Origin: Bacteroidales bacterium
GTDB taxonomy: Bacteria; Bacteroidota; Bacteroidia; Bacteroidales; UBA932
DNA: 64,000 bases
Direction of reading: 5' to 3'
NCBI GenBank assembly: GCA_017474265.1
Contig: JAFVHZ010000103.1
Coordinates: 614 to 64,613, forward strand
The notes beneath the pieces were generated by a model. It saw only the letters and a program-made list of their open reading frames with translations, ran no database searches and was not told the origin of the DNA. Both the position numbers and the translations under genes were made by a program. This document shows, piece by piece, positions 1 to 64,000 of the stretch (the stretch's first letter is position 1; every line of letters starts with the position of its first letter).

Positions 1-2107
1 CGGACTCTGCTTCTTCCTTGAAATAGTCGAAGATGTCATCAACTACGTCTTCGTCCAGAGTCTGCTCTATGTAGTAGTCAAGATTGAGTCTGGTGCCGGA
101 GAATACGATGGCCTCAATCTCATCGAGCAGTTCCTCCATGTCCATCCCTTTGGCATCTGCAATGTCTTCGAGAGGCAGTTTCCTGTCGACGCTTTGTATG
201 ATGTATACCTTGTTTACAGACTTGTTCACGGTGGATTTCATGACGAAGTCGTCAGGACGGACGATTTCGTTTTCCTCCACATAACGCGAAATCAGTTCGA
301 GGAACGGCTTTCCGAACTTGCGTGCTTTTCCTTCTCCGACGCCCTGGCAGTTCTTGAGTTCGTCAATGGTCAAAGGATACATGATGGACATGTCTTCCAG
401 TGAAGGATCTCCGAAGATGACCCATGGCTGCAGTTTCTGCTTTTTGGCCACGTCTCTGCGCAGATCCTTGAGCATTGACAACAGTTGGGCGTCGCCACCA
501 CCGCCGCCGCGTGCCGCCGCCGCTGTAGCGGTTATGTCGTCATCATCATCCTCTCCTTCGGCGAATTCGCGGTCTTCCGTAAGCATTATCTCATATGGCT
601 TTACGTAGAAGGCCTTGCCTTCTTCTGTCACTGATATGAGACCATATGACTCGATGTCCTTGTAGAGGAAGTGAAGGATCATTCCCTGATGAATCACTGC
701 GTTCCAGAATCTTACGGAATGGTCCTTTCCTGCTCCGTAGAGTTCGAGTTTGTCGTGCTTGTATGACTTTATCAGCGAGTTCATCTCTCCTGCCAGAATA
801 TTGGCGAGGTGCTCCATCTTGAATCTTTCCGGAAGACTTTGGATCAGTTCTATCACGGTAGACATTTCCTCACGCCCGTCAAACTGCTTCTTAGGATGCA
901 GGCAGTTGTCGCAGGAGCCGCAGTTTTCCTGTGTGAATGTTTCTCCGAAGTAGTTCAGGAGCAGTTTCCTGCGGCATGAGTTGGACTCGGCATAGGCAAC
1001 GGTTTCCATGAGGAGCTGCTTGCCGATCTCCTGTTCCGCTATAGGCTTGCCCTGCATGAACTTCTCAAGTTTCTGGATGTCCTTATAACTGTAGAAGGTG
1101 ATGCATTGTCCTTCCTGGCCGTCGCGTCCCGCTCTTCCGGTCTCCTGATAGTATCCCTCGATGCTTTTAGGAATGTCGTAGTGGATGACAAATCTTACGT
1201 CAGGCTTGTCGATTCCCATTCCGAACGCGATGGTCGCCACGATGACGTCGATTTCCTCCATGAGGAACTTGTCCTGGTTGTCTGCACGCGTCTTGGCATC
1301 GAGCCCGGCGTGGTAAGGTGCGGCCTTTATTCCGTTGATGTTCAGCAGTTCGGCCAGTTCTTCCACCTTTTTCCTGCTAAGACAATAGATGATGCCCGAC
1401 TTGCCCGGATTCTGCTTTATGTATCTGATGATGTCCCTTTTAGGGTCGGACTTGTCTCTTATTTCATAATAAAGGTTCGGACGGTTGAAGGACGACTTGA
1501 ACACAGTGGCGTCGGTCATTCCGAGGTTCTTGATGATGTCGCTCTGAACCTTAGGGGTCGCCGTGGCGGTCAATGCTATTATCGGAGAAACTCCGATTTC
1601 TTCAATGATGTTGCGTATCCTTCTGTATTCCGGACGGAAGTCGTGGCCCCATTCTGAGATGCAGTGAGCCTCGTCTACGGCATAGAAGGATATCTTGATC
1701 TCCTTCAGCATCGCTACGTTTTCGGTCTTGGTAAGTGATTCAGGGGCAACGTACAGGAGTTTTGTGGCTCCCGACAAAAGGTCGTTGCGCACTTCTGCAA
1801 TCTGAGCCTTGCTCAATGACGAATTCAGGAAATGTGCTATGCCGTCGTTTCCGGATACAAAGCCTCGGATGGCGTCCACCTGATTCTTCATCAGGGCGAT
1901 GAGCGGAGATATGACTATGGCGGTCCCCTCCATCACCAGAGCGGGCAACTGATAGCACAGTGACTTTCCGCCGCCCGTAGGCATCAGCACAAAGGCATTT
2001 CCACCGTTTACCAGGTGGTTGATGATGCGTTCCTGGTCGGCCTTGAACGAGTCGAAACCGAAGAATTCCTTAAGTTTGGCATGTAGGATGGCGGAGTCTG
2101 TCTGCAT
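1..2107 (-). CDS. recQ: ATP-dependent DNA helicase RecQ (3' end runs off the window)
   Basis: Not in the ORF track because it is truncated. The reverse strand from ATG at 2107 reads MQTDSAILHAKLKEFFGFDSFK..., with helicase motifs MPTGGGKSLCYQ, VDEAHCISEWGHDFRPEY, ATIAFGMGIDKPDVR, YYQETGRAGRDG and the RQC Zn motif CGSCDNC. Confidence 0.95.
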   Translation of the reverse strand, partial: MQTDSAILHAKLKEFFGFDSFKADQERIINHLVNGGNAFVLMPTGGGKSLCYQLPALVMEGTAIVISPLIALMKNQVDAIRGFVSGNDGIAHFLNSSLSKAQIAEVRNDLLSGATKLLYVAPESLTKTENVAMLKEIKISFYAVDEAHCISEWGHDFRPEYRRIRNIIEEIGVSPIIALTATATPKVQSDIIKNLGMTDATVFKSSFNRPNLYYEIRDKSDPKRDIIRYIKQNPGKSGIIYCLSRKKVEELAELLNINGIKAAPYHAGLDAKTRADNQDKFLMEEIDVIVATIAFGMGIDKPDVRFVIHYDIPKSIEGYYQETGRAGRDGQEGQCITFYSYKDIQKLEKFMQGKPIAEQEIGKQLLMETVAYAESNSCRRKLLLNYFGETFTQENCGSCDNCLHPKKQFDGREEMSTVIELIQSLPERFKMEHLANILAGEMNSLIKSYKHDKLELYGAGKDHSVRFWNAVIHQGMILHFLYKDIESYGLISVTEEGKAFYVKPYEIMLTEDREFAEGEDDDDDITATAAAARGGGGGDAQLLSMLKDLRRDVAKKQKLQPWVIFGDPSLEDMSIMYPLTIDELKNCQGVGEGKARKFGKPFLELISRYVEENEIVRPDDFVMKSTVNKSVNKVYIIQSVDRKLPLEDIADAKGMDMEELLDEIEAIVFSGTRLNLDYYIEQTLDEDVVDDIFDYFKEEAES

Positions 2108-2216
2108 AGCCGGATAAATTTGCTTACTAAGTTAAATGATTTTTTTCGACTCGTCAAAATTTTTCGACATTATTATTCATGTGCAATGAAAAATGATTAG
2201 GAATAAAAAAAATCTG

Positions 2217-2224
2217 TATATTTG
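2217..2224 (+). promoter_or_regulatory. Bacteroidetes sigma-A -7 element (TATATTTG) upstream of the FKBP gene
   Basis: Matches TAnnTTTG in an AT-rich intergenic region, 44 bp before the ATG at 2268. Confidence 0.6.
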
Positions 2225-2267
2225 CAGATTGGATTGACAATTATTAACATTAAATATTTTTAATTAC

Positions 2268-3017
2268 ATGAAAGCAATCAAAATCTTCGCAGCAGCGCTT
2301 GTGGCAACTTTCGCGCTGTCATGCACAACAGGAACAAAAAGCAATGTCGCAGTGGATGCTGAACTTCCAACAGCGGCCGAAGTGGATTCAGTAAGTTATC
2401 TTATCGGTGTGAACTTCGGTTCATTCCTCAAGGGAAACAATTTCGCAGAGGACCTCAATGAGATCAACATGGCGGAACTCAAGAAGGGTATGCAGGACTT
2501 CCTCAAGGCTGAGGGTTCTCCATATGATGCAGATTTCGGAGCACAGTTCAAGATCGACCCTAACAAGATGGGTCAGATCCTTAACGGATACATCACAAAG
2601 AAGCAGAATTACAAGGCTGCTGTAAACCTTGCAGAAGAGAAGGCTTTCCTTGCAAAGAACGCCAAACTTGAGAATGTTGACACAACAGCAAGCGGTCTCC
2701 AGTATACAATCATCTCAGAGGGTGCAGAGTATAAGGTGGCTCCTCAGGACACAGTATGGGTTAACTACAAGGGAACTCTTCTTGACGGTACAGTATTCGA
2801 TGAGAACGATTCTACCCAGTTCATCGCTAACCGCGTGATCAAGGGTTGGACAGAGGGTCTCGGTCTCCTTGGTGAGGGTGGAAAGGCTACTCTCTACATT
2901 CCTTCTGAACTTGCATACGGCGTGAGAGGAAACCGCAGCATCGAGCCTAACTCTACACTGATCTTCGACGTAGAGGTACTCAAGGTAGGTAAGTTCGTGC
3001 CTAAGGAGGAGAAGTAA
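2268..3017 (+). CDS. FKBP-type peptidyl-prolyl cis-trans isomerase (FkpA/Mip-like lipoprotein)
   Basis: Lipobox FALSC, N-terminal DSVSYLIG dimerisation motif, and FKBP motifs VNYKGTLLDGTVFD, VIKGWTEGL, IPSELAYG. Confidence 0.92.
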   Translation: MKAIKIFAAALVATFALSCTTGTKSNVAVDAELPTAAEVDSVSYLIGVNFGSFLKGNNFAEDLNEINMAELKKGMQDFLKAEGSPYDADFGAQFKIDPNKMGQILNGYITKKQNYKAAVNLAEEKAFLAKNAKLENVDTTASGLQYTIISEGAEYKVAPQDTVWVNYKGTLLDGTVFDENDSTQFIANRVIKGWTEGLGLLGEGGKATLYIPSELAYGVRGNRSIEPNSTLIFDVEVLKVGKFVPKEEK

Positions 3018-3442
3018 TGGCAATGGAACTCGAGGGCAGGATTGTCCGCAAACTCAATGTCCAGACAGGAACCTCAGCAAGAGGTGCCTGGGCTAAGCAG
3101 GAATTCATTTTCGAGTATCAGGAAGGCAGTTATCCCTCTCAGGTATGCATGAATGTCTGGGGCGAGGATAAGGTCAAGGATCTTGAGAAGTATCAGATCG
3201 GTGACAAGGTGAAGATTGCCTTTAATCTCAGCAGCCGCGAATACAATGGACGTTGGTATACGGATGTCAGGGCATGGAGAATAGAGCCGGTAGCGGCCCA
3301 GCAGCAGGATTATGCTGCAGGTGCTGTGGCGGGTGGAGCCGGATATGTGGGAACTCCCGCTCCTGCTCCGGCACCTGAATATGACTATGCTGCTTCTGCC
3401 GGAAGTTATGCCGCTCCGCTTGAAGACGACCTTCCGTTCTGA
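3017..3442 (+). CDS. DUF3127 family (SSB-like OB-fold) protein
   Basis: WAKQEF...SREYNGRWYTDVRAWRI with an acidic C-terminal tail DDLPF. Confidence 0.85.
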   Translation: MAMELEGRIVRKLNVQTGTSARGAWAKQEFIFEYQEGSYPSQVCMNVWGEDKVKDLEKYQIGDKVKIAFNLSSREYNGRWYTDVRAWRIEPVAAQQQDYAAGAVAGGAGYVGTPAPAPAPEYDYAASAGSYAAPLEDDLPF

Positions 3443-3463
3443 TTGATTCAAGACTAGGATGAC

Positions 3464-3577
3464 AGCGACCCGGAAAAATCGTGAGGTTTTTCCGGGTCGC
3501 TTGTTGTTACGGCTGTTGTCTGTAAGAAAACCTGTTGCGAGTCGGAAGAATGATAGAATCTTTCCGGTTCGCGACAG
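3464..3577. repeat. REP-like hairpin doublet (family A, GCGACCCGGAAAA-N-TTTTCCGGGTCGC), units 72 bp apart
   Basis: Unit 3464-3501 has a perfect 15-bp stem and unit 3532-3577 is degenerate. Same motif as at 21506-21615 and 24083-24190. Lies between convergent genes, so it may also terminate transcription. Confidence 0.8.
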
Positions 3578-3578
3578 A

Positions 3579-4403
3579 TCATATAGGCAGTTGGACAAGT
3601 CTGCGGCTCTCATAGTGGGATGTCCATCTGAATCCCAAGGACTTCAGCATGGATACGGAATTCATGAAATTGTGACCGACTCTTTCAGGGTCGTGCGAGT
3701 CGGAACCGAGGCTTATGGCCTCTCCGCCCATCTCTCTGTATCTCGCCAGCACATCCATGTCGATGCTTACTTCGCGTCCGTGGTAGTTCTGGTAACTCTT
3801 TGTGTTGATTTCCAATGCTTTGCCTTCCTGTATCAGATAGCGGAACATTTCGTCGAGGATGTCGCTGAAGTCACGGTATCTGAGACAGCACTGAGGATAT
3901 GGGGCGTATCTCACGACATAGTCGAAGTGTCCCATGATGTCGAAGTCCTTGAGCCATGTCATCTCCTTGAAGATGGTTTCGAGGTAGTGTCCGTATGCCT
4001 CCTTCCAGTCTTTGTCTTCGTAATATCCTCCGTAGAAAGGGTCTATCCCGTCGAGGTAGTGGACGGACGCTATGACCTGGTCGAATGAGTTGTCCGTCAA
4101 TGTCTTCCTTATCTGCTCATGGCAGTCTTCGTGCATGCCGATCTCTATGCCTTTCAATATCTTGACGGAAGATACCATGTCCTGAACACGGTCGATTTCC
4201 GCCTGCTGTCCTGCGATGTCGAATGTTTCCGGAACGAGGTTTTCATATGCAGCCTTCATTTCCGGAACGAAATAGTCGCAGTGGTCTGTGAACGCTATGC
4301 CTCCTAAGCCTTTTGCGGCTGCTTCAAGGACGCTTTTTTCGACGGAAGTCCTTTTGCCGTCGAAGGAAAACTCACTGTGATTATGATTGTCAAATAAAAC
4401 CAT
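3579..4403 (-). CDS. PHP-family histidinol-phosphatase (HisJ/HisK type)
   Basis: DNHNHSEFSFD, AFTDHCD, GHFDY, LEINT and GSDSH metal-binding motifs. Confidence 0.85.
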   Translation of the reverse strand: MVLFDNHNHSEFSFDGKRTSVEKSVLEAAAKGLGGIAFTDHCDYFVPEMKAAYENLVPETFDIAGQQAEIDRVQDMVSSVKILKGIEIGMHEDCHEQIRKTLTDNSFDQVIASVHYLDGIDPFYGGYYEDKDWKEAYGHYLETIFKEMTWLKDFDIMGHFDYVVRYAPYPQCCLRYRDFSDILDEMFRYLIQEGKALEINTKSYQNYHGREVSIDMDVLARYREMGGEAISLGSDSHDPERVGHNFMNSVSMLKSLGFRWTSHYESRRLVQLPI

Positions 4404-4507
4404 GGGGATAATGCGAAAACGGCCGCAAAAATAGCAAATTTTTTGCTATTTTTGCAGATTATGCCATATTGGCGATATGTGGGTATCATATATAATTGAT
4501 AGAAAAG

Positions 4508-5107
4508 ATGATAACGTTCGGTTATAGGAATAAGTTCAACGGCCCCATCAGGGCTTTGACTGCCATTGCAATCGGTATAGTGATGGTGCTTAGCAGGACT
4601 AATGCTCTCGAACTTGCTGTAAGAATAATTGCGGCCTTCATTTTCGCTTCAGGCCTCGTGTCTCTTATCGTAGGATACAGGAACAGGGCTAACGGCGCTA
4701 TGGGGCTGATGAGTGTCAATGCCATAGTGGACATGATCCTGGGATTTGCCCTTTTCATGTTCCCGGGCTTCGTTGCCGGGCTCCTCATATATCTGATCGG
4801 TTTTATACTGATAGTCTTCGGGGCTATGCAGATGATGTCCCTTCTCAGTGCCAACCGTGTCATGAAGGTCGGAGTGTGGTCTTTCATATTCCCGTTGCTG
4901 GTGCTCGCGTCCGGCGTTTTCCTTGTCTTCAACCCGTCTTTCGTGGGTGAGGCTATAGGTGTGGTGGCCGGTGCTGCTCTGATCGTGTATGGCGCTTCCG
5001 AACTGCTGTCATCATGGAAGATGAAGAAGGCGATGGACGAGTACGGGAGTGCGGGAGAGCCTCCGGTAGTGAAGGATGTCGATTACGAAAAAGTTGACGA
5101 ACAGTAG
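4508..5107 (+). CDS. HdeD/DUF308 family membrane protein
   Basis: About six short hydrophobic helices in repeated pairs. ATG at 4508 is preferred over TTG at 4496. Confidence 0.7.
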   Translation: MITFGYRNKFNGPIRALTAIAIGIVMVLSRTNALELAVRIIAAFIFASGLVSLIVGYRNRANGAMGLMSVNAIVDMILGFALFMFPGFVAGLLIYLIGFILIVFGAMQMMSLLSANRVMKVGVWSFIFPLLVLASGVFLVFNPSFVGEAIGVVAGAALIVYGASELLSSWKMKKAMDEYGSAGEPPVVKDVDYEKVDEQ

Positions 5108-5110
5108 GAT

Positions 5111-7144
5111 ATGATTCCACAGGAAACGGTGAACAGGATACTTGATCTGGCGCAGATCGAGGACGTAGTGGGCGATTTCGTGACCCTGAAGAGGGCGGGA
5201 TCGACCTACAAGGCCTGTTGTCCGTTCCATAATGAGAAGACGCCGTCTTTTGTGGTGTCTCCGTCGAAAGGAATCTTCAAATGCTTCGGTTGCGGAAAGT
5301 CGGGCACTGCAGTTGGTTTCGTCATGGAACATGAGAGCATGTCCTATGTCGAAGCCTTGAAATACCTTGCGAAGAAGTACAATGTGGAGGTGGTGGAGAC
5401 GGAAGAAACGGCCGAGGACATCATGCAGAGGCAGAGGAACGAGAGTCTGCTTCTGGTGTCCGAGTTTGCCGGAAAGTTCTTCCAGGAGAGCCTGAAGACC
5501 CAGGAAGGTCAGACTATAGGCTGGCAGTATTTCAAGAGCCGCGGTCTGGAGGACGAGACTATCAGGAAATACGGCCTGGGATGGGCTCCGGTGATGAGGA
5601 CGACTTTCACGGAGGCGGCCCGTGCTGCCGGGTACAAGGAGGAATACCTTCTGGATACCGGCCTTTGCAAGAAATACGATGACGGCAGGGTAGTGGACAC
5701 CTTCCATGACAGGGTGATGTTCCCTATACATTCCGTGAGCGGACGCATCATAGCATTCGGGGGACGTACCCTCAAGACCGACAAGACCATCCCGAAATAT
5801 GTGAATTCCAAGGAGACGGAGATATATGTGAAGAGCAAGTCTCTGTACGGAATATATTTCGCGAAGAACGAGATTTCACGTCAGGACAAATGTATCCTCG
5901 TGGAGGGCTATCTTGATGTTCTTTCGATGCACCAACTCGGTATCCGCAATGTGGTGGCATCCAGTGGCACGTCCCTTACGGTGGATCAGATACGTCTGAT
6001 ACGCAAGTTCACAGACAATGTGACGATCATTTATGACGGTGACAATGCCGGAATAAAGGCAGCCCTGAGAGGAATAGGTCTGGTGCTGAAGGAGGGTCTG
6101 AATGTCAAGGTGGTGCTTCTGCCTGAAGGTCAGGACCCTGATGATTTTGCGAGGAAACATACTCTGGAAGAGGTGCAGGACCATATTGCACGCAACGAGC
6201 AGGATTTCATCGGCTTCAAGACAGACCTTCTTCTTGATGAGGCGGGGGGAGACCCTCTCAAGCGTGCGACACTGATCAATGATGTCGCGGATACGATAGC
6301 CCTGATTCCTGATGCCATCAAGCGCGCTGTATATATCCAGACATGTTCCGCCAAGTTCGATATAGACGAACAGATACTGACCGAGCGCGTGAGCAGGTCA
6401 CGTACGGATATGCTCATTGCCGACAAGAAGGAGCATGACCGGGCAAGAGAACGTGAAATGGCCAGAAACCGTCCGTCCGATGATGTGCCTCCTCCTGAGA
6501 TTCCGGATGAATATGTCCCGTATGATGATTCCGGATATATGCCTTCCGTGCAGCAGGTTCCGGTGGAGGTTCCTGTCGAGGGCATTGTCGTCACAGAGCC
6601 GTATCTGGCGCCATGCGAGAAGGAACTTCTTGGCTTCATTCTGGAGGAAGGATGCACGGACCTGGATTTCGACAGGGATTCAAGGTTCTATGTCGAAGGC
6701 GAGAAGATTAATGTGGCTGAATTCATTGACGGAATTCTTGCGGATGATGATGCCGATTTCGTGAATCCTTCATACAGAAAGGTTTACGAAGAATACTTCA
6801 GGATGTATGATGAGGGCCTTGAGCAGGGGCAGATGCGACGGAGACTTCTGGATCATGCAGATGCAGAGATAGCGGCTGTTGCAAAGGATCTTCTGATAGA
6901 GAAGCATCCGTTGACTGTAAAGAACTATGAGCAGTCTCTGACTGCAACGGCGACACGCCTTGTGATATATGTTCCTAAGACGCTTCTGACCTATCAGTGC
7001 AAGAAGGTGGAACTGGAGTCACGCAGACTTACGGATGAACTTGCCGTGACGACGGATGCCGGCCGTCAGATGGAGATACTCGCGACCTTGGGAGAGTACA
7101 ACCGCCTGCGTACCCGCCTGAACAACGAACTCGGCAGGGTCTGA
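5111..7144 (+). CDS. dnaG: DNA primase
   Basis: Zn finger CPFHNEKTPSF...CFGCG, FGGR, PKYVNS, and TOPRIM motifs VEGYLDV and YDGDNAG. Confidence 0.97.
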   Translation: MIPQETVNRILDLAQIEDVVGDFVTLKRAGSTYKACCPFHNEKTPSFVVSPSKGIFKCFGCGKSGTAVGFVMEHESMSYVEALKYLAKKYNVEVVETEETAEDIMQRQRNESLLLVSEFAGKFFQESLKTQEGQTIGWQYFKSRGLEDETIRKYGLGWAPVMRTTFTEAARAAGYKEEYLLDTGLCKKYDDGRVVDTFHDRVMFPIHSVSGRIIAFGGRTLKTDKTIPKYVNSKETEIYVKSKSLYGIYFAKNEISRQDKCILVEGYLDVLSMHQLGIRNVVASSGTSLTVDQIRLIRKFTDNVTIIYDGDNAGIKAALRGIGLVLKEGLNVKVVLLPEGQDPDDFARKHTLEEVQDHIARNEQDFIGFKTDLLLDEAGGDPLKRATLINDVADTIALIPDAIKRAVYIQTCSAKFDIDEQILTERVSRSRTDMLIADKKEHDRAREREMARNRPSDDVPPPEIPDEYVPYDDSGYMPSVQQVPVEVPVEGIVVTEPYLAPCEKELLGFILEEGCTDLDFDRDSRFYVEGEKINVAEFIDGILADDDADFVNPSYRKVYEEYFRMYDEGLEQGQMRRRLLDHADAEIAAVAKDLLIEKHPLTVKNYEQSLTATATRLVIYVPKTLLTYQCKKVELESRRLTDELAVTTDAGRQMEILATLGEYNRLRTRLNNELGRV

Positions 7145-7175
7145 TTTACGATAAAATGTTAAAATAGAATAATAT

Positions 7176-9341
7176 ATGGAAAAGAAATTCAACAGAACGC
7201 TTGTGACCTGTGCGCTTCCATACGCGAACGGTCCTGTTCATATCGGCCACCTGGCCGGTGTATATGTGCCTGCAGACATCTATGTGAGGTACTTGAGGAT
7301 GAGGGGAAAGGATGTTCTCTATGTCTGCGGATCGGATGAGCACGGAGTGCCTATCACCATCAAGGCACAGAAGGAAGGCTGTACTCCGCAGGATATCGTG
7401 GACAGGTATCACAAGATCATCAAGAATTCCTTTACCGGACTTGGCATCAACTTCGACATCTATTCGAGGACTTCGTCAAAGACGCATCATAAGAACGCTT
7501 CCGACTATTTCAGGAAACTTTATGATGAGGGCAAGTTCATCGAGAAGGTGAGTGAGCAGTATTACGACGAGGAGACCAAGACCTTCCTTGCTGACCGTTA
7601 CATCACCGGAACCTGTCCGCGTTGCGGTGCTGAGGGTGCATATGGAGATCAGTGCGAGAAATGTGGTGCGACTCTCAGTCCGGATGAACTGATCAATCCT
7701 AAGTCAGCCCTCAGTGGTGGCGAACTCGTGAAGAAGGAGACCAAGCATTGGTATCTGCCTCTGGACCAGTATGAAGGATGGCTTTCTCAGTGGATTCTTG
7801 AGGGTCATAAGGAATGGCGCAGCAATGTTTACGGACAGTGCAAGAGCTGGATTGACGGCGGTCTTCAGCCTCGTGCCGTGAGCCGTGACCTTAATTGGGG
7901 TGTGCCTGTTCCGGTAGAAGGCGCTGATGGCAAGGTGCTTTATGTATGGTTCGATGCCCCGATCGGATATATTTCAAACACTCAGGAACTTCTTCCTCAG
8001 TCATGGGAGAAATGGTGGAAGAGCGAGGATACGAAACTGGTCCATTTCATCGGAAAGGACAACATCGTCTTCCACTGCATCGTGTTCCCGTCAATGCTCA
8101 AGGCGGACGGAAGTTATATTCTTCCAGACAATGTGCCTGCAAATGAGTTCCTGAACCTCGAAGGCGACAAGATCTCGACATCACGCGGATGGGCCGTATG
8201 GCTTCATGAGTATCTTGAGCAGTTCCCGGGGCAGGAGGACGTGCTCCGCTATGTGCTGACTGCAAACGCTCCTGAGACAAAGGACAACGATTTCTCATGG
8301 AAGGATTTTCAGGCCCGCAACAACAGCGAACTCGTGGCTATCCTCGGTAATTTCGTGAACCGTGCCGTAGTGCTGACCCATAAGTATTTCGAGGGCCGTG
8401 TGCCTGCAGACCTCAAGCCTGAGGCGATAGATGCCGAGACTCTTGCTCAGATCCAGCCTTTGCGCGAGGCCATGGAGAAATATCTTGATGGCTACAAGTT
8501 CCGCGAGGCTCTCAAGGAGGCCATGAACATTGCGCGTCTGGGAAACAAATATCTTACTGATACAGAGCCTTGGAAGGTGGCAAAGACAGATATGGACAGG
8601 ACAGCGTCTATTCTTAATGTTTCACTTCAGATATGTGCTTCTCTTGCAATCGCATTCGAGCCGTTCCTGCCGTTCTCGTCTGAGAAACTCCGCAGCATCC
8701 TGAATGTAGGCATCGCTGCCGGCACAGACCATCGTGCAGGCGAGGAGGGTGCTGTCAGTGAAAACATCTATGCAGCAGGTGAGGGCGCTGCCCTTCATAC
8801 CGGCATTGCATACGACGGCCTTACCCTCTCATGGGACGATCTCGGCAAGGCTTCGATCCTTCCTGCCGGTCATGTCCTCAATCAGCCGACCCTTCTTTTT
8901 GCGAAGATCGAGGATGAGGTCGTGGATGCTCAGATTGCGCGTCTTGAGGCTATCCGTGCTGAGCGTGAGGCTGCGGCGAAGGCTGCAGAGGCCGCTGTCG
9001 TTACTCCTCAGAAGGAAGAGTGTACCTTCGATGATTTCGGAAAGATGGATATCCGTACGGCAACCGTCCTTGAGGCTGAGCGTGTGCCGAAGACAGACAA
9101 ACTCCTGAAACTGACCATCGATACAGGTATCGATAAACGTGTCATTGTGTCAGGCATTGCCGAGCAGTATTCTCCTGAGGAGATGGTGGGCAAGCAGATA
9201 TGTATACTTGCCAATCTTGCTCCGCGCAAGATCCGTGGCATAGAGTCGAAGGGTATGATCCTTATGGCGCGTCAGAACGACGGCAAGATGCGTTTCATTA
9301 CGCCTGCGGAGACTCTCTGCAACGGTGCTGAGATAGGATAA
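7176..9341 (+). CDS. metG: Methionine--tRNA ligase with C-terminal tRNA-binding domain
   Basis: [23 protein letters not shown], Zn knuckle and C-terminal Trbp111-like domain. Confidence 0.97.
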
Positions 9342-9372
9342 TCCCCAGTCATCCCCGGCATGACCGGGGATC
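9341..9372. repeat. Short REP-like palindrome GTCATCCCCGGCATGACCGGGGATC
   Basis: ATCCCCGG-CATGA-CCGGGGAT hairpin (9351-9371), with an alternative pairing ATCCCC-A-GTCAT/ATGAC-C-GGGGAT, in the 40-bp metG-murB gap. Confidence 0.55.
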
Positions 9373-9381
9373 TGAAAGACT

Positions 9382-10755
9382 ATGATAAAGACCAGTTACT
9401 ATAAGGATCTGACGAAGATGAACACCTTCGGAATGAAGGTGAAGGCGAGGTGTTTCATGGAGTATGATTCCGTGGCGGACCTTGTGGATATCGAGTTTGC
9501 GGAACTGGCCCGTCCGGTGCTTCATATCGGCGGGGGCAGCAATCTTCTGTTTACCGATGATTTCAAGGGTACTGTCCTGCATTCGAAGATCAACTTCATT
9601 GAAATATTGGACGAGTGCCAATGTACTCCAGTGGCCCCCTCCCACTCCGTGGGCCCCTCCCCCTACCCGGGGGTGGGAAAATGCCACTTCCGCACAAATG
9701 GCACGTCGTCCGAAGATGTCGATTCTTCGGATTCAGGACATGAAAACGCACCGGAGGTTGTGCTGGTGTCAGTAGGTGCGGGAGTCGTATTCGATGATTT
9801 CTGCGACTGGGCGGCGAAGGAAGGATTGTGGGGTGTGGAGAACCTTTCGTATATTCCTGGAGAGGTGGGTGCTTCTGCCGTGCAGAATATCGGTGCCTAT
9901 GGCGTTGAGGTGAAGGATGTGATCCATAGGGTTTATTGCTACGATACTGTTGAGGAAGAGTTTGTGAATTTCGATGTTTCCGAATGTGATTACGGTTATC
10001 GTCATTCCATTTTCAAGACTCCGGAGGTCAAGGGCAGGTATATCGTGACTCATGTGGTGTTTGCACTGTCGCGTGAGCCGAGGCCACGGCTCGATTACGG
10101 GCATCTGCGTGATGCGGTCTTGTCGGCTTTGCCTGCTGACAGCATCACGGAAACTGAATCCCTCCCATCGCGGGGCGATGGTCCCCTCCCGTTCACGAGG
10201 CCATGGGCGGCCACGGTTTCCGCTGATGCCGCTCAGCAGGCAAAGCCTACGATAGAGGGCACTCCTACCCATTCTGATACGTCCTCCGACCGTCATTTCG
10301 AGCAGAGCGTTAGCGGAGACGAGAAATCTTTGACTAAAGTGTTGACGCCGGCGTTGATCAGGAAGGTGATAATCAGGATCAGGAAGGAGAAGCTGCCGGA
10401 GCCGTCTGTTGTGGGCAGTGCGGGAAGTTTCTTCAAGAATCCGGTGGTGTCTGCCGAGCATTTTGCCCGTATCGAGGCTGCTGCGAAGGCGGAGCATGGC
10501 ACGGATTATAATGTGCCGCATTATGATTTGCTAGGCGGAGCGGTCAAGATTCCGGCTGCATGGATGATAGAGCAGTGCGGATGGAAGGGTCGCAGGAGCG
10601 GAGGGGCTGCGGTGTGGGAAAAGCAGCCGCTGGTTATCGTCAATTATACCGGCGAGGCCTATCCTGAAGAGATCGTCGGCCTTGAGAAGCGTATCATTGC
10701 CTCCGTCAAGGCTAAGTTCGGTGTCGAACTGCATCCGGAAGTGGAACATGTCTAG
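9382..10755 (+). CDS. murB: UDP-N-acetylenolpyruvoylglucosamine reductase carrying two large in-frame insertions
   Basis: NTFGM, GGGSNLL, ENLSYIPGEVGASAVQNIGAYG, YGYRHSIFK, GSAGSFFKNP, AAWMIEQCGWKG and LHPEV motifs. At 457 aa it is far longer than the usual ~340 aa. Confidence 0.95.
   Translation: MIKTSYYKDLTKMNTFGMKVKARCFMEYDSVADLVDIEFAELARPVLHIGGGSNLLFTDDFKGTVLHSKINFIEILDECQCTPVAPSHSVGPSPYPGVGKCHFRTNGTSSEDVDSSDSGHENAPEVVLVSVGAGVVFDDFCDWAAKEGLWGVENLSYIPGEVGASAVQNIGAYGVEVKDVIHRVYCYDTVEEEFVNFDVSECDYGYRHSIFKTPEVKGRYIVTHVVFALSREPRPRLDYGHLRDAVLSALPADSITETESLPSRGDGPLPFTRPWAATVSADAAQQAKPTIEGTPTHSDTSSDRHFEQSVSGDEKSLTKVLTPALIRKVIIRIRKEKLPEPSVVGSAGSFFKNPVVSAEHFARIEAAAKAEHGTDYNVPHYDLLGGAVKIPAAWMIEQCGWKGRRSGGAAVWEKQPLVIVNYTGEAYPEEIVGLEKRIIASVKAKFGVELHPEVEHV
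9607..9713. repeat. Branched palindromic element (family B, copy 1), in frame inside murB
   Basis: Arms GGACGA-GTGCCA..AGTGGC / GCCACT..TGGCAC-G-TCGTCC enclose the head CCCCTC-CCAC-TCC-GTGG-GCCCCT-CCCCC-TACCC-GGGGGTG. Confidence 0.8.
10125..10247. repeat. Branched palindromic element (family B, copy 2), in frame inside murB
   Basis: Perfect 15-bp arms GGCTTTGCCTGCTGA/TCAGCAGGCAAAGCC plus inner GCATCA-CGGAAACTG/CGGTTTCCG-C-TGATGC. Head CCCTC-CCATCGC-GGG-GCGATGG-TCCCCTCCC. Length 123 bp = 41 codons. Confidence 0.82.
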
Positions 10756-10892
10756 TTTGCGTGATGCGTAACTTGCTGGTTGTCAGAAAGATAAATTGTT
10801 TTGTCCCGCATGTCGGGGATGGCAGGGTAAGTGATGTAATGCTTTGATTTGTAGGTTTTTATGAATCATGGTAAACGATAGATAGGCCAGAT

Positions 10893-11645
10893 ATGGAATA
10901 CGATGTTTTCATAAGTTGTTCAAGCAAGTACCAGAGGTTTGTTGAGGCGATGTGTGCCTGCTTTGTCCTGAATATCAAGGGGGTCGAGTATCCTATGGTA
11001 TTCGTCGAGGGCGGCACCTTCGATATGGGAGCCACCTCGGAGCAGGGCAGTGATGCGTGGTCGAATGAGGAACCTGTTCATGAGGTTACTTTGAGCAGTT
11101 ACCATATAGGAAAGTATGAAGTGACCCAGGATCTTTGGGAAGCAGTGATGGGCAGCAACCCGAGCAGTTTCACGGGAGTGCGCAGGCCGGTGGAGGGAGT
11201 TTCATGGGACGACTGTCAGGAGTTCATCCGCAAGTTGAACTCACTCACCGGACAGAACTTCCGTCTTCCGACAGAGGCTGAATGGGAGTTCGCTGCCAGA
11301 GGAGGCAAGAGCAATGGCTATAAGTATAGTGGCAGCAGCATGATCGATGATGTGGCATGGTACGATGACAATAGCGGTTATACCACACACAATGTCGGAA
11401 CAAAGTCACCCAATGAACTTGGTATCTATGATATGAGCGGTAATGTATGGGAATGGTGCAATGACTGGTCTGGGGAATACAGAAGTTCTTCTCAAACCGA
11501 TCCGAAAGGTCCGGACAGCGGGTCCCTTCGCGTCCTCCGTGGCGGCAGTTGGGGTAGCCTGGCGGGGTACTGCCGTGTCTCCTTCCGTTTCGACAACGCT
11601 CCGGATTACCGCTACGGCAACCTCGGCCTTCGTCTCTGTCTTTAG
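10893..11645 (+). CDS. Formylglycine-generating-enzyme (SUMF1/CLec-fold) domain protein with N-terminal TIR remnant; candidate DGR target
   Basis: FGE-sulfatase motifs GGTFDMG, YEVTQ, RPVEGVSWDDC, RLPTEAEWEFAARGG, NELGIYDMSGNVWEWC, RVLRGGSW, GLRL. The N-terminus YDVFISCSS resembles the first TIR strand. Confidence 0.88.
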   Translation: MEYDVFISCSSKYQRFVEAMCACFVLNIKGVEYPMVFVEGGTFDMGATSEQGSDAWSNEEPVHEVTLSSYHIGKYEVTQDLWEAVMGSNPSSFTGVRRPVEGVSWDDCQEFIRKLNSLTGQNFRLPTEAEWEFAARGGKSNGYKYSGSSMIDDVAWYDDNSGYTTHNVGTKSPNELGIYDMSGNVWEWCNDWSGEYRSSSQTDPKGPDSGSLRVLRGGSWGSLAGYCRVSFRFDNAPDYRYGNLGLRLCL

Positions 11646-11714
11646 TTCTTCCTTCAGAAAACACATGACATCCAGGAAAATCCAAAATTTACAAGATAAA
11701 CGAAACAAGAATAT

Positions 11715-13028
11715 ATGAGTTCATTTATAGTAGAGGGCGGGCATAGGCTCAGCGGAACGATAAGGCCACAGGGGGCCAAGAATGAGGCGCTGCAGATCAT
11801 CAGTGCGGTGCTTCTGACGAAAGAGGAAGTCAGGATTTCCAATATTCCGGAGATTCTGGACATCAAGAACCTCATACTCCTTCTGGAAGGGATGGGTGTG
11901 AAGGTGACCCGTCACGACAAGGGAGTCTATACGTTCAAGGCTGATGAGATCGATACCGATTACGTCATGAGCCCGGACTTCGTGTCGAAATGTGCCAAAC
12001 TCCGTGGGTCAGTGATGGTGGTGGGACCTCTTCTGGCACGCTTCGGCAAGGCATATTTTCCAAAGCCGGGCGGAGATCAGATCGGTCGCCGCAGGGTAGA
12101 TACGCATATTCTCGGATTCATGAATCTCGGTGCAGAGCAGGAGTATGATACCAACAGAAAGGCTTTCTATCTGCATGTTCCTGAAGGAAGGACTCTTGAA
12201 GGAAAGTACATGCTTCTTGATGAGGCGTCCGTGACAGGAACCGCTAACATTGTGATGGCAGCATGTCTGGCAAAGGGAGAGACGACAATATATAATGCAG
12301 CCTGCGAGCCGTACCTCCAGCAACTCTGCCGTATGCTTGTCAGGATGGGTGCAAAGATAGAAGGCATCGGCTCTAACCTTTTGAAGATCACTGGCGTGGA
12401 AGTCCTTGGAGGAACAGAACATACGATTCTTCCGGATATGATCGAGATCGGATCGTTCATAGCGCTGGCAGCAATGAACCGCAGTTCGATAACCATCAAG
12501 GATGTGGCCTACGATGAACTGGGAATGATTCCGGAGGCCTTCCGCAGACTAGGTATCAATCTCGAGCGCAGAGGGGATGACATCTTCATTCCTGAGCAGG
12601 AAAGTTATGTGATAGACTCATTCCTTGACGGGTCCATACTGCATGTGGCGGATGCTCCATGGCCGGGACTTTCTCCTGACCTTCTGAGTGTGATGCTTGT
12701 GACTGCCACCCAGTGCAGGGGCAGCGTGCTGATTCATCAGAAGATGTTCGAAAGCCGCCTCTTCTTTGTGGACAAACTCATTGACATGGGGGCCCAAATC
12801 ATTCTTTGCGATCCGCACAGGGCTGTAGTCATAGGCCATGATCACAGATATCAGTTGCGTGCCGGAAACATGGCCTCTCCGGATATCCGTGCAGGTATCG
12901 CTCTGCTTATCGCAGCCATGTCGGCAAAAGGCACGAGCGTGATAAGCAATATCGAGCAGATAGACCGCGGATATGAGGATATCGACATACGTCTCAACGC
13001 CCTCGGTGCAAAAATAACAAGACAATAA
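11715..13028 (+). CDS. murA: UDP-N-acetylglucosamine 1-carboxyvinyltransferase
   Basis: GAKNEAL, PGGDQIGRR (Asp in place of the usual Cys, as is common in Bacteroidetes), SVTGTANI, DIRAG, IDRGYE. Confidence 0.96.
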   Translation: MSSFIVEGGHRLSGTIRPQGAKNEALQIISAVLLTKEEVRISNIPEILDIKNLILLLEGMGVKVTRHDKGVYTFKADEIDTDYVMSPDFVSKCAKLRGSVMVVGPLLARFGKAYFPKPGGDQIGRRRVDTHILGFMNLGAEQEYDTNRKAFYLHVPEGRTLEGKYMLLDEASVTGTANIVMAACLAKGETTIYNAACEPYLQQLCRMLVRMGAKIEGIGSNLLKITGVEVLGGTEHTILPDMIEIGSFIALAAMNRSSITIKDVAYDELGMIPEAFRRLGINLERRGDDIFIPEQESYVIDSFLDGSILHVADAPWPGLSPDLLSVMLVTATQCRGSVLIHQKMFESRLFFVDKLIDMGAQIILCDPHRAVVIGHDHRYQLRAGNMASPDIRAGIALLIAAMSAKGTSVISNIEQIDRGYEDIDIRLNALGAKITRQ

Positions 13029-13091
13029 TCACAGACGACTGATAGAAATTTCCCATGACTGCGCTCTTTACAGGACTTATAGAACGCAATC

Positions 13092-14177
13092 ATGGGAAAT
13101 ATTTCTGTCAACATCACTGAACTGAGACATCTTCTTGATGTCACACCGGCCTCTCACAACATCATGCTGGTGGGTAATCACGGTATCGGAAAGTCCGAGA
13201 TCCTGACATCTTTCTTTTCGGCGAAAGGTCTACCTGTAACGGTTCTTTTCCTTGGTCAGATGAGCGATCCTGGCGATATAATAGGCCTTCCTTCCAAGGA
13301 TGAGGCCACCGGAAAGACCGTGTTCATGCCGCCGTACTGGTTCCCTACAGACGGGAAGCCTATAGTCCTTTTCCTCGACGAACTGAACCGTGCCCGTCCC
13401 GAGATACTTCAGACGGTCATGGATCTTGCCCTCAACCGCAAACTTGCCGGAAGGAGACTTCCGGAGGGAAGCCGTATCATAGCGGCTGTGAATCAGGGAG
13501 ACCAGTACCAGTTGACCGATCTTGACCCGGCGCTTGTGTCCAGATTCAATATCGTGAATTTCAAGCCGACAGTGGCAGAGTGGCTTCTGTGGGCTCAGAA
13601 GGAGGGCGTGGACCAGCGTGTGATAGACTTCATCAGTGCCAACAGACTCTGGCTTGACAAGGATCCTGATGCAAAGGCAGGAGAAGATACCGGTCTTGAC
13701 AAGACTCCTGACCGCAGGGCTTGGAAGAGAGTGTCCGACGTGATTGTAAGGTCCCATAAACTTACTGCGTCTGACGGCAAGGTCATTGCGAGCATTGTGG
13801 GAGGAAAGGCTGCGTCAATGTTCCTTGCCAGCATTTCATCAAAGAAGATACTTTCAGGAGAAGAGGTGCTTCAGCGTTTTGCCGACCAGAAGGTGCAGAA
13901 TGAACTGAAATCATACCAACTCCATCAGTTGTCATCTGTCAATGAGGATGTGTACAGATATCTTGAGGTCGGCAACATCCCTTTGTCGTCAATTCCTACG
14001 GTGAGCCTTAATCTGGAGGCGTATTTCCGTTTTCTGACGAAGGAAAAGAAGGAGGCCGCAGCGCATTTCGCGAACATATATATACAGCAGACCTATCCTA
14101 AGGCAATCTATTTCATCGCAAGAGAGAGCCGTAGGATGACGACCCTGATGGTTGATTATATAAAGAACATCAAGTGA
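13092..14177 (+). CDS. MoxR/dynein-related AAA+ ATPase
   Basis: Walker A GNHGIGKS, Walker B LFLDELNRA, AAVN sensor and DPALVSRF arginine finger. Confidence 0.85.
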   Translation: MGNISVNITELRHLLDVTPASHNIMLVGNHGIGKSEILTSFFSAKGLPVTVLFLGQMSDPGDIIGLPSKDEATGKTVFMPPYWFPTDGKPIVLFLDELNRARPEILQTVMDLALNRKLAGRRLPEGSRIIAAVNQGDQYQLTDLDPALVSRFNIVNFKPTVAEWLLWAQKEGVDQRVIDFISANRLWLDKDPDAKAGEDTGLDKTPDRRAWKRVSDVIVRSHKLTASDGKVIASIVGGKAASMFLASISSKKILSGEEVLQRFADQKVQNELKSYQLHQLSSVNEDVYRYLEVGNIPLSSIPTVSLNLEAYFRFLTKEKKEAAAHFANIYIQQTYPKAIYFIARESRRMTTLMVDYIKNIK

Positions 14178-15385
14178 TCATGAAGGACAGGATAGAAAAG
14201 ATGTATGAAAGGTGGTTCATAATGGAACCGCCTCTTTTTCAGGTCCTGTGCCTTCACGAACTATGCGAGGAAACGCAGATGAAATGTGCCCTGCGCTGCG
14301 GCAGGAGAAGGCTGGAGTACAATCCTGCGTTGGTAGCATCCATGACGGATGCGCAGTTGGAGGAGGCGGTGAAGGCGGAGGCGATAAGAATGCTCCTGAA
14401 GCATCCGTATGACAGGGTCCCTGATCATTGCTGCATGCTTGCGGCGGCACTCGGAAGCAATGTTACCATATCGGACAATTATGCTTTCCATAATATTCCG
14501 ATGGAGAAGCCCGCGGATTTCAGACTCCCTCCGGAGCAGTATTATGAATGGTATTCGATGAAGATTCAGGAACTCTTGCCAAAGAAGGACCTGGAAGATA
14601 CTGAAAGCGGCACAGACGGTCAGTCAGCGGAGGCCGATGGCGATGGTGCTGGTGCTGGGGATGACAATGATACGGACGTAATGCCGTCTGATGAAAGGCA
14701 TGCTGACAAGCGTGGTGAGGAATTGATGAGCCTGGCGGAATTGTGGGAAGAAGACGAGTTCATGGTGAGTCAGATAAACCATGTGATCGAATCTGTCAGG
14801 GAATGGGGCAGTCTGCCGGGAAGTCTGAAACAGATCCTGAAGGCTTCCCTCAAAGCGAGGATAAACTGGAGGAACGTACTGGCCGGATTCAGGGCCAGCG
14901 TCCTGTCGTCCCATAGGAAACTGACCAGGATGAGACCCAACAGAAGGACAGGTTTTGCAGCAATGGGAAGTGTCAGGAAGTTCAATACCAGGCTTCTGAT
15001 CGCCGTGGATGTGTCCGGGTCTATAAGTGATGCGTCGTTGTCCAACTTCTTCGGAGTGGTGAACAGTGCTTTCAGATATGGCTTCGAGTCTGTCGATGTG
15101 CTTCAGTTCGATGATGGCATCCAGGGGGTGATGAGCCTGAACAAAGCGATTAAGAAGGTTGCTGTCCAGGGACGGGGCGGCACTTCGTTTCAGGAGCCCG
15201 TGGATTATGCCCATAAGCATGGATATGATGGGCTTGTCATCCTTACGGATGGCTGTGCGCAGAAGCCCGAGATTCCATTTGGCATGAGGACGAAGATCTT
15301 GTGGGCATGTGTCGACCGCAATGCCTATGAAGAGCATCGGGAGTGGATGGCAGGAATCGGACGTGTATGTGTAATTCAGATATGA
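14174..15385 (+). CDS. DUF2201-type protein: degenerate metallopeptidase-like N-domain plus C-terminal vWA domain
   Basis: MIDAS motif DVSGS, GRGGTSF and ILTDG; RPNRR motif; acidic linker. Overlaps the ATPase stop (GTGA); alternative ATG at 14180. Confidence 0.82.
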   Translation: MIMKDRIEKMYERWFIMEPPLFQVLCLHELCEETQMKCALRCGRRRLEYNPALVASMTDAQLEEAVKAEAIRMLLKHPYDRVPDHCCMLAAALGSNVTISDNYAFHNIPMEKPADFRLPPEQYYEWYSMKIQELLPKKDLEDTESGTDGQSAEADGDGAGAGDDNDTDVMPSDERHADKRGEELMSLAELWEEDEFMVSQINHVIESVREWGSLPGSLKQILKASLKARINWRNVLAGFRASVLSSHRKLTRMRPNRRTGFAAMGSVRKFNTRLLIAVDVSGSISDASLSNFFGVVNSAFRYGFESVDVLQFDDGIQGVMSLNKAIKKVAVQGRGGTSFQEPVDYAHKHGYDGLVILTDGCAQKPEIPFGMRTKILWACVDRNAYEEHREWMAGIGRVCVIQI

Positions 15386-15389
15386 TGAT

Positions 15390-15929
15390 ATGATGACAGA
15401 CAGGGACTATATTGCAAGGGGTATCAACCTGGTCGGCAATGCGATGCTGAGACTGGAGGAAAGAGGGGAGCACGCCTCTTTCTCGGAAGGCATGGCCTGG
15501 GCGAAGGAGTGGATTCAGGAGGCTTTTGAAACCGAACACGGATTCCGAAAGGGAGAATATCTTGTCCAGGAGATGACCCCGGAGGCCAAACGCAGGTTTG
15601 ACGAACTCATGACCAGAATTAATCCGGAACTGGAAGAGCGTATGGCCGGACTGCCGCTCAAGGTAAGGAAGAGGCTCATGACACGCCGTATCAATGCCCA
15701 GAATGCCGAGAGCGTCATAAACCTGTATCTCAGCGAGTCAGGCCTGAATTATTCCGTCAGCATGATGACCTACAAGGCGTCTGTGTATGTGAGCCTGGAC
15801 AAAAGGAAGACTGCGCGGTTCCATGTGTGCTACAGCAGAATCTATGACGACATGGACAAGATGATCGAAGCGGTAGAAGCACTGAAGGTGATCATAGAAG
15901 ATTTCGGTTCCGGCTTCAGTGTCCGATGA
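15390..15929 (+). CDS. Hypothetical protein, co-oriented with the AAA-vWA pair
   Basis: 179-aa ORF 4 bp after the vWA stop with genome-typical codon usage. Family not recognised. Confidence 0.7.
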   Translation: MMTDRDYIARGINLVGNAMLRLEERGEHASFSEGMAWAKEWIQEAFETEHGFRKGEYLVQEMTPEAKRRFDELMTRINPELEERMAGLPLKVRKRLMTRRINAQNAESVINLYLSESGLNYSVSMMTYKASVYVSLDKRKTARFHVCYSRIYDDMDKMIEAVEALKVIIEDFGSGFSVR

Positions 15930-15933
15930 CGGA

Positions 15934-16575
15934 CTATGCCTTACGGCGTATCATATTGAGCCCGTCGCGTAGAGGGATGATCACAGACTCCACGCGCGGG
16001 TCTTTCGATACCATGTCGTTGAAGGCGGCGATTCCGAGAGTCTGCTTGTCCTGAGGGAGGGGGTCCATGCAGACCTTTCCGTCCCATATCACGTTGTCAG
16101 CGAGGATGATGCCTCCCGGACGCACCATATCGAATATCAGTTCATAGTATTCGCAGTATTCGCGTTTGTTGGCATCGATGTATACAAGGTCATATGTGCG
16201 GCCTTCCTCACGGAACTTTTGCAGCGTTTCCTTGCAGTCTCCGATATGGATGTCGATTCTGTCAGCAAGTCCTGCCCTGTCGAAACCTTCCATGATGAGG
16301 TCTTCCAGTTCGTCGTTTATCTCGAGGGTGTCGAGGTGTCCGTCTTCCGGAAGGGCGGAGGCGAGGCATATGGCTGAGTATCCGGTGAAGGTTCCCAGTT
16401 CCAGGATGTCCCTTGCTCCGCTGATCTGTGCGATCATCCTCATCACCTGTCCTTGAACTGCCCCTGAAAGCATTCTCGGATGGTTCGTCCTTATATGGGT
16501 CTGCTTTTCCACCCATTCCAGGGCCTCAGACGGTGTCGTTGCGTGATCCTTTATGTACTGATAGATCTTTTCCAT
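15934..16575 (-). CDS. SAM-dependent O-methyltransferase (caffeoyl-CoA OMT-like)
   Basis: LELGTFTGYSA, DLVYIDANK and GGIILADNV. The start MEKIYQY at 16575 avoids overlap with the upstream gene. Confidence 0.9.
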   Translation of the reverse strand: MEKIYQYIKDHATTPSEALEWVEKQTHIRTNHPRMLSGAVQGQVMRMIAQISGARDILELGTFTGYSAICLASALPEDGHLDTLEINDELEDLIMEGFDRAGLADRIDIHIGDCKETLQKFREEGRTYDLVYIDANKREYCEYYELIFDMVRPGGIILADNVIWDGKVCMDPLPQDKQTLGIAAFNDMVSKDPRVESVIIPLRDGLNMIRRKA

Positions 16576-16579
16576 ATGA

Positions 16580-17833
16580 TCAGATGTAAATGAGTCTTGA
16601 AAGTATTCCTTTGTCAAATATCTTCTGCGCCATCTCCATAAGGTCTTCTGATGTGATGGCTTCGATGAGGGCCTTTGTTTCCTTGCCGCCTGTGATCTTT
16701 CCGTAAGCCAGAAGGCTTTTTCCCATGGAGAGACATTGTGTCTCGCCGTTGTCTCCGCTGATGGCCAGTTGTCCGAGCATCTGCTTCTTTGCGGCCTTCA
16801 GTTTCCTGTCTGAAAACCTGACGGTCTGCAGTTTCTGGATTTCCTTGTCTATGGCAATCAGACACTTGTCAAGGTTGTGCTTGTCGCAGCCGAGGCTTAT
16901 CGCCACCATTCCTGTATCCGAGAACTGGGTATAACCGCACTCCACTCCGTAGACCCATCCGTTCTTCTCGCGCAGAATCGAGTTGAGGATGGAGTTTGTG
17001 GCAGGACCTCCCAGGATGTTGCACAGAAGCACGGTGGCCAGACGCTCCCGTTCCTGATAGAGGGACGGTGCCAGACCTCCAATGACGCAGTTCGCCTGGT
17101 GGTTCCTCTTGCTGAGGGTGAGGTCGAACGGAATGGCTGCCGGAATGGCGTGGTTGCCGCGGGAGCATGGATATGTGCATTCAGGAAGACATCCCTGTGC
17201 GATGGTTCCAGGGAAATACTTTGCTGCGAGTTTCAATGCGTCGCGCTCCATCTTCTTCTCATCGATGTCCGCCACTACGGTGAAGGCCATTCTGCATGGG
17301 ACGAATTTTTCTCTGACGAACTTCAGGAGTTCTTCCGAGGTGATTTTCTTGACCGATGCCGCAGTGCCCAGGATCTGCCCGCTGAGGGGATGTCCGTCAA
17401 AGAGCATCTCCTCGAACTTGTCATAGATGTCTTCCGAAGGGGTGTCCTTGTAGGAATGGATTTCGTCGATCACCACACCCTTTTCGGTATTCACTTCATG
17501 CTCCGGGAAAGTGGGGCATGTCACGAGTTCAAACAGCAGGGAAGCAGCCTTGGGAAGGTCTTCCTTGAGGACTGTGGCATGGAAGACGATCTCTTCCTTG
17601 GTGGTGAATGCATTGAGTTCCCCGCCAAGTCTGTCGAGGTATCCGTTGATGACCGAAGCACTCCTGTGCTCGGTTCCCTTGAATATCGTATGTTCGGTGA
17701 AATGGGCTATTCCATTATGGTAGCCTGCTTCGTCTCTGGTACCGCATCTGACGCTAAGTGCGCAGTATCCGACGGCCGATCCGCTCTTCTTTACGGCATA
17801 ATGGAGGCCGCAGTCCGCTTTTCCGCTGATCAT
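16580..17833 (-). CDS. M16 family (pitrilysin/MPP-beta-like) zinc peptidase
   Basis: HFTEH (HxxEH), GGELNAFTTKE and LREKNGWVY. Confidence 0.9.
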   Translation of the reverse strand: MISGKADCGLHYAVKKSGSAVGYCALSVRCGTRDEAGYHNGIAHFTEHTIFKGTEHRSASVINGYLDRLGGELNAFTTKEEIVFHATVLKEDLPKAASLLFELVTCPTFPEHEVNTEKGVVIDEIHSYKDTPSEDIYDKFEEMLFDGHPLSGQILGTAASVKKITSEELLKFVREKFVPCRMAFTVVADIDEKKMERDALKLAAKYFPGTIAQGCLPECTYPCSRGNHAIPAAIPFDLTLSKRNHQANCVIGGLAPSLYQERERLATVLLCNILGGPATNSILNSILREKNGWVYGVECGYTQFSDTGMVAISLGCDKHNLDKCLIAIDKEIQKLQTVRFSDRKLKAAKKQMLGQLAISGDNGETQCLSMGKSLLAYGKITGGKETKALIEAITSEDLMEMAQKIFDKGILSRLIYI

Positions 17834-17836
17834 CTT

Positions 17837-18688
17837 CTATCTTGCTCTTCCTGCTGTGATCCTCAGTATGTCGTCTCTGAGGAATCCTGGTCCTGTCTTC
17901 TTTGTGATCCTGTGTCTCTTGTAGTAATATACCTTGTGGCTCTGTGCATCTATGAGCATCTTGTAGCAGTAACTGCCCGGTTCTGCCTCAAACGGTGCCA
18001 CTGTATAACTCACGAGCGTATTCTCCGCATTGTCCATCAGGTACCCGTCTGCCGTGTCCTCGTCTGTGACGATGATGCTTTCGTCGAAGAACTGGTCCTT
18101 GACCATCTCAGTGACGCTTTCGCTCAGATCGTCTTCAGAGAATACTATGGTCATGTCGTGAGCCCTGCTGATGTGGGCTGTATTGTTTGCCAGTCCGCCG
18201 TAAGCATTCAGGTCCTTTTTCATTGCCTCAAGTGCGTGGTTCTGGATTATGTCCAGAAAGGCCGGGAAGAATATCTGCTCCCTTCCGTTCGGGAAAACAG
18301 CGGATGCAATAGGGATAGACACCACTTCCAGCATGCTGTCGATGCCTTTGTCTGCTCCATTTCCTCCCTTGACAAGGGTAAGAAAAAGCAGGGATGGTTC
18401 TTCTTCCTTGCTGAACTGTCCAGATGCGGTGATGAGGAAGTAGTATTCGTCGCTGTTCTTCAGTTTCTCAAAATCCTCCACACTGCAGAATTCGTATGGC
18501 GACACACGCCACCTTACGGTGATTTCGTCCTGAAGGATGCCGTCTATGAGGTCGTTTCCCGAGAGGACGACCTTGGTGACCTTCTGGGTGAAGTCGCTTA
18601 TCTTTACCTTCTTTGTGTTGATCTGAGCCTGGCCCCATGCCAATACCGGCAGTAGGCAGGATATGATGATGACAATGGCTTTTTTCAT
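17837..18688 (-). CDS. Secreted hypothetical protein
   Basis: Signal peptide MKKAIVIIISCLLPVLAWG-Q. TAACTTTG promoter element at 18719-18726 on the minus strand. Confidence 0.75.
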   Translation of the reverse strand: MKKAIVIIISCLLPVLAWGQAQINTKKVKISDFTQKVTKVVLSGNDLIDGILQDEITVRWRVSPYEFCSVEDFEKLKNSDEYYFLITASGQFSKEEEPSLLFLTLVKGGNGADKGIDSMLEVVSIPIASAVFPNGREQIFFPAFLDIIQNHALEAMKKDLNAYGGLANNTAHISRAHDMTIVFSEDDLSESVTEMVKDQFFDESIIVTDEDTADGYLMDNAENTLVSYTVAPFEAEPGSYCYKMLIDAQSHKVYYYKRHRITKKTGPGFLRDDILRITAGRAR

Positions 18689-18718
18689 GGTTGATGGTTC
18701 AATAATCCGAATCGGGTG

Positions 18719-18747
18719 CAAAGTTAACAAAAAAGATGCTATATTTG
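18719..18747. promoter_or_regulatory. Back-to-back divergent TAnnTTTG promoters (minus: TAACTTTG 18719-18726; plus: TATATTTG 18740-18747)
   Basis: Two consensus -7 elements in the 80-bp gap between the secreted-protein operon and dnaX. Confidence 0.6.
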
Positions 18748-18768
18748 TAAGTTGACCAAAGAACGTTT

Positions 18769-20481
18769 ATGAGTCAGTATATAGTATCAGCAAGAAAGTA
18801 CAGGCCGGACTCGTTCGGCACCCTGATCGGTCAGGACAATATAGCGCAGACCCTGAAGAACTCCATTCTCAGGGGGCAGTTGGCACATGCATATCTTTTC
18901 TGCGGACCTCGCGGTGTCGGCAAAACCACGACAGCCAGGATCTTCGCGAAGATGATCAACTGCTCCAACCCTTCCGAGGATATGGAGCCATGCGGAAAGT
19001 GCGAGTCCTGCCAGTCGTTTGCAGAAGGCCGTTCATACTGCATCCATGAACTGGATGCGGCGTCGAACAACGGAGTCGAGGATATAAAGACCCTGATGGA
19101 TCAGGTGCGCATACCGCCTCAGGTGGGAAGATACAGCGTATATATCATAGACGAGGTGCATATGCTGTCGCAGTCGGCCTTCAACGCCTTCCTCAAGACG
19201 CTTGAGGAACCGCCTGCGCATGCCATCTTCATCCTCGCCACGACTGAAAAGCATAAGATCCTGCCGACGATCCTTTCGAGATGTCAGACATATGACTTCA
19301 ACCGTATTACGGTAGAGAACATCGTGAAGAACCTGCGTATGGTCGCGTCCAGTGAGGGAGTCAGCATAGATGACGAATCCCTTCATGTGATAGCGCATAA
19401 GGCTGACGGAGCGATGCGTGATGCCTTGACCATCTTTGACCAGACGGTGGCGTTCTGCGGTACCGATGTACAGTATCAGGATGTCCTTCGCAATCTGAAT
19501 GTCCTTGATTATGAGTACAGTTTCTCTCTTGTGGACAATTTCCTTGCAGGTGATTATTCCTCTGCCATGCTGACTTTTGACGAGGTGCTTACAAAAGGCT
19601 TCAATGCCTTGCATTTTGTGGCGGCGCTTTCTTCGCATCTGCGTGACCTGATGGTGTGCAGGAGCGGAGGACTGGATGCTCTTCTCGAACTTCCTCAGTC
19701 GCTGAAGGTAAGATATCAGGAACAGTCTCAGAAATGCAGTGTTCAGTTCCTTTATGATGCTCTCGCCATAACGACCCAGTGTGAGTCAGGCTACAGGGCC
19801 AGTGTCAATCCACGTCTGCATATAGAGTTCGCCCTTATGAAACTCAGTTTCATCAATGGTACTTCCGAGGTTCAGATCCAGAAGCCGGCGCCATCTGCCA
19901 GACAGACTCCTGCGCCTGCTGTCAGGACGGAGTCTCCGGCGCCCCAGCCTGTGCCCCAGCCTGTTGCACAGCCGGAAGAGCCTGCTCCGAAACAGGCCGA
20001 GGCACCTCGCGAGCGCCGTACACGCGCGGCACGTGCATCGATGTCTCTGAAGTCAATGATGGAGGAGCCTAAGGCTGCTGCCCCTGTGCAGGCGACCGAG
20101 GACACCGTGCCGTCTGACGAGGTGCTGAGGGAAAAGTGGCCGGAACTGGCCAAGATGTATGGCGACAAGCCTCGTCTTGCTACCATGCTGTCCACTACGA
20201 CTCTGGACATCACTGAGGCGGAGGGATTCAAGACTGTGACATTCCGTGTCGTCAACGAAGCCCAGAAGGACTGGGTGGAGTCAAAACTCCTGCATGAACT
20301 GGAAGGAAACTATCGTAAGGCCACAGGTTCGATGAAGATATACCTGAGGGTAGCCGTCCAGCCGGATGACACTCCGTCGCAACCGAAGATATATATGCCG
20401 GGAGATCAGGCGGAAGTCCTTATGAAGGAAAAGGAAGAGGTGAGGGAACTTGTCAAGGCCCTCGAACTGGACATTAAATAG
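18769..20481 (+). CDS. dnaX: DNA polymerase III subunit gamma/tau
   Basis: ARKYRP, GPRGVGKTT, Zn module PCGKCESC, IIDEVHML, LKTLEEPP, TILSRC and a Pro/Ala-rich linker. Confidence 0.97.
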   Translation: MSQYIVSARKYRPDSFGTLIGQDNIAQTLKNSILRGQLAHAYLFCGPRGVGKTTTARIFAKMINCSNPSEDMEPCGKCESCQSFAEGRSYCIHELDAASNNGVEDIKTLMDQVRIPPQVGRYSVYIIDEVHMLSQSAFNAFLKTLEEPPAHAIFILATTEKHKILPTILSRCQTYDFNRITVENIVKNLRMVASSEGVSIDDESLHVIAHKADGAMRDALTIFDQTVAFCGTDVQYQDVLRNLNVLDYEYSFSLVDNFLAGDYSSAMLTFDEVLTKGFNALHFVAALSSHLRDLMVCRSGGLDALLELPQSLKVRYQEQSQKCSVQFLYDALAITTQCESGYRASVNPRLHIEFALMKLSFINGTSEVQIQKPAPSARQTPAPAVRTESPAPQPVPQPVAQPEEPAPKQAEAPRERRTRAARASMSLKSMMEEPKAAAPVQATEDTVPSDEVLREKWPELAKMYGDKPRLATMLSTTTLDITEAEGFKTVTFRVVNEAQKDWVESKLLHELEGNYRKATGSMKIYLRVAVQPDDTPSQPKIYMPGDQAEVLMKEKEEVRELVKALELDIK

Positions 20482-20505
20482 AAATCAGCCGGCAGAGCCG
20501 GTGCA

Positions 20506-21336
20506 ATGAATACAAAGATGAAGTTACGCTGCGAAAATCTCGTTAAGAAATACGGCCCGAGGACTGTGGTCAAAGGAGTGTCAATGGAAGTGAGCCAGGG
20601 AGAGATTGTCGGCTTCCTAGGTCCTAACGGTGCCGGAAAGACGACAAGTTTCTATATGATCACAGGTCTGATCGTTCCGAATGCAGGCAGGATTTTCCTT
20701 GATGATGAGGAGATTACAGGATTGCCTATGTTCAAGAGGGCTCAGAAAGGTGTCGGATATCTTGCTCAGGAAGCATCAGTGTTCAGGCATATGAGCGTTG
20801 AGGACAACATCATGTCTGTGATGGAGATGTCCAATCAGTTCACCAAGGAGGAAAGAAAGCAGCGCCTGGAAGACCTTCTTGACGAATTCAACCTCCATAA
20901 GGTGCGCAAGAGCAAGGGTATCCAACTTTCCGGAGGAGAGCGCCGCAGATGCGAGATCGCGCGTGCTCTGGCAATCGACCCTAAGTTCATTCTCCTAGAC
21001 GAGCCTTTTGCCGGAGTCGACCCTATCGCCGTCGAGGACATCCAGTACATCATCGCGAAACTCAAGTACAAGAATATCGGCGTCATCATCACCGACCATA
21101 ATGTGGGTGAGACACTGGCCATCATCGACCGCGCATATCTTCTGTATGAAGGCTCCATCCTTCAGAGCGGTACCCCTGAGGCCTTGGCTGCTGACGATGA
21201 GGTCCGTACCAAGTATCTGGGTTCCAACTTCGTGCTCAAGCGTTCTGCAGCCTTCAAGCGCGCAGAAGCCGGCGGCCCTCAGCGCATCAACACTCAGGCA
21301 GAGCATGATGCCGCAGCATCCTCTCCTGAAGAATAG
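20506..21336 (+). CDS. lptB: LPS export ABC transporter ATP-binding protein
   Basis: GPNGAGKTTSFYM, GYLAQEASVF, LSGGERRR, LDEPFAGVDP and ITDHNV. Confidence 0.95.
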   Translation: MNTKMKLRCENLVKKYGPRTVVKGVSMEVSQGEIVGFLGPNGAGKTTSFYMITGLIVPNAGRIFLDDEEITGLPMFKRAQKGVGYLAQEASVFRHMSVEDNIMSVMEMSNQFTKEERKQRLEDLLDEFNLHKVRKSKGIQLSGGERRRCEIARALAIDPKFILLDEPFAGVDPIAVEDIQYIIAKLKYKNIGVIITDHNVGETLAIIDRAYLLYEGSILQSGTPEALAADDEVRTKYLGSNFVLKRSAAFKRAEAGGPQRINTQAEHDAAASSPEE

Positions 21337-21344
21337 GTAGAGTA

Positions 21345-21447
21345 ATACAGACAACGGCCTGCTGATTCCGACGATCCTCCCCGCTTACGGGTCCCCTCCC
21401 TTTTCGGGAGCCAATGTCGTTCATAATCAGCAGGCCGCTGTCTGTAT
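21345..21447. repeat. Branched palindromic element (family B, copy 3)
   Basis: 23-bp arms with one mismatch (ATACAGACAACGGCCTGCTGATT / AATCAGCAGGCCGCTGTCTGTAT) around a two-hairpin head that is 53/56 identical to the reverse complement of copy 4. Confidence 0.9.
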
Positions 21448-21505
21448 CGGTGTCTGGGATTGCCTAATCAGGAAGACTCTGCCATCTATCAGATCGGCAA
21501 TCCAA

Positions 21506-21615
21506 CTGTCCCGGAAGAATAGTGTATTTTTCCCGGGTCGCAGTGCCGAATCACATCAAAAGCCGTAAAATGATAACGCGACCCGGAAAATCAGTGCGAT
21601 TCTTCCGGGTCGCGT
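21506..21615. repeat. REP-like hairpin doublet (family A), units 72 bp apart
   Basis: TGTCCCGGAAGAATAGTGTATTTTTCCCGGGTCGCA and CGCGACCCGGAAAATCAGTGCGATTCTTCCGGGTCGCG. Confidence 0.85.
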
Positions 21616-21631
21616 CAGACGTGTTATTATG

Positions 21632-22477
21632 TTATTCTGTCGGTACGAGTTCAAAGAAAGAACTGATTTCCTGCTGATCGATGGCCTGGCGTACATTGAA
21701 CCTCTTCACCTGATCCATGTAGCCGTTCTTTGTTACCTTGATCTCGATCTGCACGTCGCGTGAGTTTGCATAAGTCAGACCGAGGATGTTGAACGACCTT
21801 GTCTCTTCAAACGGTGTCGGGCCGAGATAGAGTTCGTTGGTGTTCTTGACTTCGGCCGGTATGCTCGAAATGACTCTCCAGAATACCCTGGCTCCCCTTG
21901 GAGCAGAGTCAAAATACCATCTGATGATGGTTTGTTCTAAAGTTGTGCCACCTGGATTGTCTCGCGATACCATATCATTCGCACCTCCTGTAGGTATTGT
22001 CGGGTCATTTACATATTGTTGGCTTCTTTCCAACGAACAGAACACACCTTCAGGGTATGTTATATTCAACGGGACGATGCGACCATTATAGTTCTTTACT
22101 TCTCCTCTCGTTGGGGTTATTGTCGGGCGGAATTCAACTTCGGACTTTTCGTATCCGTTTTTTATAAAAATGAAAGTTGAAGATGAAAGATCCGCACTCT
22201 TAGCATAAAAATTGTTTATGTTTTTATGTGGTGATGTGTCGATAATGTTTTTTACAGGAACACTAACTTTCATCGGTGTAATGCCCAGATATTTACCATC
22301 CATGTAGACAGATGCACCTTGCGGCTCCGAGTTGATTTCTACTTCTTTTGAAGTAGGTTCCATAGGAGGCAGACGACGCTCTTGTTGTCTTCTGACACCG
22401 CAAGAAGCAACTATGAATAGCGTGGTGCATAACGCAAGAAGGATTAGAGATGTTCTTAATAACAGTAACTTTTTCAT
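21632..22477 (-). CDS. PEGA-domain lipoprotein
   Basis: Lipobox IVASC, PEGA motif INSEPQGASVYMDGKYLGITP and a second PEGA-like unit FDSAPRGARV...LGPTPF. TAACTTTG at 22496-22503 upstream. Confidence 0.8.
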   Translation of the reverse strand: MKKLLLLRTSLILLALCTTLFIVASCGVRRQQERRLPPMEPTSKEVEINSEPQGASVYMDGKYLGITPMKVSVPVKNIIDTSPHKNINNFYAKSADLSSSTFIFIKNGYEKSEVEFRPTITPTRGEVKNYNGRIVPLNITYPEGVFCSLERSQQYVNDPTIPTGGANDMVSRDNPGGTTLEQTIIRWYFDSAPRGARVFWRVISSIPAEVKNTNELYLGPTPFEETRSFNILGLTYANSRDVQIEIKVTKNGYMDQVKRFNVRQAIDQQEISSFFELVPTE

Positions 22478-22567
22478 GGTTTGTTTTGTTTTTTGCAAAG
22501 TTACCGTTTGGGGGTGGAGGGTTAATGACAAATCAGTATGGTAATTTTACTTATCCGTAAAAACATT

Positions 22568-22780
22568 TTACATCTCTCCAGTGATCTCATCGGAGTAGTA
22601 TTTGAAGAAATCGTGTTTCAAGGCACAGGAAATTCTCATCAGAAGATCGGTATTGATTGATTTCTGCTGAAATATATAATATATGTTAGGACGTTCGCAG
22701 TTGATCTTTCTTGCAAGCCATGCTGGTGTCCTTTCCTGTCTTTCCAGTACTTCCTTGACGATTCTTCCTATATGTACCAT
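22568..22780 (-). CDS. Small XRE-type helix-turn-helix protein
   Basis: HIGRIVKEVL...WLARKINCERPNIYYIF...SINTDLLMRISCALKHDFF, the typical Bacteroidales 70-aa HTH. Confidence 0.85.
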   Translation of the reverse strand: MVHIGRIVKEVLERQERTPAWLARKINCERPNIYYIFQQKSINTDLLMRISCALKHDFFKYYSDEITGEM

Positions 22781-22965
22781 AAAAAAGGATGGAACTATTC
22801 GTTATTTATCTTCAACTGAGGCACCGCCAAGCGCCATGAGTACAGATAAGCACGAATAGTTCACACCCATAGACAGGTATGAACCCTCGCGACTTATTCT
22901 CGTACTCTTCAAATTGGCGGTTTTCAGTTGAGAGAATAAGAGCCCGAAGCCCCAAATATGTATTT
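22781..22965 (-). ncRNA. Candidate structured 5' leader/attenuator RNA with mutually exclusive folds
   Basis: Several overlapping inverted repeats between a TATGTTTG promoter (22973-22980, minus) and the HTH start codon. One fold ends near a U-run; details in findings. Confidence 0.55.
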
Positions 22966-23160
22966 TCTTATGCAAACATACTTAAAATTCCCCATGTTTT
23001 GTCATTTTTATGACTAATGATGGGCAAAGATTTATTTTTATGTGACTAAATTTTATTTTTCATTCGTGATTTGGTCACTATTAATGTGTGTTTCGTCACA
23101 TTTTTCTTTTTCTTATCATGTTTTTCGGAATGCGACCTTAAATTGGATGCAAAAATAAAG

Positions 23161-24114
23161 ATGATGAGAAAGACGTATCACTTATGTTTATCTGCAGGAA
23201 ATCATGGACTGTTGTGCAGAAGAGAAGAAGATTATGTTAGGATGGTGAATTGTATATGTATCGCCGCCTTAAGGACGGAAACCATAGTGTTGGCATTTGC
23301 AGTCATGGCCAATCATATTCATCTATGCGTCAGGTCATACGATCAGGAGAAATACATGAAGACTCTGCGATACATGTATACCCGATACTTTAATTCCAAA
23401 TATCATCGTCGAGGCCGTCTGGGTGAAAGAAGTTATTTTGTCCTGGAACTGGAGGGATTGCATCATATATTGACTGCAATTGCTTATGTGCTCCGTAATC
23501 CTCTTCACCATGGTATATCGGCTACCCCGTTCGGCTATGCTTATACTTCAGCGAATGCGATATTCCGTAAGGCTCTCGGCAAGACTTTGCCGTTGGCATT
23601 GGAGAGGAAAAATATGTATCGTTATCTTCCGGAACCATGTGGTGAAATCCCGTCTGGATATAGGATGGATGTGAAAGGCATGCTGTTCCCTGACGATATC
23701 ATAGATGTTTCGGAAGTCGAACATCTGTTTGCAACCCCAAGATCCTTCCTGTATTATATGAATCGTCTTTCCGGAAAGCAATGGGAGGAGGAGCAGCGGA
23801 AGGATTCTTCTGAGACTATTCCCGTGACTCTCGACGATATAGAAAAAGGAGTCAATGTGCAGACGATTCAGGAAATGCTTGTCGCTGAACATGGCAAGGC
23901 GGATTATAATGCTGTCTCTGATATTACGACATGTCAAATGATTGATGACTATATATCGGAGCATTGTCCTGGATGCAGGTCTGTTTATGACTTGCCGACA
24001 GAGTCTGTTCAAAGCATTATGCGGCATCTGCATATCAAGTACTCTCTCCCGAAGTCGCAACTTCTGCGGTGCTTTCCTGGCTTGTCCCGGAAGAATAGTG
24101 CGTTTTTTTCGTGA
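23161..24114 (+). mobile_element. REP-associated tyrosine transposase (RAYT/TnpA-REP, IS200-like Y1 HUH nuclease)
   Basis: N-terminal YHL strand, AFAVMANHIHL (HUH), YTRYFNSKYHRRGRL and catalytic AYVLRNP; flanked by REP-like hairpins. ATG at 23161 is preferred over TTG at 23071. Confidence 0.85.
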
Positions 24115-24190
24115 CATGGCCGTATTTTAAACAAAAGGGCCGTTAGACAGTCGCCGAAACGGAAAAAACGCACAAATTTTCCGGGTCGCA
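24083..24190. repeat. REP-like hairpin doublet (family A), units 72 bp apart, overlapping the RAYT stop
   Basis: TGTCCCGGAAGAATAGTG is identical (18 bp) to 21507-21524; the second unit ends TTTTCCGGGTCGCA. Confidence 0.82.
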
Positions 24191-24292
24191 TTAAAAAACC
24201 GAAATCGTCGATAAATAGAAAACCAGTTAGTCCTTTGAATTGCTGAGGTGCATCGGAGGAGCAAAGCAGTGGATAGATTGCCAGATGCATAC

Positions 24293-24386
24293 ACAGCGAA
24301 GGCTGTTTATTCAGACGACATTGGCTCCCGAAAAGGGAGGGGACCCGCAAGCGGGGAGGGTTGTCGGAATAAACAGCCTTCGCTGT
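24293..24386. repeat. Branched palindromic element (family B, copy 4; inverted relative to copy 3)
   Basis: Perfect 20-bp arms ACAGCGAAGGCTGTTTATTC/GAATAAACAGCCTTCGCTGT; head GACATTGG-CTCCC-GAAAA-GGGAG-GGGA-CCCGC-AA-GCGGG-GAGGG. Confidence 0.9.
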
Positions 24387-24407
24387 ATCTGTCTTTGAGT
24401 AGCGGAA

Positions 24408-24974
24408 TTACTTCACGCGCTCGCCGTATGAACGGTCAGTGGTGTTCACGCGGATCCTTTCTCCTATGTTGATGAAGAGAGGGGCCATGATGATTGCACC
24501 AGTCTCGAGGGTTACCTCCTTCTGAGCGTTGGTAGATGCTGTATCACCCTTAACTGCAGGCTCTGTGTAGGTCACTTCGAGTTCTACATAAGTAGGGAGT
24601 TCGCAAGTGAGGCAGCGCTCCTCGTCAGCGAGGAACATCATCTCTACATGCTGTCCTTCCTTCATGAGGTCTGCGTTGTCAACGAGTGCTGCATCGAGGT
24701 GGATCTGCTCGTATGTCTCTTCATGCATGAAGTTGAATCCGTCCTCATCCTTGTAAAGGAACTGGTAAGGTCTTCTCTCGACATTGATTGTCTCGATCTT
24801 TGCACCTGCTGTGAATGTATTCTCGAGGATACGTCCGTTCTCGAGGTTTCTGAGTTTGCTCTTTACGAAAGCAGGACCCTTTCCCGGCTTTACGTGCTGG
24901 AACCATACTATCTGGCATGGCTTGCCGTTGAAGTTGAGATAAAGTCCGTTTTTGAAATCCGCTGTTGTTGCCAT
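24408..24974 (-). CDS. efp: Elongation factor P
   Basis: MATTADFKNG, HVKPGKGPAFV, PAVKGDTA and LETGA. True start at 24974; TAATTTTG at 25016-25023 upstream. Confidence 0.96.
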   Translation of the reverse strand: MATTADFKNGLYLNFNGKPCQIVWFQHVKPGKGPAFVKSKLRNLENGRILENTFTAGAKIETINVERRPYQFLYKDEDGFNFMHEETYEQIHLDAALVDNADLMKEGQHVEMMFLADEERCLTCELPTYVELEVTYTEPAVKGDTASTNAQKEVTLETGAIIMAPLFINIGERIRVNTTDRSYGERVK

Positions 24975-25050
24975 AAGTATAAATGAGTTTATTGTTATTT
25001 TCTGAAAATCGGCTGCAAAATTATAAAAATGTTGTCTACCTACCAAATTT

Positions 25051-26064
25051 TTACTGATTATCAGCACTTTTGTCACCATAGGTCTCTTCCCATTGAGGAA
25101 CAAACTGGTTCAGTTGGAGAATGTGTTCAGCAGTCTCTTCGAGCAGCCACTTAGGTGTGGATGTTGCGCCGCAAACGCCGACCTTGTCATCTGCGCGGAA
25201 CCATTCCCTTTTGATTTCTGAAGGTGAGTCGATATGATAGGTCCTGATGTTCAAGGATTTGCAGAGGTCGCATAGTACCTTTCCGTTTGAACTTGCCTTT
25301 CCTGTAACGAAAATGATGATGTCGTGTTCAAGGGCGAACTGTGAGAGCCTTTCGTGTCGTGTGGCTACCTGGGAACAGATGGTGTTGTGAGTGTTGAGAA
25401 GACCTCTGCCCTTGAAACGCTCTACTGTAAGTTCGTTGAACCGGGCCATCTTTTCTTCCAGCATGCTGCAGAGTCTCTTGTACTCTGCAGGGCTTTTGGT
25501 CGTCTGGCTGAATACTTCTGTAGGGACATCCAGACGGACTTTACCGTTCCCGATGGCTTCTTCCAGCATCATGATGTTCTCTACCACGATAGCGGTTCCT
25601 TCGGTCTGTCCTATGAGTCCGAGGACTTCTGCATGTCCTATCTTGCCGAAGATGATGATCTGCCCTTTACCCTCATCCTTGTGGCGGATGTATGCCTCCT
25701 TTATCCTCTGCTGAAGTTTCAGTACCACAGGGCATGTGCAGTCGATGATCTCGAATCCGAGTTCTGCCGCTCTGGCATATGTCTGAGGCGGTTCGCCATG
25801 GGCTCTGATGAGAAGGACTTCTCCATCTGCTCCCAACATTTCATCAAAGTCATCCTTGTCTATGGTGACAAGGCCCTGCTTGAGCAGGCGCTCGAGTTCC
25901 GAGTCATTGTGAACGATCGCTCCTAAGGAAAAGAGACGCTTTCCTTCTCCTTCCGAACCGTTGTTCTCTTTAAGGAATTCCTCTGCTTTGCCGATGGCTC
26001 TTATCACACCGGCGCAGAATCCTGAATTCTTGTCTATGTCAACTGTGATCATAATCCGGGTCAT
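25051..26064 (-). CDS. ispH: 4-hydroxy-3-methylbut-2-enyl diphosphate reductase
   Basis: SGFCAGV, IVHN, IRAHG, DCTCPVV, HAEV, SQTT, NTICSQV, SSNG and GATSTP. Confidence 0.95.
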   Translation of the reverse strand: MTRIMITVDIDKNSGFCAGVIRAIGKAEEFLKENNGSEGEGKRLFSLGAIVHNDSELERLLKQGLVTIDKDDFDEMLGADGEVLLIRAHGEPPQTYARAAELGFEIIDCTCPVVLKLQQRIKEAYIRHKDEGKGQIIIFGKIGHAEVLGLIGQTEGTAIVVENIMMLEEAIGNGKVRLDVPTEVFSQTTKSPAEYKRLCSMLEEKMARFNELTVERFKGRGLLNTHNTICSQVATRHERLSQFALEHDIIIFVTGKASSNGKVLCDLCKSLNIRTYHIDSPSEIKREWFRADDKVGVCGATSTPKWLLEETAEHILQLNQFVPQWEETYGDKSADNQ

Positions 26065-26744
26065 TAGCAGTCGAAGCGCTCACGGATCAGACCTTTGAGC
26101 CATTCCAACTGGTCCTGCATTGTCATGTGCGAGTTGTCGAGGACGACTGCGTCCTCTGCCTGTGTGAGCGGGGATATCTCACGATGTGAATCGATGTAGT
26201 CACGTTCCTGAAGATTCCTAAGGACGTCGTCCAGATCCACTTCCTGTCCTTTGGCCTGCATTTCGGCAGCACGTCGCTGAGCCCTTATCATCGGGTCCGC
26301 GGTCATGAACAGTTTGAGTTCTGCGTCAGGAAAGACAGTGGTGCCTATGTCGCGGCCATCCATTACGATGCGCTTCTTCTTTCCGAATTCACGAAGTTTG
26401 CGGTCCACGTAGTTGCGGACCTGAGGAACGGTGGCGATAGGGCTGACTTTTCCTGCCACTTCAAGAGACCTTATCTCCTTTTCTATGCATCTTTCGCCCA
26501 TGTATGTTCCGCACGGACCGAAATGGATGTCAAGATTTTTCAGTGCTTCCGTCAGTCCGGGCACGTCAATTGCAGAGTCATCAGTGATGAAACCGTTTTC
26601 GATGGCAAAAAGCGTCACCCCTCTGTATAGAGCGCCGGAATCAAGATACAGGAAAGAGAATTCATTTGCTATGATTTTTGCAAATGAACTTTTTCCCGTA
26701 GACGAGTATCCGTCTATGGCGATTATAATGTCAGGTATATGCAT
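26064..26744 (-). CDS. cmk: Cytidylate kinase
   Basis: IAIDGYSSTGKS, LDSGALYR, MDGRDIGTTVFPDA and RDYIDSHR. Confidence 0.95.
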   Translation of the reverse strand: MHIPDIIIAIDGYSSTGKSSFAKIIANEFSFLYLDSGALYRGVTLFAIENGFITDDSAIDVPGLTEALKNLDIHFGPCGTYMGERCIEKEIRSLEVAGKVSPIATVPQVRNYVDRKLREFGKKKRIVMDGRDIGTTVFPDAELKLFMTADPMIRAQRRAAEMQAKGQEVDLDDVLRNLQERDYIDSHREISPLTQAEDAVVLDNSHMTMQDQLEWLKGLIRERFDC

Positions 26745-26847
26745 CAGTACACGTTCAATATAAAATCAAGCAAAATTAAAAAATAAAGTGCAAACGGCAA
26801 AAAATTGTGTAAACCCCCAAAATTACCGATATTTGTAAACCTGTCAC

Positions 26848-26952
26848 CTGACCGACCTTGATTAACGAAATGATGTCGGTAACGTGGACAAATCTTCATA
26901 TTTATGTAGTCCTATCCATAAATGTGATGTTCTGACCGACCTTGATTAACGA
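26848..26952 (+). repeat. Perfect 21-bp direct repeat CTGACCGACCTTGATTAACGA x2 (84-bp period)
   Basis: Copies at 26848-26868 and 26932-26952, upstream of the sigma-54 activator gene. Confidence 0.85.
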
Positions 26953-26968
26953 TATAATGTAGAAAGAT

Positions 26969-28117
26969 ATGAAGATTCTTATTATTGACGACGAAAGATC
27001 CATCCGCAATTCTCTGAAGGAGATTCTTGCAGATGAAGGATATGACGTGGATGTTGCAGAAAATGGAGCACAGGGATGTGAAATGGTGGACAAGGAGAAG
27101 TACAGTGTGATATTCTGCGACATCAAGATGCCGGAAATGGACGGAATGGAGGTCCTTGACAGACTTGCTGCTATGGGCATTGATGCTGCTGTAGTGATGA
27201 TTTCCGGACACGGGGATATCGATACTGCCGTCGAATGCATCAAGAAAGGGGCATTCGACTTCATCCAGAAGCCTCTGGACCTGAACCGCATACTCATTAC
27301 CATAAAGAACGCCACGGAAAAGGTGAGCCTCGTCAAGGAGACGAAGATCCTCAAGAAGAAGGTCTATGGTCAGGAGATGGTGGGAGAGTCTCCTGCTCTG
27401 ATTCATATAAACGAGATGATAGACAAAGTCGCTCCGACAGATGCACGAGTGCTCATAATAGGATCAAATGGTACCGGAAAGGAACTTGTAGCAAGGAACC
27501 TTCATCAGAAAAGTTCCCGTTCGGCTGCTCCGTACATCGAAGTGAACTGTGCTGCCATCCCTTCGGAACTCATTGAAAGCGAACTGTTCGGTCATGAGAA
27601 AGGAGCCTTCACTTCCGCCATCAAGCAGCATAAAGGCAAGTTCGAACAGGCTGACGGAGGTACGCTCTTCCTTGACGAGATAGGCGACATGTCTCTGGCG
27701 GCACAGGCAAAGGTGCTCAGGGTACTTCAGGAAAAGAAACTCTCAAGAGTGGGTAGCGACAAGGATATCATGGTAGATGTCAGAGTTCTGGCCGCAACGA
27801 ACAAGAATCTCAAGGAAGAGATAGAGAAAGGCCATTTCAGGGAAGACCTCTATCATCGTCTCAGCGTCATTGTCATAAATGTACCAACGCTTGACGAGCG
27901 AAAGAGTGACATTCCTCTGCTTGTTGACCATTTCATCGGACAGATATGTGCAGAGACAGGAATGACCCCTCGCGAAGTCGATTCCGATGCGATGCAGTTG
28001 CTTGTGGACAAGACCTGGACCGGCAACATCAGGGAACTCCGCAATGTGGTGGAGCGTCTTCTGATCCTTTCGGGAGCGCGGATCACTGCGGCTGATGTCC
28101 GTAGTTATGTGCTGTAA
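26969..28117 (+). CDS. Sigma-54-dependent response regulator (NtrC/NtrX family; receiver + AAA+, no evident C-terminal HTH)
   Basis: ILIIDDE, DIKMP, GSNGTGKE, GAFTSA, LFLDEIG and WTGNIRELRN. Confidence 0.9.
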   Translation: MKILIIDDERSIRNSLKEILADEGYDVDVAENGAQGCEMVDKEKYSVIFCDIKMPEMDGMEVLDRLAAMGIDAAVVMISGHGDIDTAVECIKKGAFDFIQKPLDLNRILITIKNATEKVSLVKETKILKKKVYGQEMVGESPALIHINEMIDKVAPTDARVLIIGSNGTGKELVARNLHQKSSRSAAPYIEVNCAAIPSELIESELFGHEKGAFTSAIKQHKGKFEQADGGTLFLDEIGDMSLAAQAKVLRVLQEKKLSRVGSDKDIMVDVRVLAATNKNLKEEIEKGHFREDLYHRLSVIVINVPTLDERKSDIPLLVDHFIGQICAETGMTPREVDSDAMQLLVDKTWTGNIRELRNVVERLLILSGARITAADVRSYVL

Positions 28118-28158
28118 AAAAAAGAGATCCGGAAAGCAAATTTCCGGATCTCTTTTTT
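28118..28158. terminator. Bidirectional rho-independent terminator
   Basis: A-run + GAGATCCGGAAA-GCAAA-TTTCCGGATCTC + T-run between convergent genes. Confidence 0.85.
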
Positions 28159-30694
28159 AGAAATCGGTCAGGAGTCGGAACTCGCCGGCCGGAAGTTCAA
28201 TTGATAATGAACTTCCATTATATGTTTCCGAAGAATCGAAGTGATTCTTCCATGTACCGTCAGATGGCATTGTCACTGTCAGTGTCTTTGCTGATGTCGC
28301 GAAGTTTCCGACCACGACGAAAGACTTGCTTCCTGCCGTGCAGGTGATGAAACGGCCCTCGTCCCAATCGTTGCTGCTTACCTTCCATGAGAATGACGCA
28401 CCTTCGTCAAAGAACTCCGGATTATCCTTGCGGAACTTGATGAGACCGCAGTATGTGTCATACAGGGACTTTCTCTCAGGAACGTCAAGATACTCCCAAT
28501 GCGGAGCCTTTCTGCCTGTACGTCCGTTTTCTTCTATGGAAATGTCATAACCCAGTTCTCCGAACTGCCAGATCATCTTTGGACCAGGTACGGTAAGGAA
28601 GAATGCCGCATTCAGTTCCTGACGCTGCATCATCACCGCAAGATCACCCTTTACTCCGGCCTCTCCGTATGTCTTCTGTCTGAAGGCATTTCTCTCTTCA
28701 TCATGACTTTCCATGAAACCGACATATCCTCCGAACTTCATTCCTGTAGAACCTGTCCAGAGATTATTGAAACTACTTTTGCTCTTTGTTCCCTGAGCCG
28801 CCTGACCATATTCGTAATTTAGATTTCTCCATACCTTCATGCCCGCTTCTCCGAGTTCCTTTTCCTCCTGATCGCAGCAGAAATGCTCAAGTATCACAAC
28901 AGCATCCGGACTTACCGATCTGATATAATCGTTGTACCCTTTAAGAATCCTTACACGGTCAGCATCATAGTTGGATGCTGTTGACTCTGTAGAACTGTTG
29001 TTGGTGAATCCCTTGGTAAGGTCAAAGCGGAAACCGTCGATATTATATTCTTCAAGCAGATACCCGAGACTTCTCTTGATATGATTCACAATGACTTCGT
29101 TCTCATGGTTGATATCCTCGAAGACACTGTATGGGTGAGGTGCGGTCTCATTGAAGAAAGGATTGATGCTCATAGGATACATCTTGTCAAAGGCATTGTT
29201 GCCTGTGAGATGGTTATAGACGACATCAACAAAAACAGCAATTCCCCTTCTATGACATTCGTCAATGAACTCCTTGTACATCTCGCGTGTACCGTATGCC
29301 TTGTCCATCGCGAAATAATGGTTAGGATTGTAGCCCCAACTGTCATTGCCGTCAAACTCCTGGATCGGCATGAGTTCGATCGCATTCACTCCGAGAGTCT
29401 CCAGGTAGTCCAACTTGGCCATGGCGTTCTTGAGATTACCTTCCTTACCGCCATTTTCAGTGAAGTCACGCAGGAGAAGTTCATATATGATGAGATCGTT
29501 CCTGTCCTCTATCTTGAAATCTGGCACCTGCCAATTGTAACTGTTGCGTCCGATTTCAAAAGCGGAAACATAACCTGCCGTTTCAGAAGGGTATTCCCTA
29601 AGTTCCGGATAAGTAGACGAAGGTATCCATTTGTCATCTCCGGAATAGACAATCTCGGCATAAGGGTCGCTCAGACGCATACGGTCATCCTCGTCACCGA
29701 TCATATACTGGAAGAGGTATTCCCTACCAGTGTCGAATCCTTCGCAAGTAATCCACCAGCAGCAAGCCTGATTATCTCGCTTCATCGCATACTCTCCTAC
29801 GCGCTCCCATCCGTTGAATTCACCTATAAGGTAACACCAGTCATAACAATTATCTTCACGGTCCTTATCGTAGAAGACGAAAGTAACGGAACCGTCTGCA
29901 TTGTAGTTGATTCCATGGTGCACACCTGCCGGTATGGCTTCCTCTACTACAGGATCAGCCTTGAATCCGAACTTGTTGTCCTTTACCGCATGAAACATAT
30001 CTGATGACTGAGCGGAACAGTCAGAATTTCTCACTACACAGCATATCCTGAACAATTCTTCATCTTCAAACCCAAACCATTCACGGATCGAAGGAGTAAT
30101 CTCAAGTTTCCAGATGTTGCGTACATCCGTTTTCTGGAACTTGCATCTGTCTGTATTCTCCTCCCATCCGGCCTGGACTTTATCCCATTCATTTATGCCG
30201 ATGTGGGCATACAGGTCATGATTCTTGTTGTGAAATGGTGATCCCTTTCCTGCCGAGAAGTAGAGGATACATGGTCCGTCAGCATCAGGAGTCTCGGGAT
30301 CAGTATAGATTCTGGTGACCAGTTCCGGCTCGACAACCTTGTCCTGGGCGATTGTCACTTCTACCTTCTTTGCCCCTTCTGCATTGATTGATATGACTGT
30401 CGAACGCCGCGCTCCTTCATTTTTTGGTGCTGAAACAGTGATGATACCATCTCCGCTGCCTGTCATAGGGTCGATTGTAACCCAATCAGCATCAGACTTG
30501 GAAATCGTCCAGGCAGAAGCATTAGACCTGATATTGAAAGTCTTCGAACCGCCCTGGTCAGAAAAAGTCAGAAGAGAAGGCTCCGCTTTAAGGGTCACAT
30601 CATCTTCAGGCTCTGTTATCGGCTCAGGCCCTTCACATGAAAAGAAGAGTACTGAACAGAGTATGGATAGAATGAATTTGAGTTTTGTCTCCAT
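28157..30694 (-). CDS. Surface lipoprotein GH13 alpha-amylase-family enzyme with BACON and CBM48-like modules (functional SusG equivalent)
   Basis: Lipobox FFSC, BACON-like W..W repeat, and GH13 regions SWGYNP, DVVYNH, DGFRFDL, ILEH, ESHDEER. Confidence 0.88.
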   Translation of the reverse strand: METKLKFILSILCSVLFFSCEGPEPITEPEDDVTLKAEPSLLTFSDQGGSKTFNIRSNASAWTISKSDADWVTIDPMTGSGDGIITVSAPKNEGARRSTVISINAEGAKKVEVTIAQDKVVEPELVTRIYTDPETPDADGPCILYFSAGKGSPFHNKNHDLYAHIGINEWDKVQAGWEENTDRCKFQKTDVRNIWKLEITPSIREWFGFEDEELFRICCVVRNSDCSAQSSDMFHAVKDNKFGFKADPVVEEAIPAGVHHGINYNADGSVTFVFYDKDREDNCYDWCYLIGEFNGWERVGEYAMKRDNQACCWWITCEGFDTGREYLFQYMIGDEDDRMRLSDPYAEIVYSGDDKWIPSSTYPELREYPSETAGYVSAFEIGRNSYNWQVPDFKIEDRNDLIIYELLLRDFTENGGKEGNLKNAMAKLDYLETLGVNAIELMPIQEFDGNDSWGYNPNHYFAMDKAYGTREMYKEFIDECHRRGIAVFVDVVYNHLTGNNAFDKMYPMSINPFFNETAPHPYSVFEDINHENEVIVNHIKRSLGYLLEEYNIDGFRFDLTKGFTNNSSTESTASNYDADRVRILKGYNDYIRSVSPDAVVILEHFCCDQEEKELGEAGMKVWRNLNYEYGQAAQGTKSKSSFNNLWTGSTGMKFGGYVGFMESHDEERNAFRQKTYGEAGVKGDLAVMMQRQELNAAFFLTVPGPKMIWQFGELGYDISIEENGRTGRKAPHWEYLDVPERKSLYDTYCGLIKFRKDNPEFFDEGASFSWKVSSNDWDEGRFITCTAGSKSFVVVGNFATSAKTLTVTMPSDGTWKNHFDSSETYNGSSLSIELPAGEFRLLTDF

Positions 30695-30714
30695 AAAGAA
30701 TAGTTTAAATGGCA

Positions 30715-30742
30715 GACAGAAGGCCGGTCAAGGCCTTCTGTC
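30715..30742. other. Intergenic hairpin GACAGAAGGCC-GGTCAA-GGCCTTCTGTC (possible attenuator or mRNA stabiliser)
   Basis: 11-bp perfect stem between the SusF-like and amylase genes; no clear U-tract. Confidence 0.5.
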
Positions 30743-30750
30743 CGAAAGAA

Positions 30751-32172
30751 TTATTTTGCAATGACCACACACTGTTTGGTGATGTCATTGAACAGGATGT
30801 CGTATGTGCCAGGAACAATCTTGCAGTTTCCTCCTCCAGCGAGTACGCAGAAGTTGCTTTCCTCAAGAGTGTTCTCACCCCAACTGTCGTCCCAAGTACC
30901 GTTTGCGGCAATCTTGAACTCAGCGTCGACTTCAAGTCCTGAGATGAACCAGTTGTGAGGAGCGATCTCCTTCATCTGGGTGTCAGGATTTCCTGGGTTC
31001 CAACCCTGGAAATTGCCTACAACAGCCATTGACTTATAAGTAGCAGCAACCTCAACCTTTGTCCAGGTATAGGTCATGCTGCCGATATCAGCCCTGAAGG
31101 TGTAATAACCTGTCTCAGGAACATGGATCGCTCCTGAATTCTGCTGAAGCGGAGCATTGAGAGCGGTATCTCCATCCTTTGGTGTACCGTAACATGCACC
31201 CCAGTTGTCTGTACCCATGTCATTTGCATTGATGAACTTGATATTTCCAGCAAACTCAGTGGTGTATGACATCACTGTCTTTGACTCAGGATACATCATG
31301 AAATTCTTGTCATTTACATTCCATGAGAACGGAGTGTCACCGAGAAGATAGTACTCAGGAGCAAGGGCCTTGATCGAATATGTGTAGTCCATCATGTTGA
31401 TGGTCATCATATACATGCCTTCCTCAGCAATCTTTCCTGCCTGAGGAGCCGTTGTGACGAGTTTTCCTTCCTTAGCGGTATCTCCATCCACAGCCACACC
31501 AAGAACACCTGTAGCACCTTCATTCCAAGCGTTGCCGGCATCATAGTTTGACTGAGGGATGATCTTCCAGTAGCAGTCAGCACCGGCAGTGAATGTAATG
31601 GTGAATACCGGATCCGCATATACATCCTTATCACTGTGGCTGAACTTGTAGTCCAATGCATTCTTATCATTCCAGTCATTCATGTTGCCGATAAGATAGT
31701 ATGCCGATGAAATGAATGGAGCCTCAGGCTTGAGAACCACGTCAAAAGCCTCGCTTTCATAAAGCAATGCAGTTCCGTCAACGATTGCATTAACCTTTAC
31801 GACAGTCTCGAAAGTCCTGTTTTCAGGACGCTTTCCGTATGCGTTCTCAACCATAGCCTGAAGTTCTCTGACAGACAGTTCAAGGTCTGACGCAACTTCA
31901 AATTCATATACGTCGTCAAAAGTAACATAATACTTGACATCATCTGCAGCATCAAGTCCTGTCACGGTAACAGTTCCGACAGCAACAGAATCCGCCTCTA
32001 CGGCAGCAAGGTCGATGGCAGCGACTTCCGCAACAGAAACGGCACCGGCAAGGGTCAAGATCTCATCCTGCTCGTTCATCTGAGGATCAGCAGGTTTGAT
32101 TCCGTAATCACCTGCGATGCAGCCAGTCAGGAAAAGACCGGCAAATACGCTCAAATATGCTAATTTCTTCAT
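30751..32172 (-). CDS. SusF-like (DUF5115-type) starch-binding outer-membrane lipoprotein
   Basis: Lipobox LTGC and tandem CBM-like units (YLIGNMNDW, YLLGDTPFSW, VVGNFQGW). Downstream of susD and the susE-like gene. Confidence 0.8.
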   Translation of the reverse strand: MKKLAYLSVFAGLFLTGCIAGDYGIKPADPQMNEQDEILTLAGAVSVAEVAAIDLAAVEADSVAVGTVTVTGLDAADDVKYYVTFDDVYEFEVASDLELSVRELQAMVENAYGKRPENRTFETVVKVNAIVDGTALLYESEAFDVVLKPEAPFISSAYYLIGNMNDWNDKNALDYKFSHSDKDVYADPVFTITFTAGADCYWKIIPQSNYDAGNAWNEGATGVLGVAVDGDTAKEGKLVTTAPQAGKIAEEGMYMMTINMMDYTYSIKALAPEYYLLGDTPFSWNVNDKNFMMYPESKTVMSYTTEFAGNIKFINANDMGTDNWGACYGTPKDGDTALNAPLQQNSGAIHVPETGYYTFRADIGSMTYTWTKVEVAATYKSMAVVGNFQGWNPGNPDTQMKEIAPHNWFISGLEVDAEFKIAANGTWDDSWGENTLEESNFCVLAGGGNCKIVPGTYDILFNDITKQCVVIAK

Positions 32173-32191
32173 GATTGTCATCTTTTATTGA

Positions 32192-33451
32192 TTATTTAAT
32201 CGAACCAGTACCCTTGGTGAAATTGAGGTAGAGTTTCTGTCCCTTCTTTCCGTTCACACGTTCCTGGTCTCCACCGGTCGCACGGTATTCGATCTTTCCG
32301 TTGAATGTCATGAACTCTGACTTCCACCATGTACCTGTATCAGGATTTCCAGAAGCGTCCTGGCCGACGATTACACATGCACGTACTCCGCCGTCACCAT
32401 CAGTATCGTATGCGAATGCAGGAGAAACGAAATCGGCATCAGCCTCGGCTGGAACAGTGAAGAGGTTAGCCTCATTGATGCTCCAGTCGTTTACAGGTGC
32501 ATTGGTACCCATGAGGTATACTTCAGGCTTATTGATGTCGAATGTATAGATGATGTCACGTCCTTCAACGACCATTCGTACTATAACAAGATACCAGCCC
32601 CCCTTGGTTACGACCATATTGCCGTCGCTTGAAGCCTTGAGACCTGCTGAAGCATTGTCATTGTACTTGTAGAGAGGATCGTCTGCGACATATCCGACTT
32701 CTCCGCCATCCCATTCCTTAGCGGCATTTACCTTGAATCCGCCGTCTGCAGGAAGATAGATAAGCCTCCAGTATGTACCGGTCTTACCCTTTCCTTCTGT
32801 GTTGTTTTCATTATAATGGATGAACTCGAGTGCTGTACCCCAATCCCAGTTATTGTACTGACCTACGATAAAGAACTCTTCCGGAGTGTAAACTTCAGGG
32901 AGAGAGTAAGGACAGCGAAGGTTGGCGATGCTTACTACATTAGATACGATCTCACCTTTACCGCTGGCAGCAAGAGATGCCTTTACCCTGATGTAAGCGG
33001 CTGTCTCGTAAGGAAACTTTGCTTTCATCTCATCCTCAGTAATATCTGGATCCTCTGCTACGAGATCAACCATTCTGAGTTGCGTGAGAGCAATTGCAAT
33101 TTCAGTTGCAGGAACATCCATACGTGCTGTAGAGAAGTCCACGTCAATGGTCACATAATCTCCAGTAACCTTCTTTTCGTCAAATTCATTGAGGAACTTT
33201 CCGTCTCTTGAAACCTGAATCTGATACTTTGTTGCTGCTGTAAAGCCATAGTCCGGCTGAGAGCAGGCAAGTTCTACAGACTCCGACTTTGCAAGGTCGA
33301 TGAAATTGTTCTTGAGGACCGGCTCGTTAAGAACGAATTCGGTAGGCTCAGTGAACACAGGTGTCTTATCCTGCTCTTCACATGCTGTGAAGGCAAGAGC
33401 ACCGATGAACAATGCTGATATAATATAAAGTTTTTTCATCTTTTTCATCAT
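32192..33451 (-). CDS. SusE-like starch-binding outer-membrane lipoprotein
   Basis: Lipobox FTAC, SusE N-domain (CSQPDYGF..KYQIQVS) and C-terminal WWKSEF CBM motif. Start may be 33439. Confidence 0.8.
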   Translation of the reverse strand: MMKKMKKLYIISALFIGALAFTACEEQDKTPVFTEPTEFVLNEPVLKNNFIDLAKSESVELACSQPDYGFTAATKYQIQVSRDGKFLNEFDEKKVTGDYVTIDVDFSTARMDVPATEIAIALTQLRMVDLVAEDPDITEDEMKAKFPYETAAYIRVKASLAASGKGEIVSNVVSIANLRCPYSLPEVYTPEEFFIVGQYNNWDWGTALEFIHYNENNTEGKGKTGTYWRLIYLPADGGFKVNAAKEWDGGEVGYVADDPLYKYNDNASAGLKASSDGNMVVTKGGWYLVIVRMVVEGRDIIYTFDINKPEVYLMGTNAPVNDWSINEANLFTVPAEADADFVSPAFAYDTDGDGGVRACVIVGQDASGNPDTGTWWKSEFMTFNGKIEYRATGGDQERVNGKKGQKLYLNFTKGTGSIK

Positions 33452-33457
33452 TAACTA

Positions 33458-35053
33458 TTAATATCCATCATTCTGATCGATATTGCCGTTGGCATTCTTG
33501 TCATTCTCTGGAAGAGGGAAAAGGTTCATGTGCGAACCGACAGACTTTCCGTCTTTGACGCCGCCTTTCCACTGCCAGAGATAATCTGCTGTGGTAAACT
33601 TTCCAAAGCGGATAAGGTCTGAACGGCGCCATCCCTCAAGTGCAAGTTCGCGTGCACGCTCATCAAGTACATCATTAAGAGTGTAATCCGAAACGCTTTC
33701 AAGACCGGCACGGTTACGGACAGCATTGTATGCAGCAAGACCGTCCACATTAACCGCACCACGCTTAGCACATTCAGCCTTCATGAGAAGAGCGTCTGCA
33801 TAACGGAATACAGGAAGGTCAGTGTTCACGAAACCTGGGTTTGTATATGAAACCTCACCGGTCTTCTCGTCCACCTTCTTTGTCTGGTTAGGAATCACCC
33901 CTTCGCTGGTCACGTTCCTGAACTTCATGAATGCGAATCCGTTCGTAAAGTCACTGATATCCTCGATGTCCTTTGAATGATCCTTGGTATAGAAGAGGTT
34001 ACGATCATCGTTTGTAGGGAATTTCTGGTAGAACTCAGGAGTTGTGCGGAGACCGCCCCATCCTGATGAGATTCCGACTTCATTGGTATCCATCTTTCCG
34101 CCTGTACAAGCAAAGATAAGGTAATTGGTCACACCGTAACTCTGAACATATACTCCATCCTGCTCCACTCCCCATATGATTTCGTCTGTACATCTGTGGT
34201 TGTCAGCAAGGAAAAGATCCTGGAATGCAGAGAACTTGCCGTTAGGAGTCGTGTGTAGTTTGTAAGCGCTGTCAAGAGTATTGAGGACAGCAACACACTC
34301 ATCATACTTCTTAGTACCGATATAAACCTCGGCATTGAGATAGAGTTTTGCAAGAATCATTGCAGCAACGCCTTTGTTTACGCGTCCGTAAACACTCTTG
34401 CCGGCAGCATAGAGAGGAGAGTTGTCGATAACATCCTTGAGTTCACCTTCGAGGTAAGTGAAAAGTTCTGCACGTGTCATCTGAACAGGAGTTGTTCCGA
34501 TAGGAGCAGTCTCGTCTGCATATGGAACGTTACCGAAATTATCAATAGCCTCGAGGAGGCAGAACGCACGGAGAGTGCGAGCCTCTGCCTTCCATATTTC
34601 TGCTTCAGGAAGAGCGATGGCAGCATTGTCAACCTTGCGGAGGAACTCGTTGAATGCAGCGATCTGATAGAATATTCTATAATAGTATGCTGCAACGAAT
34701 ACGTCAGTAGTTGTCCATGCAAGTCCGTGAAGATCCTGAAGAGTCTGGTCATTCCATCCGCAGACAGCCTCATCTGTTGTAAGACCGTTAAGATGGTAAC
34801 GGCCACGGAAATACTGGCTGAAACCGCCGTCGATACCGGAGATGTTGTTTGCACCGTTAGGACCATACGATCCGGAATTGGCAAAACCTGCATAGCACTG
34901 TCCGAGAAGAGACAGATAGTTTTCAGGGGTTGCAAGAGCCTGATTTGCAGTATTCAATGATGGGTCAATAGGAGTCACGTTCAGATCACCCACACATGCA
35001 TTGAGACCTGCAGCCAATACGATAACGCTGATTATATATTTCAATGTCTTCAT
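33458..35053 (-). CDS. susD: SusD family starch-binding lipoprotein (copy 1)
   Basis: Lipobox LNAC, TDEAVCGWND, FGNVPY, LAKLYLNAEVY, GWGGLR and ERARELALEGWRRSDLIRFG. Confidence 0.92.
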   Translation of the reverse strand: MKTLKYIISVIVLAAGLNACVGDLNVTPIDPSLNTANQALATPENYLSLLGQCYAGFANSGSYGPNGANNISGIDGGFSQYFRGRYHLNGLTTDEAVCGWNDQTLQDLHGLAWTTTDVFVAAYYYRIFYQIAAFNEFLRKVDNAAIALPEAEIWKAEARTLRAFCLLEAIDNFGNVPYADETAPIGTTPVQMTRAELFTYLEGELKDVIDNSPLYAAGKSVYGRVNKGVAAMILAKLYLNAEVYIGTKKYDECVAVLNTLDSAYKLHTTPNGKFSAFQDLFLADNHRCTDEIIWGVEQDGVYVQSYGVTNYLIFACTGGKMDTNEVGISSGWGGLRTTPEFYQKFPTNDDRNLFYTKDHSKDIEDISDFTNGFAFMKFRNVTSEGVIPNQTKKVDEKTGEVSYTNPGFVNTDLPVFRYADALLMKAECAKRGAVNVDGLAAYNAVRNRAGLESVSDYTLNDVLDERARELALEGWRRSDLIRFGKFTTADYLWQWKGGVKDGKSVGSHMNLFPLPENDKNANGNIDQNDGY

Positions 35054-35068
35054 ATTCACTTGTCTGTT

Positions 35069-38053
35069 TTAGAAGTTAAGTTTAAGACCAAGCACGTATG
35101 TTCTTGGGCGTGGGTAAAGGTTGTTGTCGATACCTCCGTAAACCTCAGGGTCAAGTCCGTCATACTTTGTGAATGTGCATACATTCTGTACTGTTGCAAA
35201 TATATTGAGACCAAGTTTGCGGTCATCTATGCCCTTGTAGAGGTTAGGGAATGTGTATCCGAGAGTTACGTTGTCAATCTTGAAGAAAGATCCGTCCCTT
35301 ACATAGTAGTCAGAAAGATACTGAGCCTTCTGGAAGAGAGAGAACGCAGCGGAATTGAGACGGTTGCTGTTGAAACTGTTGGTCCAGCAGTCAGCGATCA
35401 TTTCACCGTCAGATGCAACGTTGTTGTATACCCAATTGCCGATGCTGCCATGTCCTGAAGCAGCAAGTGTCCAGTTCTTGTAAGTCAATGTGGTGTTGAA
35501 ACCGAGTGTGACATCTGCTGATGGCTTGTGATAGAAATATCTGTCATCTGCAGTGATAGTTCCGTTTCCGTCACGGTCAACATACTCACCTTCGATAGGA
35601 TGTCCGTTCTGGTCGTAAACCTGCTCATACACATAGAATGCGCTTACAGGGAAACCTACCTGGTGCATCTGGATAGTGTTACCTACACCACCTGAGATAC
35701 CACCAGTAGCAACACCGGTCTTGTCATTTGGAGTTGCAGTAAGTTTTGTGAACTTGGTGTTGTTGTAAGCCATGTTACCTCCGATAGACCATGTCCAGTT
35801 CTCATTGTCGATTGCCATTGCATTGAACTCGAACTCGACACCCTTGCTCACGAGGTTACCGATGTTCACGTTAAGGTAGTTTGTAAGGTTGCCCAACGCA
35901 GGAACAGGGATGTTGTTGATCAGGTCAGAAACCTCACGCTGATACACATCGAATCCCATTGTGATGCGGTCATTGAGGAAACCGAAATCCATACCGACGT
36001 TCATTGTGGTTGTTGTCTCCCACTTGAGGTCAGAGTTGTATCCGATAGCTGTTACAGGCTTGATGAGTTGTCCGCCGAACATATAGTATGAACCGAGGTC
36101 GTTATTATAGAATGTAGGCTGTGACTCATAACGTCCTACAACGTCCTGGTTACCGGTCTGTCCCCAAGAAAGACGGAGTTTCATGGTGGTGAGGACATCG
36201 TTGTCCTTGAGGAAGCCTTCGTTTGCGATATTCCATCCGAGAGCGACTGATGGGAAGAGACCCCACTTGTTGTTCACGAACTTTGAAGAACCGTCACGAC
36301 GGAGGGTTGCAGTAAGCATATATCTGTTGTCATAACTGTAGTTTACACGACCGAAGAATGACACGAGATAAAGTTCAGACTTAGGGGTCTTGTACTCTGC
36401 GAGTACTGCGCCATCACTGAGTTTGTTCGAGAAGTTCGAAGAAGCATTGTAGAAACGCTGCCATGAATAACCGAGCATTGCATCCACATGATGCTTGTTG
36501 ATGTCCTTGTTGTATGCCACATAAGCCTCGAGGGTCTGGTCGAGACGAGTGTATGTGTACTCGCTATGGTAACCCGATCCTGACTGCTGAGTATCATGGA
36601 TTGACTGTTCTGATCCGATAGGAGTCTCTGAGTATCCGCCTGAACTTGCATAGTCGATACCGAGGTTCACGTTCACCCTGAGGTCCTCGAATCCGTGAAT
36701 CTTGTAGTCGAACTGTGCGTTACCGATGAAACGGTTTGCAGTAGACTTGTCCTTCTTGTCATAGAGGAGAGCAACCGGGTTCATGGTAGCCATCGTATTG
36801 GCTTCACCGTTGTCAGCAAACCATGTGTAATAGCCGTTGATACCATTCTTGTCGTAAACAGGAAGAGTCGGGTTCATACGGTTTGCAGCGCCGATTGCAC
36901 TCTGGTTAGCCCATCTGTTGCTTGAGAATACACCCTTTGCATTGAGGTTCACTGTGAGGTGATCGTCAAGGAATGAAGGAGAGAGGTTTGCCGACCATGT
37001 AGCACGGTTCATGTGGTCAGTCTTAAGGACTCCGTCCTGAGCAAGGAAACCTGCTGAAACACGCCAAGGGAACACACCGGCATCACCCATTGTAGCACGG
37101 CCTGCAAGGCTGATGTTTGCTTCGTATGCAGGAGCCACCTGATAGATTTCCTTCTGCCAGTTGGTATCTGCTGTGCCCATTGCATTCATCGCATCTGCAG
37201 AAACCTTTCCTGCATCGACCTGAGACTGTACGAATGCCTTGTATGTGGCGGCATCCATCACGTCCACATAATCACTTACGTGGCTGACAGAGGTCTTGAA
37301 ATCAAAGTTAATCTGAGGGACCTCTGAAACAGTCCTTGCACCCTTCTTTGTAGTGATGACGATGACACCGTTTGACGCACGCGAACCGTAGATTGCAGTT
37401 GCAGAAGCATCCTTGAGCACTGAGAAAGACTCGATGTCGTTAGGGTTGATTGACGACAGCACGTCACCCATACCGCTGATACCGTCGTTACTTACAGGGA
37501 GACCGTCCACGATGATGAGAGGGTCCGAACTGATCATTGATGACTCACCGCGGATACGGATCTTTGCACCAGCACCTGGCTGACCGCTTCCCGGAGTCAC
37601 AACCACACCGGCAGACTTACCCTTGAGGAGGTCTGTAGGAGTTGATATCATACCCTTGTTGATCTCATCAGCCTTCACTGTGCCGACCGATCCTGTCATG
37701 TCACCTTTCTTCACTGTACCGTAACCGATCACCACAACATCATCAAGGAACATTGCGTCCTCTCCAAGAGTGATGGTCGCAGGCATCTGTGATGCAACGA
37801 AAGTCTGTGATGCGTAACCGATGCAACTGATCTCGATCACTGCATCAGCGCTAGAAACAGTAAGGACATAGTCGCCGTCCAGACCGGTCGAAGTACCGTT
37901 TGTGGTACCCTGCTCGATGACTGAAGCACCGATTACAGGACCGATTGCGTCAACAACTACTCCTTTCACCTCGTATCCGCCCTGAGCGAATACAGACGCA
38001 CCCATTATGCACGATAGCAGCAGGGATGCGCATAGCGTCATGATTCTATTCAT
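35069..38053 (-). CDS. susC: SusC family TonB-dependent transporter (copy 1)
   Basis: VVVIGYG, KIRIRG, LKDASATAIYGSRASNGVIVITTKKG, LKWETT and C-terminal YPRPRTYVLGLKLNF. Confidence 0.95.
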   Translation of the reverse strand: MNRIMTLCASLLLSCIMGASVFAQGGYEVKGVVVDAIGPVIGASVIEQGTTNGTSTGLDGDYVLTVSSADAVIEISCIGYASQTFVASQMPATITLGEDAMFLDDVVVIGYGTVKKGDMTGSVGTVKADEINKGMISTPTDLLKGKSAGVVVTPGSGQPGAGAKIRIRGESSMISSDPLIIVDGLPVSNDGISGMGDVLSSINPNDIESFSVLKDASATAIYGSRASNGVIVITTKKGARTVSEVPQINFDFKTSVSHVSDYVDVMDAATYKAFVQSQVDAGKVSADAMNAMGTADTNWQKEIYQVAPAYEANISLAGRATMGDAGVFPWRVSAGFLAQDGVLKTDHMNRATWSANLSPSFLDDHLTVNLNAKGVFSSNRWANQSAIGAANRMNPTLPVYDKNGINGYYTWFADNGEANTMATMNPVALLYDKKDKSTANRFIGNAQFDYKIHGFEDLRVNVNLGIDYASSGGYSETPIGSEQSIHDTQQSGSGYHSEYTYTRLDQTLEAYVAYNKDINKHHVDAMLGYSWQRFYNASSNFSNKLSDGAVLAEYKTPKSELYLVSFFGRVNYSYDNRYMLTATLRRDGSSKFVNNKWGLFPSVALGWNIANEGFLKDNDVLTTMKLRLSWGQTGNQDVVGRYESQPTFYNNDLGSYYMFGGQLIKPVTAIGYNSDLKWETTTTMNVGMDFGFLNDRITMGFDVYQREVSDLINNIPVPALGNLTNYLNVNIGNLVSKGVEFEFNAMAIDNENWTWSIGGNMAYNNTKFTKLTATPNDKTGVATGGISGGVGNTIQMHQVGFPVSAFYVYEQVYDQNGHPIEGEYVDRDGNGTITADDRYFYHKPSADVTLGFNTTLTYKNWTLAASGHGSIGNWVYNNVASDGEMIADCWTNSFNSNRLNSAAFSLFQKAQYLSDYYVRDGSFFKIDNVTLGYTFPNLYKGIDDRKLGLNIFATVQNVCTFTKYDGLDPEVYGGIDNNLYPRPRTYVLGLKLNF

Positions 38054-38100
38054 AAGAATTTTGTTTGGTTAGTAGATTGTTTGTTGATTTATGATTGTCT

Positions 38101-39402
38101 TTATTTCTTTTCCTTCACGAAGTAAACGGAAAGCGCTCCCAGTACCAGAAGCACAGCAGCGACAACGAACATGCTTACCTGCGCTCCTCCGACCATCTTA
38201 AGCACGAAACCTCCGCAGGCAGCAGCAACGATCTGTGGTATGCAGATGGTGCCGTTGAACAGGCCGAGATATGTGCCGATGTGCTTGCCGGAGAGCGAGT
38301 TGGTAAGAAGGGTGAACGGAATGGCCAGCATGGCAGCCCAAGCCGCTCCGATAAGGAGGAACGAAACGATGAGGAGATACTGGTCATGAATGAAGAATAC
38401 CGAAAGGAAGCCGAGGGCTCCGACAAGAAGGCTCACGACATATGCAGTCTTGATGTTCTTGAACTTAGGGATAAGAAGCGCCCAGAGCATCGATCCGATG
38501 GCCTGTACCGCGAACATCATTCCGACCCAGTTTCCAGCGGTCTGATAGCCTGCAGAAGTCACGTCTGTAGTGCCCCATACGGTATCGGCGATAGCACCGT
38601 TGGTATATGTCCACATGTAAAGGAAAGCCGCCCAGCAGAAGAACTGCACGATGCCGACTGTCCAGAAGGTCTTCGGAGCATCTTTCAGCAGTGTAAGCAT
38701 GCCCGGAGCCTTCTCTTCCTTCTTTTCAGGGTCGATGCCGTGGAATTCGGCATATTCCTTCGGAGGCATCTCCTTGACCTTGAAGGTCGTGAAGAGGACG
38801 CAGAGGATGAGGATGGCTGCACCGATGTAGAAAGCATACTTCACTGTGTCAGGAACCTGTCCCTCTGGTGCAGTGTTGGCAATGCCGATCCATGCGAACA
38901 CGAACGGGAACACATAGCCCACGAGGCTTCCTGCATTGCAGAGAAAACTCTGGATGGAGTATGCCTGAGCCTTCTGTTCTTCGTTCACCATGTCGCCCAC
39001 AAGCATCTTGAACGGCTGCATCGCCACATTGATAGATGTGTCAAGAAGCATGAGAGAGATGAGGCCGAAGATCATGGCACCACCTACTGCGAGACCGAAG
39101 TTGCCTGCGTTCGGAAGCATGCACATCACAAGGATGGCAATGATGGACCCGAGGAAGAGATAAGGAATCCTGCGTCCGAGACGTGTCCATGTCCTGTCGC
39201 TGTATTTTCCGACAAGCGGCTGTACGATCAGGCCCATGAGCGGCGGCAGAATCCAGAAGAAACTGAGATTGTGAGGATCCGCTCCAAGAGTCGCAAAGAT
39301 GCGGCTGATGTTGGCGTTCTGAAGGGAATATGCAATCTGGACTCCGAAGAATCCGAAACTGATGTTCCACATCTGCCAGAATGTAAGTTTCGTTTTTTGC
39401 AT
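38101..39402 (-). CDS. MFS (GPH/SLC45-like) maltose/maltodextrin transporter
   Basis: WNISFGFFGVQ, QPLVGKYSD, GRRIPY, NVAMQPF and GLFNGTICIPQ; about 12 TM helices; first gene of the leftward operon. Confidence 0.88.
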   Translation of the reverse strand: MQKTKLTFWQMWNISFGFFGVQIAYSLQNANISRIFATLGADPHNLSFFWILPPLMGLIVQPLVGKYSDRTWTRLGRRIPYLFLGSIIAILVMCMLPNAGNFGLAVGGAMIFGLISLMLLDTSINVAMQPFKMLVGDMVNEEQKAQAYSIQSFLCNAGSLVGYVFPFVFAWIGIANTAPEGQVPDTVKYAFYIGAAILILCVLFTTFKVKEMPPKEYAEFHGIDPEKKEEKAPGMLTLLKDAPKTFWTVGIVQFFCWAAFLYMWTYTNGAIADTVWGTTDVTSAGYQTAGNWVGMMFAVQAIGSMLWALLIPKFKNIKTAYVVSLLVGALGFLSVFFIHDQYLLIVSFLLIGAAWAAMLAIPFTLLTNSLSGKHIGTYLGLFNGTICIPQIVAAACGGFVLKMVGGAQVSMFVVAAVLLVLGALSVYFVKEKK

Positions 39403-39487
39403 TTTTATGCGGTTTTGGTTACTGTTTGTTCGTGTCAATAAGTCCGTAAATTTATAACTTTAATTTTATACCTTGTATAAATTGAAA

Positions 39488-39538
39488 GACGAACGGTCCG
39501 AAGAAACTGACGAACGGTCGGTTTTTTAGGACGAATTA
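39488..39538 (-). promoter_or_regulatory. Three direct repeats at 21-bp period (GACCGTTCGTC x2 + TAATTCGTC); candidate LytTR boxes
   Basis: GACGAA starts at 39488, 39509 and 39530, between the MFS-sus operon and the LytS/LytTR genes. Confidence 0.78.
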
Positions 39539-39594
39539 TACCTATATGATTGGATAATCGGGCCTTTTTTCCTATCTTCGGTCCTGAATTCAGC

Positions 39595-40956
39595 ATGATT
39601 CATGGAATGAGACCTATTAGACTATCCTGGATTATACATATATTTGCCATACTGCATGCAGCCGTCGCTCTCGGCTGCCGTTTTGCAGGCATAGATGACC
39701 AGTTGCTGCTGACGATTCTTACCATGGCCCTGTCCCTGATAATCTGTATGAAGATGGGGCTGAAGATCGAGTTTACGGTTGCCGTGGTGATAACCGTAAA
39801 CATTCTGGGCTTTCTGATAGGCACATGGGGTGCCCGGGTACTCCAATCATTGATTCACTCCGAACATGTAGTACACTGTCTGTCGACATTCGTGACAACA
39901 GAAATCCTAGGATGGTGCATTGTTGCCATATCCAACATCTTCAGACAGAAGAATGACAGGAACGAGCAGGTCAAGTCGTCACCATATATGAAATGGCTTC
40001 TGCTTACGGCATCTGCCATTTTCTTCATGCGCCTTCTTATCGTCCTCTTCATGTCAAAGTCCACATTCGAGCAGGAGGAGATCTTCGATATGGTAGGAAA
40101 GGTGACCGGAAACACATTTTCGCTGATTATTCTCATTTGCGTCAATGTGCTGTTTGTCAGGTCATTGGCAAGCAGAGACAAGAAGCCGTCAAGACTCAGC
40201 ACAATCTTTCTTTATGTCAGTTTCATGCTTCTTTCCACCATGCTCGAAGTTTTCCTTGTGGGAATAGAGGAGGAGAGATTCATGCCGATCTTTACCGTTT
40301 CATTCATAATCCAGATTACGGTCTACTGCATAGTCTACATCATCAATTATGCGCTCACTGCACGTAGTGAGATGCAGGTCGAAAGGGAAAAGGCAAACAT
40401 GGCGCAGTACAGGTATGTCAAACTCAAGAGACAGGTCAATCCTCATTTCCTCTTCAATTCCCTGAACATACTCGACTGCCTGATATGCGAGGAAAAGATC
40501 GAACAGGCCAGCGTATATACCCACAAACTCGCAGGACTATACAGATACATGATCAAAAGCGAAGACGAAGATGTGGTTCCTTTGAGGGAAGAACTTTCGT
40601 TCGTCAACCAATATGTGGATCTTCTGAAGGTGCGGTTCCCTGAAGGGTTCGAGGTCAGGATAGATGTGGACGAGGAACTTATGACAAGGTATGTCCCGCC
40701 TTGCTCCCTGCAGTTACTGATAGAAAACGCAACAAAACATAATACTGTGAGCATCGACAATCCGCTGATCGTCAATGTCTCATCTGAAGGTGAATCCATC
40801 AGGGTCAGCAATAACGTCATCCCGAAGATGACCCAGGCGACATCTACCGGACTCGGGCAGAACTACATCAGGCAACTGTATCTGGACCTTTCCGGCAAGG
40901 CTATTGCCATAGACAAGACCGATGACAATTATTCTGTGACCCTGCCATTATTGTGA
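39595..40956 (+). CDS. LytS/YehU-family membrane sensor histidine kinase
   Basis: LKRQVNPHFLFNSLN H-box, LQLLIENATKH N-box and STGLG; many N-terminal TM helices. Start uncertain (39550/39595/39607). Confidence 0.9.
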   Translation: MIHGMRPIRLSWIIHIFAILHAAVALGCRFAGIDDQLLLTILTMALSLIICMKMGLKIEFTVAVVITVNILGFLIGTWGARVLQSLIHSEHVVHCLSTFVTTEILGWCIVAISNIFRQKNDRNEQVKSSPYMKWLLLTASAIFFMRLLIVLFMSKSTFEQEEIFDMVGKVTGNTFSLIILICVNVLFVRSLASRDKKPSRLSTIFLYVSFMLLSTMLEVFLVGIEEERFMPIFTVSFIIQITVYCIVYIINYALTARSEMQVEREKANMAQYRYVKLKRQVNPHFLFNSLNILDCLICEEKIEQASVYTHKLAGLYRYMIKSEDEDVVPLREELSFVNQYVDLLKVRFPEGFEVRIDVDEELMTRYVPPCSLQLLIENATKHNTVSIDNPLIVNVSSEGESIRVSNNVIPKMTQATSTGLGQNYIRQLYLDLSGKAIAIDKTDDNYSVTLPLL

Positions 40957-40963
40957 TATTGAC

Positions 40964-41722
40964 ATGAAAGTTCTGATAGTAGAAGACGAGATCATGGCTC
41001 AGAAGAGCCTGATAAGGACCATTACCCAGAATTTTCCAGACATGGAGATTGCTGGGACAACAAATTCCGTGAAAAGCACAATTGCCTGGTTGAAAGATCC
41101 GGCCAATACCGCAGATATCATATTCATGGATGTGGAACTCTCTGACGGAGAATGCTTTGAGATTTTCCGGCAGCACGACGTCAGGGCCAAGGTCATAATG
41201 ACCACAGCATACGACAGTTACGCAATAAAGGCATTTGAGGCCGGAAGCATCGACTACCTTCTGAAGCCGATCGACATCTCTGCCCTGAAGAGGGCTGTGG
41301 CGAGATGCCGCATGAGCGGAGGAAACATCGATGTGGAGTCTCTATTGAAGAGCATCGGATCCGGTGAAGCGTCAAAGAAAGAATACAAGGAAAGATATAT
41401 AGTCAGATTCAATGACAGGATTGTGCCTCTTGAAACGTCAGAGATAGCCTATGTATATTCTGAGGAAAAGAATAACTACCTTGTCACTTTCGGAGAACAG
41501 CGTTACGTCATAGACTCGTCACTCGACGTCATAGGAGAGGAACTCGATCCTGACAAATTCTTCAGGATATCCCGCAGTTGCATCATTTCCATGAAGGCGA
41601 TAACCAGCATCATCAAGCAGGCCGGAAGCAGGCTCAGGATCATCCCGAAACCTGAAGCATCATTTGAAATGACCGTGAGCCGTTCACGCGTTGACGATTT
41701 CCTGACCTGGCTTGAAAGGTAA
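40964..41722 (+). CDS. LytTR-family response regulator
   Basis: Receiver IVEDE, DVELSDG, TTAYD, YLLKPI; LytTR domain FFRISRSCI, VSRSRV. Confidence 0.93.
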   Translation: MKVLIVEDEIMAQKSLIRTITQNFPDMEIAGTTNSVKSTIAWLKDPANTADIIFMDVELSDGECFEIFRQHDVRAKVIMTTAYDSYAIKAFEAGSIDYLLKPIDISALKRAVARCRMSGGNIDVESLLKSIGSGEASKKEYKERYIVRFNDRIVPLETSEIAYVYSEEKNNYLVTFGEQRYVIDSSLDVIGEELDPDKFFRISRSCIISMKAITSIIKQAGSRLRIIPKPEASFEMTVSRSRVDDFLTWLER

Positions 41723-41772
41723 CACTAAAGGCAGAGTGCATTTTCCTGACAGATTTCTAAAACCAGACCTGA

Positions 41773-41806
41773 GTCATCCGGAGAAACCCGTGTTTTTCCG
41801 GATGAC
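41773..41806. repeat. Hairpin GTCATCCGGAGAAA-N-TTTTTCCGGATGAC (family-A-like singlet or terminator)
   Basis: Stem-loop between the response regulator and the second susC. Confidence 0.55.
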
Positions 41807-41899
41807 CTGTTTTTATTTGGCTCACTGGTCGGGATTTGGTCCGAGGATTGTTTGTAAGGCCGTTTGTAATTTGGAATAATTATAAAATGGCTTACAGAT

Positions 41900-44800
41900 A
41901 TGGACAGATTGATTAACATTTGCACTGCCTTGATACTCTTATGTACGGGCAGTGCTGTTGTCTCGGCCCAGGGCGGATATACGGTGCAGGGAAGCGTAGA
42001 GGATGAATATGGCCCTGTGATCGGTGCGGCAGTGGTCGAGCAGGGAACCTCGAACGGTACGTCCACAGGACCGGACGGAGGGTTCTCCCTGACAGTGTCG
42101 GGCCCTTCAGCGCTTGTGGAAATAAGTTGCATAGGATATTCGAGCCAGGTCTTCGAGGCTGCCCTTGTTCCCCAGACGGTGACCTTGAAGGAAGACTCCG
42201 AGTATCTGGACGAAGTGGTGGTGATCGGTTACGGAACCGTGAAGAAGGACGACATGACCGGCTCGATCACGGCTATCAAGGCCGAGGACCTGAACAGAGG
42301 TGCTGTGGTCAATACCCAGGACATGCTCAAGGGAAAGGTTGCCGGACTTCTTGTGACTCCCGGTGACGGAGGTCCGGGTTCAGGATCGCGCATCCGCATC
42401 AGAGGCTCGGCATCCCTGAACGCCTCCAACGACCCTCTGATAGTCATAGACGGAGTCCCGATAGCGCAGGGTGCAGGTGGGGCCATGTCAAATCCCTTGG
42501 ACCTTCTGAATCCAAATGACATCGAATCATTCTCGGTGCTGAAGGATGCGTCTGCTGCCGCCATCTACGGCTCCAGGGCATCCAACGGTGTGATCATCAT
42601 CACTACCAAGAAAGGCAAAGGAAGCAGGCCTCAGGTAGCCTACAGCGGCTCCGTAAGTGTGCAGCGCATATCCGGGAAGGTTCCAGTGATGTCAGCATCG
42701 GAACTGAGGGATTTCTATACGAAGGTCTATCCGGCAGGCACCGCCACCGGTGACAGGATTGCTGAACTTACAGGCAACTCAGATACAGACTGGCAAGACC
42801 TTGTGTTCCGTACCGCGCTTGCCACAGAGCATAATATAAGCATATATGGAAACTACAGGAACCGGATGCCGTACAGGGCGTCTGCTGCCTACCTAGGTCA
42901 GCAGGGAACCCTGAAGGAATCCTCATACGACAGAGGAACTGTCGATTTCAGTCTTACGCCGGACTTCCTTGACAAACATCTGTCTGTGGACATCAGCGCA
43001 AAAGGAGTCTATTCATATTCCGACTATGCAGACGGAGGTACGGTAGGACGTGCGGCATTCTTCAATCCTACTATGGACCCGTACTGGCGCAATGCTGACG
43101 GCTCGATAGACTATACGACCACCAACGGATATTGGAATTACGGGAACGGCCGCGGAGAGGCATTCACGCCCAATACCCTCGTAGGTCCTAGTCCTCTTTC
43201 GCAACTTTATGACAATATCAGTGATGCCCGTTCGTCACGGTTCATCGGCAGGATGGCCGTGGATTACAAGATCCATGGCTTCGAGGCTCTTAGGGTCAAT
43301 GTCAGCGCAGGGCTTGACTTTACCGGGACCGATTCCTACAACGGAGTCCGCCCGGGGTCGTTCCAGGCATATTCTGACACCGACAACCTGCGCATCGGAC
43401 AGCATACGAAAGGCCGTCACATAAGCAGGAGCCGGATCTTCGAGGCCTATGCAGACTACAATGAGACCTGGGGTGTCCACAATCTTGACGTCATGGCCGG
43501 ATATTCATGGCAGAACAGCTACAGGGCGAACCGCAGCGTGACCTATTTCAACATCACCGATGAAGTCAACCTCAATCCGGGTGAGACCCCTGAGTCCAGA
43601 TATCTCTGGTACAGGAATGAGAATTACCTTGTGTCATTCTACGGCAGGGTCAATTACTCTCTCGATTCAAGATATGTCTTCACCTTCACGGCGCGTGCTG
43701 ACGGATCGAGCAAGTTCGCCAAGGCCCACAGGTGGGGATTCTTCCCTTCGGGAGCCTTCGCATGGAACATCAAGCACGAGCCTTTCCTGAAGGATGTGAA
43801 GGAGGTGTCCACACTCAAGTTGCGACTGTCGGCAGGACTTACAGGCCAGCAGGACGGCATAGGAGACTATGTCCACCTTGCCCGGTACAATATCTCCAAC
43901 AATCCGTCATATACCTACAACATGGGCACAGGGTTCGTCGATCCGATGACCCCTCAGGCCTATGACCCGACCATCAGGTGGGAGACCACCATGACATGGA
44001 ACGCCGGAATCGACTTCGGATTCTTCGACGACCGTCTGTCAGGAAGCATAGATGCCTATCTCCGGGATACCAGGGACCTTCTGAACTCTGTACAGGTGCC
44101 TATGGGGTCCAATTTCGGCAACCGTCTGATGACAAACATCGGCTCCATACGCAACAAGGGACTCGAATTCTCCATCAGCGGAGTGCCTGTCCAGACCGGT
44201 GACTGGAGTGTGCAGGTGGGCTTCAACGGAACCTTCCAGGACACGAAGTTCACGAAATTGAATCCTACAGACGACAGGAATTATTATATAGAGACCGGCA
44301 GTATATCGAAGGGAACCGGAGGCTTCCTGTGCCGTCAGATGACGGGGTATGCTCCGTATACATATTATCTGTACAAGCAGAAATACGATGCCGACGGAAG
44401 GCCTCTGCAGAATGAGTTCGTGGACCTCACAGGTGACGGACAGATCACTGAGGCCGATAGATACATGACCGGCAAGAGCGTGTCTCCGAAATTCTTCTAC
44501 GGCCTCAACATGAAGGTGACATGGCGCGACTGGGACTTCGGCCTGAACGGTCACGGTGCGGCAGGGACATGGGTCTTCAACGACTTCGCTTCTGCCAACT
44601 CTACCGCAAGCGTGGACCTGAATGCAGGAAATCTCCCGAACCAGGCCCGTCTTGTCAAGACCACCGGTTTCACGGCGCCGAACAGCGCAAGACAATGGTA
44701 CTCGGACTATTTCCTTGAAAATGCATCCTTCTTCCGTCTCGACGACATCAACCTCGGATATACCTTCCGCGCCATAGGACGGTGGGAGACTGATATCCGT

Positions 44801-44941
44801 CTGGCCCTTGGAATGCAGAATGTGTTCATCCTGACAGGTTACAGCGGGGCGGACCCTGAAGTGGTATCGGAGACAGGTATAGACGGCACCATGTGGCCTC
44901 GTCCACGTACATGGTCCCTCCGTGTCAATGTGAACTTTTAA
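41900..44941 (+). CDS. susC: SusC family TonB-dependent transporter (copy 2)
   Basis: EVVVIGYG, IRIRGSASL, LKDASAAAIYGSRASNGVIIITTKKG and C-terminal WPRPRTWSLRVNVNF. Confidence 0.95.
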   Translation: MDRLINICTALILLCTGSAVVSAQGGYTVQGSVEDEYGPVIGAAVVEQGTSNGTSTGPDGGFSLTVSGPSALVEISCIGYSSQVFEAALVPQTVTLKEDSEYLDEVVVIGYGTVKKDDMTGSITAIKAEDLNRGAVVNTQDMLKGKVAGLLVTPGDGGPGSGSRIRIRGSASLNASNDPLIVIDGVPIAQGAGGAMSNPLDLLNPNDIESFSVLKDASAAAIYGSRASNGVIIITTKKGKGSRPQVAYSGSVSVQRISGKVPVMSASELRDFYTKVYPAGTATGDRIAELTGNSDTDWQDLVFRTALATEHNISIYGNYRNRMPYRASAAYLGQQGTLKESSYDRGTVDFSLTPDFLDKHLSVDISAKGVYSYSDYADGGTVGRAAFFNPTMDPYWRNADGSIDYTTTNGYWNYGNGRGEAFTPNTLVGPSPLSQLYDNISDARSSRFIGRMAVDYKIHGFEALRVNVSAGLDFTGTDSYNGVRPGSFQAYSDTDNLRIGQHTKGRHISRSRIFEAYADYNETWGVHNLDVMAGYSWQNSYRANRSVTYFNITDEVNLNPGETPESRYLWYRNENYLVSFYGRVNYSLDSRYVFTFTARADGSSKFAKAHRWGFFPSGAFAWNIKHEPFLKDVKEVSTLKLRLSAGLTGQQDGIGDYVHLARYNISNNPSYTYNMGTGFVDPMTPQAYDPTIRWETTMTWNAGIDFGFFDDRLSGSIDAYLRDTRDLLNSVQVPMGSNFGNRLMTNIGSIRNKGLEFSISGVPVQTGDWSVQVGFNGTFQDTKFTKLNPTDDRNYYIETGSISKGTGGFLCRQMTGYAPYTYYLYKQKYDADGRPLQNEFVDLTGDGQITEADRYMTGKSVSPKFFYGLNMKVTWRDWDFGLNGHGAAGTWVFNDFASANSTASVDLNAGNLPNQARLVKTTGFTAPNSARQWYSDYFLENASFFRLDDINLGYTFRAIGRWETDIRLALGMQNVFILTGYSGADPEVVSETGIDGTMWPRPRTWSLRVNVNF

Positions 44942-44953
44942 ACCGACAAAAAA

Positions 44954-46591
44954 ATGAAAAAGACAATATATATTATCGCCATAACGCTGACCGCAGCGTC
45001 GTGCGTGAACGATCTCGACACCCTGCCGCTGGACAAGACGGAACCGGTATCCGAGTATGTCTACGGCACATCCGAGGAAGCCTACCTTTCCGGTCTGGCA
45101 CGCCTGTATTTCCAGTTCGTGTCGAATGACCTTACCGACCTCCAGGCCATGGACGGAGGGGCGTCGGAGGTGATAAGGGCGTTCTGGTCGGTGCAGGAGA
45201 CCACCACAGACGAGGCAAAATGCTCATGGGAGAATGATGCCTGGGTGCGTGCCTTGAACACAAACACATGGACTGAAGTCCAGAATGACGCTGTCTATGC
45301 CGTGTATGTGCGTACCTTGCAGGGAGTAGCCTTTGTCAACGAATACCTTCGTCAGACCACTCCGGAACGTCTTAAGGACCGGGGAGTGTCTCCGGAACTG
45401 GCGGCAAAGATCGATGTGTTCAGGGCTGAGGCCCGGTTCATAAGGGCATATCTCTACTGGATGGCTCTCGACTGTTTCGGAAGCGTTCCGTTCACTACTG
45501 AAAACTCTCCTTTCGGAGGGACATATTTCCCTAAGCAGGCATCCGGAGCCGAGATATTCGCCTTCTGCGTGAATGAACTGGAGTACCTGAGGTCAGATGA
45601 AAGTCCCATGATGGCTCCACGTTCTCTTTATCCGCGTGCTGACAAAGGTGCCGCTACGGGACTTCTTGCCAGAATGTATCTCAATGCGGAAGTCTATACC
45701 GGGACTGCCATGTGGTCAGAGGCAAAGGCTGCATGCGAGGATATCTTTGCGATGGGTTATTCCCTATCGCCGGACTATGCCGCCCTTTTCCGGGGTGATA
45801 ACGGCCAGAATCCGGAGGCGCGTGCAGAGATGCTTTGGGCCATCGATTATGATGACAGCAATACGGATTCATATGGAGGAACATCCTACCTCCTTGCCGC
45901 ATCTCTGGCATCTACCGACATTACGGATGTCTCCCGTCCTAACGGGCAGCGTAACGGATGGGCCGGTCTGCGCGTACCTTATGAATTTGTGAACCGATAT
46001 TTTGATGTGAGCGGTCAGAATTATGAGACTGGTACATATGACGTCGCGGACAAGAGGGGAGAGGTGTTCTATATCAAAGGCCGTCAGGAATCAATGGATG
46101 GGGCTCTCTATTCGTTCATGAACGGATGGTCGTGCCTGAAATTCAACAATATACCTCATGACCAGACGAATGAATCCTTCCTGTCCCAATCCGCCACGAA
46201 AAACTTTTCCGATGTGGATTTCCCTATGATAAGGCTGGGTGAGATATATCTGATATATGCGGAGGCATGCATGCGCTTGGGGCAGCCTTCGACGGCATTG
46301 ACCAGAATCGAGGAACTTGCCGGGAGGGCAGGTACGGAGCCTCCGACGGAAATCACACCTGGATTCCTTGTGGATGAAAGGGCCCGCGAACTCTTCTGGG
46401 AGGCCCATCGCCGTACCGACCTCATAAGGTTCGGACTTTACCATACCGATGCTTATCTATGGCCGTACAAAGGTGGGGATTCATATGCAGGTCAATCGTT
46501 TCCGGCACATATGCTGCTGTTTCCGATTCCGCCTACGGAACTTGCCACAAACGATGCTCTGGTCCAGAATCCGGGCTATCCGGTTCCGTAA
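44954..46591 (+). CDS. susD: SusD family lipoprotein (copy 2)
   Basis: Lipobox AASC, TTDEAKCSW, LARMYLNAEVY, GWAGLR and ERARELFWEAHRRTDLIRFG. Confidence 0.92.
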   Translation: MKKTIYIIAITLTAASCVNDLDTLPLDKTEPVSEYVYGTSEEAYLSGLARLYFQFVSNDLTDLQAMDGGASEVIRAFWSVQETTTDEAKCSWENDAWVRALNTNTWTEVQNDAVYAVYVRTLQGVAFVNEYLRQTTPERLKDRGVSPELAAKIDVFRAEARFIRAYLYWMALDCFGSVPFTTENSPFGGTYFPKQASGAEIFAFCVNELEYLRSDESPMMAPRSLYPRADKGAATGLLARMYLNAEVYTGTAMWSEAKAACEDIFAMGYSLSPDYAALFRGDNGQNPEARAEMLWAIDYDDSNTDSYGGTSYLLAASLASTDITDVSRPNGQRNGWAGLRVPYEFVNRYFDVSGQNYETGTYDVADKRGEVFYIKGRQESMDGALYSFMNGWSCLKFNNIPHDQTNESFLSQSATKNFSDVDFPMIRLGEIYLIYAEACMRLGQPSTALTRIEELAGRAGTEPPTEITPGFLVDERARELFWEAHRRTDLIRFGLYHTDAYLWPYKGGDSYAGQSFPAHMLLFPIPPTELATNDALVQNPGYPVP

Positions 46592-46595
46592 AGAT

Positions 46596-46649
46596 TACGA
46601 TTCGTCACAAAAAAATGACCGTTCGTCGTAAAACTTTAAGTGATTCATC
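46596..46649 (+). promoter_or_regulatory. Candidate LytTR boxes upstream of the pullulanase operon (ACGATTCGTC, GACCGTTCGTC, TGATTCATC)
   Basis: Same 11-mer as at 39488/39509, in the same orientation relative to the regulated genes; box ends at 46606, 46627 and 46649. Confidence 0.72.
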
Positions 46650-46737
46650 CTTCATTTATGACAGATTTGCCGAATTATCACTATTTTCGTAGGATGTGTA
46701 AATGGGCACTTATGAATTTTGATAAAAATTTGGAATC

Positions 46738-48690
46738 ATGAAGATATCATTTAAAGTTTTTTTGATGGGAACAATCGCTGCCGCTATGGCTTCATGCGCT
46801 TCTGACGGATCTTTTGCCGTGCCGGAAGCGCCTCTTGAGGAGTGTGTCTACAATGGGGGAACTACGGAATTCTCCGTATGGTCGCCGGATGCCGACGCCG
46901 CACAGTTGAGACTGTATCATTCTGCCTCAGACGACGCTGCATTCAGGACAGTCAACATGAAGAAGGCCAAGGGCGGACTTTGGAAGACAGTGGTCAACGA
47001 GGATCTCAAGGGGACCTTCTATGCTTTCAGGGTGGAGAAGGATGGAAAATGGCTGGAAGAGACGGCCGGAATCGCAGCAAAGGCTGTGGGAGTGAACGGA
47101 ATGCGTGGTGCGGTGATCGACTGGAAGGATACCGATCCTGAAGGATGGTCCGAGGACAGGAGCCCGGCCATCAAGCCTTCGGACATCATCGTATATGAAC
47201 TCCAGCATAGGGATTTCTCCATCCATGAGACCTCAGGAATCAGCAACAGAGGCAAGTACCTCGCCCTGACAGAGGAAGGTACGAAGAACCCTCAGGGACT
47301 TGCTACAGGTATCGACCATCTCAAGGAACTGGGAGTGACATATGTGCAGCTTCTCCCTTCGACAGACTTCGCTACCATTGACGAGACCCGTCTGGAAGAC
47401 AATCAGTACAACTGGGGATACGAGCCTCTGAACTACAACGCCGTGGAAGGCTCGTTCTCTACAGACCCATACAACCCTGTCACACGCATCAAGGAGTTCA
47501 AGCAGATGGTCCAGGCTCTTCACAAGGCCGGTTTCCGCGTCATCCTTGACGTGGTCTACAACCATACCACCAACGCTGCCAACACAGGTTTCGAGCGCAC
47601 CATGCCGGGATATTTCTACCGCATGCGTGAGGACGGCACCTTCTTCGACGGCTCAGGCTGCGGCAACGAGACTGCATCGGAGCAGGAGATGTTCCGCAAA
47701 TACATGGTCGAGTCCCTCGAGTGGTGGATGAAGGAATACCACATAGACGGATTCAGATTCGACCTCATGGCCATCCATGACATCGAGACCATGAACCTCA
47801 TCAGCGAGCGTCTGCACGCCATCGATCCTGACGTCGTGATATACGGTGAAGGCTGGGCAGCATCAGCCCCTGCATATCCTGCAGAAGAGATTGCGCTCAA
47901 GGCCAATACATACATGCTTGACAAGGTCGGTGCATTCAGCGACAACATCCGTGACGCCGTACGCGGCCCTCTCGGATGCGAGAATGCAGGCTTCATGGAC
48001 GGAGTCGCAGGGAACAAACCGAACGTGGAGTTCGGAATCGCCGGCGGCATCGATCATCCTCAGGTGACTGTGGAGCGCTGGACAAACAGTCCTCTCCAGC
48101 ATGTAAGTTATGTAAGTTGCCACGACGACCACTGCCTGCGTGACCGTCTTGAAGAGGCTACGGAGGCGACCGAGGCGGAGCGTCTGAAGATGGTGAAACT
48201 GGCCCAGACAGCAGTCTATACCTCACAGGGCATTCCTTTCATCTTCAACGGAGAGGAACTCTACCGTCACAAGCAGGGCGTGAAGAACAGTTACAATCAG
48301 CCTGATTCCATCAACGCCATCGACTGGACCTACAAGACAAAGTACAAGGACCTCGTGGACTATTATGCGGCGCTCGCTGCAATCCGTCATGCACATCCGG
48401 GCTTCTGCCTTGGCGATGCGGATCTCGTACGCGAGAAACTCTCATTCATCGATGTCAATGATCCATGCGTAGTGGCATTCAGGATCGACGGCCTTGAGGG
48501 CATTGATTCTGCAAAGTCTCTCACAGTGCTTCTGAACGGCTCGAAGAAGGCTGTCAAGGTAGAGATCCCGCAGGGCAACTACACCGTGCTTGCAAAGAAC
48601 GGACAGGCCGATGCAGAAGGCCTTGCTGCATTTTCCGGCAACGAAATATCGGCCGTAGCGACATCCGCAACAATTCTCGCTGAAATGTGA
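46738..48690 (+). CDS. pulA: Type I pullulanase (GH13)
   Basis: FSVWSP, YNWGYEP pullulanase motif, DVVYNH, GSGCGN, DGFRFDLM, YGEGW, CHDD and NSYN. Confidence 0.92.
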   Translation: MKISFKVFLMGTIAAAMASCASDGSFAVPEAPLEECVYNGGTTEFSVWSPDADAAQLRLYHSASDDAAFRTVNMKKAKGGLWKTVVNEDLKGTFYAFRVEKDGKWLEETAGIAAKAVGVNGMRGAVIDWKDTDPEGWSEDRSPAIKPSDIIVYELQHRDFSIHETSGISNRGKYLALTEEGTKNPQGLATGIDHLKELGVTYVQLLPSTDFATIDETRLEDNQYNWGYEPLNYNAVEGSFSTDPYNPVTRIKEFKQMVQALHKAGFRVILDVVYNHTTNAANTGFERTMPGYFYRMREDGTFFDGSGCGNETASEQEMFRKYMVESLEWWMKEYHIDGFRFDLMAIHDIETMNLISERLHAIDPDVVIYGEGWAASAPAYPAEEIALKANTYMLDKVGAFSDNIRDAVRGPLGCENAGFMDGVAGNKPNVEFGIAGGIDHPQVTVERWTNSPLQHVSYVSCHDDHCLRDRLEEATEATEAERLKMVKLAQTAVYTSQGIPFIFNGEELYRHKQGVKNSYNQPDSINAIDWTYKTKYKDLVDYYAALAAIRHAHPGFCLGDADLVREKLSFIDVNDPCVVAFRIDGLEGIDSAKSLTVLLNGSKKAVKVEIPQGNYTVLAKNGQADAEGLAAFSGNEISAVATSATILAEM

Positions 48691-48694
48691 TGCG

Positions 48695-48766
48695 GCATGG
48701 ACTGAGGCTCGCGTAGCGAAGCATTTTCCTATGCTTCTGCGAAGCGAGGCGAGCCTCAGTCCATGC
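48695..48766. repeat. Branched palindromic element with a different head (GCGTAGC/GCGAAGC mini-hairpins)
   Basis: Perfect 18-bp arms GCATGGACTGAGGCTCGC/GCGAGCCTCAGTCCATGC with an inner GAAGCAT-TTTCCT-ATGCTTC hairpin. Confidence 0.75.
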
Positions 48767-48795
48767 ATGAAAAGACAACAATAAAACAAACAGAT

Positions 48796-50019
48796 ATGAA
48801 GAAGATACTTTTTGCAGTCTGCGCTGCCTTTCTGGCTCTTTCGTGCACTCAGGCACCGGAACTGAAGCAGCAGCCTCTTGAAAACTCGGTAGTCTACGAG
48901 ATGAACGTGCGTCAGTACACACCGGAAGGAACATTTGCTGCCGCACAGCAGCAGTTGCCTCGCCTCGCCGAACTCGGCGTCGACATCGTATGGCTCATGC
49001 CGATCTATCCTATCGGAGTAGAGGGCCGCAAAGGCACCCTCGGTTCATACTATGCCGTGAAGGACTATTGTGCCGTAAACCCTGAGTTCGGAACCCTCGA
49101 AGACTTTGACAACTTCCTTGCAGAGGCTCACCGCCTCGGTCTGCGCGTTGTCATCGACTGGGTGGCAAATCACACGTCTCCTGACGCAGTCTGGGTGACA
49201 GGCAAGGCTCCGGAGTGGTACGAACGTGATGCTGAGGGAAATACAACCTTCACTGCCGACTGGTCGGACACCGCCAACCTCAATTACGAGAACAAGGACG
49301 TATGGAAGGGCATGGCCGATGCAATGCGCTTCTGGATGGAACGCGGCATCGACGGCTTCCGTTGCGACATGGCATGCGAGGTCCCACTCGAGTTCTGGCA
49401 GGAGACCATCGCAGGTCTTCGCGCTGACTATCCTGACATGTATATGCTTGCAGAGGGCGAAGAGCCTCTCCTTCATTCCCTTTCCGACTTCGATGCGTCA
49501 TATTCATGGGAACTCCACCACATGATGAATGCCATCGCCCGCGGAGAGAAGAATATCCCTGAACTTCTCGAATATATTCAGAAGGACGCTGAAAGACAGC
49601 CGGCCGACGCCTTCCGTCTTATGTTCACATCCAACCACGACGAGAACTCATGGGCAGGAACCGAATTCGAAAGGATGGGTGATGCTGCAAAACTGATGGC
49701 GGTACTTACCTTCACCCTTCCAGGCGGTCAGCCGCTTATCTATACCGGTCAGGAAATGGGCTGGAACAAGAGGTTCGAGTTCTTCGAGAAGGATCATATA
49801 CCGGCATGGGAGGAGAACGAATATACCGACTTCTACAAATGGCTCATCGGCATCCGTCATGACAATCCTGCCCTCGCTGCAGGTGACAAGGGCGGCAAGT
49901 TCGAGGTGGTGTCTGCAGAAGACAGCGTCCTCGTCTTCACCCGTACCCTTCCTGACAACAAAGTCACAGTAAAGGCTGAACTCAAAGCCCCTTGGTCTTA
50001 CGAAATCACAGTACAGTAA
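48796..50019 (+). CDS. GH13 alpha-amylase-family glycosidase (lipoprotein)
   Basis: Lipobox LALSC, YEMNVRQ, GSYYAV, DWVANHTS, DGFRCDMA, LAEG and NHDENSW. Confidence 0.9.
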   Translation: MKKILFAVCAAFLALSCTQAPELKQQPLENSVVYEMNVRQYTPEGTFAAAQQQLPRLAELGVDIVWLMPIYPIGVEGRKGTLGSYYAVKDYCAVNPEFGTLEDFDNFLAEAHRLGLRVVIDWVANHTSPDAVWVTGKAPEWYERDAEGNTTFTADWSDTANLNYENKDVWKGMADAMRFWMERGIDGFRCDMACEVPLEFWQETIAGLRADYPDMYMLAEGEEPLLHSLSDFDASYSWELHHMMNAIARGEKNIPELLEYIQKDAERQPADAFRLMFTSNHDENSWAGTEFERMGDAAKLMAVLTFTLPGGQPLIYTGQEMGWNKRFEFFEKDHIPAWEENEYTDFYKWLIGIRHDNPALAAGDKGGKFEVVSAEDSVLVFTRTLPDNKVTVKAELKAPWSYEITVQ

Positions 50020-50024
50020 CAGAT

Positions 50025-51956
50025 ATGAAAAGAATCCTTTCAGTAATCGCAGTCGTTGCCCTTGCTGCATGTTCGGGCAAGCCTGCTTTCGATCCCGCAA
50101 CAGTTGCAGATGCCACTTCAGAGCAGGTGACACGTGTGGAACCCCTTTCATGGTGGGTCGGAATGAAGACCGACCTCCAATTGATGGTACAAGGCACCGG
50201 CATCTCTGACTATGATGTCGCCATCGAAGGCGGCAAAGGCGTTTCTGTCAGTAAGGTGACAAAGGCAGAAAGCCCTAACTACCTTTTCGTAGACGTCAAG
50301 ATCGCTCCGGATGCCGAGCCTGGCACATACTACATCGTCTTCTCGAAGGACGGCCAGTCATTCAAATATCCATACGAAATCGCTGCACGCGAGGAAGGCT
50401 CTGCAGAACGCAAGAGTTTCACCACCGCTGACATGGTCTACCTCATCATGCCAGACCGTTTCGCAAACGGCGATCCGTCAAACGATTCCACCGAAGACAC
50501 TGCCGAGAAGGCAAACCGTGCAGACGGCAACGGACGCCACGGCGGAGACATCCAGGGTGTCATAGACCACCTCGACTACATCAGCGAACTCGGTGCTACA
50601 TATATCTGGACAACTCCGTTCCTTGAGGATAATGCTCCTGACGGATCATACCACGGATACGCAGCCTCAGATTATTATCACATCGACTCGCGTTTCGGAT
50701 CGAACGAACTTTACAGGACACTCGTCGACAAGGCCCGCGAAAAGGGCATCGGCATCATCATGGACATCGTCCCTAACCACTGCGGTACTGAGCACTGGTG
50801 GATGAACGACCTTCCGTTCCAGGACTGGATCCATCAGTTCCCTGAATACACAGGCACGAACGTGGCATTCTCCACAAACATGGACCCTAACGCTTCACAG
50901 AAGGACCTCTACATCCAGGAAAGCGGCTGGTTCGTACCTTCGATGGTGGACATGAACCTCGACAATCCGTATGTACTCCAGTATTTCATCCAGTGGGGCG
51001 TGTGGTGGATCGAGTATTCCGGTCTCAACGGTTTCCGTGTGGATACATATCCATACAATGAGAAGGAACCTGCTTCTGAGTGGTGCAAGGCCATAATGAA
51101 CGAATATCCGAACTTCAACATAGTAGGAGAGTGCTGGACTTCATCAATTCCTCAACTCGCATACTGGCAGGGCGGCAATGAGAACAAGGACGGTTTCGAC
51201 TCTAACCTTCCGTCTATCATGGACTTCCCTCTCCACGATGCGATGCGCGCGGCTCTTGCCGAGGATGAAGGAGGCTGGGGAGCCGGCATGACCAAGGTAT
51301 ATGACATCCTCTCCCATGACTTCGTCTACCACGACCTTTCCAAGATGCTCATCTTCCCTGGCAACCACGATACAGCACGTATCGGTGACGTTGTGCGCAA
51401 GGATCCTCGTGCCCTCAAGATCGCCATGGCGATGATGGCCACAATGCGAGGCATCCCTCAGATATTTGCCGGTGACGAACTCATGTTCGTTTCATCAAAG
51501 CCGGACAACATCGGTGACCACCCTGGTCTCCGTGTGGATTTCCCAGGCGGATGGGAAGGCGATGAGATCGATCTCTTCACAGCAGAAGGCCGTAAGGCTC
51601 AGACTCATAACACCGACGGACTCAAGGTGGAGAAAGGTCAGGCAGCCGACCTCTTCGACTATGTGAGCGGTCTCTTCCAGTGGAGAAAGACAAAGGACGT
51701 CATCCACAACGGCAAGACAATGCATTTCATGACCCGTGACAATACTTATGCATACTTCCGTTACGACGAAGACGATGTGGTGTTCGTATACATCAACAAT
51801 ACCCTCGAGGACAAGAATGTCCCTTGGTCATATTATTCAGAGATTTCGGAAGGCCTTACCGGTGGCGTGAACGTCATTACAGGCGAACCTTTTGACGTGT
51901 CCGATGCTACTATCGTTGCTCCAAAATCAGTACTTATTGTGGAATATAGTAGATAA
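50025..51956 (+). CDS. SusA-like neopullulanase/cyclomaltodextrinase (GH13)
   Basis: Cyc-maltodext N domain (VEPLSWWVGM..SPNYLF), MPDRFANGD, YHGYA, GFRVDTYPY, VGECW and NHDTAR. Confidence 0.9.
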   Translation: MKRILSVIAVVALAACSGKPAFDPATVADATSEQVTRVEPLSWWVGMKTDLQLMVQGTGISDYDVAIEGGKGVSVSKVTKAESPNYLFVDVKIAPDAEPGTYYIVFSKDGQSFKYPYEIAAREEGSAERKSFTTADMVYLIMPDRFANGDPSNDSTEDTAEKANRADGNGRHGGDIQGVIDHLDYISELGATYIWTTPFLEDNAPDGSYHGYAASDYYHIDSRFGSNELYRTLVDKAREKGIGIIMDIVPNHCGTEHWWMNDLPFQDWIHQFPEYTGTNVAFSTNMDPNASQKDLYIQESGWFVPSMVDMNLDNPYVLQYFIQWGVWWIEYSGLNGFRVDTYPYNEKEPASEWCKAIMNEYPNFNIVGECWTSSIPQLAYWQGGNENKDGFDSNLPSIMDFPLHDAMRAALAEDEGGWGAGMTKVYDILSHDFVYHDLSKMLIFPGNHDTARIGDVVRKDPRALKIAMAMMATMRGIPQIFAGDELMFVSSKPDNIGDHPGLRVDFPGGWEGDEIDLFTAEGRKAQTHNTDGLKVEKGQAADLFDYVSGLFQWRKTKDVIHNGKTMHFMTRDNTYAYFRYDEDDVVFVYINNTLEDKNVPWSYYSEISEGLTGGVNVITGEPFDVSDATIVAPKSVLIVEYSR

Positions 51957-51959
51957 TAA

Positions 51960-54273
<2,314 letters not shown>

Positions 54274-54284
54274 GCGGTTCTTTC

Positions 54285-54398
54285 AATAAGACAGTTCCCG
54301 CTGGATAACAATAAGGTGACATGCCACCCCCGGCCAGGGGGTGCCTCCCGAAAGGGAGGCGGGGGTCATCGGTTGTTACCAGCGGGAACTGTTTTATT
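54285..54398. repeat. Branched palindromic element (family B, copy 6)
   Basis: Arms AATAAGACAGTTCCCGCTGG-A-TAACAA..GGTGAC / GTCATC..TTGTTA-CCAGCGGGAACTGTTTTATT; head CACCCCC-GGCCA-GGGGGTG-CCTCCC-GAAA-GGGAGG. Lies between convergent genes. Confidence 0.87.
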
Positions 54399-54407
54399 AG
54401 GGGGATG

Positions 54408-56792
54408 CTATCTCTTTGGAATGTCCACGAACTTCTCGCTCTGTCCCTTGAGATGCTCAGAGAAGTAGTCCACGAGCCTCCAGTAGAAGTATTCGTTCAT
54501 GTCGCCGAAGCCGTGACGCTGCTGAGGCAGGAGAAGCATGTCGAAACGCTTGCCTGCGCGGATGAGAGCGTCTACCACCCTCATGGTGTTTCCCGGATGT
54601 ACATTGTCGTCGATATCACCATGGATCAGAAGGAGATGGCCCTTGAGGTTCTTCGCGATCTCAGGATTTGTTCCGATCTTGTATACGAAGGTAGTGTCTC
54701 CCTGGTCTGTGACTGTCTCCTTTACGCCGTGATGAGTCTCGCTCCACCATCTGTTGTAGATGTTGTTGTCATGGTTGCCGGCGCATGATACCGCAGCCTT
54801 GAAGAAGTCAGGATACTGGCACATTGCTGCAGTACTCATGAATCCTCCGCCCGAGTGTCCGTGGATGCCGACCTTGTTGATGTCGATGAACGGATGACGG
54901 TTTGCAAGTTGCTCGATGACATACTTGTGGTCCGCCAGAGGGTAGTCCCTCATGTTGCCGTAGCCGTAGTTGTGGTACCACTTCGACCTGCTCGGATGAC
55001 CTCCGCGATGGCCGACTGTGATGACGATGAATCCAGCCTGTGCAAGGCGGTCGGTGCGCGGGCTCATTCTGGTGAAAGGATAAACGGTAGACTCTGTCTG
55101 AGGACCGGGATATACGTAATCCACGATAGGGTAGACCTTTGTCGAGTCAAAGTCGAACGGCTTGTACATCACTCCGTAGAGGTCGGTGACGCCGTCTGCA
55201 GCCTTTGCGGTGAAGAGTTCAGGGAACTTGTATCCGTTGGCGAACAACTGCGAGAAGTCGCTCTCCTGAAGATCCATCACCTTGTTTCCGGCATTGTCGA
55301 GAACGACAGCGACAGGAACGGTGTCCACGCGTGAGTAGTTGTCCACGATGTAACGGGCGTCGTCATCTACCTCCACTTGATGGAAGAACTCTCCTGCAGT
55401 GATCTGCTTCAGGCCTGTTCCGTCGAGGTTGGCACGGTAGAGATGCTCGTAGTATGGGTTCTCGCCCTTGTTGCGGCCGTTTGCCATGAAGTATACCGTA
55501 CGTGTCTTCTCATCCACCTTGAGGATTTCGTCCACATGCCATGGGCCTTTGGTGATGCGGTTCTTGAGATTTCCCTTGTCGTCATAGAGATAGAGATGTG
55601 CCCATCCGTCACGCTCGCTCCACTGGATGAGTTCCTTTCCTCCATTCAGGATATGGATGTCGCGGCTCTCCTGATAGGTGTTCATGCGCTCTTCGATGAT
55701 AGGGACGATGCTGTCCTGTCCGACGGTGTATGTGCAGACATCGATCCTGTGGAGGTCGCGGCTATGGCGTGTCATGAAGAATCTTTCGTTGTCTCCCTGC
55801 CATACCAGGGACAAGTCTTCCTTGTCACGCTGCTTCTGCTCGAAAGGCTTGCCCTCGATGCCGATGAACTGGTTCTTGAATGCAGCCACCTTTATCTCCT
55901 TGCGTGTGTTGTTCTCCATGTCGAAGATGTACAGGTGCTCTTCCGGTGCCTCCTTTTCGCCAGGCATCTGATACTTGTAGGTCTCAAGTGTAGGACGTGG
56001 CTTAGACATGATGTTGATGACCCAGAGGTCCTTCACTGCCCTGTCGTCAGAGATGGTGATGGCGAAATGCTTCGAGTCAGGAGACCAGTATCCGTATACG
56101 CCGCGGCGTGATCCGTTGCACAGAGTGTCGGTGTTCACCATCTTGTGCGGAATGCCGTAGCCGAAATGCTCCTGTCCGTCAGTAGTGAGTTGAATCTCGA
56201 CGATGGTCGAGTCCTTCTCGTTCTTCTTCGCCTTCAGGTAGTCCTCGTAACTCATCTTGTAGAGGTTCATGTCCTTGGCATATACTACTGTCTTTCTGTC
56301 CGGTGATACGAGTCCCCATCTGAGTTCCTTAGGTTCCTTTTCCTTGTCCTTGAGGTGGGTCAACTGACGTGCAGGATAGTCGTATGAGAAGTAGAATGTG
56401 GAGTCCTTTGAAGACTTAACCTCGAAGGTGAAGGTCTTGCCGTCTTCCTGTGCCTTGAGGTTGGTGATAGGGATGTGGCGTGCCTCGAAAGGATCCTTTA
56501 CGGTCTCTGTAAGTTGTGCTGCGATCTCATCGCGGTCAAAGAGAGGGGTCTGTGTCTTCTTGGACGGGTCCACTACATACCATGACTTTCCGTCACTGGT
56601 CTTGTACTCATACCAGAAGCAGTTGCCCTTCTGGAACCAGTGAGGGTCAACCTTGGTGGAGAAAAGCATGCTGTTGAGTTTGTCCAGAGTGAATTTTTCA
56701 GCCTGAAGATATTCAGGAAGTCTTTCCTGTGCTCCACAGTAAGCGCATGCAATGCATACTGTCAGGAATAATGTGGTCAGAATACGCTTCAT
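54408..56792 (-). CDS. S9B family dipeptidyl-peptidase IV-like serine peptidase
   Basis: Signal peptide, beta-propeller region, VYPGP, catalytic GHSGGG, HGDIDDNVH and QRHGF. Confidence 0.92.
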   Translation of the reverse strand: MKRILTTLFLTVCIACAYCGAQERLPEYLQAEKFTLDKLNSMLFSTKVDPHWFQKGNCFWYEYKTSDGKSWYVVDPSKKTQTPLFDRDEIAAQLTETVKDPFEARHIPITNLKAQEDGKTFTFEVKSSKDSTFYFSYDYPARQLTHLKDKEKEPKELRWGLVSPDRKTVVYAKDMNLYKMSYEDYLKAKKNEKDSTIVEIQLTTDGQEHFGYGIPHKMVNTDTLCNGSRRGVYGYWSPDSKHFAITISDDRAVKDLWVINIMSKPRPTLETYKYQMPGEKEAPEEHLYIFDMENNTRKEIKVAAFKNQFIGIEGKPFEQKQRDKEDLSLVWQGDNERFFMTRHSRDLHRIDVCTYTVGQDSIVPIIEERMNTYQESRDIHILNGGKELIQWSERDGWAHLYLYDDKGNLKNRITKGPWHVDEILKVDEKTRTVYFMANGRNKGENPYYEHLYRANLDGTGLKQITAGEFFHQVEVDDDARYIVDNYSRVDTVPVAVVLDNAGNKVMDLQESDFSQLFANGYKFPELFTAKAADGVTDLYGVMYKPFDFDSTKVYPIVDYVYPGPQTESTVYPFTRMSPRTDRLAQAGFIVITVGHRGGHPSRSKWYHNYGYGNMRDYPLADHKYVIEQLANRHPFIDINKVGIHGHSGGGFMSTAAMCQYPDFFKAAVSCAGNHDNNIYNRWWSETHHGVKETVTDQGDTTFVYKIGTNPEIAKNLKGHLLLIHGDIDDNVHPGNTMRVVDALIRAGKRFDMLLLPQQRHGFGDMNEYFYWRLVDYFSEHLKGQSEKFVDIPKR

Positions 56793-56876
56793 TTTATGTT
56801 ATGGTTGTGTTTTCGGAGGGCAAATGTAAGGATTTATTCCATTATTTTATTATATTTGGACGGTTTCTCCCCGCCA

Positions 56877-58196
56877 ATGGACAAAATGAAACTTCCAATC
56901 GACAATTCTGTCCTTGCCTCCGTACTGGAGGAAATGGACATCCTTGACATTTCCGGCGCAACGATCCGTCAGTCTGGAGCGATTGCGCGGACTCTTGAAA
57001 CGCGCACTTCCACTGAGTTCCTCCATCTTGAGATGGGCATACCGGGTCTGCCTCCGACACGCGTCGGCATCGAGGCGGAAAAGCATGCCCTTGATGCAGG
57101 TGTAGCCTCTCAGTATCCTAACATGTTAGGCACTCCCGACCTGAAGGAGCAGGCGTCCCGTTTTCTGAAGGCCTACCTTGATGTCGACCTGGCGCCATTG
57201 GGCTGTATCCCTACCGTAGGATCCATGCAGGGCAGTTTCTCCATCTTCCTTCTCTGCGCCCATCTGACCCGGGAAAAGGATACCATCCTGTTCATAGATC
57301 CTGGATTTCCTGTACAGCGTACCCAGGCTCATATCCTGAACATCCGCAGTGAGTCTTTCGACATATATGACTATCGCGGGGACAGGTTGAGGTCCAAGTT
57401 GGAAGAGCATCTCAGTAGCGGACGCATCGCGGCCATAATATATTCGAGTCCGAACAACCCGGCATGGTTCAATCTTACCGAGGATGAACTCAGGACTATA
57501 GGTGAACTGGCTACGGAGTATGATACTATTGTCATAGAGGACCTGGCATATATGTGCATGGATTTCCGCAAGCCTCTGGGCAATCCGTACGAACCTCCTT
57601 TCCAGCCTACTGTGGCCAAATATACGGACAACTACATCATCATGATGTCCGGCTCAAAGATGTTCAGTTATGCCGGTCAGAGAATTGCCATCATTGCGAT
57701 TTCCGACCATCTTTACAAGCGGGAATATCCGCTTCTGAAAGAGATATACAAGATGTCCCGGCTTGGTGATGCATATGTGTTTGCCGTCCTTTATGCCGTG
57801 TCATCGGGAGCGAGTCATTCGGCGCAGTATGCCCTTGCGGAGATGCTCAGGGCTGCGGCGGACGGTGAACTGGATTTCGTTACCGCCGCATCGGAGTATG
57901 CCCGTCGTGCATCCCTTACCAAGAAGATGTTCCTCGACAACGGTTTCCATATAGTATATTCGATGGACGGCGACGAGCCGGTAAGTGACGGCTTCTTCTA
58001 TACCGTTGGATACAAAGGACTGTCGAGCGGAGTGCTTATGGGAGAACTCATGCGTTACGGAATATGCTCGATCTCCCTCGAACTGACCGGCAGCAGACAG
58101 AATGGTGTAAGGATATGTGTGTCTCAGATGAACCGTCCGGAACAGTTTGACCTTCTGGCTGAAAGATTGAAACAATTTGCACAGGACCATATATGA
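56877..58196 (+). CDS. PLP-dependent aminotransferase class I/II
   Basis: HLEMGIPG, PNNP, IEDLAY and SGSKMFSYAGQR. ATG at 56877 or 56886 follows TATATTTG at 56851. Confidence 0.88.
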   Translation: MDKMKLPIDNSVLASVLEEMDILDISGATIRQSGAIARTLETRTSTEFLHLEMGIPGLPPTRVGIEAEKHALDAGVASQYPNMLGTPDLKEQASRFLKAYLDVDLAPLGCIPTVGSMQGSFSIFLLCAHLTREKDTILFIDPGFPVQRTQAHILNIRSESFDIYDYRGDRLRSKLEEHLSSGRIAAIIYSSPNNPAWFNLTEDELRTIGELATEYDTIVIEDLAYMCMDFRKPLGNPYEPPFQPTVAKYTDNYIIMMSGSKMFSYAGQRIAIIAISDHLYKREYPLLKEIYKMSRLGDAYVFAVLYAVSSGASHSAQYALAEMLRAAADGELDFVTAASEYARRASLTKKMFLDNGFHIVYSMDGDEPVSDGFFYTVGYKGLSSGVLMGELMRYGICSISLELTGSRQNGVRICVSQMNRPEQFDLLAERLKQFAQDHI

Positions 58197-59491
58197 TCAG
58201 ATACATGACCGCCTCGGAGGCCGTCGGCCTGATAAACTCGGGCGACAGCGTCTATATTCAGGGAAGCACTTCCATTCCGGAAGTCCTTTCCCAGGCACTT
58301 GCCGACAGAGGAAACGAACTTCGTGGGGTGACCGTCTATGCCGCCTTCGCGGTGGGACGTTGCGAGGCGCCATACTGCCGCCCCGAATACAAGGACTCCT
58401 TCATAGTCAAGAGTCTTTTTGTTGCCAACAATATAAGACGTTGGCTTGCTGATGGTTATGGGTCTACAATACCTGCCTTTCTTGGCGAGATTCCAGGCCT
58501 TTTCCGTGACGGGACCCTCCCTCTGGATGCGGTCTTTCTGAATGTATCACCTCCGAATGAGGACGGTTACTGTTCCTTCGGAGTGTCTGCCGACCTTGCC
58601 GTGAGTGCGACTGAATGTGCCCGTAAGGTGATAGTGCAGGTGAACAAGGCCATGCCGTTTTCGTATGGTGATGCCCTGATTCATGTGTCGAAGATAGATG
58701 CTGCGGTTGAGGTGGACGATCCTCTTGTGGAAGTCCCGACTGCCGTGCCGACAGAGGTCGATATCGCCATAGGCCGTCATATTGCAGAGATGATTCCTGA
58801 CGGAGCCACTCTTCAGATCGGTGTGGGAGGCATCCCTAATGCCGTACTTTCTGCACTGAAGGACCATCAGCATCTGGGTCTTCATACGGAGGCCATGACG
58901 GACGGCGTACTGCCGCTTCTTGAGAGCGGAGTCATAGACAATTCATGCAAGACTGTCTGTACCGGCATTTCGGTGGCTTCACTTGCTCTGGGATCGCGCC
59001 GTCTGTATGACTACATGGACTACCGCAAGGACCTCCTGCTGAAGGATGTGGCCTGGACGAACGATCCTTTCCGCATTGCGCAGAATCCTAAGGTGATGGC
59101 CATCAATTCCGCTGTGGAAGTGGATCTTACAGGACAGGTCTGCGCCGATTCGGTAGGAACCCGCATCATTTCCGGCGTAGGCGGCCAGCATGATTTCATG
59201 TACGGAGGTTCTCTGTCAAAGGGAGGAAAGACATTCATCGCCATCCCGTCCATGACCGAGAAAGGCGTGTCGAAGATAAAGCCGGTGCTTACTGAAGGGG
59301 CTGGAGTGGTGACCACGCGACATTTCGTGCAGAACATAGTTACCGAATATGGTGTCGCAGAACTTCGTGGAAAAAGCCTTGCCGAGAGAGCCCGTGCCCT
59401 GATCGCCATCGCCCACCCGTCTGTGCGTGAAGAACTGGACCGCGCCGCTGCCGCACGTTTCGGATATGCGTATCTGCGCTGTGATGCGTAA
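58193..59491 (+). CDS. Acetyl-CoA hydrolase/CoA-transferase family (4-hydroxybutyrate CoA-transferase-like)
   Basis: DGATLQIGVGGIP, HTE, AINSAVEVDLTGQ, SGVGGQHDF, VTEYG and IAHP. Confidence 0.9.
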   Translation: MIRYMTASEAVGLINSGDSVYIQGSTSIPEVLSQALADRGNELRGVTVYAAFAVGRCEAPYCRPEYKDSFIVKSLFVANNIRRWLADGYGSTIPAFLGEIPGLFRDGTLPLDAVFLNVSPPNEDGYCSFGVSADLAVSATECARKVIVQVNKAMPFSYGDALIHVSKIDAAVEVDDPLVEVPTAVPTEVDIAIGRHIAEMIPDGATLQIGVGGIPNAVLSALKDHQHLGLHTEAMTDGVLPLLESGVIDNSCKTVCTGISVASLALGSRRLYDYMDYRKDLLLKDVAWTNDPFRIAQNPKVMAINSAVEVDLTGQVCADSVGTRIISGVGGQHDFMYGGSLSKGGKTFIAIPSMTEKGVSKIKPVLTEGAGVVTTRHFVQNIVTEYGVAELRGKSLAERARALIAIAHPSVREELDRAAAARFGYAYLRCDA

Positions 59492-59654
59492 CTTTCTGGC
59501 ACAGAGCGTCTTGACTGCTTTGTCCTGCAGGATTTGTCTTGCAGGCTGGAGTGGTTAATATGCTGATGTGTAGTGTTTTGTGTATCATGCAATCTATTCG
59601 TGTGAAAGTTTCCAAGATAATTAGTAATTTTGCATGTTGCGATATGGTTGCAGA

Positions 59655-62489
59655 ATGGATAAAAAGGAATATATAGAGATAAAGGGTGCGAAGGCGCATA
59701 ACCTCAAAGGTGCAAGTCTTTCGATTCCGCGCAGGAAGTTTGTGGTTGTGACCGGTCTGAGCGGGAGCGGCAAGTCGTCGCTGGCGTTTGATACCATCTA
59801 TGCAGAGGGCCAGAGGAGGTACATGGATACGCTCTCGACCTACGCAAAGCATTTCATGGGCATACTGGAAAAGCCGGAGGTCGAGTCCATCACCGGCCTA
59901 AGTCCCATCATCGCCATAGAACAGAAGACCACCGGAAACAATCCCAGGTCCACAGTGGGTACCATCACGGAAATCTATGACTTTCTCCGACTTCTTTATG
60001 CGCGTGCCTCTACTGCATATTCTCCCGAGACAGGCAAGGCCATGGTCCGATACACGGACGAGCAGATCGTCTCTCTCATCATGGAGAATTACAAGGACCG
60101 CAAATGCTACCTTCTCGCACCTTTGGTGAAGGGAAGGAAGGGACATTACAAGGAACTTCTCGAGCAGATGCGCAAGAGGGGATATACTCAGGTGAGGATT
60201 GACGGGGAGTTGCATGAACTTAATGAGGTAACGGCGCTGGACCGCTACAAGGCCCATTTCATCGAACTTGTCATCGATCGTCTGAAGCCGTCCCAGAAGG
60301 ATGAGAAGCGCATCAAGAGTTCTGTGATGTCGGCTCTGAACTACGGAAAGGGCTCCCTTGCCATAATGGATATGGAGACCGGCGAAGTCAGCCATTATTC
60401 CAAGCATCTTGTCTGTCCGGACACTGGAATTTCTTTAGCGGAGCCTGCACCGCATTCGTTTTCGTTCAATTCTCCTCAGGGATATTGCCCTCACTGCAAG
60501 GGGCTCGGCATCATCGTGGATGTCAATATGGATACGATCATCCCCGACAGGAAACTATCCATTGCGGAAGGTGGTATCGTTCCATTGGGAAAGGTGCGCG
60601 AGACGAAGAAGTTCGATGTCATAAGGTCGATTGCCAGGAAATATAACTTTTCATTATACGATCCTATCGGGGAACTTCCTGACGAGGTGGTGTCGCTGAT
60701 AGTATACGGTTCTGACGAACTTTTCAGGGTAGGTGAGGGTACTTCTTCCGAGATGGTGTCGTTTTCCGGCATAGTCGGCGACATCAATGAGAAGATCGTA
60801 TGTCCTGTCTGCGGAGGAAGCCGTCTCAATAAGGAGACCACATATTTCAAGATTGACGGAAAGACTATTTCCGAGGTTGCGGCGATGGAGATAGGCCAAC
60901 TCCGTGACTGGCTCTTTTCTTTGGACGATGTGTTTGGCAAGAGGGAGAGCACGATTGCCCGGGATATCCTGAAGGAACTGAAGGACAGGGTGTCCTTCCT
61001 TCTGGATGTCGGTCTGGATTATCTTTCCCTTGACCGTGCAACTGCCTCATTGTCAGGCGGTGAGAGCCAGCGCATACGCCTCGCGACCCAGATAGGCTCG
61101 AAACTGGTCAATGTGCTGTATATACTTGATGAGCCTTCGATAGGCCTCCATCAGAGGGACAACCGTAAACTCATAGCGTCGCTGAAGAAACTTCGTGACG
61201 AGGGCAATTCCGTGATGGTCGTTGAGCATGATGCCGAGACGATGATGGCTGCGGACTGGCTTGTGGACGTGGGGCCAGGGGCCGGTGAGGACGGCGGCCG
61301 CATCTGCCTCAGTGCTCCGCTTTCTGTTCTTCTGTCCGACTCCTTGTCAGATGATTCTGTGGTATTGTCCGACAGTCCGGGATCTGAAGGACAGGAGGAT
61401 GCGGAGAGAATGATAATAGGCCCGTCGACAACTCTGGAGTACCTTCGCGGCGAAAAGGCCATCGAAGTACCGTCTTCCAGAAGGACCGGCAACGGCCTCA
61501 GTCTGGGCATACGCGGCGCTACAGGCAACAACCTGAAGAATGTGGATGTGGATTTCCCTTTGGGGATGCTGATAGGAGTGAGCGGAGTCAGTGGCAGCGG
61601 CAAGTCGTCTCTGATCAACGAGACTCTCATGCCGATTCTCAAGAACCGGTTCTACAATGCCAAGATGCAGCCACTGCCGTGCAGGGAAATTGTCGGTATC
61701 GAGAATATAGACAAACTCATCGAGATCGACCAGAGCCCTATAGGAAGGACGCCGAGAAGCAATCCTGCGACCTTTACGGGCGTGTTCAACGATATCCGCA
61801 GTCTTTTCGAGGCTACACCTGACGCAAAGGTACGAGGTTTCAAAGCCGGAAGGTTCTCGTTCAATGTGCCGGGCGGCAGATGCGAAGAGTGCAAGGGTGC
61901 CGGAATAAAGGTGATAGAAATGAATTTCCTGCCGTCGGTCAATGTCGTCTGCAACGAATGCCGTGGCCGCCGGTATAAGAATGATACTCTCGCAGTAAAA
62001 TATAAAGGCAAGAATATCAATGACGTCCTGGAGATGCCTATAAATGAGGCATACGAGTTCTTTGAGAATATACCTTCAATAGCGCAGAAACTGAAGGCCA
62101 TGGTGGATGTCGGACTGGGATATGTGCGTCTGGGACAGTCTGCCGTAACTCTTTCGGGGGGTGAGAGCCAGAGGATGAAACTTGCTGCTGAACTTGCGCG
62201 TAAGGGGACGGGAAACACTCTGTATATATTGGATGAACCTACAACGGGCCTTCATTTTGATGACATCAAGGTGCTCATGGATGTGCTCCAGCAACTGGTG
62301 GAGCAGGGAAATACCGTCATCGTCATCGAGCACAATCTCGATGTCCTCAAGTCGATGGATTATATCTTCGACATGGGTCCGGAAGGTGGAAAGGCCGGAG
62401 GAATGATAGTTGCGGAGGGCACTCCGGAGCAGTTGGCCGCCAATCCTGATTCGGTGACCGGTCCGTTCCTGAAAGAAATACTGCCGTAA
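59655..62489 (+). CDS. uvrA: Excinuclease ABC subunit A
   Basis: Two ABC modules (GLSGSGKSS/LSGGESQRIRLA; GVSGSGKSS/LSGGESQRMKLA) and Zn fingers; TAATTTTG at 59625. Confidence 0.97.
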   Translation: MDKKEYIEIKGAKAHNLKGASLSIPRRKFVVVTGLSGSGKSSLAFDTIYAEGQRRYMDTLSTYAKHFMGILEKPEVESITGLSPIIAIEQKTTGNNPRSTVGTITEIYDFLRLLYARASTAYSPETGKAMVRYTDEQIVSLIMENYKDRKCYLLAPLVKGRKGHYKELLEQMRKRGYTQVRIDGELHELNEVTALDRYKAHFIELVIDRLKPSQKDEKRIKSSVMSALNYGKGSLAIMDMETGEVSHYSKHLVCPDTGISLAEPAPHSFSFNSPQGYCPHCKGLGIIVDVNMDTIIPDRKLSIAEGGIVPLGKVRETKKFDVIRSIARKYNFSLYDPIGELPDEVVSLIVYGSDELFRVGEGTSSEMVSFSGIVGDINEKIVCPVCGGSRLNKETTYFKIDGKTISEVAAMEIGQLRDWLFSLDDVFGKRESTIARDILKELKDRVSFLLDVGLDYLSLDRATASLSGGESQRIRLATQIGSKLVNVLYILDEPSIGLHQRDNRKLIASLKKLRDEGNSVMVVEHDAETMMAADWLVDVGPGAGEDGGRICLSAPLSVLLSDSLSDDSVVLSDSPGSEGQEDAERMIIGPSTTLEYLRGEKAIEVPSSRRTGNGLSLGIRGATGNNLKNVDVDFPLGMLIGVSGVSGSGKSSLINETLMPILKNRFYNAKMQPLPCREIVGIENIDKLIEIDQSPIGRTPRSNPATFTGVFNDIRSLFEATPDAKVRGFKAGRFSFNVPGGRCEECKGAGIKVIEMNFLPSVNVVCNECRGRRYKNDTLAVKYKGKNINDVLEMPINEAYEFFENIPSIAQKLKAMVDVGLGYVRLGQSAVTLSGGESQRMKLAAELARKGTGNTLYILDEPTTGLHFDDIKVLMDVLQQLVEQGNTVIVIEHNLDVLKSMDYIFDMGPEGGKAGGMIVAEGTPEQLAANPDSVTGPFLKEILP

Positions 62490-62506
62490 AATACAAAACA
62501 CGCTAT

Positions 62507-64000
62507 ATGGAAGAAATCAGAATCTGGTGCGAAAATACCGGTTCATATGAAAAGGTCGCGATGGGTACGACCTTGAAGGAAGTGTCTGAACGTATCTGCC
62601 CGACAGTCAAATCCGGGGACGCATGTGGACTGCCTGTGCTGTCAGCCCTCGTGGACAATAAACTCAAGTCGCTGGACTATAAGATAATCAATCCTCATAA
62701 TGTCCGTTTTGTGGGTTATGACCACCCTGACGGACGTCGTACATATATCCGTTCTCTCTGCTTTGTCCTGCAGAATGTCATAAGGGAGATGTATCCGTCC
62801 AAGGTGCTGGCCATTGATTATTCCCTTCCGAGCGGACTTTATTGCGAGATCCGTGAGGTGGAGCCGATGGAGGACGGACGTCCTAAGGTCTATTATGCGA
62901 CGGACGAGGAACTGGAGAAGATCGAGTCCAGGATGCATGAGATTGTAGCTGCCGACCTTCCTTTCCGAAAGGTCATGATGAGTCTGAACGAATGTGAGAG
63001 ATTGTATTCGGCCAATCACCAGACCCTGAAGGTGAATCTTCACAAGAGCATCGGCCGGTTCAACTATAATGTGTATTTTCTTGACGGACAGGCTGATACC
63101 TTCTATGGCCCGTTGACTCCTTCCACAGGAGTGCTGACGACATTCAACATCATGGGCTTCAATGACGGATTCTGTCTGCAGTATCCTATGGACGGAGATC
63201 CGGACAAGGTGCTTCCTATGAAGAGGCAGTCGAAACTTGCTACCGTCCTGAAGGAGCATTCTGACTGGTGCTCGATAATGGGGGTGCGCGGAGTCGGCAT
63301 GCTGAACAGCAAGGTACATGACGGGAGCATTGTGGACCTTATAAATCTTTCCGAGGCCCTGCATGAGAGGAAATATGCCGACATCGCGGACCAGATATAC
63401 GAAAGGCGAGGCAGCGTGAAGATCGTCTTCATTGCCGGACCTTCTAGCAGCGGAAAGACGTCGACCTCGAAAAGATTGGCCATACAGTGCCGCATCCTAG
63501 GCCTGAACCCTAAGGTGATAGAACTGGACAACTATTTCGTCGACCGTGAAAGGACACCACGTGACGAGAATGGAGAATATGATTTCGAGGCCCTGAATGC
63601 CATGGACCTGGATCTTCTGGGACGTCAGTTGAATGATCTTCTGGACGGCAAGGAAGTGGAGATTCCTCGTTTTGACTTCAAGGAGGGCCGTCAACTTTTC
63701 GAGGGGAACATGATGCGGTTGCATGAAAAGGACATCCTTATAATGGAAGGCATACATGCACTTAATCCTGCGATGATCCCGGGAGTGGACCCTTCGAAGG
63801 TCTTCCGCGTGTATGCGTCAGCCCTTACGTCTCTCTCCATTGACGAGAACAACAACATCTCGACTTCCGACAACCGCATGCTCCGTCGTATGGTCCGTGA
63901 CAACCGCACAAGGGGAGTGGTTCCTGAGGATACGATAATGAGGTGGCAGAGCGTGCGTAGGGGAGAGAACCGCAATATCTTCCCGTTCCAGGAGAATGCC
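62507..64000 (+). CDS. Nucleoside (uridine) kinase with N-terminal ThrRS-like domain (3' end runs off the window)
   Basis: Read manually from ATG at 62507: ..GRRTYIRSLCFVL.., P-loop IAGPSSSGKT, LDNYF, YDFEAL, MEGIHALNP and NRMLRRMVRD. Confidence 0.9.
   Translation, partial: MEEIRIWCENTGSYEKVAMGTTLKEVSERICPTVKSGDACGLPVLSALVDNKLKSLDYKIINPHNVRFVGYDHPDGRRTYIRSLCFVLQNVIREMYPSKVLAIDYSLPSGLYCEIREVEPMEDGRPKVYYATDEELEKIESRMHEIVAADLPFRKVMMSLNECERLYSANHQTLKVNLHKSIGRFNYNVYFLDGQADTFYGPLTPSTGVLTTFNIMGFNDGFCLQYPMDGDPDKVLPMKRQSKLATVLKEHSDWCSIMGVRGVGMLNSKVHDGSIVDLINLSEALHERKYADIADQIYERRGSVKIVFIAGPSSSGKTSTSKRLAIQCRILGLNPKVIELDNYFVDRERTPRDENGEYDFEALNAMDLDLLGRQLNDLLDGKEVEIPRFDFKEGRQLFEGNMMRLHEKDILIMEGIHALNPAMIPGVDPSKVFRVYASALTSLSIDENNNISTSDNRMLRRMVRDNRTRGVVPEDTIMRWQSVRRGENRNIFPFQENA

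What the first reader, a model, noticed from the sequence alone, without database searches (positions are those of the whole stretch)
9607..10330. Essential murB gene carries two in-frame copies of an intergenic palindromic repeat
Seen in sequence: MurB is 457 aa with all catalytic motifs intact but has two non-homologous inserts (~CQCTPVAPSHSVGPSPYPGVGKCHF..., and ~ALPADSITETESLPSRGDGPLPFTRPWAATVSADAAQQAKP...). At DNA level each insert is a long stem-loop (9607-9713 and 10125-10247, the latter with a perfect 15-bp arm). Each head, CCCTC-[hairpin]-(G/T)CCCCTCCC, matches the intergenic elements at 21345 and 24293. Copy 1 also shares CCCCCTAC(C/G)CGGGGGTG (16/17) with the reverse complement of the element at 51960. 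Established knowledge: in-frame palindromic insertions in proteins are known for Rickettsia palindromic elements, while REPs are normally extragenic. Inference: a mobile palindromic family, possibly RAYT-driven, is creating new peptide loops in a housekeeping enzyme of a Bacteroidales, and hit the same gene twice.
Basis: partly seen in the sequence, partly recalled or inferred. Interest (0 to 1): 0.88.

Follow-up and report, generated by a model that had tools for sequence, protein, structure and literature searches.

The report
Mobile hairpin repeats inside murB
The cell-wall gene murB of this uncultured ruminant-gut Bacteroidales bacterium carries two in-frame copies of a mobile hairpin repeat that also sits in other housekeeping genes, and a strain comparison suggests it builds its own hairpin arms by copying the neighbouring target DNA backwards.

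Summary
murB (9382-10755, 457 aa) holds two long hairpins (9615-9703 and 10122-10250). Covariance models built only from other copies in the genome hit them at E 1.7e-24 and 5.6e-17.

- **Family:** about 35 copies in this 72%-complete MAG. Each has a conserved 50-70 nt core with the head CCCTCCC-hairpin-GCCCCTCCC, between copy-specific inverted arms.
- **Genic copies:** six lie in frame in Pfam-confirmed genes (murB twice, hutI, aroK, aroE, an RluA-type gene).
- **Empty alleles:** eight same-genus murB genes lack both inserts.
- **Same-species MAG (RGIG4752):** an internal deletion at site 1, the same site 2 insert, and a new copy at a third murB site.
- **Structure:** AlphaFold2 models both inserts as disordered, between confidently folded parts.
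- **New result:** in aroE, the occupied allele equals the empty allele plus the element plus an exact reverse-complement copy of the 15 target bases 5' of it. Insertion therefore seems to create the arms, unlike a direct target-site duplication.
- **RAYT link:** unproven. The window's Y1 gene (23161-24114) has its own hairpin doublets, and type C family copies bracket the island.
- **Head 25-mer:** it also occurs in Azospirillum, Microbacterium and Firmicutes-labelled records.

Translation of the inserts is inferred, not shown.

The parts
9382..10755 (+). murB coding sequence, 457 aa. It is the only full murB match in the genome.
   Evidence: ORF; Pfam MurB_C and FAD_binding_4; PDB MurB E 2e-57; single full match in G000.
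9615..9703 (+). Insert 1: a type B copy of the repeat family. It has short arms GTGCCA/TGGCAC and is read through in frame (about residues 79-107).
   Evidence: Model R2, built without it: 90.5 bits, E 1.7e-24. Hairpin z -4.6. Absent from 8 same-genus orthologues.
9626..9694 (+). Core of insert 1 (CTCC...TTCCG, 69 nt = 23 codons). This is the unit missing from a variant contig that keeps the arms.
   Evidence: Logan contig of run X6 joins 9602 to 9695 with 23 homologous letters between (tables 5 and 5c). G093 lacks 54 internal nt here.
9704..9760 (+). Probable decayed older small repeat (GTCATTC.GAGCGAAG..GAATCT type). It is shared, in better or worse state, with G013, G002 and G010 at the same loop. 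Limits are approximate.
   Evidence: Codon-level comparison of site 1 in four genomes. The assignment is by eye.
10122..10250 (+). Insert 2: a type A copy with about 30-bp arms (5' arm 10122-10154, 3' arm 10216-10247), read through in frame.
   Evidence: Model R1, built without it: 75.6 bits, E 5.6e-17 at 10136-10238. Hairpin z -6.1; inverted repeat. Absent from G013, G008 and others. Present unchanged in G093.
10291..10329 (+). Copy of a second, small repeat family (GTCATTTCGAGC...GAGAAATCT), in frame. It is older than insert 2 and shared with G002 and G093.
10519..10548 (+). murB site 3, empty in this genome. The same-species MAG G093 has a full type B copy here, and G002 a small repeat.
9348..9372 (+). 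Small palindromic repeat just upstream of the murB start. It is present, absent or duplicated in other samples.
   Evidence: joints 9341-9382 in run X3; 2 copies in the genome.
21345..21447 (+). Type C family copy between the ABC-ATPase gene and the PEGA-domain gene. It forms the left outer end of the 3-kb Y1 island.
   Evidence: The island is absent in G013.
24293..24395 (-). Type C family copy, inverted relative to 21345-21447. It forms the right outer end of the island, just before efp.
23161..24114 (+). Y1 (HUH) transposase-like gene, 317 aa, with an HIH motif and a YVLRNP tyrosine motif plus a long C-terminal extension.
   Evidence: Pfam Y1_Tnp 24.8 bits (cut-off 23). NCBIfam REP_Tyr_transpos 30.7 bits, below its cut-off of 80.
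51965..52051 (-). Related intergenic copy (type B variant with another head).
   Evidence: R2 52.9 bits, E 3.3e-13; sequence.
54299..54385 (-). Further related copy.
   Evidence: R2 27.4 bits, E 1.6e-5.

Best explanation
The two murB inserts are separate, fairly recent insertions of a non-autonomous mobile hairpin element. The family has a conserved, branched, C-rich core in at least four tail variants (A to D) that share the head CCCTCCC-small hairpin-GCCCCTCCC.

**Shown**
- The family is multi-copy.
- Copies are present or absent between near-identical genomes.
- Copies lie in frame in several housekeeping genes.
- Every copy has its own arms.

**Inferred mechanism**
- The element moves as the core plus a few base pairs of inner stem.
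- On insertion, 7-15 or more bases of the target lying 5' of the element are copied in reverse complement onto its 3' side.
- A likely route is that the free 3' end of the inserted strand folds back on the core's closing stem and primes synthesis on its own 5' flank.
- This creates a new outer layer of arms at each site and explains why the arms are copy-specific.
- Cores can later be lost, leaving hairpin footprints. Hairpins and tolerant loops are hit again.

**Why genic copies survive**
- Only insertions of a multiple of three bases persist, in one of the 4-5 stop-free frames, in surface loops.
- There they are read as disordered peptide loops.

**Which enzyme moves it**
This is open. A Y1/HUH single-strand transposase of the RAYT kind is my best guess, at about 0.4.
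For: **Family and significance**
- 29 strict and about 35 curated copies in G000.
- Models built without the murB copies hit them at E 1e-17 to 1e-24.
- The head occurs in 57 of 81 genus genomes; the reversed-pattern control gives 0-3 in most and 5 in one.

**Arms**
- Each arm matches only its own partner in the genome.
- The A-run and T-run next to type A cores co-vary in length.

**Genic, in-frame copies**
- murB twice, hutI, aroK, aroE and an RluA-type gene, confirmed by Pfam.
- The head is open in all six frames, and the cores in 4-5 of 6.
- About a dozen more spanning ORFs in other genomes.

**Empty alleles of murB:**

**Mobility within a species**
- aroE, C198 and C220 are occupied in G000 and empty in G093.
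- murB site 3 is occupied in G093 and empty in G000.
- Insert 1 has a 54-nt internal deletion in G093.
- A core-only loss at site 1 appears in run X6.

**Inverted target duplication**
- In aroE the 3' arm equals the reverse complement of the 15 bases that precede the insertion point in the empty allele, 15 of 15. The direct reading matches only 8 of 15 (my count by eye on the sequences). The chance of a given 15-mer is 9e-10.
- C198 shows an extra 11 nt that match the reverse complement at 10 of 11.
- G002:C84 against the empty G000 allele favours an ancestral 5' arm: score 117 against 105 and 83, with 3 of 200 shuffles as good.
- In aroK and at murB site 1, different core types follow the same 5' sequence, with 3' arms of different length complementary to it.

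**Structure:** inserts have pLDDT below 50, between elements above 85.
Against: - Only one junction (aroE) is unambiguous. C198 and C220 lie in palindromic targets, where direct and inverted duplication look alike.
- Against more distant empty alleles, three of six comparisons score best with both arms absent and two are ambiguous.
- The new murB site 3 copy in G093 shows no clear inverted copy of its 5' flank. It carries arms like those of site 1, so arms can travel with the element.
- In one case (G013:C59) the far end of the 3' arm, not the 5' arm, resembles the empty allele.
- Translation of the inserts is not shown, and the RNA contigs were uninformative.
- No transposase is linked to types A, B or D.
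Confidence: 0.72

Rival explanations
1. Hairpin first. The arms are not made by the element. Long hairpins (terminators, or footprints of earlier events) already exist, and the cores insert into their tops and excise precisely, so the arms only mark the target.
For: - At C198 the empty allele is a 10-bp terminator hairpin and the element sits in its top.
- The X6 variant keeps the arms without the core.
- Different core types occupy the same site in G013 and G000: murB site 1, aroK and C244.
- The genome holds 58 perfect hairpins with stems of 14 bp or more, against 0 in a shuffled genome.
Against: - The aroE empty allele has no hairpin. The second arm appears only with the element and is an exact reverse complement of the flank.
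- The empty alleles of G013:C48, G013:C59 and RGIG7900 lack any arms.
- Both processes may operate. This rival explains re-use of sites, not the origin of the arms.
Confidence: 0.3
2. The family is a REP/REPIN-type population moved by the Y1 (RAYT-like) transposases of this lineage, in particular the one at 23161-24114.
For: - The Y1 gene carries HUH and Tyr motifs.
- Two inverted type C copies form the outer ends of a 3-kb island that G013 lacks.
- A second Y1 paralogue in G008 has a type C copy with related arms about 330 nt downstream.
- All 16 genus genomes with 10 or more heads have Y1 homologues. The 16 without any Y1 hit have no more heads than the control, bar one with two more.
- Other Y1 paralogues have their own dispersed hairpin doublets, and a REPIN-like doublet differs between the two strains.
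Against: - The immediate flanks of this Y1 gene are GCGACCCGG hairpin doublets, not the head family.
- No Y1 homologue lies within 4 kb of any of 112 head copies in other genomes.
- Five other Y1 relatives that are 48-51% identical have no head copy nearby.
- The genus genomes are kin, so the co-occurrence overstates the link.
- The NCBIfam RAYT score is below its cut-off.
Confidence: 0.4
3. The inserts are never part of the protein. They are removed from the mRNA (for example by cleavage at the long stem and re-ligation) or skipped by the ribosome, so the open frame is incidental.
For: - Perfect stems of 26-30 bp inside an essential mRNA should be hard to translate and are RNase III-like substrates (inference).
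- UUCG-type loops in the head suggest that RNA-level structure matters.
Against: - All six genic copies in G000 keep the frame and avoid stops.
- The indels between strains are multiples of three: 54, 69 and 87 nt.
- Only stop-free frames are used.
- This pattern is what selection on translation predicts. It is not needed if the segment were removed.
Confidence: 0.07
4. The inserts are not insertions at all. They are old lineage-specific MurB loops, or an assembly artefact in which repeat copies were stitched into murB.
For: - The MAG is fragmented, and contigs break at the repeat (the C159/C165 overlap of 141 nt).
- The left junction of insert 1 was not seen in an independent contig.
Against: - Empty alleles exist in 8 genus genomes, and insert states differ in G013, G002 and G010.
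- Independent contigs of two studies cover the insert 2 junctions.
- A separately assembled same-species MAG has the same insert 2 and a deletion derivative of insert 1.
- The model E-values are 1e-17 to 1e-24.
Confidence: 0.02

Closest known systems
Rickettsia palindromic elements (RPEs)
   Same: Both are palindromic repeats of about 100-150 bp found in frame inside genes that stay functional, adding peptide segments, and also found between genes. (The RPE description follows PMC3733652, background section; the rest is from my own knowledge.)
   Different: No sequence likeness was found. The host is a free-living gut Bacteroidales, not an obligate intracellular alphaproteobacterium. Here the core is conserved while the arms differ in every copy. 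As far as I know, an inverted duplication of the target has not been described for RPEs.
REP / REPIN sequences with RAYT (Y1, HUH) transposases
   Same: Both are short dispersed palindromes, often after genes. Y1 genes flanked by hairpin repeats are present in the same genome, including this window. REPs are occasionally found inside coding regions (PMC3733652, discussion).
   Different: In REPs and REPINs the stem is conserved and the loop or spacer varies; here it is the reverse. No GTAG or CGTC tag was established. The nearest repeats to the Y1 gene belong to another family. The NCBIfam RAYT model scores below its cut-off.
Bacterial MITEs (Correia, ERIC, BOX, Nezha and others)
   Same: Both are non-autonomous, about 100 bp, form hairpins in RNA or DNA, are modular (as BOX is), and can lie in or next to genes and act on transcripts.
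   Different: MITEs have family-wide terminal inverted repeats and direct target-site duplications. Here the terminal arms are copy-specific, and the one clean junction shows an inverted, not a direct, duplication.
IS200/IS605 single-strand 'peel and paste' transposition, and rolling-hairpin replication of parvoviruses (both HUH enzymes)
   Same: Both involve hairpins recognised in single-stranded DNA. IS200/IS605 inserts 3' of a short target without direct duplication and excises precisely. In rolling-hairpin replication a folded-back 3' end primes synthesis and makes inverted copies. Together these give a plausible chemistry for what is seen here.
   Different: No transposase gene lies inside the element. 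IS200/IS605 makes no duplication at all. The comparison is one of mechanism only, taken from knowledge of those systems and PMC6006769, and was not tested.

Membership tests
MurB (UDP-N-acetylenolpyruvoylglucosamine reductase) | FAD-binding domain plus the MurB C-terminal domain, aligned end to end with solved MurB | tested here: met
   Pfam MurB_C 88 bits and FAD_binding_4 47 bits. Three aligned blocks with P. aeruginosa MurB, E 2e-57.
MurB (UDP-N-acetylenolpyruvoylglucosamine reductase) | Conserved active-site residues (Arg, Ser and Glu of E. coli MurB; residue roles recalled from memory) | tested here: inconclusive
   The columns Y206-R207-S209, G345...S349-F350-F351 and E453 are invariant in 18 orthologues and intact here. 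Their mapping to the catalytic residues was not checked on a structure.
REP/REPIN-RAYT system | The repeats flank a single-copy Y1 (RAYT) gene in inverted orientation | tested here: inconclusive
   Two inverted type C copies bracket the 3-kb island that holds the Y1 gene. Another hairpin doublet family lies between them and the gene. Types A, B and D were never seen next to a Y1 gene.
REP/REPIN-RAYT system | Conserved palindromic stem with a GTAG or CGTC tag; the loop or spacer varies | tested here: not met
   The outer stems are unique to each copy and the centre is conserved. No conserved tag at the foot was found by eye.
REP/REPIN-RAYT system | The protein reaches the curated RAYT model | tested here: not met
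   NCBIfam REP_Tyr_transpos scores 30.7 bits against a cut-off of 80. Pfam Y1_Tnp scores 24.8 against 23, which is met.
Rickettsia palindromic elements | Palindromic repeat inserted in frame in otherwise conserved genes | tested here: met
   Six genic copies in G000, with empty alleles in relatives. This shows likeness of behaviour only.
Rickettsia palindromic elements | Sequence membership in an RPE family | not tested
   No RPE sequences were on hand. Rfam has no match for the inserts.
MITE | Family-wide terminal inverted repeats and a direct target-site duplication | tested here: not met
   The arms differ in every copy. The aroE junction shows an inverted 15-nt duplication, 15 of 15, against 8 of 15 for a direct one (my count by eye on the sequences).

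The most novel reading that the evidence does not exclude
This would be a so far undescribed kind of bacterial mobile element, with three properties.
- Its insertion writes an inverted copy of the adjacent target DNA, so each copy builds its own long hairpin. This would be an 'inverted target-site duplication', probably made by fold-back priming after a single-strand transfer.
- The same head 25-mer is shared by Bacteroidales, Firmicutes-labelled MAGs, Actinobacteria and Alphaproteobacteria. That points to a broadly spread system or a conserved recognition partner.
- As by-products it would seed new terminator-like hairpins between genes and new disordered loops inside essential enzymes.
Probability: 0.3. 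Interest if true: 0.85.

Novelty: new variant of a known kind. Interest (0 to 1): 0.72.

Why it matters
- **Wider occurrence.** In-frame palindromic repeats in essential genes are textbook only for Rickettsia. Here the same behaviour appears in a large clade of free-living gut Bacteroidales (Cryptobacteroides-like MAGs of ruminants). It hits murB, aroK, aroE, hutI and others repeatedly and differs between strains of one species. It is therefore an ongoing source of protein length variation and of MAG fragmentation.
- **A possible new insertion chemistry.** The aroE junction, where the element comes with an exact reverse-complement copy of the flank, would explain how a repeat family can have conserved centres and unique stems. 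It would also give a simple route by which bacteria gain long hairpins, such as terminators or RNase targets.
- **Annotation.** These elements produce spurious 'hypothetical' peptides and odd loops in otherwise conserved enzymes.

Tried and rejected
- **Rfam.** At gathering scores there were no hits in the window. At loose E-values the only hit was a plant microRNA hairpin model matching the long stem, which I take as chance likeness of shape.
- **Source of the arms.** No arm has a third copy in the genome, so 'arms copied from a donor locus or foreign DNA' was dropped for this 72%-complete genome.
- **RNA evidence.** The metatranscriptome run X17 gave only short contigs over the multi-copy cores, plus one contig of a relative with another 73-nt insert. 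This says nothing on whether the inserts are transcribed or removed.
- **Distant empty alleles.** Six pairs at 67-88% flank identity gave mixed scores, so they cannot settle the origin of the arms.
- **Sites C38 and C133.** They were not found in G093.
- **rluA.** In G093 only a 67-76% relative was found.
- **Site C73.** It is occupied in both genomes.
- **Extra 2.67 kb in G093 beside hutI.** It encodes DUF1016, a porin-like protein and a protein with no family, and no transposase.
- **Y1 protein.** It has no sequence relative among solved structures.
- **Head 25-mer in viruses.** No exact match in viral contigs.
- **Literature.** Searches with the head sequence, and for inverted target duplication by HUH elements, found nothing relevant.
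- **Inverton reading.** An invertible promoter between inverted repeats was considered and dropped. The arms are not conserved and the GC-rich core has no Bacteroidetes promoter motif; this was judged by eye only.
Full report
**What is at the coordinates**

The ORF 9382-10755 (+) encodes a 457-aa MurB. Pfam finds FAD_binding_4 and MurB_C. phmmer aligns it with solved MurB proteins in three blocks (E 2e-57). These leave query residues 72-121 and 246-324 opposite only about 9 and 12 residues of the Pseudomonas enzyme. It is the only full murB match in the genome.

At the DNA level both extra segments are long hairpins.
- 9600-9720 folds at -28.6 kcal/mol (z -4.6).
- 10120-10252 folds at -42 kcal/mol (z -6.1).
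- No shuffle of 200 folded as well.
- The outer arms of the second hairpin are 18 nt at 94%, including a perfect 15-mer.

**Are they copies of a repeat?**

The pattern CCCTCCC-N(3-30)-CCCCTCCC occurs three times in the window and never in 100 shuffles. It occurs 29 times in the 2.35-Mb, 297-contig, 72%-complete genome. With one mismatch allowed and a hairpin required, about 35 true copies emerge.

The copies fall into tail types.
- Type A is the insert 2 type.
- Type B is the insert 1 type.
- Type C is the type at 21345 and 24293.
- Type D is a fourth variant.

I built covariance models from 12 type A and 6 type B copies, all taken from other contigs.
- Model R1 finds insert 2 at 10136-10238 with 75.6 bits, E 5.6e-17.
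- Model R2 finds insert 1 at 9615-9703 with 90.5 bits, E 1.7e-24.

**Anatomy of the family**

Every complete copy has a conserved centre of 50-70 nt and, outside it, a perfect or near-perfect inverted repeat of 6-30 bp that differs from copy to copy. Each arm matches only its own partner in the genome.

Next to type A cores, the run of A on the left and the run of T on the right co-vary in length (3 to 6). The small hairpin inside the head also varies, with compensating changes. Its variants are shared between species and so mark subfamilies.

The 5' arms of types A and D are G-rich (G 0.31-0.33 against C 0.18-0.20). I have no explanation for this bias.

**Empty sites and history in murB**

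Twelve same-genus genomes gave murB.
- Eight have murB genes of 332 to 349 aa with neither insert (G008, G007, G012, G001, G009, G014, G003, G005).
- Site 1 holds a type A copy in G013, read in another frame than insert 2 of this genome.
- Site 1 holds small repeats of another family in G002, G010 and G007.
- Site 2 holds that small family in G002 and, next to insert 2, in this genome (10291-10329).
- A third site holds it in G002.

These loops are therefore used again and again, and newer elements sit beside older, decaying ones.

**Other genes**

Six of the roughly 35 copies lie inside real genes and keep the frame.
- murB, twice.
- An imidazolonepropionase-like amidohydrolase (hutI).
- Shikimate kinase.
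- Shikimate dehydrogenase.
- An RluA-type pseudouridine synthase.

Pfam confirms all of these. The head is stop-free in all six frames, and the cores in four or five of six.

In 89 copies from other Bacteroidales records, 15 have ORFs open for at least 60 codons on both sides. About a dozen of these look like real genes, including aroE, aroK, prmC-like and thiL-like genes, but they were not checked by family search.

**Is it real and mobile?**

The species occurs in gut metagenomes of animals from ten studies. Logan contigs of two studies cover the insert 2 junctions and the right half of insert 1 with 0-1 mismatch. One contig of a third study lacks exactly the 69-nt core of insert 1 but keeps the arms.

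The record 'Bacteroidales bacterium RGIG4752, roe deer rectum' (G093) is 96-98% identical to this genome. Its murB is 471 aa, with three differences of note.
- Insert 2 is the same.
- Insert 1 has lost 54 internal bases, including the head.
- A full type B copy sits at a third site, which is empty here (10519-10548). That copy shares the arm sequence and the tail variant of the site 1 copy, while its inner stem is that of the 51965-type element.

G093 is also empty where this genome is occupied at aroE, at C198 and at C220. All indels inside genes are multiples of three.

**Where the arms come from**

This is the main new result.

In aroE, the empty allele reads ...CCGGGGATATGCCGG|ACAAAG.... 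The occupied allele has four parts in order.
- The same 15 bases, with one later change.
- The element with a short inner stem of its own.
- CCGGCATATCCCCGG, which is the exact reverse complement of those 15 bases.
- The old downstream sequence.

A direct duplication would match only 8 of 15 (my count by eye). The net gain is 87 nt, or 29 codons. In the element's own orientation, the ancestral arm is the 5' one.

Weaker cases show the same polarity.
- At C198 the extra 11 nt match the reverse complement at 10 of 11, but the target is itself a terminator hairpin.
- G002:C84 against the empty allele here scores 117 for an ancestral 5' arm, 105 for an ancestral 3' arm and 83 for both arms new; 3 of 200 shuffled arms scored as well.
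- In hutI, the arm on the element's 5' side resembles the orthologue's N-S-A-D codons.
- At murB site 2, the 11 codons of the 5' arm take the place of the 10-codon linker of G008.
- In aroK and at murB site 1, different core types in different genomes follow the same 5' sequence, with 3' arms of different length complementary to it.

Other evidence goes against the model or leaves it open.
- Three comparisons with more distant empty alleles fit best with both arms absent.
- One case hints at the opposite polarity.
- The site 3 copy in G093 carries arms like its presumed donor, with no clear new layer.

My reading is that the unit that moves is the core with a few pairs of inner stem. Each insertion then adds an outer layer copied backwards from the target. 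Cores can be lost while the arms stay.

A folded-back 3' end priming on its own 5' flank would produce this. That step is inference, borrowed from what HUH enzymes do in IS200/IS605 transposition and in rolling-hairpin replication.

**Which enzyme?**

The only Pfam Y1_Tnp hit in the genome is the window ORF 23161-24114 (24.8 bits against a cut-off of 23). It has HIH and YVLRNP motifs and a long C-terminal part. The NCBIfam RAYT model scores 30.7, below its cut-off of 80. By the motif table of PMC6006769 it looks like a class 2 (TnpA-REP-like) protein.

It lies in a 3.06-kb block between an ABC-ATPase gene and efp. G013 lacks this block and has an ordinary bidirectional terminator there. The outer ends of the block are the two inverted type C copies.

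Directly around the gene, however, lie hairpins of another kind (GCGACCCGGAA...). A further copy of that hairpin lies at window 3463-3501.

Three more Y1 paralogues (38-51% identical) exist in the genome. Each is flanked by its own hairpin pairs, and two of those families are dispersed in the genome. A Y1 paralogue in G008 has a type C copy with related arms about 330 nt downstream.

Across 81 genus genomes the two features co-occur.
- All 16 genomes with ten or more heads have Y1 homologues.
- The 16 genomes without a Y1 hit have no more heads than the reversed-pattern control, bar one with two more.
- These genomes are kin, so this is only a hint.

No Y1 homologue lies within 4 kb of 112 head copies in other genomes. 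That is expected for a single-copy helper, but it also gives no support. I put the Y1 link at about 0.4.

**Structure**

AlphaFold2, run with 18 orthologues, gives pTM 0.75. The MurB fold has pLDDT of 85-97. Residues 79-122 and 257-313 fall below 50 with no secondary structure. The first lies between two strands and the second between two helices. This fits tolerated surface loops, but it is a prediction.

**Taxonomic range**

The exact 25-mer head occurs in more than 112 stretches of the species-representative genomes. Most are ruminant and other animal-gut Bacteroidales MAGs, several named Candidatus Cryptobacteroides, plus Muribaculaceae, Bacteroidaceae and Alistipes records.

It also occurs in isolates of Azospirillum and Microbacterium. 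Further hits are in Sphingomonas, other Alphaproteobacteria, a betaproteobacterial MAG, and gut MAGs labelled Anaerovoracaceae, Lachnospiraceae and Coprococcus. The non-Bacteroidales copies I looked at again sit between copy-specific inverted arms. Misbinning could explain the Firmicutes-labelled bins but not the isolates. No exact match was found in viral contigs.

**Comparison with what is known**

In behaviour, this is the Rickettsia palindromic element story in a free-living gut clade. REPs inside coding regions have also been noted before (PMC3733652).

In architecture it is the reverse of REPs and REPINs, because the centre is conserved and the stems vary. It also fails the MITE definition, having no family-wide terminal repeats and no direct duplication. 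I found no paper that contains the head sequence or describes inverted target duplication by such elements.

I therefore file it as a new variant of a known kind. There is a fair chance (about 0.3) that the insertion mechanism is new.

**Earlier notes of this scan**

Notes on the same window describe three things: the branched repeat family with copy-specific arms, the 72-bp hairpin doublets, and the mirror-symmetric Y1 island. My results agree with all three. The doublet note sharpened my doubt that the head family is the Y1 gene's own repeat.

**Limits**

- Both genomes are fragmented MAGs.
- Only one junction is unambiguous.
- Expression, translation and enzyme activity are untested.
- The reversed-pattern controls show that a few head matches per genome can arise by chance in GC-rich genomes.

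Noticed in passing
window 21337-24407: The whole 3-kb block between the ABC-ATPase gene and efp is absent in G013, which has a plain bidirectional terminator there. The block holds a PEGA-domain ORF at 21632-22531 (-) and the Y1 gene at 23161-24114 (+). It is bounded by two inverted type C copies.
   Followed up: partly
window 3463-3501, 21510-21615, 24150-24195: Hairpins of the form GCGACCCGGAA...TTCCGGGTCGC flank the Y1 gene and recur elsewhere in the window. They are probably this Y1 gene's own REP-like partner.
   Followed up: partly
G000 contigs C163:4471-5385, C17:13071-13979, C194:6535-7443: Three more Y1 paralogues, each with two private hairpins on either side. The C163 type (GAATCAAAAA-loop-TTTTTGATTC) gives 31 pattern hits (palindromic, so both strands are counted) on 11 contigs, often as pairs about 80 nt apart. 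The C194 type (CATGTACCAC / CATGTACAAC) recurs as doublets 74 nt apart on about eight contigs.
   Followed up: partly
L230:1624-1739 (G093:C31), beside the G000 C269:772 site: A 116-nt doublet of CACTGTGACG...CGTCACAGTG hairpins is present in G093 and absent in G000. It is a REPIN-like insertion that differs between the two strains.
   Followed up: no
L070, L073, L080, L105, L112, L116, L120, L141, L154 and others: The exact 25-mer head occurs in isolates of Azospirillum and Microbacterium and in other non-Bacteroidales records. In the copies I looked at it is again embedded between copy-specific inverted arms. In Azospirillum the C-rich flanks pair with G-rich partners outside.
   Followed up: partly
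G000 C135:500-544, C44:6478-6516, C192:2465-2509, C220:~5640-5680: Another small family has the same build: a conserved centre GCGTGCT.CCC.TTGGC.GCACGC between variable outer stems that often end in TACA...TGTA. The genome has 58 perfect hairpins with stems of 14 bp or more, against 0 in a shuffled genome.
   Followed up: no
L003 (G002 murB), L005 (G010 murB), L006 (G007 murB); G000 C8:12317-12380 and others: Small repeats of the type GTCATTC.GAGCG-AAG-.CGAGGAATCT, and GTCATGCCCGG...CCGGGCATC, are also read in frame in the murB loops of relatives. They give peptides such as CHSERSEES, VIPSEVEES and TVMPGSTGH. The genome has 15 or more copies, some in tandem.
   Followed up: partly
G000 C38:13799-13941: A 69-bp perfect inverted repeat with a 4-nt loop lies at the very end of a contig. 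It is most likely an assembly fold-back artefact.
   Followed up: no
G000 C159:~5722-5865 and C165:1-~145: Two contigs share about 141 identical bases that start inside a type A core. This marks an assembly graph branch at the repeat; the repeat family is one cause of the fragmentation of this MAG.
   Followed up: no
L240/L241 (G093:C60:8045-10717): G093 has 2.67 kb beside hutI that G000 lacks. It encodes a DUF1016 protein, a porin-like protein and one protein with no family, with a head copy about 200 nt from its right end.
   Followed up: partly

Follow-up and report, generated by a model that had tools for sequence, protein, structure and literature searches.

The C-terminal tip of a 250-aa protein encoded between murB and murA in a gut Bacteroidales genome is very probably a fixed relic of writing by a diversity-generating retroelement (DGR), not the tip of an actively hypermutating receptor. 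A fixed relic is the favoured reading because the searches gave no matching template and the tip does not vary among the public samples that were checked. The first-pass annotation of the window (the whole 64,000-nucleotide stretch that was analysed) proposed that the gene is or was hypermutated in trans. The past tense is well supported by homology to template repeats (TRs) and by hypervariability across the family. The present tense is unsupported, given a constant tip and negative searches for a cognate TR. The features of the window that bear on this are listed here by position.

9382..10755, + strand: murB, upstream boundary of a variable islet (Pfam MurB_C and FAD_binding_4)
10893..11645, + strand: FGE-sulfatase/C-type-lectin-fold gene, 250 aa, with a TIR stub, an FGE domain and a C-terminal variable region (ORF, Pfam)
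10893..10961, + strand: TIR remnant, first 23 codons (MEYDVFISCSS...; alignment to P0016)
10962..11519, + strand: invariant FGE/CLec scaffold (75-84% identity to TIR-FGE homologues; dN/dS 0.23 against the sister lineage)
11520..11642, + strand: probable relic DGR variable region (VR), 41 codons (composition, TR alignment, family hypervariability, constancy)
11646..11675, + strand: conserved post-stop 3' flank, about 25-30 nt (TTCTTCCTTCAGAAAACACATGACA...; flank comparison)
11715..13028, + strand: murA, downstream boundary of the islet (Pfam EPSP_synthase, E 2e-62)

Domain architecture of the protein

The protein has the formylglycine-generating enzyme (FGE) fold and is predicted not to be a catalytic FGE. 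The FGE-sulfatase domain (Pfam PF03781) covers residues 35-248 with an E-value of 9e-50, scoring 170.1 bits against a cut-off of 23.3 and spanning profile positions 5-253 of 255. This agrees with the first-pass annotation, which placed an FGE-type gene between murB and murA. Among PDB entries the top match is TvpA (2Y3C, E 2e-44), while true FGEs score about 1e-24. FGE catalysis needs both active-site cysteines. In a HMMER alignment S222 lies opposite the first catalytic Cys of the FGE 6MUJ, and of the active-site pair (LC..SYC in 6MUJ) only the second, C227, is retained. No signal peptide was seen in the protein on inspection by eye.

The closest full-length relatives carry an N-terminal effector domain that the 250-aa protein has mostly lost. 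They are of the type represented by P0016 (72-78% identical), which has TIR_2 at 5-97, SEC-C at 152-166 and FGE-sulfatase at 197-411. The 250-aa protein aligns to P0016 in two blocks, residues 1-12 with 1-12 and residues 24-250 with 186-413, and the gene is therefore an internal-deletion derivative in which some 23 residues from the beginning of the TIR domain remain. The Pfam TIR profile has no match in the 250-aa protein, and the P0016 homologue has the whole domain. A 281-aa allele in a sister lineage also has a reduced TIR domain, with only TIR_2 profile positions 1-31 left (about 32 residues).

In metagenomes, unitigs are interrupted at 11427-11469. These breaks arise because many metagenome paralogues share YDMSGNVWEW, and they are not a property of the locus.

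Homology to template repeats

The last 41 codons of the gene align with the TRs of DGRs in related genomes, and they differ from them mainly at the Asn codons of the template. A protein search of 40 relatives returned full-length homologues and, in addition, short matches to residues 205-250 only. The short matches lie in short or interrupted frames, and four of them are TRs (in G026, G038, G039 and G034). A fifth FGE-type TR, accompanied by a reverse transcriptase (RT) and an accessory gene, occurs in G337, a member of the window's genus. A textbook example is the DGR on contig C68 of G026, which has two FGE-type targets, a TR that translates to GSNRVLRGGSWNNNARNCRVSNRNNNNPDNRNNNNGFRLIL, an HRDC-type accessory gene and an RT. 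All but one of its TR/VR mismatches fall at template adenines, and an inverted repeat lies 3' of the VR in the target. Like the DGR on contig C1 of G337, it has an HRDC accessory gene and a TR that aligns codon for codon with 11520-11642. At the protein level the tip and the G026 TR are identical in 23 of 26 non-Asn columns, while 13 of the 15 Asn columns have changed. The template-Asn columns correspond to residues 212, 221-223, 226, 231, 233-236, 239 and 241-244 of the 250-aa protein. The three non-Asn differences include R (AGG) to G (GGG).

The same columns vary throughout the family. The best 120 database hits share the scaffold GSxRVxRGGSWxxxAxxCRVSxRxxxxPxxRxxxxGLRLxL, and the pattern of constant and variable columns is maintained in all of them. 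In a set of 18 homologues whose scaffolds are 72-84% identical to that of the protein, the 24 constant VR columns agree at 19-23 positions, and the 15 variable columns at only 1-8. In homologues that are 75-84% identical, the differences lie almost only at the 15 template-Asn columns. Collinear homology to TRs, with differences concentrated at AAY codons, marks the tip as a probable historical DGR variable region. TR homology, the family pattern and the match to TvpA therefore indicate that the structural part of the first-pass proposal was right, namely a DGR-type VR on a non-catalytic lectin-fold domain.

The FGE-type targets of the G026 and G337 DGRs, with scaffolds 65-69% identical to the 250-aa protein, differ from it in their setting. 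They are lipoproteins that adjoin the TR and RT, and their tails end GFRLIL or GFRVVLIP. The 250-aa gene, in contrast, belongs to a ...GLRLCL subclass with N-terminal TIR domains, and a TR of this subclass was found nowhere among the collections searched.

Base composition of the tip

Adenine is depleted in the tip outside the variable codons, and the variable codons retain the third base of an AAY template. Codons 210-250 (11520-11642), which translate to GSLRVLRGGSWGSLAGYCRVSFRFDNAPDYRYGNLGLRLCL, contain 11 A in 123 nt, with 4, 7 and 0 at codon positions 1, 2 and 3. The A-poor tip without third-position A that was described in the first pass is confirmed by these counts. The 627 nt of the gene that lie upstream of the tip have A at 26.5% of all positions and at 15% of third positions. 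As a background, 14,918 non-overlapping 41-codon windows were taken from ORFs of at least 250 aa in the same assembly. Two of these windows have 11 or fewer A, 17 have no third-position A, and none combines both features. A sliding scan with slightly looser limits gave two stretches that could be placed in identified genes, the tip itself and the VR of a DGR on contig C243; the remaining matches are apparently off-frame or antisense reading frames, as judged by eye only. An earlier count of 14 template-Asn positions, 13 of them NNC or NNT, has to be corrected. Relative to the G026 TR there are 15 Asn columns, of which 14 have NNC or NNT codons and one has CTG; two of the codons are still AAC.

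An origin without any DGR is extremely unlikely. It would require that amino-acid constraints on the FGE C-terminus, together with positive selection on the binding site, produced the same appearance. The RGGSW...R...GFR motif is indeed universal in FGE-fold proteins, and many of its codons are those for G, R, L, S and W. However, amino-acid composition alone cannot give the absence of third-position A, which is found in so few of the background windows, and the C or T of an AAY template is kept in 14 of the 15 variable codons. The variable columns also coincide exactly with the Asn codons of real TRs in relatives, and the protein is far nearer to TvpA than to catalytic FGEs. The assembly has an FGE paralogue on contig C105 in which the FGE domain is internal and a C-terminal tip of this kind is lacking. 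The paralogue was rejected as a carrier of the VR on this ground, and it also counts against an origin without a DGR.

Searches for a cognate template

Searches of the source genome did not reveal a TR for this tip. The assembly consists of 297 contigs and is 72% complete. A blastn search of it with 11480-11680 gave only the locus itself and chance matches of 14-17 nt, and the adenine-differing copy beside an RT that the first pass had suggested looking for elsewhere in the genome was not found in this 72%-complete assembly. An ungapped scan of all 297 contigs, on both strands and with four query lengths, forgave every mismatch at a genomic adenine. It returned only A-rich chance matches, the best of which has 32 non-A mismatches in 126 nt. 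Within the window, a search for an RT, Avd or TR was negative, as the first reading had reported.

The only RT in the assembly is on C243, a 10.6-kb phage-like contig, next to a bAvd gene. The DGR on this contig (locus L007; G000 contig C243:482-4216) has these parts.

about 100-290: end of the VR
515-874: bAvd
937-2496: RT
about 1080-1270: TR

The TR/VR repeat is roughly 185 nt long, and all of its mismatches but one are at template adenines. The TR encodes a different lectin type (...NYWCAVPNSAANGRYLNFNSGNVNPLNNNNRANGFSVRAVR) and has nothing in common with the 11520-11642 VR or the 3' end of that VR. The 3' end of the C243 repeat is likewise unrelated to 11520-11642, which counts against the C243 DGR as the writer of the tip. 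This DGR appears to be intact, with a lectin-type target tip that ends ...GFSVRAVR, and a putative lysozyme-like ORF starts at 3314.

Wider searches gave further VRs and no cognate TR. A VR pattern of 33 fixed bases matched only the VR of a sister species among 185,579 species genomes (roe-deer MAG JAFURF010000073), and it had no match in IMG/VR and the JGI metagenomes. In the sister-species MAG itself the VR was present and a cognate TR was not found. A pattern made of the VR end and the 3' flank was run against genome, viral and metagenome collections, yielding two further VR ends, four chance marine matches and no TR. The TR-start pattern R-G-G-S/C-W-N-N was scanned in 400 genus genomes with the reversed pattern as a control. 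It detected one real TR, of a different subclass (G337), and one chance match, against two matches for the control, and thus no cognate TR was found with it in the 400 genomes. Compared with the VR, the five TRs known from relatives have 22-31 differences among about 90 non-adenine positions (22-25 among about 89 for the G026 and G337 TRs), so no known TR of a relative is cognate to the VR. The genome G054 (77% complete), in which the islet carries full-length TIR-FGE and TIR-Lcl_C genes, was rejected as a source of the TR; it has no detected RT or TR, and only a broken VR fragment on contig C47. The first-pass annotation had named the lack of a TR or RT in this genome and its relatives as evidence that would count against it. 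The cognate TR was indeed not found, but relatives do have RTs and FGE-type TRs.

Because the assembly is 72% complete, a cognate TR or RT could belong to the sequence that it lacks or to a mobile element left out of the bin. The tip might then be an active remote target, rewritten rarely or conditionally in trans by a DGR on the chromosome, a phage or a conjugative element. Non-phage DGRs are documented to have targets at distances above 100 kb from the RT (PMC5758913; PMC10907252), about 28% of the genome is missing from the assembly, and an FGE-type DGR is present in one member of the genus, G337. Even so, present-day rewriting is very improbable. No search gave a cognate TR, the C243 TR is unrelated, and the MAG of the sister species has the VR only. 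Nor was a hairpin detected 3' of the VR, where the G026 target has an inverted repeat; the fold of the flank is no better than that of shuffled sequences (z 0.48, for the window only). The constancy of the tip, described below, provides the other arguments against rewriting.

Constancy of the tip across samples and lineages

The tip is constant in public samples. The 90% cluster of the protein and the neighbouring cluster together contain 23 distinct sequences and only two complete VR haplotypes, ...FDNAPDYRYGNL... and ...FDLSPDYRYGTL.... One sequence, P0125 (246 aa), departs in its last 12 residues only and looks truncated or frameshifted. The exact 250-aa protein is recorded on 14 contigs (P0121). 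At least 91% of the 31-mers of the locus are present in 19 runs from seven animal-gut studies, sheep included. VR-spanning contigs from four runs, each from a different study, are identical to the window; X2, X16 and X18 match exactly, and X19 has one additional strain with two third-position changes in the VR. The runs were compared as assembled contigs, in which minor variants within samples are hidden, so these data are compatible with rare diversification inside a population. Strain-level variation had been predicted at the template-Asn columns. In the contigs of the four studies and the 23 sequences, no variation is concentrated there, so the reading of active hypermutation fails.

Comparison with the sister lineage suggests that the tip stopped being rewritten before the two lineages separated. 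The 281-aa allele occupies the same position between murB and murA. Between the 250-aa and 281-aa lineages dS is 0.227 for murA and 0.198 for the FGE scaffold, so the gene was in place before the split. The VR has a dS of 0.065 and a dN of 0.057. The two VR haplotypes differ by seven bases (AACG>TTGT, A>C and two synonymous third-position changes), and 12 of the 15 variable residues are common to both lineages. Full-length homing would re-randomise all 15, which argues against rewriting since a split at dS of about 0.2. All three amino-acid differences lie at template-Asn columns, and the sole two AAC codons that remained are affected by two of these differences. This placement favours an active remote target. 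These differences could hint at residual adenine-directed change, but one of the base changes is G>T and two are synonymous third-position changes.

Two further observations concern exchange between the lineages. Alleles P0001, P0135 and P0138 are mosaic, a sign that the 250-aa and 281-aa lineages have recombined. A run of 95 nt, 11500-11594, shows no difference between the lineages; it is twice the length of any other identical run between them, and about 8% of sites differ in the remainder of the gene.

Selection on the scaffold and proposed history

Selection on the scaffold is relaxed yet purifying, with a dN/dS of 0.23 (558 nt) compared with 0.055 for murA. Whether the gene is a decaying pseudogene is a separate question from whether its tip is a relic. 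Some features would suit a gene left functionless by the loss of the TIR domain and the DGR, with erasure pending. Its effector domain is mostly deleted, and differently in the two alleles, which retain 23 and about 32 TIR residues. Its dN/dS is four times the murA value, and G054 C47 has a broken fragment of a VR from this family. Decay is nevertheless unlikely. The reading frame has stayed intact in the 23 distinct sequences, which come from many samples, and the dN/dS of the scaffold at a dS of 0.20 indicates purifying selection. Short CLec-only targets are also normal in the family, an example being a 262-aa target in G026 (PMC5758913). Given the purifying selection on its lectin-fold domain, the gene most likely persists as a binding protein.

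The favoured history, that of a fixed relic, would start from a TIR-SEC-C-FGE(CLec) protein, a member of a family with DGR-written ligand-binding tips, whose gene would have been vertically inherited and cut down. The last 41 codons would earlier have been copied from an AAC-rich TR by adenine-mutagenic reverse transcription. After such copying, 13 of the 15 template-Asn columns would encode residues other than Asn, 14 of the 15 would have C or T as the third base, and A would be scarce elsewhere. The cognate TR and RT would afterwards have passed beyond detection, with only ordinary point substitution and allele recombination acting on the tip. An internal deletion removed the TIR effector domain. 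The lectin-fold domain that is left is most likely kept as a binding protein that lacks catalytic activity and has a single fixed specificity, and it presumably still binds a ligand. We infer that this copy or its direct ancestor was rewritten, either in trans at this locus or before arrival there.

The murB-murA interval and the post-stop flank

The interval between murB and murA is a variable islet in the genus, which is empty in some species and carries TIR-lectin genes in others. In many genus genomes murB and murA directly abut with gaps of 15-70 nt, for example in G066, G013, G075, G008, G060, G047 and G082. Elsewhere the interval has the following cargo.

G002 (L043:488-1489): TIR + Lcl_C gene
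G063: SPFH-like (Band 7-like) lipoprotein, judged from sequence only
L050:944-4386: TIR, then TIR-SEC-C-FGE, then KAP/ATPase_2 gene
L051:3754-9212 and L055:6570-8870 (G054): TIR-FGE or TIR-Lcl_C, TIR-AAA, TIR-SEC-C-FGE, Band 7, GH31

No RT is present in the murB-murA loci of G002, G063, L050, L051 and G054. By eye, the TIR domain of the FGE forms closely resembles that of the Lcl_C forms; if so, one TIR module has been joined to different lectin-type heads.

The genes that border the interval have features of their own. MurB of the window is 457 aa long, compared with 421 aa in L051 and 400 aa in G054, and it has long inserts unmatched by Pfam between FAD_binding_4 (125-187) and MurB_C (326-456). 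After murA, at 13092-15385, are an AAA_5 (MoxR-like) ATPase gene and a DUF2201_N/DUF2201 gene. The AAA_5 and DUF2201 genes follow murA in every related locus examined (L035, L038 and L051, and partly in L050) and are outside the variable islet.

A conserved flank directly follows the stop codon of TIR-FGE genes, including those at other positions and in other species (L035, L050, L051 twice, G054 C9, the G054 C47 fragment, L068 and L069). Its consensus is TTCTTCCT.CAGAAA..CATGACA, and what lies downstream of it differs between genes; L055 and L058 were among the loci compared. The fragment on G054 C47 (about 13853-13936, L058) is an isolated 3' end of a TIR-FGE VR followed by the same flank. 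Since its reading frame is not intact, it represents a decayed copy of this cassette at another place in the sister genome. The flank may be what remains of an element for DGR target recognition, or it may act as a terminator or a recombination handle.

The islet might also be a dedicated site for intracellular TIR-lectin sensors (TIR-FGE, TIR-Lcl_C and TIR-AAA). Their tips would have been written once in trans by a DGR from a passing phage or mobile element and then fixed by selection, with the flank allowing a foreign DGR to find the genes. The TIR-less copy would have been retained to bind the same ligand on its own, to regulate or to serve as a decoy. This reading, taken as a whole with these details, is doubtful.

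Comparison with known systems

The elements of this case have precedents, and their combination is particular to it. FGE-type remote targets, TIR-fused CLec/FGE variable domains and incomplete DGR loci are already in print. TvpA-type FGE variable proteins have a non-catalytic binding role and include remote targets (PMC5758913). CLec/FGE variable domains fused to N-terminal effectors, TIR among them, are known (Dore et al. 2024, PMC10907252; Kaur et al. 2020, PMC7159879), and incomplete DGR loci as well as remote targets have been described (PMC10907252). The TIR deletion, the murB-murA islet and the dating of the freeze from two alleles are particular to the present gene.

The closest protein of solved structure is TvpA of Treponema denticola (2Y3C), the classic example of an FGE-type DGR variable protein, whose ...RVLRGGSW....YC.V..R....P..R...LGFRL tail aligns with that of the 250-aa protein. 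The two differ in that TvpA has a cognate TR and RT in its own genome and is counted as a live target, whereas no TR was found here and the tip is constant. TvpA is also an exported lipoprotein, whereas the 250-aa protein begins with a TIR stub. A second likeness is to the antigen sensors of conflict systems (PMC10907252; PMC7159879). The full-length relatives of the 250-aa protein have the architecture TIR-SEC-C-FGE and are found beside TIR-AAA and KAP/ATPase_2 genes. However, those sensors come from multicellular bacteria and their diversification has been measured. The 250-aa gene is from a gut Bacteroidales, its product lacks a TIR or NTPase domain, and no diversification was seen.

Implications

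Composition alone can detect a DGR-written tip, as the scan flagged the one real DGR VR of the genome and this tip. Such a footprint carries no information on whether the DGR is active at present. The gene is best annotated as a predicted non-catalytic binding protein of the FGE/CLec fold and a relic DGR target, and not as a formylglycine-generating enzyme. Its context is the more useful lead, because the murB-murA pair brackets a TIR-lectin islet in a genus of ruminant-gut Bacteroidales. The islet has hypervariable tips with no retroelement nearby, and it is a tractable place for asking about DGR-written immunity sensors outside multicellular bacteria.
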